From NCBI GenBank assembly GCA_037379345.1, contig CM074511.1:23419171-23483170 (forward strand): 64,000 nt of DNA. Reading direction: 5' to 3'. Each line of letters starts with the position of its first letter. Position 1 is the stretch's first letter. The translations under genes and the position numbers were made by a program. Source of the stretch: Perna viridis. Taxonomy: Eukaryota. Under the pieces are notes generated by a model. It made no database searches. It was not told the origin of the DNA and saw nothing but the letters and a program-made list of their open reading frames with translations. Positions 1 through 64,000 of the stretch are shown piece by piece.

Positions 1-2180
1 GAAAATGCATACACATTAAAGACAAAACGTATGTATGTTCAAATTTGCTCTTCGGGCAATACCAGTCTGCGTCTATACTTGTCCCTCGGGCAATGCCAGT
101 CTGTGTCCAAACTAGTTCATTTAGATTAAAATATACGTTTTTGTATATGTGTATATGTATTATAAGTGCTTGTTTAAACCCTATATCTTTTACCGTATAT
201 CACAACCCTAATTGGAACACACTAGAAGTATAGTAAGAATATCTTAAATAACGAACGTGACAGGTCAAGACGTATCAAGCCTCGACTCATTTCACTCCTC
301 TTGCCGGAACCTTGGGTGATACACATGTATAGGAGACTCGGGTTGATATGGCATATGAAGCAGGTTTTGGCATTAAATATTTATTATATGCTAAACAAAT
401 TTCTGACCTTGCATATGCTTCTTCAAGTTATTGTTTACTTTTTGTCTAGACAAAAATAAACATACAGCAATACACAAAAGCTGATGTTTGTGTGTTTGTG
501 TGTTTGTGTGTTTGTTTTTTAATATATAAACCCCAGTAAACTATGAAGACATTTTAAATAAAACGGTTAACTTAAATCTAAAACATTAAAAACAGTTTAC
601 ATAAAGAACAGGTGATAAATAGGAATAGAATCATCAATTCCATAGATTTGATATCTTCATATCTAAAATCTTCTCCCATTATATAATCAGCAGACAGTAA
701 TAAATAAAGTCAACCAGCGATATTTCACGCTAAGAATAGTTGAAAGATTCTGTAATGCAAGATATGATCAAGAATGCTTCGCACGAATTTCCAACTATGA
801 CTCTAATTATCATAAATACAAATTTAAGAATATTTGTAAAAGAACGAGTATTTCCGTTGAAGTGCATGTGTAGGCATTAGATTGCAGCTTAATATGGTTT
901 TATGATCATATTTTTCATTACCACATGTAGAAGTGTGCCATAAATAGCACACAGATAAAAATAAAGAATTTTTACACGCATATTAGAATGAATTTTAGGT
1001 ATAGGTAATTAGTAAGCTGATAAATTCTAAATACGAAATCATAATCCGGAATGTTAGTTGTTTTAATTAATGTGCTATAAGAAAAACAAAAAATGCACTT
1101 ACTTATTTGACATGACCAGGTTAGCATGTTTTCAAAAGATACCATTCCATCCTCACATCACAGCTGTATCTTCCTAAAGCTGAAAATAAACAATGTAAAA
1201 ACTTCACTTCCGCCATGATCAAGGTAATTAATGTAACACACTTAATCGGAATTTTAGTTAATTACTGCACAGCTATCGGCAGTCACCTCTCCGCTCTGTA
1301 AGTATGATTAAAGCACGGTATCTTTTCGAAAAGGTATGCTCAAAAGACGGTTTCTGCACTCTATTAGGGTTCATTTCTTAAGAGCGAGAACTTCGGGATC
1401 ATTATCCGCTATCAATGAAAACAAGAGTGAAAAGTACTAGAAACCTTCGGAAGCAAATTGTCCGTACATTGTACACTGACGCCAATATGTGCCGCATTAA
1501 AACAATGGTATTTGAGTTACACACACAGGCACACCTTTTCTAATGTGTTAAAACAACGTCTATATTAGAAAATGCTTTTAGTTCCATTCATAGAATATTA
1601 CTCATGCAAATGAGTATCAAGGGAAAATTTGTAGAAATAGAATTTCGTTTTTACACGCAATAATTGTCTCGCAAAGTAGTTATATGCGAGAATGTTTTAG
1701 TTGGACGCAAAGGGATGAAATTGAATAACAATAAATTAATTATACGCCATGCTTTATTTGCCCAGTGAAATTTACTTCTGTTGTGTGTTTTATCGACTCG
1801 GTGTCAATCTAATTAACCCCGGAAAACGTCAATGTAGTCGCTTGCTAACGCAATTTACAATCCTCGATAAAACCGCTATGGAGAAAATATGTTTTCTACA
1901 AATTAAATAACAGCTTAAAACTTTGTTTTATTGTGAAAATGTTTAAATGATGAAACATGAAACTGAGAATGAATTTATTAATTTGCAATTTATCTCATAC
2001 AGTCGCTGTGAAATCCGTTAATTTGTTAGATCTACACAAGATACCACGAGTGTTATAATGGGGTCTAGTTTGAAATGTGTTAGATATTGACTTAAGATTG
2101 CTAACGCTGTTCTAACATTCAGTTCAGTAGATGCACAAATAATATGTTGTCACCCACTTTTAATTAGATACATAACACAT

Positions 2181-2257
2181 TTATGAAATCAAGGAAACCA
2201 AGATTCCAGCGGAAATTAAAAGAACACAATCCAGGGACAAAGACCAGAAGGGAGAAA

Positions 2258-2298
<41 letters not shown>

Positions 2299-2504
2299 AA
2301 TGACATAAAATAACCAAAATAATACGTACAAAGAAACAAGAGTAAATGAGCAACTCGGACTCCACTAAAAACTGGGAACATAGTAGACAAGGTGCACCGG
2401 TAGGGTAAGCGTCCTCTACTTTTCTAGAAGCACCCGTTGAGTTGTTAAAAAGGTCAAGTCCGGATTAGACGAAAGAGGAAAGGAAAACTATGACACGCTG
2501 AACT
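2181..2504 (-). mobile_element. Penelope-like element 3' end fragment containing an expanded (CA)n
   Basis: The reverse complement matches 16900-17190 (gaggacgcttaccctaccggtgcacc...tttttagtggagtccgagttgctcattt...ggtctttgtccctggattg). Confidence 0.88.
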
Positions 2505-5500
2505 ACTTTTGAGAAGTCTAGCACGGGACGAAATTTTGGGAAAACGAGTTGGTATTCCCTTGATCAATTGACCATCACCTGATGAGATGTCAGGTAGTTT
2601 ACTGAACAATGAACAAGGTTCAAACTTTCGATTATTTCATTGATATTTTAATCTTACTTTGAAAGAAAGTTTAAGTCTTCTTGTCAATTTCCATTTCACT
2701 ACTTAAAAATTGTATCAGATAATGACCATTCGTTCAAATGGAAGACCAACGGCGTTTTTCTTAAGTTGACTATAACAATAGTATTCGCTGTAACATATAA
2801 CCGTATTAGTAGATCGCAGTTCAACTGCAGGTTGATAGGAATACCTGATTTTCTATTTTCTATAAGACGAATCGAAATTGCAAGGAGAGATGAAGTAATT
2901 GATATCATCGATATCGCTGTCTATTAAAAACACCATTATTTAAGCAATAAACAGTATACAAACGAAATACTCGACGGTGGAAATCGCTAAGAGATTCAGA
3001 CTATTCGACCTCGCAAGGTATTTGTGTTAATATTCAACTTTCAAAGATCACATTTTTTAACAGGGTGACGCATTCTGGCCTCTACTTTGTCTCGTTAAGA
3101 ATTTCATTCAAGACGCCGTTGTATCGAGATTCGCTTTACAAGTTGTCTGTTCGTAATTACAAGCTAGTCTTGTCGGTATTTTTTTGATAATTAATTCATT
3201 TTGTAATTGAATATAAGGTGTGCTTGATGATGTAACATACAATTTAGTTAAATGAAAAAAGGAAGTTCATAATTAATTAGGAAAGGTAGCTTGATAAAAC
3301 ATAAAAATGGAGATATGTGCCATTAGCATTATCGTGCAACTCATATCAATTGCATTCATATCATATCTTATCGGTTCCCATATATATATTCTATTCTAGT
3401 AGCACTGCTATGACCTCTTGGAAAGCCAGGAATTATGATATCATATGCAAAAACAAAAAAAAATGAGAAATGAATTGTGTAACTACTTGCATCTGTAACG
3501 TGGGGTTTAATTACTATTCACCTACCAAAAGAATTCTATAAGCTTCATTTAATATTCTGTAAGGGTTTTCTATGTTTTTACTGTATTTTAATCAATCAAG
3601 AATAATTAAAATGCCCTATGGAGATGTACAATACTAATTAAAACACTTCTATAGAGCCGTGCTAATCAAATATTGGATTAGAAAACTAATTTCCTCCATC
3701 GTATTGAAAGATCACGCATTGAAGCTATGTATAACTAATACAATCATTGATTCTTGGTCTTCAAATAGAATATAGAATTCTGTAAAGTTCTATATGGTGT
3801 GTTACTCTTGACATAATTAGCTTATGCAGACTCAACTTGGGGTGCAAATAAAGAATACATCGATTTAAATGGCAATATAAAAAATGGTTGTTAGAATACT
3901 AAGAGAAATGTTTAAAGTAAACAAGGAAGTAAAAACCGACCAACATTACAAGTTAATAATGAATGTTGATTTAAAAGTCGTTCAAGCTCTACCAAATACG
4001 ATACTAGTTTTATCAAACAAGTATTCATTGCTCATAAACATTTTTGATATAAGGTTAAAATAATATGAGAAAAGAAACGAGCAACAGCCGAATGACACAT
4101 GAATATTGGTTCTGTGGTTCGTAACAGTTTCTGAATGAAAATTTGTGGGCTTGACTGCTACTTAATTACAAGGTCCTCGATACATCTTATGAAATCACCA
4201 ACTCCCGGTACTTTATACTATTGTATTGTACATGTACGTGCGTTGACGTGAGACAATGTAGCTACAAGTAACAGTCCTGTGTAAAGTGTATAAAGATACT
4301 ATGCATAAAACGTTCCAACAGTAATTAACATCAAAGAAAATGACGTTAAGTAATCGATGTAGACAAACATGATACAAATTTGTTAAACATCAAAATATGA
4401 ATAGCTGAAGCAGAATATGTAAATAAAATATAAATAGAGCGGAATTTGAAGTCTCAGTTTTGAAGCAATATTCTGATTCATTGGTAAAGAGACGCTTTGA
4501 ATCTACATGCTTAACAACTTCTCTTCTCATGATAATCTCTATAACTAAAACTCGGCGATAATGTAATAAGCTTTTTTCTTCAAAGAATTCCAGTTCAATA
4601 AAATCAAGTTGTTTTCTAATAAACACTTTCAGACAAAAATATTGATCAAAAGTAGAAGAAATCATTGCTAGAGACTGAGTTCCTGTGGATTTAAACTGAT
4701 TAACGTTGGAAATATCACTGTCTTGTGACAATATGGTAACATGTCAACGAGTAGCTTACCTCCGCGTTTCCGGATCCTGAACAATATTTATATGAGTCTC
4801 CCAAATGCTGTTATCCATTGTTTTACATTAAGAAATAAAAACACTAGAAAATAATCCAAGAAAATCAATTCCACGCACGAAGGAACGTTCGATGAAGTAT
4901 TCTCCTGTCAGAAGTTACATGTTGTGTGAAAACCGATCGATTCTTCACTGAGATGATTATTTAAGAAAATAGAAGATTTTTCTATCGTAAAGTAGGTTCT
5001 TATTAAAGATGGCTCGATACGAGATCATTTCACTCTCAAACTCAATTACTTGTCATTAAACGCGATCGATTCAAAACTCTACAGCAAGAATTATCCAAAG
5101 TCTTTAATTGATTTGAAATGAACTAGGGATCATGTAACAGCACTGGGTTTTCCATAATTAGGCTTGTATTTAAGATTGTGCCATGGGCTTCGATCGAAAC
5201 TAACTTAGACTATTTGATGGTGAACTTTTATGGTTGCTTTACAACTATTAATTTTCTTGTTTATTACTATTGACTTCTAATAAATGAGAAGTAAAAAAAA
5301 TCAAATCAAGCATCTATGAAAGAGACTTTGTATACGATATATAACTTTCCAAGGACATCATGCTAGAACAGAAATTAAAGGAAAGTCATTTATAATTCAA
5401 TGTACACATTCTATTTTGGCTTTATTGGTGACATAAGTTCATTATGTATTCATGACTTTGTTAGACTTATGCCCGCTAATGTTTAATTGTAATGAAGTAC

Positions 5501-8500
5501 AGACAATTTAATGTCTCTACGGTGGGAAATAGTAATAAGATCATTTTAAACTTTTTTTCACGTTATTCTCTTTTGCAATTACGGCTGTGTCTTCCTCTTC
5601 CCACCGTATAATTAACTTTTCTGATGGCAAACTATATTAGACATTGTTCTTATGACCACCTTGCTTGTATATACTACTGAATTATAAAGTTTATATAATG
5701 TCACATGCAGTTTAAATAATCTATAAATTGTGGTGAAAAGTGGTATAATATAAACGCTATCGAACCGTAGTCAGCCAGTGAACAGTAGTACAAAGACATT
5801 TTTCACTTTGATTTTGAAACAGATGTAATGAGACCTCGATTTCATATTTGATTACATCGACTTTTATCCATATTAATTTCTTTTGATACCAGCAGCAACA
5901 TATGTGATGAAGAGATGGTAGTTAAAACTACGAGAAATATTTTCTTTTCACACACCATCTCCTTAAATATGAAAATCAATTGTCAATATTTGTTTTACAA
6001 CAATATTTCCCCTGATTACTCCAATTGTTCGTGTAATTGGAATATAGAGATCACATACGAGAAAAATAATTCACTTTAAGAAACAAACACCCTGGTATCA
6101 TTTAGTTTTCTTCCTCTCCGTTTACTAACGTAATTATAGCTATATGATAGTTATTTTAGACCCCCAAGACACTAAAACACAAACTAGTAAGAAAAATAAA
6201 TAATTAAGTACAAGTTCACGTAAAATTCAGACACTACCATTGGAAAAGTGATTCATGGTCAAGGAAAACCCACCAAACAAACGATGCTTTTTTAGCCTAT
6301 ATATGCTATACTTTCACATAACAACAACCTTTTCTGTATTCAGATCTGCACTTCCGAGAAAATCAAACATTTATCCCCCACTAAAAGCAACCAAATCAAG
6401 CCAAATCAAGAACGATAACTCTTGCAAAGTACAAATTTCATGTACAATCTATATAATTTTTATCTCAAAAGCGCAACAACCAAATGAAAAACTAAGGCTG
6501 GTTACGTGATCAGTTACTGTTTATGAACAAGAAATAAAACAGAATTTAGCGGGTTTTGACATGCATGATTCACCATCTGTCTGATTTTTAGAAAAAACTC
6601 TACTTAAATATAACAAATTAATCTAAAGAGTTGTATTTAGTTTAATTGAATGTTGCGTGACTTACACAAGGTTATTTGACCATTCATGTATGCATTGAAA
6701 TCCAAGAAAATGTTTGAATACATTACAAAAAGGTCGAGTTTGTAAATAATTCTTTTCATATATCTCAGTGATTTATATGAAGTCAAATTAATGTACTGAA
6801 AAGCCTCTAACATTGCAATCTTAATAAATAGTATATGTTTCCTTTCGAGTATGAGTAAAGGTTGTGTACTAAAAAACTTATAAACCCCAGTTCTTCTTAG
6901 GAATGTATCGCTTGGTATATATGGTATATGTATAGCCAATATGGCTTAGGATAATATTTGGAAGCTATATACAGAAAGAGTTTAAAAGATTAAAAAAGCT
7001 CCAATATGATTCATCTTGAAATAAACCAACGAATTTAATATTAAATCGAATTTAACCCAACTGTCACCATACAGAATATTTGAACATGCTTCATCTGTTT
7101 GTTTACTAATATCAGAAACAAAAATAAGACAAAAATATATTTACCGTGATCGTGATAAGCTATTTTGGGAATGCATCTATGAAATATGTTCATTTTCTAT
7201 AGGTGTATAAATTATTAAGTCAAGTGACATCTTTGAAATATTTTTGTCGCCAAGCCAGTAGTGTCCATAAAATTGAATTAAAATTAGAAAATATAAGTTT
7301 TCTGTCCTTGTACTTAATTTACCAAACCTTGATTTGTTGACGCAGATTTAAGTGAAGAAGACTTTTAGTCATTTAATGTGTGTGCGTTTGTTTCTCCAAC
7401 TAAAGTCTGCTTAGAAAAAACCGATACTTGGTTCTATAGACTATAAAAGATCAAGATATATATTTTTATCGAGAAGCCGAGAGGCCAAGCGTTCCTTAAC
7501 AAATAATTTACATCAAATGCTCTAGTATATAAGTATAAGCGCCGATATTAACACATAGAAATGTTAGTTTAGTTTAGAAATCGGCGAAGAAAACATAAGT
7601 AAAATAACGTAGCCGCTTAACAAAGAATAAAGCATTGTGAGTTTGTGCCAAAATAAACTTTAAACAAAACAGCACTCAACTGATCATTTAAATTAAGTAA
7701 ATATTGTTTTTTTTTCATTGCCTCGAATTCTGACCTACGTAACTATAAAACATAAAGTTAAATACAATTCAAATCACCAATTAGAGTTATTTCACATGAT
7801 AATGAAGTGAATAAACTCAGATTTAAGTAAACACTGTGAATATTTTTATCTAATACTTTTTTTGTAAATAACAGATAAAGAAAAAAAAAGAATGTGCAAT
7901 TATAAAATATATTAAACGTCAAACAAAGTCTTATACATCTACTTACCACACATTCTTAAAGTTTTTCTGTTTCCATTTCAATGTGATGTAATACAATATC
8001 CGAAACGGAACTCTTAAGACAACTATTAATTATATCCGCTTTTAGCAAGACCAATATTTCTGTTTCCTTTCTGACGTCTTGGTTGCAAAGGAATAATGTT
8101 TTGTTTTAACAGGCGTTGCAGGATCGATACCTAACCCTGGATCAATAGAGACTTCTGAAACACCAGAGGGTTGTCTTCGGAAATCCATTATTTTACTGTA
8201 ATCAAACATAATTGGGTGATTTATAAAGGAGAGAAGTTGGGAACCTGTCATGTGGTCCTTAATTACAAAGGCATCGTTTGAAACAACGTTCAATATTTCT
8301 TGAGGTTTTGGAAAGATTAGGAAATAAAACAACTACCAGAAATCGTGTGCCGACCTAAGAAATGCGTGAAAATAAAAAAGTTCATAAGATCTTTTCTGGA
8401 CAAACACTTTTTATTTGTCCCCTTAACTGACTACTAAAATGTGTAATTGCTTAACACGACCTATTACAAAAGCATATGTCGACAATAAAATATTGCAATA

Positions 8501-11233
8501 TAAGTGATACAGATCGACAATACTCTTTTTAAAAAAAGTTCTTACGAGAAATTCGAAACCCTGATCTCATTAACAACGTTCTTATCACAAAAATATATTT
8601 ACCAGTAACACTATATTGCCGGCGATATCTTTAATAAATTGGTGATGTGTCAGTATCACTTCCTACCATCTTTGTAATACATATTTCATGTGATAATCTA
8701 GATGATACCTTGAGGTGTTTGAGGCTATCTTGTATTAGAAAACATAATATTACCCCAATATAGCTTAATAATTCATGGACTAAAATGAGAGAACTTATCG
8801 TTACAATTATCTAAATAAACAACTTTCTGAATCATTTGATAAAAGATGACTTAACTGGCATTCAGTTCTTTTAGAATGTGAATCATTGTGGTATTTTGAA
8901 AAGGGATCCCGAATTATAGTCAGCATCCGTAACGATATCTCGTAAACAAGAAACAATTACATGTTTACATACCAAACATGAAATGGTGATTCTTGATGCG
9001 ATCATATCTATTATTTCTTTAGTGTGTTCAGCTTTTTTTTTACGGTTAAGAGGGTATTCAGAATCAAATTTTAAAATGTCTTACTTTAAATAGTCCTCTA
9101 GAATGTCGTATTACTTGAATATAACAACATCTGAGATTTTTCTATTCCTGAAACTATCACACAATTTCCTACCTGAATTTTATTTCTTCGTTGTAAAAGA
9201 TTTTATCACTATAAATTATCATTTGAGCCACCTCACAACATTTATTATTTTTATTATTATAAAAGTTTGGTGTTGATGATATAATAATAATTCAAAGTGT
9301 GTCCGTAAAGTGAAAGGTCAAACTTTATATAAAAACCCGATTTTAACCTCATTCTTAAGTATCTTTATTGTCTTAAAAGACATCAACAGAAAGAATGCCA
9401 GAAAGCAATGACTTTACAACAGAAGAATATAGGATTAGAGACAGGCAGCTAATTGTCTAATGGTGTTCTAAAACGATATTGACGGATCTACCACTAGGGA
9501 AATCATAAGTATCTGTTACCAAGAAGAGTCACATATGCTTAACATCATAGCTTAGTGTATTCAATGTACGATTTGAACATAAAGAAATTAACATGAATAT
9601 AAAAATGAAACATTATTTGGAATAGACGTCGTATACTTGAGAAAGTCGGAAGACATCCTTGAACAGTTGGTAATCATACGATGTATTGGGTGTATAATTT
9701 GTTCGTTTATTTTTATGAAAGGAATAATGAGTTGTTTTATTGCAATTATCATAACTCTTGTTTTTGAGAGGATACAGATGTTCAATATTGATGAAAATAC
9801 TTAATTGTTTACAAAACAATAAAATAATACTTTTCTATTTGTAATCGTCTTATTTATTGACCACATCAAAAGTATTTACCGGGATTGTATTTCAAAGACT
9901 AACCAACCATGAAGGCTTTTATAGATTCATGTGCAGGGGAGCTGCTCTGCTGAGAATTCATGAATATATAACTTTGTAAATTTTCAGGAGTCCAGTTGAA
10001 ATGGATTAATGCCATTGGTTCAAGTAAATATCCAAGCAATATGTTTTAAAACATTTCAAACGAAAACGGCATTTGCAGCCACAATAATACAATGTGTAAT
10101 AGCGTCTAGTTACTTGGTAGTTTATAATGACTGGTTATGCTAATTACAAGCTGTTTTGAAATCACACCTTCAGAACACCGGTAAACACAAGAAAGATTAC
10201 TGCAAATATAATGAAGAAAAAAGCTTTAAGAAAATAACAAGCATTACGTTATGGGATCATTAAAACCATTCATAAATTACAAAGAAGATAATGAACTGGT
10301 GGATAAAAACGGTTTATTGATCTATAATGCTTTTAAAATCTAAAAGTCAGAAATGGACTGCAACCTTCTAAAATTATCATTGAATCGACAAAGTTATAGT
10401 ATGGCTTCAGTTAATGGAAAAAGAACCACGTCATGTTTTTAAAGACAATTGTTGAAACTCAATCATTTGTTACAGAGTGCACAACATCATGGAAACTTAA
10501 TCGCCTAAAAGTAATATACTCTTGTTTCTAGAACAGATATATTGACCTAAGATCGTGATTAGTAGAACTCTGCTCCGTTGATTCGATCTTGTAAAGGACT
10601 TATCAATTATTTCTTACGCATAGTACTTTTAAAAGTCAATATTTTCTAAAAGCTCGTGACATGATTTTGTGTTATTTTCAATTATCAAACATGAGTGTTC
10701 TCTCAGAATTCTCGAGAACAGAATAACACTGTATAGTCCATATGGTTGTTCCCAATTTTTTTCAAACAACTTAATTTTAAAAATTCGCTGTCGTATATGG
10801 TCTCAGATTTTATCTACAAACACCGTGATTAGTACAAAGAGGTAAGATTTTTTACTTGTACGTAATTTATGGCGGTTCAATTCCCTCCTTTTAAGATAAT
10901 TTATGTATTACTTTTTTCTTTAGGAAAATCCATGTAAAAGCAAAGTGATAACGCTGAATAACATCAAAATATTATAAAATTTCTGAAGTTTTAGATTGGA
11001 TTGAACTAACAAACTAGTTAATACTTGATAAGCCAAGGAAGCCAAGCAAAAAGTATAAAGCGAAGGATGTTTGTTAAATGTAAATCATAATCAAAAAAAA
11101 GAATTTGGTTCAAAATAATAAGAATATTAAGCAGTCAATATACAATTTACAATTAATATTTTAATGCAGATAAGAAAAAAAAAATTTTTTCAACAGAACG
11201 TTTTAGCAAACTTCCATTCATGATGCTCTTTAA

Positions 11234-11435
11234 GGATATAGATCTTAGGTAAAGGACATAACTCTTGAAATTAGTGATATGCTTGTATCATATTCAGTTT
11301 CATCAAAACCCATCAAACTTTCATTTGAAACAGAATGAAATCAGTCCAAGTTACTTTGAAGCTTATATGAGATAGATGTAAAAGTTGAGTACAAACGTTT
11401 GTAAGAGTTTTGTCCCTTACACTAGGACTACCTTC
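11234..11435. mobile_element. MITE of ~200 bp with ~38-bp imperfect TIRs and TTAA flanks (Kolobok-like)
   Basis: Left end TTAA-ggatatagatcttaggtaaaggacataactcttgaaa; reverse complement of the right end TTAA-gaaggtagtcctagtgtaagggacaaaactcttacaaa. A second copy lies at 12781. Confidence 0.75.
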
Positions 11436-11865
11436 TTAAGGTCCATTTGCATCTGCCAACAAATATTTACAGTGGAACATATAAAAAAAAATTAGAGTTA
11501 TGGCTATTTTAATAGGTGTTTCCATCGTAAGAATTAGTGCTATGAGCTAATGTTTACCTTATAGTCGTATCATTTCTGTCGTATCCCATTGTCTCAGTAC
11601 CAGTGTCTCATAGATTAGATTTGGCCGAGTATTGGATTGTTTTAAGAGTATAATCTCATCGAAGTTACTGATATCAATGAACTTTGTATTTGTATAAGTA
11701 TTTTGCCTTGTTTATTTGTTGTTTATCTGATATGTGACACTTTTTATTGAACAATATTATAATATGACGTACACAAATTCCATTAGAGAAGTTCTAAAAC
11801 TTTTCTGAGGTTAAACTAATAAAGAAGTGATAGTGAAAAAGCAACCTTTTTGTTTTTGACAAAAT

Positions 11866-12293
11866 AAGGATGATGTTTATTAGTATCTAACGAAATGAAA
11901 AGTTAAACGTATAAATTTAAATTCTTAAAACATTCAAGTTGAGGAAGGACGTACCCGTGATCACGTGATGAGCATCAGTTAAGTAAAAGTAACAATTGAC
12001 TGTCTTGTAGTAAAAGTTTTAGAAAAATCGGTTGACCATTTGCGAGTCGTTGTCTTTTACTGACAATTTTTGACAGTTTTTTATCTATTTTTTTTCGTTA
12101 TCTGTAGAGCTATACAAGATAATGGAGGAATTTCATTAGAAAAATTAACACAATAAAATATCTAGCTATGATTCCATTTATATACACATCTTTCAAATTT
12201 TAGCCCCTGAAATGTTTAATTATGATAAAAATGGAAAACAATTACGACGTGTACAAAATTAGAAATTTCGGAATTGAACTTAACATTTCTTTT
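11866..12293 (+). repeat. Diverged direct repeat of ~420 bp, copy 1 (copy 2 at 19307-19704)
   Basis: Collinear blocks: taaggatgatgttt-attagtatctaac, aacattcaagtt, ttgtagtaaaagttt, aaatcggttga, gagtcgttgtct, agctatgattccatttatata. Confidence 0.85.
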
Positions 12294-12780
12294 TAAGTTT
12301 TAAACTTCCATTGCTATATAATGATTTCATCTCAAACTGTGTTGCCTGGTTGAAACAGAGGTTTGCTCTCATTTATACGTTTCTTAGGTAAGGCTGTGTT
12401 ATTTACTACATATACAGGTATAAAAAGATCTGAAAATGTAGATATCGCTCGTTTTACATTACAGTAATACACACATGTTGGCAGATACAACATGGTCGAC
12501 CTGTCCACTTTGGCATAAGGGTCTCAATATAATTTGAAAATTGATAGTAATTTAATTTACAAATTAACTCTTAAGTTTTGTTTCATTTTAAATTTATAGT
12601 GATAAGTTTTTTACTAGGTTTTGTGAACACAAATTTAAGCTTATCTTCTTGGGCTACATGAACAATAACATTTTTCTTGGATGTGTTTTGTCGCCATATA
12701 TAGGTAACTAGTAACATATTTAACTTCAAATTATTATAAGTACATTATTGTTTGCGGCTTTCATTCCATAAACTTTGTAA

Positions 12781-12989
12781 GGAGACCCTATGAGAAGGGA
12801 ACATAGCTCTAAAAATAAGTGATATATTTGTTTCATATTTAATTTCACCAAAGCCTATCAAGCTTTCATTTGAAACAGAATGACATCAATCCATGTTATT
12901 TGATGCTTACATGAGATTGAAGTAAAATGCTGAATACAAACGTTCTAATTATTTGTAAGAGTTGTGTCACTTACTTTAGGTCTACCTCC
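12781..12989. mobile_element. Second, diverged copy of the ~200-bp MITE
   Basis: Shares the core ctttcatttgaaacagaatga and the right end tttgtaagagttgtgtcacttactttaggtctacctcc with 11234-11435. Confidence 0.72.
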
Positions 12990-14289
12990 GTAAATTATTC
13001 TTTTGGTCCTTTATTTTAGATAGCTTTGACGATTGTGACCCGAATCGACTGCCGTTGTGTATAATACAGTATCGATATGGAAACACACGCTTTGTCTTTT
13101 ACAATAAATTTTCACTACCTAAAACCTGTTGTAGTATCAATGCTGATGTGTTTACATGAATTCTGATATCTTCGGTTATTATTCACAAGCATGTAATTTT
13201 CATTCATGTATAATAAAAAGAAATTTTTCTCCTCTGTTACCAGTTTTTAACTTTTTTATATTCTGACTTAACTTCAAATTGAAAAAGATGTTCATTTCGT
13301 CGGACTTTTGAAGTCATGGCTTAAAACTAAAGCCAAAAAGATAGAAATGACAAAAAAAATTGAATAGTTCATATGCAGGGGTAGATAAAATATTACAGGC
13401 ATAAACGGAAAGTCAACGATTCCGAATAAAAAGGCTATATTAAGCAAGCAGAGCCAATTGTTCACTTAATTATTAGTGATAGATGCATTGAGTTAATTAC
13501 AAAATTAAAGACTGCTTATCTAATGAGTTGAACGTGAGAATACGAAATCTAGCTGCATATGTCTTTTTCTCTCAACAAGGGAAATTATAAAGTCAACAAG
13601 TCAGTTAAGAGGTTGGCGAAAAAAGATTGTTTCTTTCAAATGGAATACAGACTGTTTGTGGGAAAGTTTTTTAACCAAATTTATACCGATATGTGAAACC
13701 GAGATCTTGTCAATCAAAATAAAATGAACTTTGATCTCTGTATCACCCCCGTTGTTAGAGCCATGCCTCTGTGATATACGCATTAGATGTTGATCATTTT
13801 AACACTTACTGCTTCTTTAAACTTACACTCAACGTTACGTTGTAATATATTTGCTTGTAAACGTAAGTCATTTAAAGTGATTGTCCTGTCCACAATCTCC
13901 TGAATATTGTAGCGACTGAGTATCACACATTCACGACTTCCTAAAGTAAAAACTCAGGAGTTTTAAAACTAACTTGTGGTTTTAAGTTGTTGATTCTAAA
14001 CCATTCGATGTAAATTTGTGCAGACTTACCCGAATCAGATGCTAATTAAGGCCTTATCGACTACCATGTCAACATATTTGTTGTGAAAAGTGGACAGTGC
14101 TTGTTATCAATAAATGCATAATCTGAGTCCACGCACAGACGAAATGTTAAAAGAAGCGCACGCTTCTCTGTCTGTAGTTGCTTGTATTAGAATTCCCATC
14201 TTTGATGTAGTCCTAAAGAAAGGACAACAAGATATTGAAGACATGCGTAATTTTATAAGTAGAAATACTAATGTGGTGATATAAGTACC

Positions 14290-14885
14290 ATGAACCACGC
14301 ACCTTAAATTAGAATTATAAATTTACAATTTTTTTGGATGCCGTGGAGTAATACACAATAAAATGGATAAAACGAGAACAAGAAGACAGTAAAAAAAGTG
14401 GGAAAAGGCTGTGAGGTCCTCTATTTTGAAACGTATGAAAGTTTAAGTAGGTCAATGACTGTTAATGCTACGTCAATTTTCGAAGACCCTGATGTAGCAA
14501 AAGCATTGTCATCACTACGGAAGTTTTATGGTCGACATCATGAACTCGTGGATCGTTACGGTGTATCTGTCTGCACCATGAAAACTGATTTATTCAACGT
14601 GTCATTGCTATTCTTTCCTCTTTCGTCTACCCTGGACTTGACTTATTATGAACAACTCGGTGGGTGCTTTTAGAAATCCAGAGGACGCTTACTCTAGCAG
14701 GGCACGTGGTCCATGCTCGCTGTTTTTAGTGGAGGCCGAGTTGCTCATTTGCTTTTGTTACTTTGTTTAGATTATTTTGGTTACTTTATGTTCCCTGTTG
14801 TGTGAGTATGTTTTCAATGTCATGTCATTGTCCCTGGCTTAAAATCTTTAGATTTCCGCTAGAATCTTGATTCCCTTGATTACTC
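14290..14885 (+). mobile_element. Internally deleted copy of the same Penelope-like element
   Basis: 14509-14885 aligns by eye with 16822-17195. The upstream part reads like the pre-RT region of such elements (LDAVE...KWIKREQED...SIFEDPDVAKALSSL). Confidence 0.82.
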
Positions 14886-15408
14886 CTTTGCATATATTCT
14901 AAGTCAGGTAGGTAAACGTTATCATGATATCTTTTGTTCTCAATACCGGAAACTCTTATCCCGCCATTTTGTGTGAATATGTTTGGACCTATAGTATATC
15001 TAACGCTTAATACCCATTCCACACCATTAGCTCCCTTCGGGTACTGAACAATTTGTATTCGAAAACATAGATGTAACATGTAAAACATAACTTATAGGCC
15101 TAAATTAGGAAACAATGTTGAATATTTTTTCAACAAACTTTGCAGCAGTAAACACGTGTTTTTGTCAATTACGCAAAGGCTTGAAATTCATGTTCAAATT
15201 CAAATCAATTTTCACATAACATCCTAAACTTTAGTCGTTTCGACATGATTCGAGTTCCAGGAACACATTAAATTAGAAATAAATTCGAGATTTAAAAACA
15301 ATACAATAAAAAATGAAACCAAATGCACAAACAATACTGGGATCAAGGACCCTGTATTCCTGATTTTCAATTGCTATATGAGCAGCAGGCGTCTTATTGG
15401 GCGTGTCT

Positions 15409-15437
<29 letters not shown>
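15409..15437 (+). repeat. (TG)n microsatellite
   Basis: Read directly from the sequence. Confidence 0.95.
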
Positions 15438-15440
<3 letters not shown>

Positions 15441-16134
15441 GTACTTCCCACCTAAAATCATGTAAACAAACACACGTAACATTCCGATGTGTATCAGCTG
15501 TTTTCATTCATTTCAGTAACGTGACTGGACATCAAATTCATATTTAATAAAACAGCAAACTTTATGTAGCAGAAAAGTTATGTTATATTCCGTAAATTAA
15601 AATCACACACACATGTACACGGTAGCACTCGCGACGTGCGCCATCATGCAAGAAAACAAACAATAACAATCGTCATCAATGAATGAAACGTTGTACCTGT
15701 CCATGTGTAAACACTGTGACCTTACAATAAAAACAACTATTCCCATATCTAAGATAGTTGTACTTCTGGCCCTTTCCTTCATTATTAATAATACAAAGCA
15801 GAACATTAATACCTACCTAAGACATTTTACCAAACAATGGTCTTTCAATCAATGGCGCATACATTACTGATAAAAACGTGTCTAAAGACTATCCATTGCC
15901 ATTACACTTCTTTCAGTGATCTGATAACGATATATATCTTTGAATCGTTGTCATTACATCTGTTCAGAAATCCTTGGCTTGATAATTTAAAGTTATAAAG
16001 CAAATGATACTGTAAACAAAATATGTTTAGGTTTCGTCGTATGTCTATTACTGTACAAAAGTGTATCCATAAAAACACTTAGATTGTTAACATCCTGACT
16101 TATAACATTATACATCGTTGTTTTTTTTTTTCAA

Positions 16135-17197
16135 AAAAGATGGTACACCTAGATACAGATATATAGTTCTTGGTAGAGATTCCTCATACTTAGTAAGAAA
16201 TAATTCCAAATCATCTTCCAAATATACAGAAGAAGATGTTTACAAAATGCTGGAATTTTTAATCGACAATATATTTGTCCAGTGTGGTGGACGTGTTTTT
16301 CAACAAACGGTCGGCATTCCAATGCGAACAAATTGTGCTCCTTTACTTGCTGACCTATTCCTTCACTCTTATGAGGCTGACTTTATAGCTGATTTGATCC
16401 GAAAGAAAGGGTATCGTTTGGCTAGATCCTTCAAATCTCAGTTTCCATTATATAGATGACGTACTATCTTTAAACAATCCAACTTTCGGGGATTTGATAC
16501 ATCGCATCTACCCCAAAGAACTTGAGATAAAGGATACTACAGCCACTGTAAGGTCAGCCTCATATCTTGATTGACGCTTACAAATTGATGGAAAAGGAAA
16601 ACTATTGACCAAACTTTACGACAAACGTGATGACTTTTCATTCAGAATTGTCAACTTTCCTGTCATCTGTGGCAACATCCCTTCAGCATCTGCGTATGGA
16701 GTGTTCATGTCACAACTCATACGTTATGCCAGGGCTTGCCGAAACTACGCAAACTTTTTGTATCGCGCTAGAACTCTTACAAATAGGCTTCTTGAACAGG
16801 GTTATGTTGCTACAAGATTGAAGTCATCACTACAGAAGTTTTATGGTCATGAAATCGTGGATCGTTATGTTGTATCCATCTGCACCATGAAAACGATTTA
16901 TTCAACGGGTCATAGTTTTCCTTTCCTCGTTTTTCTACCCCGGACTTGACTTTTTATGAGCAACTCGACGGGTGTTTCTAGAAAGGCAGAGGACGCTTAC
17001 CATACCGGTGCATCTGATCCATGCCCGCAGTTTTTAGTGGAGTCCGACTTGCTCATTTGATTTTGTTACTTTATATGTATGATTTTAGTTACTTTATTTT
17101 TTTTGTTTTGTATGTCTGTTTTCCATGTCTGGTCTTTGTCCCTGGATTGCATTCTTTTGATTACCGCTATAACATTGGTTCCTTTGATTACTCTTTA
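16135..17197 (+). mobile_element. 5'-truncated Penelope-like retroelement (Naiad-type): RT pseudogene plus 3' terminal region
   Basis: FQQTVGIPMRTNCAPLLADLFL, YIDD at 16449-16460, KLYDKRDDF and SAYGVFMSQLIRYARAC. Frameshift near 16432 and stop at 16572. The ORF ends after the thumb with no C-terminal GIY-YIG domain. Confidence 0.9.
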
Positions 17198-17802
17198 GAT
17201 GCGACTTCCAACGACAACAAACATTAGGTGACAAATACTGGTATTACATATGGCAATATCATAGTAAAGATTTTGGTTCAAACTTTATTTTTTCTTCTTT
17301 TGAAGAAAAACTATGTAGAGATAAATATTTACCACACACATTATAAATGTGCTGTGTTCTACCATTATACTTCGTCTTGGTAAGTGCTTGTCTTAAATCT
17401 GTTAGTGCTTTTCATTTCATCGGTTCTTTTTTAATGTAACTCTTATTTATACCTGTATATCACTTCAGTATATACTATCAGTACTGTTTGTTTCTGACAT
17501 TGTATGGTAAAAGTTATGCAACTACAAAAAGATTTTCTTTTCTATGTATTTCGACAATCTCATTTAAATGATATCTTGAAATGGAGCTTTAATGTATATG
17601 GTAACAGTGTTTAGTGTAAAAACATTATGGATTTTTATCTTGAAAATATACATTTAAGTTTTTGTGAATCTTGATAACTTGGCTACTCGAATTTTCATTT
17701 TTTTTTTCAAATATTTCAATATTTAGTGTAATTTTAAGCCGTGTGACTGTTTTTCAGTATTCTTCGTTGAAATCAAACAATTATTATCAGATAATGCTTT
17801 TA

Positions 17803-18819
17803 TTAATCAGCATACAACAAGAAGCTAGAGAAAGATGTTCTTCCATTGTAATCACTGTATATAATGCCAGAAACAGTTGTGGTTGGATGAACCCTAATGA
17901 AAACTTTATCTCCACGAGCTGCATGAATAACTACGTTTTCAGTGACCATGTCTTCGCCACCGTGGGAATTTATATATAAAGCTCCGACTACTTGATTATT
18001 ATGTACAATTTCATACGCCCCTATGGAGTTTGGAGACATTCTAACGGAATATGAAAAAGCATACAGTCCATCGACTTGTGATGTCCATACTCCAGTTATT
18101 GGACTGAAGGACCCGTCTATATTCGTTATCGAAGAATCAAATATTAAAGTTTGGTGGTTGCCGGGATGTAATTCATGATGGTTCATGTATGCATAAAAAG
18201 CAGATTTACTTGCGGTTGGGCCAGGAGTGCTTCCTACAAGAAGTCTGCGATATCGTTCTGAAAACGAAATAGAGTAATTTTTTCTTATATTCAAATACAA
18301 ACAAGCACATTTCTCTTTTTCAAAAATGTAATTTTTGTGTACTTTCCTTTTTTAACTCGGTTGTAATGATTTTTCGAAATACTGAAAAAGAGCTGTTATG
18401 AGAACTAATTTAAGAAAAAAATTAAAGAGACATGTTAGTGACTTGTGTGTAAGAAAATTCTTAAAAAAAACTTATGTGGTAGACATTTCCTACCGTTTAT
18501 CTCAAACGCTGGAACAAAAATCACCAGTGAAATATTATTAATTCCGTTTAAACACCTTTTGTCGAATATTGCGAAAAAACACTATTTAAGTCAACATCCT
18601 ACCTTCATATTTCTTCAGCTCACTTATTTCCTTTTCCTGTGCAAGTAATTTTTGGTTCATTTCGGAAATCATACTGTCTTGTCGCCTGTTTAATTTGCTC
18701 TGCCTATTCAGCATGTTTTCCATGGACTCAAGTCGCAATGCCATGGTTTTGTCATGCAATGATGATACTCCACCGTAGAGTAACACCAAAATTATGAAAT
18801 ATAAGTTATTTCTGTCCAT
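17803..18819 (-). CDS. Secreted C1q-domain-containing protein (signal peptide, coiled coil, gC1q). Exons 18819-18603, [18508-18494 probable microexon], 18257-17803; 228 aa with the microexon, 223 aa without
   Basis: Signal peptide MDRNNLYFIILVLLYGGVSS, then a heptad-rich segment. Donor GAAG|GTAGGA and acceptor ttcgttttcAG are both phase 1. gC1q motifs: AFYAYM, TLIFDSSITNIDGSFSPITGVWT, GLYAFSY, GDKVFIR, TSFSSFLL. Confidence 0.92.
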
Positions 18820-19306
18820 ATTTGGAAGAGAATAATCTTTATCATGTAAAGATTAATCAAAATTCTTATCTCATGTTTGTAATGTAGACATTCTGAACTC
18901 AAAACCTTTATCCTACATTTAGTACAGAAGCATGTAAAGAAAACAACTTGGATTTCAAGCTTGGAACTTCGAGTTTTATTTATGCTTTATCTTTTATGAT
19001 TTATTTTTTACTTTTGTAAAACTTTCATAAATTTAGAATTTTACCCTTTAAGAGCTCGAAATTTGGATTTTTTACATTTCAACTTTTTCATAGGCGAGTG
19101 AAATTACCTATACTATGAACGCGCCTGAATTTGATAAAATTAATCATTATTAGTTTTTAGGGTAATGACAATCTATCAAATCACAACAGTTAAAATGAAA
19201 TGTGACTTTCCTGAGTTCGTTGGGGATAAGCATTATAAGATCCACCCAATATGCATTTAAAACAAAAGGATCAAGGTAATAATGAAAAACAAAGCAATCA
19301 CTTTAT

Positions 19307-19704
19307 AAGGATGATGTTTCATTAGTATCTAACAACTAGGAACTGAAAAGTTCGACGTATAAATGTTGATGCTAAAAACATTCAAGTTAGGGGAAAGACA
19401 AACCCGTGTTCGCTTGATTAATTATATAAGTAAATCATAAGTTTAGTAAAAGTGACAATTTAAATGCAGTTGTAGTAAAAGTTTCAGATAAATCGGTTGA
19501 TCCTTTTGGAGTCGTTGTCTGAACTGACAATTTTTTACAAGGAATACATTTCATTTAAAAATAGTCACCATAAAAGATTAAGCTATGATTCCATTTATAT
19601 AAATTATTCTCAGATTTTAGCTCGTGAAATTTTACTGGAAATTGAAAAAAAAGTTACAACCTCCAAAAAATAAAGATTTCGAAATTGAAGTCAAAACTTC
19701 TTTG
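19307..19704 (+). repeat. Diverged direct repeat of ~400 bp, copy 2, about 490 bp upstream of the C1q ATG
   Basis: Same collinear blocks as 11866-12293. Confidence 0.85.
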
Positions 19705-21357
19705 TAGCAAAGAAAAGCAACATTTTAACTTAAATATACATTGAAACATCAAATTTTATGTAAAAAAAAAAGTTAAAAAAATAAATAAAATCATTAAAAT
19801 TCAGACCTATGAAAAAAATCGAAGTGTGTTATTGAATTTCAGAAATTACAAGTTGCTTTTTAGTAATTTTATTTTAAATTGTGTTGCCTAGCATTGATTC
19901 GTTTTTCTTACTTCTACAAGGGTAGGTGCGATTCATAAATCCAAAATATAGGATTGTTGAAAGACAAAACGTCACTTATATACTAGAAACTGGTATCAAA
20001 GGATTAGGCGATATCATGTTCCTTCCTTTGGATGAAATCATCAATAAAGACAGCCTCATAAGAGTGAAGGATTAGATCAGCGAGTAGCGGGGGAATGTCG
20101 ACTGTCTGGGAAAAATCATAGTTCCAAGCATTTTAACATTTTCTTTGGTATATTTAGTAGATGTTTTGGATTCGTTTTTTTTAACAAAGTATGGTGAATC
20201 TCTACTAGTTAAATAAAGAGTTAAAAATCATAGGCCTTGATGCTGTTATACTCCGATAACAATCTAACATTGAGTGTTTATGGATGACCCTTTAAATTGA
20301 TACCACTACGGTAGAGATAGCTTTACTATTAATTCCATTTAGTATGTGTGTATGTGTGTGTTTTAAGCAAAGAGAAAATATTTTACAGTTGTATGATATT
20401 GAATATTGGGACTAAGTGATCGTGTTTTATATCAGAATTCAGCCTTTTGATTACAGGACATTTTCAAAAAAAGTCTCCCGTAGGTTTTTTTTCTGTGGAG
20501 AAGCAATCGTTCATCTTCTTTCCACAACTTACAAAAGATATTTTACCCAATAAAAAGACATTCATTAGGAATGTTTCAACAAGAACCTATACTTGTCCGC
20601 TGTTAATTTAAATCGACCCTGGCAAATATCTTGTCAACCTCTCTCCAATACAACATTTACTGACGAAGGAGAGTAATTATAGACCATCCATCACTGTCGA
20701 ACAAATAAGGCTAGTTTATTTCAATACCCACTATTGAGACTTAGGAAATTAATTTTACCAGTTACAGCCATATTAAGTACGACAGCTTATCAAACTGATC
20801 CTTTAGTTTAATAGAATTTGCTAAAGATTTCTTGTTTCAAAAAAATGCTGTGGAAGTCTAAAACTGGATCGATATTGAAAAAAAAAACAAAACGATAACC
20901 AAAAAATGACTGTTTTGTATGTCTATTTTACCTAATATGTAAGTGTATGTATTTGGAAGTGGTCATTTTTACCCTGCAGAAATTATATTTTCTGGTGTTC
21001 TTTTGTTTCGTACAAAATTCAATGACAAATATTGAGATTATCAAAATCAGAAACTTAGAAAAAAAATTAAAACGTGACTAAACATTTTTTTCTTCTACGA
21101 AAGTAACAAGAAAACCAGTAAAATCAGAAATATACATGGCCTGTGTTTCATAAAATGTATAAAATTGAGATTTTCATCAAGTGATTAGATGGATTGAATT
21201 TTGAGTCAGAGAAATCTTGAAGAAAAACTCAATTTGGGTTTCTTTATAAAACTGGACCCTGATCTATTACTTATTTAGACTTTATGCTTACCACTAACAA
21301 AAAAAAAACAATACTTGTATTTTGTCGAGGATACGATAAAATAGATCTGAAATATAT

Positions 21358-21815
21358 TAATCAACGGAACCAAGATTCGAGTCAAATTTAAAAGAAAACT
21401 ATGACACGATGAATAGATCGGTTCTCATGGTGCAGATGGTAATACCATCACGATCCAAGACTTCATGATGACGACCATAAAACTTCTGTAGTGATGACTT
21501 TAATCTTGTAACGACATAACCTTATTCCAGAAGTCTAATTGCAAGAAGCCTAACACGGTAAAAGACGTCCGCGTCGTAGATTCTGCAAGCTAACATTTGA
21601 TTGTTTGTGATTTGAAAACCGAATACGCAGGTGCTGAAGGCATGTTGCTACAGATGAATAGAAAGTTGACTGTACGGTATCAGAAGTCATAGCCTTTGTC
21701 GTATAGTTTGGTCACGTGTTTTCTTTTTCAATCTATCTCTAACAGTAGGTCAAGATATGAAGCTGACTTCCAGTGTATATGAGACTTTTATCTTAAGTTC
21801 TTCGGGTAGATGTGT
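21358..21815 (-). mobile_element. Degraded Penelope-like RT C-terminal fragment
   Basis: The reverse complement encodes YPKNL, SASYLDLL, KLYDK and RLKSSLQKFYGRHHE, matching 16505-16920. Most of the 3' structured region is deleted. Confidence 0.85.
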
Positions 21816-22214
21816 TAGTACCTGTTGTCACACATTAAAATGACCTTTAACTTATTCACGTTTTATACCTATAACAATCGACAACACTGAGAGGGAGATG
21901 TTCTTAACCATCAGTATCGAATCCGCAACGATGGTAAAGGATGGGATTAATACAGAACATGTCTAATTACTGAATAAATTTGATCTTTTAACAATGGTTT
22001 CTTGTCACTTAAGTCATCGATTATTTCCAGAAAACGTCAAATCAAGACCATTTATAGAATACAGACAGGACGGTCCTTCCTTGTATGTACTATTTACTGG
22101 ATGATTATTATCAGGAAAATACAACTTGTCAATTATAAAGCCAGTCTTTGATTTGTGACTACTTTGAAAACTTGGAAATGCTGAAGGTTATGATATATAC
22201 TAGTTTCTACCTTA

Positions 22215-22412
22215 TTGCATTTACTCTACCGGTTCACCTGTTCTATGCTCCCAGGTTTTCGTGGAACCCGGGTTGCTCATGTACTGTTGTTTCTTTATAC
22301 GTGTTATTTTGGTTAGATTCCATGTTGTTTGTTGCGTGTGTCTACTTCCAGTGTCTAGGTATTATCCTTTGAATATTTTTATCACCGTTATATTCCTGGT
22401 TTCCTTGATCTC
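22215..22412 (+). mobile_element. Diverged Penelope-like 3' end fragment
   Basis: ttactctaccggttcacctgttctatgctcccaggttttcgtggaacccgggttgctcat...ggtttccttgat. Confidence 0.78.
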
Positions 22413-24778
22413 CCTTAAAAAGCTGTACAAATTTGATTGACATGCTAATCAAACGTGATAGTATTTTACATATATGTTGTTTATCTATTTCGATCACTGT
22501 GTCTAAAAGATGAATTTTTCATTTTTTTTCATTTTCTTAATTTTTGGGTTTTTTAAAATTTTTTAATTATTTATTTTTTTAATTTTATTTATTTATATAT
22601 TTTTTGTATGTTGTATTTTGTTTATTCCTTTGTTTTTGTTTTTTTTTAATGCGCAAGTAACAACAGGGGAGCAAACCGTTTCTAAAAGACTGATTCTCAG
22701 ATAGAATTTCTGATTATTTTAGTTGCGCGTACTATGTACAATGAAAACACTCGAGCAGCTTTCCATTTGACTTCACTATCACGACATGTGAGGATGCAGT
22801 CTTAATCCAATACAGGTATTTAGGGAATTGTCTTCAATTAATTTCTTATACTGAATCCTTTCAAGTTATTTTTTTTTTTCACTTAGTTCGCACCATTTGT
22901 TGTGTTAATTTATTCGGGTCGTTTTGTTTTGTTATATTTTTATTTTGTTGTTAATATTTAGTTTTTGTCTTTGTATTGTATTGTATTGTTTTTTTTTTAT
23001 TTTCTGTGCGGTGTTTTGTGTGTGTTTTTTTGTTTTTTTTGTTTTTGTTTTTTTTGTTTGTTTTTTTTTTTTGTCATCTTTGTGGACTTGCATACTAAGT
23101 TTTTAATTATGCTTCGATTATTTGCTAGGTACCGAGAAATCTTTTGTGCAAGATGCACAGGTATATTAGAAAGTTTCTGCACCTACGTCACACTCACTCT
23201 TAAACTCCTCCTCTTTAATTATAAGCAAATTAGACAGTAAACTGTCAATAGCTTCGCGGATATGTGATAAATAGTGATCATTCCTTGTGATTCGTTTTGT
23301 TTGTTTGTTTGTTTTTTTCACATCCCGGATTACATACTGATAAGCTAGCGCTTTAGTATATATGTTAAATGAAGATGTTATAAATCAGTGGTGGACACTT
23401 AAGTACGCGAATAACAGAAAAGAACCATACACGTTCTTTTATTTTTTTATATAATTTTTTTATACTGAATATATTACTATCGATAGTTCGAGTGCCTTCA
23501 ACGATCAGTTAAAATATAAAAAAAACACTAAGAATTACCAAGAGATTTTGAAAATCACAGTTTGGCTATAATTTCATCAAAATAGAGTTCTGCTTGTCAT
23601 TAAATCAGTTATTTAGGAATAGAATAACTCACGAAGACACAGATTTTCTACATTCTTTACACCAACTATCCATCTGTCATTTTTCACAGACATTAATTCT
23701 GACAACCTCGCAATTACATAATGGTGCCAACAGAATGAATTTTGATTATTATTCCCAATCGTCAAATTATTCTTTGGTTAGGCAATAGTGTTCATTATCA
23801 TCTGTCTAAACTTTTGCATACCTTGAATATTATGTATCTTTGTCGTCATATGGAAAATCTTGATCGCTTTGTTGTTTCGAGAAAATTTTAAGCTTAATGG
23901 ACTTACTGCCATTACCACATCGAATTAAAATATGAGGCTATGAACCGTGTTATTGTTTACATCACGAAACTTTATAGTCTTCGATTACTGATGTTTTAAG
24001 GAATGTTTCATTTTCAATGGTATGCAAGATCTGCGGCCACATGCAACCCCATCACCCCAAAAATGCATCCTATCAAAAAGATGATGATCTGATTAATAAT
24101 ACTTTAATTGTATTATAAAGATGGTGATCTGATTAATTATACTTTAATTTTATGTTACTATTTGATAAGAATCACCAAGTCCAACTCATTAACAGCTTTA
24201 ATACTTTGAATTTTACTTACAAAAAGTAAACATTGCGATTTTGGCTGTTTTATATAAATATGATACTGACTATGATTGGATAATGTATTTATTCTATGTG
24301 GTAATGAATATTTTATTTTATTTTCCGACGCAGTCGGTATACTTCCGCTTTTTACCCTTTTTCGCTTTTTATTGTGAAATATATATCCATTTATACGAAT
24401 AGGAATTCTTGAATAAGGTCTAAGCTTACCGCTCAAGGGGAGGCAATACATATACCAAAACTGAAACTACCAACATTTATGATTTACGATATACTTATTA
24501 CATGTAATGTAACCTTATTGTGTAAGGACAAAGGTTTTCCAAGAGGTGTACTTATATGTAATACAATAAGTAAGGAAATTGGGGGTCTAATATTGATTGT
24601 AGATTATAAATATCACTGGTGCAGTGTTTTATATACATTGCATGGTCTTTGAATGTTTCATTTCAGAAAAGTTTACTTCTACAATTAACCATTTTCCCAT
24701 TATTTCAGCTACAGACGGGTTTATCTCATTATATCGGAGATTGGCCAGTTTACAGTATTATACTACTAAATCATACAT

Positions 24779-24900
24779 CAGTGGCAGATGCAGGGGTGAT
24801 TGGATCTTCTTTCTGTTGGAAAGTTTGTGCAAAATTGAGTAGAAAATGAGTCAATGATTACCTATAGCTCCCATTGGTAAAATTTCTGGGTCCGTCCCAG
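24779..24900. mobile_element. Degenerate short MITE with CAGTGGCGGATCCAG-type termini; related remnants at ~45922-46096, ~56000-56041 and ~56454-56619
   Basis: cagtggcagatgcagg at the left end and ctgggtccgtcccag at the right end. Confidence 0.45.
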
Positions 24901-25972
24901 TACATATTTTTACCAAAAGCACGGTATCCTTCAGCGCTTCGATGTATTTGATTTTTTTAGGTTCCAGGCAGCGGTAGACGTTCGGTTCCTCTCTTACTAA
25001 AGTAAATTTTGAACATCAGACGCTGTTTTGGAGTGTTATGATTCTTTTGATGCACTACCTAATATGCAAACATTAACTTCAGATTACAACCAACAGTTAA
25101 AGGATTATAACGACACAATTAAAAAAATGAAATTTAATAAATTTTTAATAAAAAAAACAACTCATGGGAAATAAAAATGAAATACTTCCATATTGCACCC
25201 TGATAAATTACATGTACATTTCGGCATACATAGAAAGCCAAAAGCACTTTCTAACAACCTACATGGTACACGGAGTAAAAATAACCTCATATGATCTTGT
25301 GTTTTTTTGCTTTTTTGTCGTTTTTTTTTCATTAACTAGTCCATCCAGGATTTTCATACAAACCATAATTTTTTGTTAAAAGAACTGCTTTACTTGACAA
25401 CAAGTAAATGGGTTTAGGGAAAACGTATTATTTCATTGATTCCGTGTAATTTTACCACAATTTTCTGTCTGTTTGCGGCACACAATATGACTGAGGCCAG
25501 TAGTTATATTTCGTGCAGGGTCTCATTATCTATCATTATCTACAGATTAATTTTCGTAGATCTTGCTTTAATTTCAGATTTATTGATTATCTGTCCTGCT
25601 TATCCATGAGGGGAAAAGAATAATTCCATGTTTGACTAGTAATTTCCGTTGAAGCGCCGGGATGTTTTATGCTTTGTCACGAATCGTATAGTCCACGCTT
25701 AAAGTGGCTGACAGGCATTAAACAAGTGAGCTCCGCAATAGGACGTGCTAAATAATTATAGTTTAGGGCATCTGGCACGAGTATTATATATTTCTGTTTT
25801 ATCGTGCTAGAGTAGAAAATCCTTTTCTTCCAAGTGACCACTTCACGATAAATACCAGTGAATGCGTGGACAGTTTCATGTGAACCTCACTTTCGATTGG
25901 TTGGTTCCCTTCGAGAAACCTAAGTTATCAAGCTCCACGCAGTGGTAGTCGTTCGTTTCCTCTCTTACTGAC

Positions 25973-26119
25973 CGCTGCAGACAGACCTTTCAGAATTTCT
26001 CTGACATAATTCAACGAAACGTCGTTTAACATTCGGATAAAGTCATCCAAAATCATTAACTTTTTTCCGACTTACGTGTAGCACGATTCTTGCATTTTCT
26101 GAGAGGGCTGGCTGCAGCG
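25973..26119. mobile_element. MITE-like element of 147 bp with ~25-bp TIRs, inside the loop of a hairpin copy
   Basis: Left end cgctgcagacagacctttcagaa; reverse complement of the right end cgctgcagccagccctctcagaa. Confidence 0.7.
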
Positions 26120-26176
26120 TTTATAGTGAATTTCAAACGTATGACGCTGTTTCGGAACTTCCCAAGTTATATTTTG

Positions 26177-26252
26177 TCAAGCTCCACGCAGCGGCAGACG
26201 TTCGTTTCCTCTCTTACTAATTTTGAACGTCTGACGCTGTTGCGGAGCTTGA
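26177..26252. repeat. Hairpin element of ~76 bp; related copies at 24961-25034 and 25928-26161
   Basis: Arms tcaagctccacgcagcggcagacgttc and gaacgtctgacgctgttgcggagcttga are near-perfect reverse complements. Confidence 0.85.
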
Positions 26253-27959
26253 TATTTTGTTACTTCGTGGATCCGCAATACATATCCAAACTAAGTAAAG
26301 TTTAGTTTTGTCAGTTGACTTATTTGGTCTTGGCAAATAACTTATTTAATACATTATCGTAAGTGTCCGCATGACCATGGCCCATAGATGTTATACTTCT
26401 TAAGTGGAAGATTTTCTTAACGCGGGAGATTTGTCGAGGTTTTGCTGTCACGACATGTTTAATGATTATCAAAATACCTTATTTGAACTTTTAACCAATA
26501 ATTATATCTGGACATACCTTCCTCAATTCAAATAAAACGCGGGGAGAAACTTTCCTATGCGCGGCTAATCCTCCCGCTTTGACACTGGCATTTATATGGG
26601 AGATTGTTGAAATTTTTTTTCATGAAATATTAGAAGGCTCCCATCGGAAGCGGGATACTAAACACCAATGCCATAGTCTAAAGAATGTCGTATATGAGAA
26701 AATTGTTAACAGGAGAAAACTCTTACAATTTAATGACCAAATTAGTGCGGTATTAATAAATTTACATGTGTAAAAACAAATTTATTGTACTTCATATGAT
26801 AATCTGCTATGTCTTATGCGGTTAAATATTTAATATACAACAAAATGGGGGAAGTACCTAGTACTTAATTTAGAATACAGTGTGTGGTTAGCATTGGTGG
26901 TTATTGCTGTGCAGAAGTGATCAATAAACCAACTTCAATTTAAAAAAAAGTTTTTTAGTTATTATATATCTTCATGTTTATAATGTCCATCGAATTGAAA
27001 ATGAAGAAATAGATTCCTTTCTAATTCCGTTCAATTTTTCATCGCAGAAACTAAAATATTGCATTTCGATCTTGACAAGGACTCTGATTAAGAACAGAGG
27101 AGTAACTCTCTTGAGATAAGGGGAATAATATTGTTTTGTTGGAACTCGCTTGATTAGAACTTTTATTCCATTATTACAGTTCACTCCACAAATGTTTCGT
27201 GTCACTCTCAGTTCTATTGATATTAATGAAATTTTCAAATTAGACAAAAAAGTTCTTTTTAAATTAAGACACTGAACGATACGTTTGGCGTGGCGGTTTT
27301 TCTAGGAAAACTATATTGACATTTTACCCGCATCATTGAGCTCGACGAATCAAGGAAAACCAATGATGTTACATAATATGAGCAAATACCATGAAAGACA
27401 GGGAAATCTAGTGATGATGTTGTGAACTTATTTTCTCCAAATCAACCCATGCAATACAATCATACCTAGAGTATGCGAATCTTATTACCGTAAAAGAAAC
27501 TACTTCATCTGATAAATAATTGAGTCTATCTTACCACTTGCTAAACGGTATGGAGTTTAACCAAACAAGTCAATTTTCTTATGCTAGATTAATTACACGC
27601 ATCGAACGCGAGATTGATTCAATTTCATGACGAAGCTATACAACCAATGCGGGAAAAAACAATCTCTAAAACGTTTCGGTGATGCCTGGTACACTTCATT
27701 TTGACAGTCTGATTGAAAAAGGAAGACGCATCAATCATGTATTTTCTAATCAAATGAGAAGGACAGTTTTACTTAGGTTCTAACTGATATCTCTAGAAAA
27801 AATAAGACTATTCTAAGCACGATTGTCATCTTACATAATGGTGTAGTTGGTCAAGACAAAATTTAGGTAAATTGAGTTGCTTTAACTCAAATGTATTTTA
27901 GGGCTTTTAGACTTTTTTTTCTACTTTTTGTCTTCAACCATATCTTTGTAAACCTGTAC

Positions 27960-40399: not shown

Positions 40400-43275
40400 G
40401 ATTCGGCAGGTGTCGAGCCTGAGCTTAGTTCATCTGCCTCGCCTGCTTCGTCTCTTTTAGCATTGTTGTCCTCTTAAGTGGAGTTGGCCGACGTCAAGTC
40501 TAACCTGAGACTTCGGGTTCGGCTGCTTCCATTCTTTCAGCGCAGCTCAATCCTTTAGCGGAGTTGGTCGATGTTAAGCCTACACTTAATTTACCAGCCT
40601 CGGTTGATTCGTACGGCACAACTGAAGTCTCCAGCGGCAGCAAAGAGTTCCATTGGAGAACCATCAGGGTTGCAGTAGGCTAGTTCATCAAAGCATAAAT
40701 TAGAATGACTTTTGCTCTCTGTAATGCATTTTTTTAAGGATTTCAATTTTACGTTTGACTTTTGCAACCTAAACATCTAACAAATAAAACAGAAAATCGT
40801 TGTTACGAATTCTCTGCTACAATCTCAATAAGTTGATGTATAATGCAGTGTGCTCAAAGCATTTGACGATATCATTAGCCTGACGTGATTTTTTATAGAC
40901 CTAATACTATTGAACGGCAGTTTATAAGAGTCAAAACTATTCCAAAAAGATATCGAAAAAATCCTTGTCCGATTACTTCTTATGATAAATAATTCTGCCT
41001 TTTACAAATGCACGATAATATACAGTTTTCTTGCATTCAAGATTTTCACCACTCAAAATCAAGGACCCAAATATACATACTAACACGACAACCCATATCT
41101 GAAATCTAACTCTGTCCCTTCCTACCAAATTTTGTTATAGGGTTCTAGGTTTCTGACCTCAGCCATAATCGGTGGAGTCCTGAACTCGCTGTCTGTACTC
41201 AAGCGATGTTGAATTAGGTATTTCAAAAAGCTCCAAAAGCTCGTATATATGTTCCAACTTGGACATGGTGGACGGAATTCTTCCTTTACTATAAGAAAGT
41301 CGACTTGTGATGTCTGCAAACCAAAATTCTATTTTTTTTTTTTTAAATTATCATCAAGGATAAAATATAGGATCCAAAATAAAGGATTCAGTTTTAACAA
41401 TTCATAATTATTACTGAAACAAAGGTTTGCTTTCAAATGGCAAAAAATAAGCATACAATCTGTACTTGTATATACTTTTACCTACAAGCATTCTTTCAAT
41501 TGATTTAATATATGTAGGTAACTGTGTTAGAATGTTCATTTTCCATATCTGGCCTTGCCGTATCCCACTGCCACTGTGTATGCATCATAATGGATTCGTA
41601 TATCTTTAGCTCTGACGAAAAAAAAAATAAAATCTATACTTAGTGAAGTACAAAGTATAAAAAGTGATTAACATTATTTTTTTTATTAACTGCATGAATT
41701 TCCATTTCTAAGTTGTGTGAAGTTTAGATGTTGTCTTTTTATATATGTGCAGGATTAGCATTCATTCATGCATTCATTGAATGCCTACGCATTTCCTTAT
41801 GCTGTATGTACTATATACTTGTACCTTGTAACTATGATTCATTCTGACATTTAAAGAAAGAAAATATATTGAGTAACGTGTAATCCACTGGATGAAGCAA
41901 CGTATACTCCATTGGATGAAGTAATGTGTACTCCATTGAATGAACTAAATGTGACAGTTCCAAATCAGGGTTTTCCTTATAGTTACAATTAGTTCGCACT
42001 TTTGTATTTATATTTTATTTGATAATGTTTATGACGGAAACGTTTTTCAAACCAAATAGGTTCGTGAAAAACTGAAATTGGCGTCTTCCTTTATCTACCT
42101 GGTGGTTCTAATGGAGTTGTTTAATCCAAGTAAGAGACAAGCTAGTACCACAACACACACCATCTGAATTTTACTGAAGTCGGCAAGAAACTGTTAGAGA
42201 AACAGAGATAGGAAAGATAGTGAAGAAAAAAGGAGAAAGAAAGTATTGATAGCAAACAGAATGGTGGTGAAGAAGAAAAACGTAGACAGAATTAAGAGAA
42301 AGAATGAATAAGGCTACTATAAAGATAGAAACAAATGTTATATAAATTAAAAATCAAAAAGTCGTATAAAGTATAAAAAAACGAGAAGAAATAATGTGAA
42401 AAACAAATGAAAAATTATGATAAAAAAATGAAGATGTGTCTGAACAAATAAACAGTCCAGAAAAGAAGAGAAAAGTAAACATGGTATCATAAAGTCTTTG
42501 ATTAAAGTTTATAAAGATCGAATTGATATGATAATCTTTCATCTGTTGAAACTGAAATCAGATGAACGAGGGAATCTGAGGCAAATTTTACTCCAGCAAT
42601 GCTAAAGATTGTCTGGCAAGCTATTTTCTGTCTTGGTGCCATCCTAACCTCTAGCATCTGAATTGGTATTCACAATGCAGCGGAGTTATTTGACAATAGG
42701 TGGGGCAAGATTGTTGAGTGCTGGGGCATATCCACACACAGATAGACCTACACAAATAATCACTGGGGCCTCTGTTGCTCCATGATTCCAATTAATTAAG
42801 CATGGATCCCTTTCACCAAAATTTGCTGGCCAGAAACAGCAGTATATCTATAATTTTGATCTCCATCACACGAGATGCATTTAACTTCCCTGTGATAAAA
42901 CACCACCAACGCACATACATATGGTACTTTTTAAATCTTGGAAAAGTTTTCAGTCCAACAATGTATATTTACCAAACCAAATATAAAACACATTTAATTT
43001 CAATTTAAAAGATTTTAAATTTGCACGAATATCTTTCATTAGTTTTTATTGTGTAAGTATTTGGATGTTTTTTTCCCTCAAATTACAAGAAATTAAATTG
43101 ACCTTTATGATTAAATGAACGCAAAGGCTTTCAAATGTATAAAAGAGACCTTCTTGGCGACTGGTGTCTTTTTGCATCATGTATAAGTGAACACTTTTTT
43201 TTTCTAAATCAACCGATTTACTTGGAATTCTCATTGTCGGGAGATACATACCATTGGTAGATAGGTTTTCACTGT
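40400..43275 (-). pseudogene. Possible degraded multi-exon gene of unknown family
   Basis: Five GC-richer blocks start at clean polypyrimidine-AG acceptors on the minus strand (~43272, ~42889, ~41611, ~41313, ~40776), and some end in GT donors. Several blocks carry stop codons. Confidence 0.35.
41875..41945 (+). repeat. 24-bp minisatellite, 3 copies
   Basis: aacgtgtaatccactggatgaagc / aacgtatactccattggatgaagt / aatgtgtactccattgaatgaac. Confidence 0.85.
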
Positions 43276-44281
43276 GTGAATGAAATGTCACTCTGTGAAT
43301 GAAATGTACGATATTGGCGGACACAGATTTTACGAAAAGAGAGAGGTCCGATCCAAAAACTTGTAAAAGGAGGCTATCATTTGCTCATTTTCTCCAAAAT
43401 TTGCACACAATTTTCCAAAAAAAGGTAAATCAAATTCCCGAATTTTCCCGTCAAAATCCAGTTTGGACTAAATGGCTTTGAGAAACTGGCACTAACCCGA
43501 CCTATTAGGATAAGGCGTACAAGGAACGTCCCACTCGGAGAAAACACGTCGCAAGTGCATGTTTGTTTTGCTAAGAATGTTTCCGATTTCTCTGGTATAA
43601 CATATACCTATACATGAAAATCAAATTGATAAGCTGTATGCAAGAGGTAGAAAGCTTTCACATCAAACTGTTGACTGCTTTTCACTAGAAAAAAAAACCA
43701 GAAAAAAACCATTTTCAAAATAGCTTAGAACAAATATTTGCATTCTGACAGAATAATTTTTAAAATACAGACCTTACAGGACTATGTATACTAAGAAGAC
43801 AATTCCTGTATGAAAACTTATTGTGTTTTATTTTGTATTAATCAATAACAACAACAACAATTACAATAACAAAAAACAACAAAACAATGCAAAACACAAA
43901 CAAACAAACAAAAAAGACAAAGTGCAAGCTTTATACTTGCATTCCACAGCCTTTAAATTAAAAAAGTAAAAACTTGTAGTATGTTTAAAAGAACAAGACC
44001 AGCAGAGACAGTTTTCTACATTCATATGAAGGAAAGGTCTGTTGAACTAACCTGAAATTACTTGCTCTTTTCAGTCTCATATTCAAAAGTGATTACTACT
44101 TTTTTTTTATTTTTCCATAAGCAACTTATGTAAATCCGCATCGAGGTATGCATGCGACATAATTTCGATCGCTCACTACTGGCCAAGGATTTTTGTTATC
44201 AAAAGAGAGAATAAGCGTTTATAAAAAAAAATATGAGGAAGTTTGCTATAGAAGTTACTAACTTAAACATATTTTATTTTG

Positions 44282-44346
44282 AAAACGACAATGGGATCAA
44301 GGATCCAACTTAAAACGACAATGGGATCAAGGATCCAACTTAAAAC
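44282..44346 (+). repeat. 30-bp perfect tandem duplication
   Basis: aaaacgacaatgggatcaaggatccaactt occurs twice. Confidence 0.92.
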
Positions 44347-45595
44347 GCATGATACAAGTACATAGCATTACAAGACAATAATATACATTTAACAGTATAT
44401 ATAATTTTACACTGAGATAAACATGTAGTGATATAAAAAAGACAGAAAATAAAGAAAGTAAAGAAAGAAAGAAAGAAAGAACGAAAAAGTAAAATAATAT
44501 GAAGAAAAAAAGAGAAATAACAAAATAAAGCAACAGAAAAAGCTAGTACTCATGCGCACTTGATATTAGAATTAATAATGAACCAAATATTAAAAAAAAA
44601 ATAATTGAGTTTATTTTTTTCGGTTCTTCTAGAAAAATACACCCTCCTTAAGTAAGCGCCCATAGTCGTTGATGAACCTTTGCACACGCTTAAAATCATA
44701 ATTTTTAGTATCGCCAAAGAGGATACTATCGATGTGAGTTTTGCAAGTTGCGAGTTAAATAATTTGTTTGTTACAACATAGAAATATATTCTGAATTTCT
44801 AAAACATGTGCACAGTCACAAACCCCATAATTTGTAATACTTTTGTGGAAAAGATCATACTTAATGGCACTGCACTTGTACAAAAAACAAGACCTTTGTA
44901 ATATTGCCGAAATATTTAATAAGATATTGGAAAAATAGTTGCGACAACGCAAGCAAAAATCATGTACAACTTGAATAATTCTTTATATATTTAATCATAC
45001 TTTTAATACGAATAATTTTACAAGGTACATGTAAAGTTTTTTCTTTTCAACTTAACAAAAATACAAAAAAAAAAAAAACATTTAACACGTGTTTTACTGG
45101 TATATGACCCCTTTCAGATTAAATACCTATTGTTTAAGAGCAAATGAATATTTTTATCAAATGATTGAACACCGGTGAAATAAGAAACCCATTCAAGACT
45201 TAACTGGATCACTATTTTTACGCACAAGCCGTGAAAATCTTAAGGAGAATACACAGATTAAGACTTGTTGTCAACGTTAAGATATAGAACTTACAAAATG
45301 GAAGAAACAGAGCCATGAACTAACTAAAGAAAGAATTTTGGGGTAAATACATAAAATAGTACTTCTTTACACGATTTTATTAATGATATTATGTAAAGTT
45401 TTGAATTTAAAATATGGAAATTAAACTTTCTCGGTCGATGTAATTACATACATAAGTGTGTATTACTAATTTGTATTTTTTTTACCTTAATCATACGTGT
45501 CTGGGTAAAACTCGCCGTTTTCTTCAGATTAAATGTCATTTCGAGTAATAATGCATCTTTCTTTTCTGTACTTTTTTTCAGATTTTTGACCGGAA

Positions 45596-45809
45596 ATGGC
45601 GATTCCACTGAAAAAAGAGAGAGTATATTATTTATATATATGTCACCTTGCTCTACGTAAAGCGGCACATGCGATTGTCAAACTTTTTGACAGACGCCAT
45701 TATGGTGGCTTAGTACCAGCATTAAAAATAGAAAGAAAAAAACTTCAGGAGTTGATAGATGACGGAAAAATTACTGAAACCCAACTTAAGATTGTCAATG
45801 AGCTTATAG
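45596..45809 (+). CDS. Coding exon 1 of the NLR-like gene (start of the HEPN-like domain)
   Basis: Polypyrimidine acceptor cttttttcAG at 45580-45581; ORF MAIPLKKERVYYLYICHLALRKAAHAIVKLFDRR...; donor G|GTAAAT at 45810, phase 1. Confidence 0.85.
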
Positions 45810-48800
45810 GTAAATAAACTTTGAGTGTCTTTAAAAATTTGTAAGTAACATGAAGGTTTATACCTCTCAAAATGGTTTTTTTTACGAAACGGTTTGTCAA
45901 GTTCTTACATAACGCAATGCCATTGGCGAATTCAAAGAGAGTTTCAAGAAAAAAGGGGTTCCAGGCTATCATTGGCAATTTCGTTACATAAAATTTCACG
46001 AAATGAACAAGAAATTTTCTACTGAATGGGAATGGAGGTTTCAACATTCACCACCAACCCCCTTCCCACAGCCCATCACTTCGGAGCCGTCACTAGATGC
46101 CAGCATCACACTCTATAGCATGTGTTAACACAGAAAAAAACAACAAAAGAGAGATACTATCTGACTTTCCGCAATTTCCAAATCAAAATTTTGGACATAT
46201 AATCCAAATGTTAAAGAAATCACGAACGTCAAGGCTCAGTCTGAAATGTGACAATTTTTGTTGTAGATAATAGCAGTGAGGGTTTAAGTACAGAGCTTCT
46301 GTTAATCTTAGTGCAAGCTTTGACAGAAATAAAGATTCCACAATGGCGTCCGTTGTCAATGGATACATCGGTCGGTGCGGATCTATTCAGAATCGAATTT
46401 TATAAAAACTATATTTTAAGTCAAAAGGACGAAAAGATTGAGGATGATGTCTTCACTACAATGTCGACAGAGCTGACAGAGGTATGTCATATTCCCAAGC
46501 AATACTTTTGTGACTTATACATGATCGAAACAACAATAACTTCTAAACATGCTATGTCATCATTTTTGTTGTAGCTAATCAAAGAATATACTAGTAACTA
46601 CAGGATACAATGAGTTAAAACGAACTGAATTTAGAACTAAAAAAGATATGCAGATCCGATAACAAAAAAAATTTATATGTGTGATTTCAATACCGATAAA
46701 TGGAAGAGTAATCAAGGGAACCAATGTTCTATCGGAAATCAAAAGAAAGTAATCCTGGGACAAAGACCAAACACGGAAAACAGACACACACAACAAAGAA
46801 CATTAAGTAACTAAAATAATACATACAGAGTAACAAAAGCAAATGAGCAACTCGAACTCCACTAAAAACTGGGAGCATGGACCAGCATATAAATTATGAG
46901 CTTTTCTCGGAAGATCCACTTCGATGATCGCGACACAACCCACTGAAAAAGAGAAGAAATTCATTTTCTCGGATTTTAAAGGTGAAATAACGTCATTACC
47001 CTTGTATTGTTTCTTTACAGGCAATAGAAAGAACAGGGGGTGAAATATTACCTAAGAAAAATAATGAGATACAAAGTTTACTTGACAATGAGGAGATAGA
47101 ATACATCATAGAATTGTTACAGCAACAGAAGGAAGAATTTTCCTCTAACGATCCTATTCCCAAATCAGTAAAAGGTAACATGTTTACACATAAATTTTAT
47201 CAGTAATACACAGATTTGTAAATTCGCATATTAATTCTTTTTATAGACCTTACGAAATAGAACTTATAAGACTTAAGCAGTAAATAAAATCAAAAGAATA
47301 AGGGAAAGGTTTTTTTTCTGGAAATCATAAATACCTCAACATCTGAAATGATAAAATATAAACATTACATCTCACTGGTTATGAACTAGAAGTACACACC
47401 TCCATTAAACTTGACATGTATTTTATGGGTTACAATATCGTTTTTCAAGTTAGAAAACATTTGGTTGGTCAACCGATTATCTCAATATCATATTTTAACC
47501 TAAGTGTGACCGACGGGAGAGCAAAGAAAATATGATTTATAATTTTGATAAAGCTTTCAATGTATACTTATCGAACTACAAGTATAATTCATAATACATT
47601 TGAAAAAAAGTAATCTACATATCATTTCGTCCACACATTTTTTTTGTCACAATAAATCGACCCACTTTGTAAATTTATTACAGAATCTATCGATCGGAAG
47701 GTTCAGCGATGGAGAGAACTAGATAACAATTTTATAGAAACTAACTCTTCACAGATGATAATGGAAAAGGTCAAAGAGAATGTTTTCGTTATTCTAACTG
47801 GAGAATCGAGAAACGGAAAAACAGTAACAGCTAGGCATGTAGCCTTGCGACTCCATGATGAGGAAGGCTATCAGATTGTTATAGTCAAAGATCCAGGGGA
47901 ATTCGTTAAATACAAACACCGTTCAAGAAAACAGTTGTTGATAATAGATAACTTTTGTGGTCGTTTTTCCCCGAATCAACAGCAAATATCACAATGGGCA
48001 CATCATCTAGATTCTCTTGAGGATATTTCTAGAGATTCAGAAAACTTGCGCTTTCTTCTGACCTGCAAAAAACGCGTGTACAACTCGCGACAATTTGGTA
48101 AAGTGTTTAACAGCATAACATGGTTTGAATGCAAATTGTTTAGTAACAGCTATCCATATAGTAGAAAAGAGAAACAAAAAATAGCTTCTTCGTATATCGG
48201 ATATAGGGAAATGGCACGACTGGACGAAGACATTGTAAAAGATTTTAGCAAGTTTCTATTATTTTGTCAATTATGCAGCATTGCCAATGTCAGAAATCAA
48301 ATTGATTTATTTAAAGAATCAGTACAATTGGTCAGTACCGAGATCCAAAGTGCATGCGATAATGATGAATGGGCGTTTTTCATTTTGACTCTTTTGGTTG
48401 TATTTGATAATAAACTTGACAAACGACTGTTTCATGGGAAGATAAGTAAACAGCAACAGATCATTATTGACGAAATTTGCTCGGACTGTGGTCTACAAAA
48501 TAATCCAACAATGTTATTTTTATCCTTTAGAGTGCAAGCTATGCTTGGTAAACTAATAGAAGAAAGAAATAAATATATTAAAGCACTGAATGGCAGACTT
48601 TTTGACGTTATGTGTTTGTTCGTTACAGAAAATAGAAACGCATTTATGTCCATCCTCAAACACGGTAAGAGCCGTTTTCTTAGTGAACGAACACAGTTGC
48701 AGTCCCTGGAAGAAACTAAAAGTGAAGGTATCATATTGATTCCACCTGACTTGGAATCTGCGTTTTTCAACAGAATTTCTCAAGACCTAAGAGACCACAA

Positions 48801-51800
48801 ATATTGGGAGGTTTTCTCATCACCACAGACATGTTATAAGAACTATCGTAAAAGATTGTTGAAATTTCTTGAAAATTTAGAAGATTTGGATTCAGTAATC
48901 GAAGACGCTGCTGTGCCTCTTTATATTTCATCGTTTATGGGATTTAAAGATTTCATCGAGTTTTTTCTTCGAGACAATACCCTTGTGAGTAGAAAAAATG
49001 ACGAAAGTGGAATGACACCTTTGCATGCTGCGTGCTTAATGGGACATAGACATATTATCGAATTATTCATTGCAAATTTCTATGTCGATTCGAAAACTGT
49101 AGATGGATTTACCCCACTGTATCTCGCGTCAAAATTGGGCCATGCATCAGTTGTCAGTCGTCTTCTAGAAGAGAGAGTAGATGTTAATGATGTAACTGAG
49201 ACCGGTTCAACAGCATTAATTGCCGCTTCTAAAGGTGGCCATTTACCAGTCATTAAAATATTGCTGAACAATAAAGCTAATGTAAATAAATGTAAAAACG
49301 ATGGAAGCTCCCCACTTCTCATTGCAACACAACATGGTCACAATGAAGCCGTTAAATATTTAATTGAAAACAAAGCCGACGCGAATCTGACAAACAAAGC
49401 TGGTTCTTCCCCCTTGTACCTGGCGTGTGCATTTGGTCACATGGGCATTGTCGATTTACTGTTAAAAGCGGAAGATGACTTGCTTCAGACCGAGGAGTCG
49501 GGTTTCAACTTACTTTTTGTAGCTTGTAAAAATGGAAATAGTTCTGTAGTCGAAACATTAGCTATTTCAGGCGTTAATATAAACAGAACGAATAAATTCG
49601 GAGTAAGTCCTCTTTACATCGCTAGTCAAGAAGGACACGAAATTGTTGTTGAAGTTTTGTTAAGAAATGGATCAGAAGTGGATAAAGGAAATCAGGACCA
49701 GTTTTCACCTCTATATATCGCTTGTCTACAAGGACATAATGCAGTTGCTAAATTACTTCTCAAAAAGTGTTCGGATATCAATGCGTCATTCTATAAGGGC
49801 GCAACGGCATTGTTTCTTGCAAGCCAGGAAGGGAATGTCGATTTGACAAAAACTTTGATTGATTACAACGCAATAGTCAACAAAAGTGATGACAATGACA
49901 CCACTCCGTTGTTTATTGCTTGTCAAAATGGACATGACAGTATTGCTTCATTACTGATACGCCACAAGGCGGAGGTCGACAAGGCTACAAAACAGGGTAC
50001 AACGCCTCTTCACATAACATGTCAGAAAAATCACGTGAGTATCGCAGACATGCTGATGACGAAAAACGCCAATGTAAACAGTCGATCGGGAAATGCAGTA
50101 ACACCACTTCATATAGCGTGTGAATATGGTAATGCAGAAATTGCAGCCCTTTTGATAGCAAATGGTGCTAAAGTTAATATAAGCACTGTCGACGGAATTA
50201 CGCCTCTTTTCATTGCAAGTCAAAATGGACATTCAGCTGTGGTTGAGCTATTGATAATAAACAGAGCAGATACTAATGCGTGCATTAGTAGTGGAGCAAC
50301 ACCACTTCATATTTCTTGCGAAATGAATCAGTTTGGCGTGGTAAAAATACTCCTTGAGTACAACGCAAACGTCAACTTAAGCAACAAAGACCGGTTAACG
50401 CCATTATATGTCGCATGTGAAAAGGGTCATACTTCAATAGTAGAACTATTATTAAAGCATTCTGCTTTGCAAAACAAAACAATATTTGACATATTCAAGT
50501 CATTGTGTGTTTCTTGTGAGAATGGCTATAAGGAGATCACACAGCTGCTGATAAAGAACGGAGCTGATGTCGCACAAAATACGACCGACGGGAGGACACC
50601 GCTATACATAGCCGTAGAGAATGGTCATACGGACGTGGCTGAGCTTCTACAACAGCATCAAGCAAACTTAGACATAAATGCAGGGAATGGCTATTCACCA
50701 TTGTGTATTGCATGTAAAAAAGGAGATATTGAAGTTGCTAAATCACTTCTCCGAAGTAAGGCAGACGTAAATAAAAAAACAAAGGATGGCGAAACTGCTC
50801 TTCACATCGCTTGTCGACTTGAAAGAGACGAATTCGTCAAACTTTTATTGGATAATCAATCGGATACAAATGTTTTCGACGACAACGAACAAACGCCTTT
50901 ATTGATTGCTACTAAACTGAACAGGAAAAAAATCGTTCAAAAGTTACTCGATAGTGGAGCTGAAGTAAATCCTGCAGAACTACAAGGACGAACTATGCCT
51001 TTACATATTGCATGCCAAAATAAAAACGTCGACATAGCAAAATTACTTTTGGATTATAAAGCTGACGTAAATGAGATAGACTGCCAACACGTTACACCAT
51101 TGGAAATAGCATGTAAAAATGAAGATGTAGCCATGGTAGACTTACTACTACAATACAAAGCAAACCTTAGTTCAAACCAAAACTCAGGACGTAGTCCACT
51201 CTTGATTGCATGCGAAGCACAAAGCATGGAACTTGTTGAAATTCTCTTGAAAGAAGATGCTGATACAAATTTATGTGACAAACGAGGACTTACTTCATTA
51301 CATATAGTTTGTCAAGTAGAAAATACTAAGTTGGCAAAGCTTCTTCTTGAGCACAAAGCCGATCCTAATGTAAAATGTGAAGGCGGATACACCCCGTTAA
51401 TGATAGCTTGTGACGCTGAAAACACAGAGTTGATAGATATGCTGCTCGAATACAAAGCATGCGCAGATGAAATAACTCCATCAGGATTTACCCCGTTACA
51501 AATAGCATGTAATAACGACAACAAAAATGTGGCATCATTGCTGATTAAATATGGAGCCAATTTGAATATAGAAGACCCCGAAGAATACACGCCTTTGTTT
51601 ACAGCATGTAGGAGAGGTGCTGAAAAAATGGTTAACTTTTTATTGAAGGAAAACGCAGACGTTAATAAAAGAAGCAAACAAGAATTTACTCCGTTACATA
51701 TCGTTTGTGGAAAAGGATGTACAAGTATTGTTCGTTCCTTGTTACAACACAACGCTAATGTCAATTTGTGCACTCAAGAAGGTTGCAGTCCTCTTTATAT

Positions 51801-53994
51801 CGCTTGTCAAGAAGGACACAGGGATATTGCAGAACTACTTATTCAAAACGATTGTGATATTGACATGGTAACTGACTCTAAAGTTTCTCCTCTTTATATT
51901 GCATGTGATTTTGGTCATACGACAATAGCCCATCTACTTTTAGTACATAACGCGGATGTAAATCTTTGTAAAGACGGTGGATTTTCTCCGCTGTATGTCG
52001 CCTCTGAGAAAGGTCACAAAGATATTGTTGAATTGCTCCTTAGTAAAAATGCGATTGTAAACCAAACACAGGGTGAAGGAGCAACTCCACTTTATGTAGC
52101 TGCTGAAGGGAAACACTATGATATTGTGAAACTTTTGATGGAAAACGAAGGGGATCCAACCATTAATACGACTTCCGGCCTATCTGCAATGCAAGTTATG
52201 TGTGAAGCTGGAAATAGGAATGTAGTTGAGATATTTCTAGAAAGCAATGTTAATCCAAATGTAACATTTCAGAATGGATCGACTCCTTTAACAGTAGCCT
52301 GTGAAATAGGTGATCAATATATGGTTGAGTTGTTAGTAAGTTACAATGCAGACGTGAAGAAAACAACTGAAGAAGGACTATGTCCGCTGTATATCGCTAC
52401 TGAAAATTACCAAACCGAAATTGTAAATTTCCTGCTAGAAAAGAAGGCTGATCCCGACCAGCGAACTTCGAACGAAGGTTTTTCGTCGCTTTATCTGTCA
52501 TCTCAACAAGGAAACTGGGATATAGCGGAGATTCTGCTTAATTATGACGCAGATACAAATATCAAGACGAAAAAAAGCTCAACACCTCTTCACGTTGCAT
52601 GCATTTTAAATCATCTTGCAATAGCTGCTCTCTTGATTGAAAATGGGGCCGAAATAAATTTAGCTACAAGCGAAGGCGGTACGCCACTTTATTTAGCATG
52701 TCAGGAAAATAACTTCCCAATCGTGAAGTTGCTTATTCAACATGGAGCTTCAGTAAACCAAGCAACAGATATCGGTGCTACCCCACTTTATAAAGCATGT
52801 GAAAAGGGTAATAGTGCAATAGTGGGTTTCTTGTTAACTAATAAAGCGAATCCTGATTTGTGCAAAGAAAACGGATTTTCGCCACTGTATTCAGCGTGTG
52901 AGATGGGACATTTAGATATTGTGGCTATGCTGTTGAAAACAAAAGCCAAAGTCAACTTCGTGACGACGGGTGGTGTTTCACCATTGCACATTGCATGCAG
53001 AGAAAATCACATCGAGATAGTGGAAAAACTTATCAACCACTATGCTTTCACAAACCTAGGTGACAACAACGGTCTATCTCCTCTTCATATGGCATGTGAA
53101 AAAGGGTGCCTCTCTATTGTTAAACTTTTACTCGCTCGAAACGCGGATGTAAACCAAAAACAGAATGACGGAAAATCTCCGTTACATATTGCCGTCGAAA
53201 AAGACTTTCTTGAATTGTCTCAATTGTTGCTAAAACATCATGCTAAAGTAAATGCAACCGACAACTCTGGTGCTTCACCACTTTTTGTTGCATGTGAGAA
53301 TGGACATTTCAACATTATAAAAGTTCTTTTAAAAAGAAATGGTGATATTAATCAAGGAAACAAGGCTAAGGCCTCGCCACTTTTTATAGCATGCGCAAGA
53401 GGTAACAGAAAAGTAGTCGAACATTTACTTCGAAATAACGCCGATGTTAATGCTAAAACAAGGAGAGGCCATACCCCACTGTCAATCGCTCGGCAAAACA
53501 GTCACTATGAAATCGCCGATATCTTAGCTAATACCGGTCTCGTTAAATCAAAACCGGAACCGCAGAATTTTGAGAAAGGTTTTCAAGAACCGCAGTTCTT
53601 TAACCCGGGACTTATGGCGCGGCTTGCCACTATTTACTCATTCGACGAACCAGATACGGAAGAAAAGTTTCAAGAAAACGAGGATTACATCATTAAAGAG
53701 GAAGTCGATCAGGAAGAATTCGAGTCGAATGACCAAAATATAGAATGTCGTTTGAAGACATTTGTAGATAGCCAAGAGACTTTTTCAAAAGACGAGAAAA
53801 CAGACGAAACTACTGTTAGACCAGAATTAACAAATACAAGTAGATCTAAGAAAACTGTAGATAATGAAATCGAACAAACAACTAAAGGAAAGAATGATGA
53901 CTTCGAGCCTCCTTCCAAGGAACAAAGAAATAAATTTAAAAGTATTGTAGAACGAAAAGTTATGCGAAAAAGTGCACTTTGCATCATTTTGTAA
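45596..53994 (+). CDS. NLR-like protein, 2297 aa: DZIP3-like HEPN / nSTAND3-type NTPase / ~47 ankyrin repeats / CaaX. Exons 45596-45809, 46267-46481, 47021-47174, 47684-53994
   Basis: All three introns are GT-AG with matching phases (1,0,1). The spliced length is 6894 nt (2298 codons) with no internal stop. An in-frame TGA lies between the acceptor at 45581 and the ATG. HEPN-like segments: 'DTSVGADLFRIEFYKN' and 'AIERTGG'. NTPase segments: 'WRELDNNFIET', Walker A GESRNGKT (47800-47823), Walker B LLIIDNFCG (47935-47961). 33-aa G-x-TPLxxAC repeats follow, and the protein ends KVMRKSALCIIL*. Confidence 0.92.
46267..46481 (+). CDS. Coding exon 2 of the NLR-like gene (HEPN core)
   Basis: tttttgttgtAG acceptor; reads DNSSEGLSTELLLILVQAL...DTSVGADLFRIEFYKNYILSQ...ELTE; donor GAG|GTATGT, phase 0. 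Confidence 0.88.
46705..46885 (-). mobile_element. Penelope-like 3' end fragment, antisense in intron 2 of the NLR-like gene
   Basis: gagtaatcaagggaaccaatg...gcaaatgagcaactcgaactccactaaaaactgggagcatggaccag is the reverse complement of 17013-17194. Confidence 0.88.
47021..47174 (+). CDS. Coding exon 3 of the NLR-like gene (end of HEPN plus helical linker); absent from the ORF track
   Basis: ttctttacAG acceptor; reads AIERTGGEILPKKNNEIQSLLDNEEIEYIIELLQQQKEEFSSNDPIPKSVK; donor AAG|GTAACA, phase 1. Confidence 0.88.
47684..53994 (+). CDS. Terminal 6311-nt exon of the NLR-like gene (NTPase, ankyrin array, CaaX tail)
   Basis: ttattacAG acceptor at 47682-47683, in frame with the 2079-aa ORF. Confidence 0.95.
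48901..53537 (+). repeat. Coding array of about 47 ankyrin repeats (~99-nt period, highly diverged at DNA level)
   Basis: Manual count of consecutive 32-35 aa units, from DAAVPLYISSFMG to GHTPLSIARQNSHYEIADIL. Confidence 0.93.
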
Positions 53995-54182
53995 TGGTGC
54001 TTGGCGATTGCAAGTAAATGAAAGTATATGTTTTGAATATTAAATATTATTTAATATCATTGGAAATTACTAACTCTTTAAATTTAAATTATCTAATTAA
54101 GTTCACTGACTGTGAAAATGTGTGGGTCGTCTCAAGTAATTTCCTCATTTTAGTTAAAAGCTCCCAGAAGACCGTATATGGC

Positions 54183-54261
54183 TATTTCGACATTCAGTAG
54201 ATTCTGTTGAAGGGTGAGGCGTCAGCCGAATCCCTCCAACAGATCTACTAAATGTCTAATA
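54183..54261. repeat. Palindrome centred on ggcgtcagcc, about 190 bp past the NLR-like stop codon
   Basis: gacattcagtagattctgttgaaggg ... ccctccaacagatctactaaatgtc. Confidence 0.8.
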
Positions 54262-55816
54262 CCCAAAGGCTGGGCTCCGCTACCTCCAACTGCTAACAGA
54301 CATTTACTAATACAAACCACGCAAGCGGCCGTCGTGCAAGATCTGCAAGGATAGTCAAGACCGTAAAAAAACACCAATCGGGTTGGTTTAGTTTTCGCCC
54401 ATGATCTAAAATAAATTGTTATTTATGTACAGTTAAGTTTCCTTAATTAAATAGAATCAGTCAGAGAATTGTCCCGTGAAATAGAATTAGGGCCACAAAA
54501 ATATCATTGTGGATATCCTGGATAAGTCTAGGGTATGATTATGAAAATGCTTTATATCGTTAAGAATTACCGAATTTTTCCTCCAATCTAATTAAGCCAG
54601 TGATTGAAAATACACGTGGCTTTTTTACCACCTGGCTAAGATTTGATATTCTCCTAAAGGTATACGTTTTTTTTTTCTATCTTGAATTAAACATTTTGCA
54701 TGGGCAGATCCAGTGATTTAAAATCAAAGTACTCTTGTATTGAATCAAAATATATCAACGTTTAAATTTTTATGTCTCAAATTATCATCATTGCAAAAAC
54801 ACTTGTTGGGGATTATTCGAAAGTACAGGTATCAAACGTATCTAAACACAAATTTATGTTGTAACTGATTAATATTGAACTCTTCGGTTCATGTTTAATG
54901 CTTCATTCTGATTACGCAGGAGATTAAAAAGACACGCACACAGCAAAAAATTCTTGATGGATCGTAGTAGTGCACCAATTTGCGTAGTATTCAGGTTCGA
55001 TGTCGGTTTACATGGAACGCCAAGATGAAAGAACACAAAATTCCCCCGACACACTGCATAATAGAACTATAAAATTATAGTTAGCCTGTGTCAGTCTCTA
55101 AATTTGCAAGTCGAAATTAATTCAATTTGTCGACCTCCATGTCGAAACTGTTCAAACTTAAGCCACAATCATTGAAATAAATCATGTCCTTAGATACATG
55201 TCCCTCTCAACTAGCTACTTTTCTCAATTTATAAATTTTATACCTAGATATCGCATAGACACATATGTGTCATGTAAGAACGCTTAGTTTCTGGGCACTT
55301 AGTTCAAGAGACACGTACATTAACATAAACACCCAAGTTCAACAATCGTGTCTGGTGTAGTAAACACTAGCCATGCATTTTAAGGCTCTGGAGTACCCAC
55401 AGCTCTATCATCATAACGCATGGCCGAAATAGCCAAATAGAATGATAATATCACAAGGCCTCCGACTAACACCATTCCCGAGAATTGTACTATAAAAATT
55501 ATCATGCCATAATCTCAGGAAAGTTTTATTTTGTTTCTCAAGATACACGATACAGTGTGCTTTACATCAGGATGGTTTCGGGGGGTTATGCTACACTCTT
55601 GTTAAAAATTTAGTAAAAAAATGAACTTGAATACATGTATATCGGTAGTGAACGACTGGTTTATTCGAGTATAGCAGTAAACAGGTAGTGATGAGAGGTT
55701 AGAGATAAACCATTTTTAATTGGAAACCTAATTAATCAGAATATTTAGTTCGCAATTAAAGTTGTTATATGGGTTTGTTTATTGGTGTAAATAATACATA
55801 ATAAATAATATTAAAG

Positions 55817-55942
55817 AGCTATTTTCGGTCGTTCATGCATGTATGAACGGATCTCTCCACTCCCAAACATAACATGAACGGCCGAATTGAATTTGGGAGC
55901 TCCAAGATCCGTTCATACACGCATGAATGACCGAAAATAGCT
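55817..55942. repeat. 126-bp inverted repeat (38-bp arms, 2 mismatches), MITE-like
   Basis: agctattttcggtcgttcatgcatgtatgaacggatct ... agatccgttcatacacgcatgaatgaccgaaaatagct, plus an inner ctcccaaa/tttgggag pair. Confidence 0.9.
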
Positions 55943-57737
55943 GTCGAATCCTATAATGTTTGCCCAAATTTTGCACGAAATTAAAAACTTTCAACAAAAG
56001 TGGGATTCCGACCCCTGGAACCTTCCCTTGGTCTACCACTGTATTTCTACATTCTATACCATTGTGAACTCAATATTTAATAACAACTCGAGTGGAGAAA
56101 TAATTTAAACCATTCATCACCAAAGGAGAATTTATACATCCATATTTTATCACCATTTATAACTAACAATAAAACCTTTGTCTGGCAGGTGTTGTGTTTA
56201 GTATAACTAGACCAAACATAATTCTGACCAATTTCCCGACCCCAACTTATTCTTGCACGCCAAGGAAGTCTTTGTACTCGATTCGTTTGGTACGATGTAA
56301 ATTGACAGAGGTAAGGAATATTGCTCGACTTGATGGTTCTGACATCTTTAGGTTCTATGGAAACGTTAATATTGACCACCATAACATGCCTGTTTGATCA
56401 AGCTACACGAGTATGAGTCATGTTGGTTGAATGTTTGTGAATGAACAGGTAAAGTAGGGGCACATCCAGAGGTTGTGGCTTCGAGGATTCTCCTTTTGCC
56501 GTAAAATTGTGTTACTATAGTGCACTGTGGGTAAATAGTGAGCAAATAATAGATTGGATCCCCCTTTTCTGGCAGCTCTATGGAATTTCCCCTTTACAAA
56601 ATTTCTTGATCCATCCATGTAATGTATGATTGTTCTGCAAATTCATCTGCACTTAGTTATTTTCCCACAAGAATAGTTTACCAATTTGTACATTTGTACC
56701 GATGATGAAGTTACCTATAAAAACAAACATCATCAGTTACCGGTATAGGATAAAGCTGAATAAAACAAATAAAAAATTAAATTATTAAATTACACTGTAC
56801 AATAAAATTGAAAAAAGATAGCAATTTCCGTATATCCGTTATATCCTTCATTTCGTTCATTATATAGCGATGACAACGTAGCTTCGAGGATACAATTTTA
56901 CTATCTTTTTGAATATAGGTGTAAAACCGCTATTAAAAGGTTCAATTACTTTCTATGTTGAATTAAGCAATTATCAAGGTCCCAATCTTTTTTTTAAAGT
57001 TTGTTAAAATGAACTTTAACAGGTTTTATCATAGAGGGGACCCTTTAAAGACTCTCTCATAAAATTTGCAGCATACCTTTAATGGCTTCTAAGAAAGGAC
57101 GGTGAAGTGAAAGTATACAGCTAGGTACTAAAAATACTACTTTCCTTTTAAAAATTTGACAAATCAATGGGCTTAAGATCTAGACCATAACAAATTATTC
57201 TCTACATCAGAGTTCAAAACTGTTGTATTCAGTGTGTACCTGACATGATAAGCTTTTAGATGATACCCAGTTTGCATATACTGGCTAAATCACAAAAATT
57301 ATACAATGCATCTTAGGAACTACTTTGTTTTTTACGGACTACTTTCTGGTATGTGCAGGCGACTGGTTCCCCTTGATAGTGGTATTATACATATAACGTA
57401 AAATCACAAAAATCCCCTAAAATATTTCGTAATGCACTGTTAACCAATCAAACGCAGGATATGAGTGACGCTGACAATCAGCTGACTGTTTCTCTATACT
57501 TGTAATTGGAGATTACCCTCGATCTATATGACCCTTGGGTTGATATAGAAGTCTCCGGTTGATACAGATATATATATCTTCAGAATCTACATACATACAT
57601 ACATAACATATAAATACAATTACATAATGCAAATGGAAAAAATAATGTTAATCAAAATAGAAATGTATATACAAGCACGTCTTTATAGAGTACAGTTCAC
57701 AAGAAATGCACCAGTTGCGGATAAGATAATGTCTGGG

Positions 57738-60700
57738 TCAGCGTGAGTCCAACTTTCTCCTAAAAGAATGTTGCATTGTGTAACAATGTCCAATTCCAAA
57801 AAAAAGTTCACTGTAGATGTCGTGTCCCAGAAGACAATACAGTTTTCCGTTCATTAATTGTCGATTGTCATTTGATACTGGGCCATTTGAAATTTGATGC
57901 AGTAATATATCATTTGAATATGAAGCACATAATTGACAATTCCCGGATGTGATTGGTAAAGTCCATAGTTTTGATATTTTCTTGGCTGTTTGCAGACACA
58001 AAGATGAAATGAGACGGTATTTCCGTAAGTTTGATGGTTTGCCTATGTCTATTAGTTCCTTAAATCTAGCGAAGTCACACTGTATTCTAAACATTTTGTT
58101 GTTTAGCTCAGAGGTATTGATGGCAGTATTAACAATATTTTTTCATGAAAATTTAGACGGAAATTCACCGTAGTATATACAGTTCAAAAGGTATTGCTGG
58201 AGATCAAATTTGTGTAAAATATTTATTATGTCCGGTATGAATCCAATCTGTTTCCTTAATGGATGATGAAAATATTGAAAAAGTCTGTAGATGAACACTT
58301 GTTTAGCGAGTGTATCAGTGTTGAGGGTACACAGTTTCTGTAGAAACATCAATTTTCGCTTATCGTCTACGACTGGAATGCGAGGTAAATCCGACATGCT
58401 TTGTCGGATCGTGTCCTGTGAAATCCTTGAATGTGTTTGACAATACAGTGTTGGAAAGTGTTTAGTTTGCATAAATGCTTTTGAGTGTAAGTGTTCCACA
58501 ATTCACTATCATACAGAACTGTAGGTAAAACTGTTTTATTATAAAGACTTGTTACTGTCAATGGATTCATTAGATGTGAACCCATCCCAACAATAGCGAA
58601 GAACGCTTTTCTAGCAGTTTGGCATGACAAGTTAATGTCAGATGCGCAATTTAATTCAGTAGTTCTCAATATGCCTAAGTGTTTCACGGAATTAACTGGA
58701 TTGAGATAATTATTTCCAAGTTTAAAGGTAAGTTTTGAATGTTCTTTATTCTTTTTTTGGAGTATCACATAAGATGGTCGATTTATCAGGATTGAATTTG
58801 AACCTGCATTTCTGAGAATAACATAACGCAATATTCAACATTTCCTGAAGACCATTCGGTGTCATATTAATGCAGGTAACATTATCAGCTAATGACAGAT
58901 TGTAGGTCGTCAAGTTCCCAATGTTAGCACATGATTTCGCTTATTGCAGTTGATTGAGGAGATCGTTAATATATACTAGATACAGTAAGCCTGAAAGCGC
59001 GCCACCGTGACGAACTGCCTGCTTGATTTTGAATTTCTCAGAATTAAATTATTGCACATTACTGAACTTGTGATATTTTGGTAACAATCATATATAATTT
59101 TCAGGTATATTTTGTGTATTTCTAGTTCATGAAGTTTATATATCATGCCGGAGTGCCACACAGTGTCAAATGCACGTGAACTATCCAAAAATGCTACATA
59201 CAATTTACTGTTCAGCTCAAGGTTATAATATTGAGTTTCTTGGAAGTTAAATGAAGCAGTTACACTGCTTAAGGTAGATTGAAAGCCTTGTTGTATATTT
59301 GGAAAATGAGTCTGTTGTTGTAATAAGCATGATGACAAACAATCCTTCAGAACGGATTCAATAAGTTTACATACTGCTGGTAGTAACGATAATGGTCGGT
59401 AACTCCGCGGATCTGATTTGACTTTTCCTCCTCCTTTATAAATCGGTACCAGTGTTCCATATTTCCAACATTTCGAAATTTTACCTTGTCGTAAACATGC
59501 ATTAAATAAATTTAGAATTTCACGTTTGAATTTTGCTCCACAGTTACGCAAGTGTTCGTTTTGCAATTTGTCGAAGCCTAGAGCTTTTCGTAGTTTCAGA
59601 TTATGTATTGCCTTTACTAGTTCGTCAATAGAGACCAAATCACATGGTATGTCCAAATGTTCATTGAGAGGTGTCTGTAGAATGTCATGCAACGTCCGAT
59701 CAACTACAGTTTTAAAATGTATATCTTGATCGTTCTCTGGCGACGGTGTGTAAACATCACTACAGTATTAAAATATCTGATATTTCTAGTGGAAGGTCAC
59801 TAGATTTGTCGTTGTAGGTGAGTTTAGAGAGCACTGGCTTTTTACGTTGTTTTCACCGAGAAATAAGTTTCCAAAATAAACGAACGTCGCAACCTGCTGC
59901 TGCTTTGCATGGACAAGTACGACAATGGTTTTTGGCAGATTTATAATACGTATATGAGGGAAAGTCATGGCCTCTAGGTCGACCTTCTGAAATTCATTGT
60001 TGGTGAGCTAAGCGTTCGGTGCGATGAGCAAGTTTTACATCGTCATTCCAGTATGGCTTTGTTCATCTATTAAAGCGGTTATTGGGTATACACGATTCAG
60101 CTGTCGACAACAATAATTCAGTAAGTTGTTGAGCAGTTGCGTCAATATCACAATTTGTCGAAATTCTAAGATTGTTTACAGAACTTTGGTCATCATTTAA
60201 TGTTTTATAACTGTTGATGTTTAATTTTGTCGCTTTGTGCCATGATGGCCAAGCAAGATCACTGGTATGAATCAATATCGGCATCATAGGAATATCAATG
60301 TTGATAATAATAGACAGATGATCGGACGTTTAAGCTAATGTTCCTTCTTCTACGACAGCACAGGAATTTACAAAAGTATTCAAAGAATTATCCACAAGAA
60401 TGTAATCAAGCGTGGTTTTACAGGTAATATAGATATATGTCGACCCAACAGACATGTCCATATTTACAGCGACCATTCCGTTATTTAAGATGAGATCGGA
60501 AAACTCGGTGGATTTATAAACATTGGTATGACACAGGTCTCGTTCGATAACACTAGTATTAAAGTCTCCGACGACTATTACATATCCGTATCGTGAATAG
60601 AAATTGATGTAGTCATTCAAAATATTGATTTCATACTTGTATTCATCAATGTTATTGTTTGACGGTAAAGACACGGAAAATGTGAATATAGACTGATTTG

Positions 60701-61528
60701 ATCTTGTCTTAAATTCTACCCCGATGATGCGTTTTGATTGATTACATTCGAGTTAGATAACATTGAAATTTATTTCTTTACGGCATAAGATTGCTACGTC
60801 TCCTTTACCGCATCTGTAAGTCTCTTGTTTCACAGATGTATCTGCAGAAGCTTAAGGCGTATAATTACGATCAATGCTATCGAGGAAGTTCAACGAATGT
60901 GGAAGCAATTTATGTTCACTTATTAAAGCTATGTTGCATCGGCTATACTGGCCCCGTGCAGATCCGGGTGTCAAAAGAATAGGCCTGTAGCAGCGCTAAG
61001 CTTGTTGTACAAGGCGACTAAATAGTGCTCAGAAACCTAGCCGGGGCTAGGCGCTCTGCCTACAGCAACTTGGATGTGTGTCCCAGGTAATGGAATGGGG
61101 TACCCCTGGCGTGTTACATGCTGGGGTTGTCAGGTTATAATACGGAAAAATAGTGGTGCACCGTGTTGGGAAAGATGTTACGTTCCTCGCAAGTTAGAGA
61201 ACCCTGCTGTGGTATTCGATAGGAGTAGGAACCTTTGCGCTCCGCCACAGGAGGCTAAATTTCCCGATCTTAACAAATCCCTTCCTTTTTTCTAGTGGCA
61301 ATCAAAATTTGTCGGCCCTATTAACTTTGTGTCCCATCTCATTTTTTCATTTCATCATCATTTCATGTTCATTTTATCGTCCATTTTATGTTCATCATCT
61401 GAATAAAGCTGAAATATTGCTGCTCTGACGTTAAACCCCAACAATCAATCAATATTCTGAAACAAGTCCGATAAGCACGCTGCAGACGACATAATCCCTC
61501 TAACGTTCCAAACAACAGCTGATAACAT
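57738..61528 (-). pseudogene. LINE ORF2 (endonuclease and reverse transcriptase), disrupted
   Basis: ORF fragments 60330-60674, 60063-60287, 58976-59692, 58367-58831, 58143-58499 and 57738-58094 are collinear in the expected domain order. Confidence 0.9.
60941..61450 (+). mobile_element. SINE-like (non-autonomous retroposon) insertion of ~510 bp inside the LINE endonuclease, in opposite orientation
   Basis: A GC-richer block splits the reading ...DLFQNID / CNIALISEHK.... It ends in gctgaaatattgctgctctgacgttaaaccccaa plus a (CAAT)n tail. Confidence 0.82.
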
Positions 61529-61543
61529 AATTAATAATAAGAT

Positions 61544-63446
61544 TAAGGACGTACTCTTCATGATGATTGGTGTGAACTTTGCTCAGTTAACCAATCGTTC
61601 CATTCGCGAATGTTATACCAATGTCGACATATCATTCCAGGAGGCCATAACGCTTTGTCTTGTACTAAGTCACGAAACTCGGACGGAGCGTTAAATCAGA
61701 CATTCTTTCTTTCTTGGGACGAAAAAATATGATATTTGACGCCGTTACATCTTTGCACTCTAAGAATTCAGACATGGCTTGTCGGGTAGAATTTATGTCA
61801 ATGTAAGTAACATAGAAGCGTGAAGTTCTTTTACTGTTTACGGCTTGAAAAATGTCGGTGTTCGACTGTGTATTGAAGGAACTTCGTTCACTCTCACGAT
61901 CTGTACTCGAAGCTGACCAATAATTTCAGGATGCGAGGTTTCTGACGACAAATTCACACATACCGGAATTCGATATGATTTCACGTTTTCGGGCGGAAGC
62001 CGGTTTCGAACAACTGAAATATATAACTTTCGATTTAAGGTTGACATTTCGTAGTCGCAAACGTTTATTGGTGGAATCAAATGTAACTTGGGATCATCAT
62101 TACAGCTAATTGGCACAAAATTGTCTCTATAATTTAGATCTGAGTCAGTATTAACTGTTAACGTAGATTTCTCTATCGCTGCGTTGTGAACAGTGTTTGT
62201 ATTATCGCCTAAGGAGGTCACACTGTTTCCCCGACTAATGTCACTATCTGTAGACATGACGTTTGATTATTTAACGGGTGATTGAATTTACATAATTGAC
62301 GTTTGAATAGAATTTATACAACCGCTATTTTTCTTCACTTCAGTTTTCAGATCTGATATTTTATAACAGTACGTATTAAAGTCAAATGCGCCGATGCTTT
62401 CACGTGCAGAGTCAAATGTTTTGACAGTAGATTCACATTTTTGAATTTTCGGTTGAAAACGATCAAAAGTATTAACGTTAGCTTCTAAAATATCTTCAAG
62501 TTCAGTTATTTTATCTTTCAATTCTTTTTCTCGTTCGTCTTTAAGACTTTAACAACTTTTCAAGGGTGGCAACTCTCTCTAAGAGCGACTATATGACTAC
62601 GGACATTTCAACATTGTGAACTGGGTTTTCAATTTGTTCATTTTCAACACTTTGTGCTGGTTTACTGGATTTACTAAGGACACTTTCAATCTCAGAATCG
62701 TCACCGTTTATAAACATATTGATAACGAAACAGTCTTTGGCATATTTTTTAACATTTGAACTGAAGGTGGTTGTTTTTCTCTAGCAGAGTTTTCTTTTTG
62801 GATATCCATTGATTGACGGGGCCCTCCCAAGGAGTACATTTCTATTCCAAGTTATTAAACTTTCATTGTTGTCACTAAGTTGGGAAAGTTTCTGAATATA
62901 AAGTTCTCTAGGTAACCCGTGTTAAAACATTATCGAAAGTTTAATGTTTGTTGAGACGGGATATAGGAGTCTTGTGACAATGTTAAGTCATCTTGTGAAT
63001 TCATGTTCATTGAGCTGACGGGATACGGTTGTGTTTTGTTTACATATGACTGATCGGACCAGTGTTCACTGTGTGATAATTCGAATTGTTCATAATCTAT
63101 GGACTTTCGTGAAGTTAACGTTTCTGTGCCAATGTAAGTGTATTCAGTGTCACTGTGCAACACTGGGCATTTTTGTAATATCCATATCTATATTGCCCTA
63201 TCATAGGAATCATATCAATTGAAAGGGTTTTCTATCTATACATTTAGCTGCAGCATGTACTACGAGTATTATGCATTGTTTTTAAGATAAAAGTTGAAGA
63301 ACCCTGTCTTTGTTCACACTAAACACCTTAACTTGAAATCTCTTCCACCAATTTTAGTAAAATTTGATTGTTTTTTCATTTGACTTAGCAAAGTTTTCTG
63401 TCACATATTGATTTGATACTGTTTTCTGTTGTGAATGCATGTCCAT
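61544..63446 (-). pseudogene. LINE ORF1, disrupted
   Basis: Fragments 62930-63163, 62288-62521 (coiled-coil-like) and 61838-62257, plus a C-terminal WPPGMICRHW, lie directly upstream of the ORF2 ATG. Confidence 0.65.
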
Positions 63447-64000
63447 AGACACTTAGCTTCGTGTGGTAATTACATGTAATATAAGTATTGGTTGCTCAAG
63501 TTGTCAAATCCAAAAGGAGAGTATACATCACACATTTACAAAACATTGCACACATTTGCTACACTTGTTTTACACAGCGTTGAATCATATTATATGTTGT
63601 GTATGTACTTTTGTATGTCTTGTATGTTGTAACTTGTATATTGTGTGACCACGTCTCTTGGGTTTTGTCTTGTAATTGTTGACTTGGTCACTTTGTGTTT
63701 AATTTTGACTTAGATGTTTCGACTAAGTTTGTCTAGTCTCTTCCTAATTAGTGTGCTGTTTGTATATAAATATTTAAAATATTTTTTTCATAAAAAGATT
63801 AAATTTTGATATAAACCTTTACAACGTTAAACTCTACCCTCTCAGTTTGAACGTCGAGTGAGTGAGTTCCCAAGCTAACATAGTCCCAGCACTTAATATC
63901 ATTTTTCACGTCAGTGACTCATTGATCTACAGTTCTTTTCATCTAGAACTTTGCATTCAGTTGGTCGTTTTTCTACTGTCGTGTGATCTTTTTGAGTTTG

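Follow-up and report, generated by a model that had tools for sequence, protein, structure and literature searches.

Among the closest described proteins are the Mytilus 'DZIP3-like HEPN domain-containing' proteins, such as A0A8S3SHN9, A0A8B6FRC0, and A0A6J7ZWS3 (P0007, P0009, and P0003), which share the order HEPN_DZIP3, nSTAND3, and ankyrin repeats (ANK) with the gene reported here. The same NTPase family, PF20720, is found in the prokaryotic Avs5 system (AVAST type 5; SIR2-nSTAND3-TPR), and defence by PaAvs5-1 requires a membrane-localising sequence (bioRxiv 10.1101/2025.07.08.663546). S-acylated NLRP3, which has a polybasic region, is a STAND NTPase kept on the membrane by a lipid and a basic patch (PMC11392533), and the innate-immune proteins GBP1, GBP2, GBP5, and OAS1 p46 owe their membrane position to a C-terminal CaaX (PMC12091997, PMC13128109, PMC10683996). 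No description of a natively CaaX-prenylated STAND or NACHT protein could be found in the literature, as the earlier note on this DNA, which knew of no prenylated STAND receptor, had supposed.

The gene was located in a window of 64,000 nt of the Perna viridis genome. It is expressed and has four coding exons preceded by a 5'UTR exon, with the following features.

45245–45342, plus strand: 3' portion of a non-coding 5'UTR exon; in an RNA contig of run X1, about 98 nt up to 45341/45342 are joined to 45582, with GT..AG ends
45582–45809, plus strand: exon 1 (coding from 45596), N-terminal third of the HEPN_DZIP3-like domain; positions 1–69 of the family N-terminal profile, 23 bits
46267–46481, plus strand: exon 2, HEPN_DZIP3-like core; PF18738, 24.5 bits, E = 2.5e-5; family profile 76–143, 45 bits; RNA joints
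46404–46421, plus strand: degenerate HEPN catalytic motif Y-K-N-Y-I-L-S (K118, S123), against Y-R-N-x-I-V-H in the family; from alignment to Mytilus homologues and the profile
47021–47174, plus strand: exon 3, C-terminal helices of the HEPN region and linker; family profile 147–199, 8 bits; RNA joints
47684–53994, plus strand: exon 4, a single 6311-nt coding exon with the NTPase, ankyrin array, tail, and stop; ORF and RNA contigs
47686–49005, plus strand: NOD module (nucleotide-binding domain, helical domain, winged-helix-like region); AlphaFold2 model, pLDDT 86.4
47731–48198, plus strand: nSTAND3 P-loop NTPase domain; PF20720, 83.3 bits, E = 2e-23, cutoff 27.2
47800–47823, plus strand: Walker A G-E-S-R-N-G-K-T; GxxxxGKT retained, second Gly replaced by Arg (G in 119/121 homologues)
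47935–47961, plus strand: Walker B L-L-I-I-D-N-F-C-G; second acidic residue replaced by Asn, DD to DN (D in 112/121 homologues)
48061–48069, plus strand: sensor-1 T-C-K; Arg replaced by Lys (T-C-R in 109/121 homologues)
48916–53556, plus strand: ankyrin array, an N-terminal cap and 46 contiguous 33-residue repeats; self-derived HMM and Pfam Ank families
53557–53916, plus strand: acidic tail of biased composition; low pLDDT in a single-sequence model
53917–53979, plus strand: polybasic stretch, 8 K/R and 2 D/E by residue count
53980–53994, plus strand: CaaX box C-I-I-L (Cys2294) followed by TAA, from the translation

The coding parts of the four exons are in phase (phases 0, 1, 0, and 1 being compatible), have GT/AG borders, and together give a CDS of 6894 nt, or 2297 codons and a stop. 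The long ORF at 47755–53994 (2079 aa) is real, and its frame stays open upstream to the AG acceptor at 47682–47683. The ATG at 45596 is taken as the start codon because an in-frame TGA (45587–45589) lies within exon 1. All three coding junctions were found in RNA contigs with GT..AG at the exact predicted borders: 46481>47021 in runs X1 and X2, which belong to two studies, 47174>47684 in X2, and 45809>46267 in X1, where the allele carries an in-frame insertion of 3 nt. The spliced 2297-aa frame proposed in the earlier note thus agrees with exon borders, phases, and transcripts. Further RNA contigs spanned most of 47704–50799 in exon 4, and the word share of the gene ranged from 0.26 to 0.69 in 14 RNA-like runs of five studies. 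From the open frame and these word shares, the mRNA probably reaches the stop after CIIL, the placed reads lying only upstream of 50800. A search for a good splice donor inside the tail found none, the best scoring 2.8 bits against 6–9.4 for the donors in use.

The Pfam HEPN_DZIP3 match, found on exon 2 alone, scored under the cutoff of 27; nSTAND3 scored above its own. A family profile made from 23 Mytilus N-termini matched the start of exon 4 (19 bits) collinearly with exons 1, 2, and 3; judged by these hits, exons 1–3 correspond collinearly to the DZIP3-type HEPN domain of the Mytilus relatives. The proposed HEPN, nSTAND3, and Ank architecture is upheld. Pfam Ank families recognised 43 stretches on exon 4, and the 46 repeats in register plus the cap bear out the earlier count of about 47; Tandem Repeats Finder found no DNA-level tandem repeat in the array. 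The top Foldseek match of the predicted NOD structure was EfAvs5 (SIR2-STAND; 9jap_A, E = 2.8e-7), and long alignments could be made to Dark, NLRP3, and NLRC4 (Z 11.2–11.6 over 281–310 residues).

By sequence comparison, the gene belongs to the mussel HEPN(DZIP3-type)-nSTAND3-ankyrin family, within which it is very divergent. The family is expanded, as had been stated for bivalves: this genome has at least 94 matches, and the library searched contains 808 representatives. The closest relatives are 29–32% identical in the NOD module, no orthologue with which to compare CIIL was found in any collection searched, and in the NTPase tree the gene forms the third-longest terminal branch of 169 rows.

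The fold, the effector-NOD-repeat layout, the family expansion, the valid CaaX signal, and the role of bacterial Avs5 as an antiviral sensor needing membrane localisation are all consistent with a fully functional NLR-like sensor, in which the ankyrin repeats would sense a ligand, the NTPase would switch and oligomerise, the HEPN RNase would execute, and the prenylated sensor end would tether the protein. However, the catalytic pair R-x4-H of HEPN has become K...S (R to K, H to S), while RNxxxH is kept in the Mytilus CaaX clade described below and in 14 of 15 Mytilus proteins chosen for a full-length N-terminus, P0022 being the exception. The substitutions in the P-loop, Walker B, and sensor-1, and the long branch, also stand against this reading. 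With the HEPN R and H lost and three near-invariant positions of the NTPase substituted, it is doubtful that the protein is an active RNase or NTPase switch, although some nucleotide binding or activity may remain, as Lys in place of Arg and Asn in place of Asp are conservative. We consider the functional sensor improbable, and the 'effector plus switch' reading of the earlier note is not sustained for this gene.

The acidic linker, the basic stretch, and the terminal CIIL are all present in translated exon 4. The tail runs for 155 codons without a stop, while the other five frames contain 4–17 stops and none of 20,000 shuffles was stop-free. It has 34 acidic residues, and 8 K/R occur among its last 25 residues, which end in CIIL. 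No relative of the tail could be found in the own genome or in databases. CIIL that replaced the transmembrane domain of a SNARE led to [3H]geranylgeranyl incorporation and membrane attachment (PMC2192637), and CIIL is the native end of yeast Rho2 (PMC11304957); by analogy with these other proteins, in which the signal is experimentally proven, it would direct geranylgeranylation here. In the own genome there are three loci for prenyltransferase-beta and one for ICMT. A disordered tail with an accessible CaaL at its C-terminus is an expected GGTase-I substrate.

With Cys at 3.4% of family residues, a few ends should have this residue at minus 4. Their distribution on the NTPase tree is scattered (the 9 labelled rows need 8 changes, and 68 of 500 shuffles needed no more), and the tail is an orphan for which orthologues were not found. 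CIIL could accordingly be a chance, unused end of a soluble, cytosolic STAND-ankyrin protein. We regard this as rather unlikely, because the box conforms fully to the canonical motif (a1 and a2 aliphatic, X = L) and follows 8 K/R in 21 residues, a combination of motif and basic stretch seen at 0.16% of internal family positions, because it is a proven and expected prenylation signal, and because a CaaX is conserved in a related clade. Of 188 family ends, 4 have the pattern C-x-[ILVM]-x preceded by a net-basic stretch, where internal positions would predict 0.31, an enrichment carried by about two independent cases after dropping the query and counting an orthologous pair once.

The survey of homologues for a terminal CaaX revealed this clade in three Mytilus species and in the own genome. 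It includes XP_071178430.1 of M. edulis (P0092; end CCSIT), two isoforms of LOC127712207 of M. californianus (P0168, CCSIT; P0169, CCSII), and LOC134681362 and LOC134681361 of M. trossulus (P0170 and P0171; ends ACSIM and CCSII). The P. viridis paralogue L033 (G000:C9:24536635-24539536), with a basic stretch and a CCTIS end, is sister to P0092 with 100% support. Identity among the Mytilus members is 77–85% overall and 23–80% over the 41 aligned columns that precede the box; for L033 against them it is 49% overall and 5–20% in about 20 alignable tail columns. The clade keeps GxxGxGK[ST], DD, and TCR, and RNxxxH is kept in its Mytilus members, the stretch of L033 examined lying outside its HEPN core. 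Since C-[ST]-I-X is kept in an otherwise diverging tail, prenylation of the C-terminus looks like a real theme under selection in the HEPN-nSTAND3-ANK family. No paper describing such a clade was found in the literature, and a conserved CaaX end in an intact HEPN-nSTAND3-ANK clade is new here. The clade is better evidence for lipid-anchored STAND proteins than the CIIL of the gene itself.

RNA-contig polymorphisms comprised 6 synonymous and 11 non-synonymous variants against an expected synonymous share of 21%; as this is not significantly off the neutral expectation, purifying selection is not demonstrated. Together with the long branch, the orthologue not found, five changes at catalytic or near-invariant positions, and the low contig depth (3–8), this would suit a lineage-specific duplicate drifting to loss, intact and weakly transcribed without a selected function. 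On the other hand, 2297 codons are free of stops and frameshifts, the 46 repeats are in perfect 33-residue register, the tail frame is open (P < 1/20,000), the sole indel polymorphism observed has 3 nt and preserves the frame, and the splice sites are intact and in use. Moreover, 9 of the 11 non-synonymous variants are conservative (L/V, R/K twice, V/M, I/V, F/L, L/I, N/S, and A/T), the remaining two being R/Q. A drifting duplicate therefore appears quite unlikely.

With about even confidence, the gene is best explained as a membrane-tethered ankyrin platform or regulator, enzymatically silent and geranylgeranylated at CIIL, within a family in which C-terminal prenylation seems to be a theme. 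GGTase-I would geranylgeranylate Cys2294, with the usual trimming of -IIL and then carboxymethylation, and the lipid and eight basic residues would pin the C-terminus to an acidic membrane on its cytosolic side. The acidic linker of about 110 residues would allow the NOD module and the long ankyrin solenoid to extend outward from the membrane. As its own RNase and probably NTP hydrolysis are gone, a membrane-stationed binding platform, decoy, or regulator is the most likely role. Possibly the protein is fixed in a single nucleotide state, and it may pair with catalytically intact paralogues instead of acting as a self-contained sensor-effector.

In comparison with known systems, the Mytilus HEPN-nSTAND3-ANK proteins have a collinear HEPN-to-NTPase linker, with the same approximately 215 aa before the P-loop, but carry 6–30 repeats against 46 here, have intact catalytic motifs, and mostly lack a tail or CaaX. 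Avs5 shares the effector-NOD-repeat layout in addition to the NTPase family and the top structural match; however, its effector is SIR2, its repeats are TPR, Sel1, or PPR, and its membrane element, a hydrophobic helix, lies N-terminally on the effector side, unlike the C-terminal prenyl group predicted here at the repeat end. NLRP3 has LRR repeats and a PYD effector, and its internal S-acylation near NACHT is reversible, whereas the predicted C-terminal isoprenoid would be irreversible. GBPs are dynamin-like GTPases and OAS1 p46 is a nucleotidyltransferase, neither being STAND proteins nor having a repeat sensor. Canonical ankyrins and NOMPC, the top PDB sequence matches of the ankyrin part, likewise use a very long solenoid as a membrane-associated platform or spring, but with 24–29 repeats, no NTPase or HEPN, and attachment through partners or a channel domain. 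The CaaX clade shares the proposed kind of C-terminal lipid anchor, having the same domain order, Cys at minus 4, and a short basic tail. It differs in its farnesyl-type box C-[ST]-I-[TSIM] against the geranylgeranyl-type CIIL, in usually having a second Cys before the box that could be S-acylated, and in its about 7–9 repeats, intact motifs, and cross-species conservation of the CaaX. As the NTPase tree places the gene and the clade apart, their CaaX ends look independently acquired.

The ORF listing of the window contained a 2079-aa ORF at 47755–53994. Its translation includes a P-loop and an ankyrin array of great length, followed by an acidic tail, a stretch of basic residues and C-I-I-L at the very end. 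The frame of this ORF was open upstream as far as an AG acceptor, and ahead of it lie three short exons that have GT/AG borders and are in phase with it. The four coding exons summed to 6894 nt, corresponding to 2297 codons and a stop. The start is fixed by an in-frame TGA that precedes the ATG by 9 nt within the same exon. The window contained no N's. The parts of the gene were as follows.

45596–45809, plus strand: coding exon 1, beginning with the start codon
46267–46481, plus strand: coding exon 2
47021–47174, plus strand: coding exon 3
47684–53994, plus strand: coding exon 4
53557–53916, plus strand: acidic tail
53917–53979, plus strand: polybasic stretch
53980–53994, plus strand: CaaX box with Cys2294

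The gene model was compared with Logan contigs of four RNA-like runs, from four studies, placed on 44800–50799 (6000 bases). The joint 46481>47021 was present in RNA contigs of runs X1 and X2, which come from two studies, while 47174>47684 was present in a contig of X2 and 45809>46267 in a contig of X1. A further X1 joint, from approximately 45342 to 45582, revealed a 5'UTR exon. All joints were GT..AG; therefore, the contigs represent spliced RNA and the three predicted exon junctions are correct. Together with the ORF and the exon phases, these joints confirmed the four-exon, 2297-aa ORF that the earlier note had described. In the X1 contig crossing 45809>46267, the letters TAA were added behind 45789; this allele at 45789/45790 in exon 1 inserts one codon in frame and turns L-K into L-N-K. 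Contig coverage of exon 4 was near-continuous over 47704–50799 at low depth (3–8). The sampled words of the gene were present in 14 RNA-like runs from five studies, at shares of 0.26–0.69. The share of X1 was 0.69, of which its contigs on 44800–50799 supply at most approximately 0.41; thus, most of 50800–53994 is probably also present in the X1 contigs.

Two additional features were observed around the upstream exons. X1 and X12 (another RNA run) included contigs that matched the piece at 45486–45609 alone, with loose ends on both sides. On the minus strand its flanks read GT..AG (AC at 45484–45485, CT at 45608–45609), so that an antisense exon across the start codon at 45596 is probable. In intron 2, 46700–46886 is a dispersed repeat of approximately 185 bp, for which a first look at the genome gave more than 5600 candidates; the listed copies were 92–95% identical and the RNA contig depth was approximately 10,000–50,000. 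A comparison of this repeat with Rfam gave no matches, and the repeat resembles a young element of SINE or MITE type carried by many transcripts.

Domain searches were run exon by exon. On exon 2 alone, Pfam HEPN_DZIP3 (PF18738) scored 24.5 bits, just below the cutoff of 27, and homologues scored 48–118 bits on the same model. A family profile made from the N-termini of 23 Mytilus relatives matched exon 1 at profile positions 1–69 (23 bits), exon 2 at 76–143 (45 bits), exon 3 at 147–199 (8 bits) and residues 1–30 of exon 4 at 203–231 (19 bits). These matches are collinear and sum to approximately 95 bits, which argues that the predicted N-terminal domain is a real DZIP3-type HEPN domain spread over three exons. 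The HEPN motif of the family, Y-R-N-x-I-V-H, which holds the catalytic R-x4-6-H, reads Y-K-N-Y-I-L-S here, so that both Arg and His are replaced.

The STAND profile match anticipated in the earlier note was obtained with exon 4, which scored 83.3 bits against Pfam nSTAND3 (PF20720; cutoff 27.2, E 2e-23) over profile positions 1–153 of 155. The Walker A pattern GxxxxGK[ST] is present as GESRNGKT. The second Gly of the P-loop (fourth position of the GxxGxGK pattern), found in 119 of 121 homologues, is replaced by Arg. The Walker B pattern hhhhDD reads LLIIDN; its second position is D in 112 of the 121 homologues and N in eight. The second acidic residue of Walker B serves hydrolysis. The sensor-1 Arg of the family motif T-C-R (R in 109/121 homologues, K in four) is Lys in the T-C-K of this protein. 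Judged by these residues, the protein looks enzymatically silent.

Residues 1–440 of exon 4 were modelled with AlphaFold2 and 29 homologues at a pLDDT of 86.4, and the best Foldseek match of the model was EfAvs5, a SIR2-STAND protein (E 2.8e-7). The longest VIA alignments were to Dark (281 residues, Z 11.6), NLRP3 (310 residues, Z 11.3) and NLRC4 (302 residues, Z 11.2), and AAA+ proteins scored about as well over the NBD alone. The model has the STAND module fold of NBD, helical and winged-helix parts, and the 46 ankyrin repeats follow it. In the PDB profile search, the ankyrin repeats carried by the alignment rows drowned out other matches. NCBIfam and PADLOC searches gave weak P-loop or ANK matches only, and no NACHT, NB-ARC or LRR match to the protein could be found using Pfam.

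Pfam placed 43 Ank stretches on exon 4, while a self-derived HMM resolved an N-terminal cap and 46 contiguous 33-residue repeats with one 1-residue slip. Tandem Repeats Finder detected no DNA-level repeats in the array; therefore, a recent duplication or an assembly collapse was rejected, and the array was considered old and not an assembly artefact. It was the longest ankyrin array among the own-genome paralogues surveyed. A 1932-aa single-exon ORF with approximately 42 ankyrin motifs (paralogue L048, G000:C9:32654032-32660428) indicated that very long ANK arrays are not unique to the studied gene.

The tail consists of 155 codons without stops, while the other five frames contained 4–17 stops each, and a stop-free tail was seen in none of 20,000 shuffles. 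The best donor-like site within the tail scored 2.8 bits, compared with 6.0–9.4 bits for the three donors in use. Both observations independently support the predicted 3' end, downstream of which lie an ATTAAA at 54039 and an AATAAA at 54410. The end has the form of a GGTase-I type CaaX box, C-I-I-L followed by TAA, with Cys at minus 4, aliphatic a1 and a2 and Leu as X, and eight of the 21 residues preceding it are K or R. In yeast, CIIL put in place of a SNARE transmembrane domain led to [3H]geranylgeranyl uptake and was sufficient for membrane attachment (PMC2192637), and CIIL is the native end of Rho2 (PMC11304957). The genome encodes prenylation enzymes, with three prenyltransferase-beta loci and one ICMT locus. 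The basic stretch was considered as a candidate amphipathic helix, but this idea was dropped because the hydrophobic moment is only 0.1–0.25. For the last 230 aa, single-sequence modelling gave a poor result (pLDDT 42.8), the sole stretch near 70 being the final helix at residues 206–229. A second copy of the tail could not be found in the own genome, and a word-indexed protein search with the tail (residues 240–400 of the last 400 aa) gave no matches. It is unlikely, though conceivable, that the CaaX end is unused and arose by chance.

The earlier note had proposed an NLR-like sensor tethered through its C-terminus. This proposal is supported in part: the architecture and the valid geranylgeranylation signal agree with it, whereas the K...S of the HEPN motif and the Arg, DN and Lys of the NTPase speak against an active enzyme. 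An active tethered sensor appears improbable. Our preferred reading, at about even confidence, is that a member of the HEPN-nSTAND3-ANK family gave rise to a giant ankyrin platform or regulator that would be geranylgeranylated and tethered to a membrane.

When 1.84 billion representatives were scanned in full with HMMER, 808 relatives were recovered, none of which exceeded 32% identity. The named relatives were from Mytilus; they carry the annotation 'DZIP3-like HEPN domain-containing' and share the HEPN-nSTAND3-ANK order. The genome (723 Mb) contained at least 94 nSTAND3 matches, spread over contigs C1, C3–C11 and C13–C15, of which the best was 27% identical to the studied gene. Three library proteins from Logan assemblies were 99.6–100% identical to own-genome paralogues. 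Other paralogues of this genome reached Mytilus partners at 31.9–49% identity, compared to at most 32% for the studied gene. These matches mark the organism as a mussel-like bivalve outside Mytilus and the studied gene as unusually divergent; its terminal branch was the third-longest among 169 tree rows. No orthologue could be found in any collection searched, the 2079-aa ORF was not on record by exact look-up, and a word-indexed search with residues 1–440 of exon 4 against proteins of 1156–3678 aa gave no matches. Among 17 polymorphisms in the RNA contigs, 6 were synonymous and 11 non-synonymous (21% synonymous expected). This split lacks significance and points to no more than weak constraint. 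The gene could accordingly be viewed as a drifting duplicate, given its long branch and replaced catalytic residues; set beside its open 2297-codon frame, used splice sites and stop-free tail, we consider this rather improbable, and the tethered platform or regulator remains our preferred reading.

Elsewhere in the genome, tandem nSTAND3-ANK clusters were observed at G000:C10:10.37-10.92 Mb (L036, L037, L040–L042 and L045), C15:26.8-27.1 Mb and C6:0.78-4.1 Mb. Some NTPase domains within the clusters were almost identical (terminal branches 0.002–0.01), which points to very recent local amplification.

The C-termini of 150 representatives and 40 own-genome paralogue ORFs were surveyed; many of the 40 ORFs stop inside a repeat and may continue in further exons.

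C-terminal ends resembling lipidation boxes in own-genome paralogues (L) and library relatives (P)
L033, G000:C9:24536635-24539536, minus strand: basic stretch and CCTIS
P0092, Mytilus protein: basic stretch and CCSIT
P0073: polybasic stretch and CKMQ
L061, G000:C8:4290274-4294777, minus strand, 1301-aa ORF with approximately 15 ANK: polybasic (K/R-rich) stretch and CTTM
P0022: CCKII
P0016: CRML

Four ends combined the pattern C-x-[ILVM]-x with a net-basic stretch ahead of it, against 0.31 expected from internal positions, and the enrichment was modest after leaving out the studied gene and merging related rows. L059, the nearest paralogue of L061, lacks an end like the K/R-rich stretch and CTTM of L061. 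L033 and P0092 were sisters with 100% support. A search from P0092 recovered a clade whose Mytilus members, P0092 and P0168–P0171, come from M. edulis, from M. californianus as two isoforms and from M. trossulus as two genes, and all end in C-S-I-[T/I/M]; a second Cys mostly lies directly before the C-[ST]-I-X box of the clade. The Mytilus members were 77–85% identical overall and only 23–80% over the 41 columns that align ahead of the box, while L033 was 49% identical overall and 5–20% in approximately 20 alignable tail columns, and it ends in C-T-I-S. This retention of the box while the tail diverges argues that at least one lineage of the family has a CaaX end maintained by selection. The next relatives (38% identity) do not have a CaaX-like end. 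The HEPN, Walker A, Walker B and sensor motifs of the clade were intact (the L033 HEPN core lying outside the fetched DNA), and the L033 gene carries an upstream HEPN exon, as does the studied gene.

The CIIL box of the studied gene belongs to another part of the tree and seems to have been acquired independently. More tentatively, C-terminal prenylation may be a selected, repeatedly acquired means of stationing bivalve HEPN-nSTAND3-ankyrin NTPases at membranes, with the studied gene as a geranylgeranylated, enzymatically silent giant that would serve intact relatives as a decoy, scaffold or regulator. If true, no class of STAND or NLR-like proteins before these would have been natively prenylated. 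The catalytically intact, conserved clade is the stronger case for the CaaX variant and a better experimental entry than the studied gene, which likely adds a pseudo-enzyme variant. The family is large, uncharacterised and of immune type, and it comes from commercially important mussels.

The cell placement of STAND/NLR-type switches is central to what they sense. In the known cases, placement relies on acylation of the N-terminus, on reversible S-acylation or on a hydrophobic helix, and a C-terminal CaaX box on the repeat (sensor) end would, if true, be a new and easily testable solution. Expansions of HEPN, STAND and ankyrin genes in bivalves have been framed as immune or apoptotic systems in a report that does not mention prenylation (PMC8195603), and no mollusc paper was found in the nSTAND3 literature. 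The HEPN-nSTAND3-ANK architecture is already catalogued; its CaaX-ended variant appears undescribed. The earlier note knew of no described prenylated STAND receptor, and the literature on CaaX or prenylation with NLR, STAND or NACHT yielded no natively prenylated STAND protein. The same literature included the prenylated GBPs and OAS1 (PMC12091997, PMC13128109, PMC10683996) and NLRP3, which is S-acylated (PMC11392533). The studied protein resembles NLRs in the strict sense (NACHT/NB-ARC and LRR) in its three-part logic only. With bacterial Avs5 it has a Pfam NTPase domain in common, and Avs5 defence depends on an N-terminal hydrophobic localisation sequence (bioRxiv 10.1101/2025.07.08.663546).
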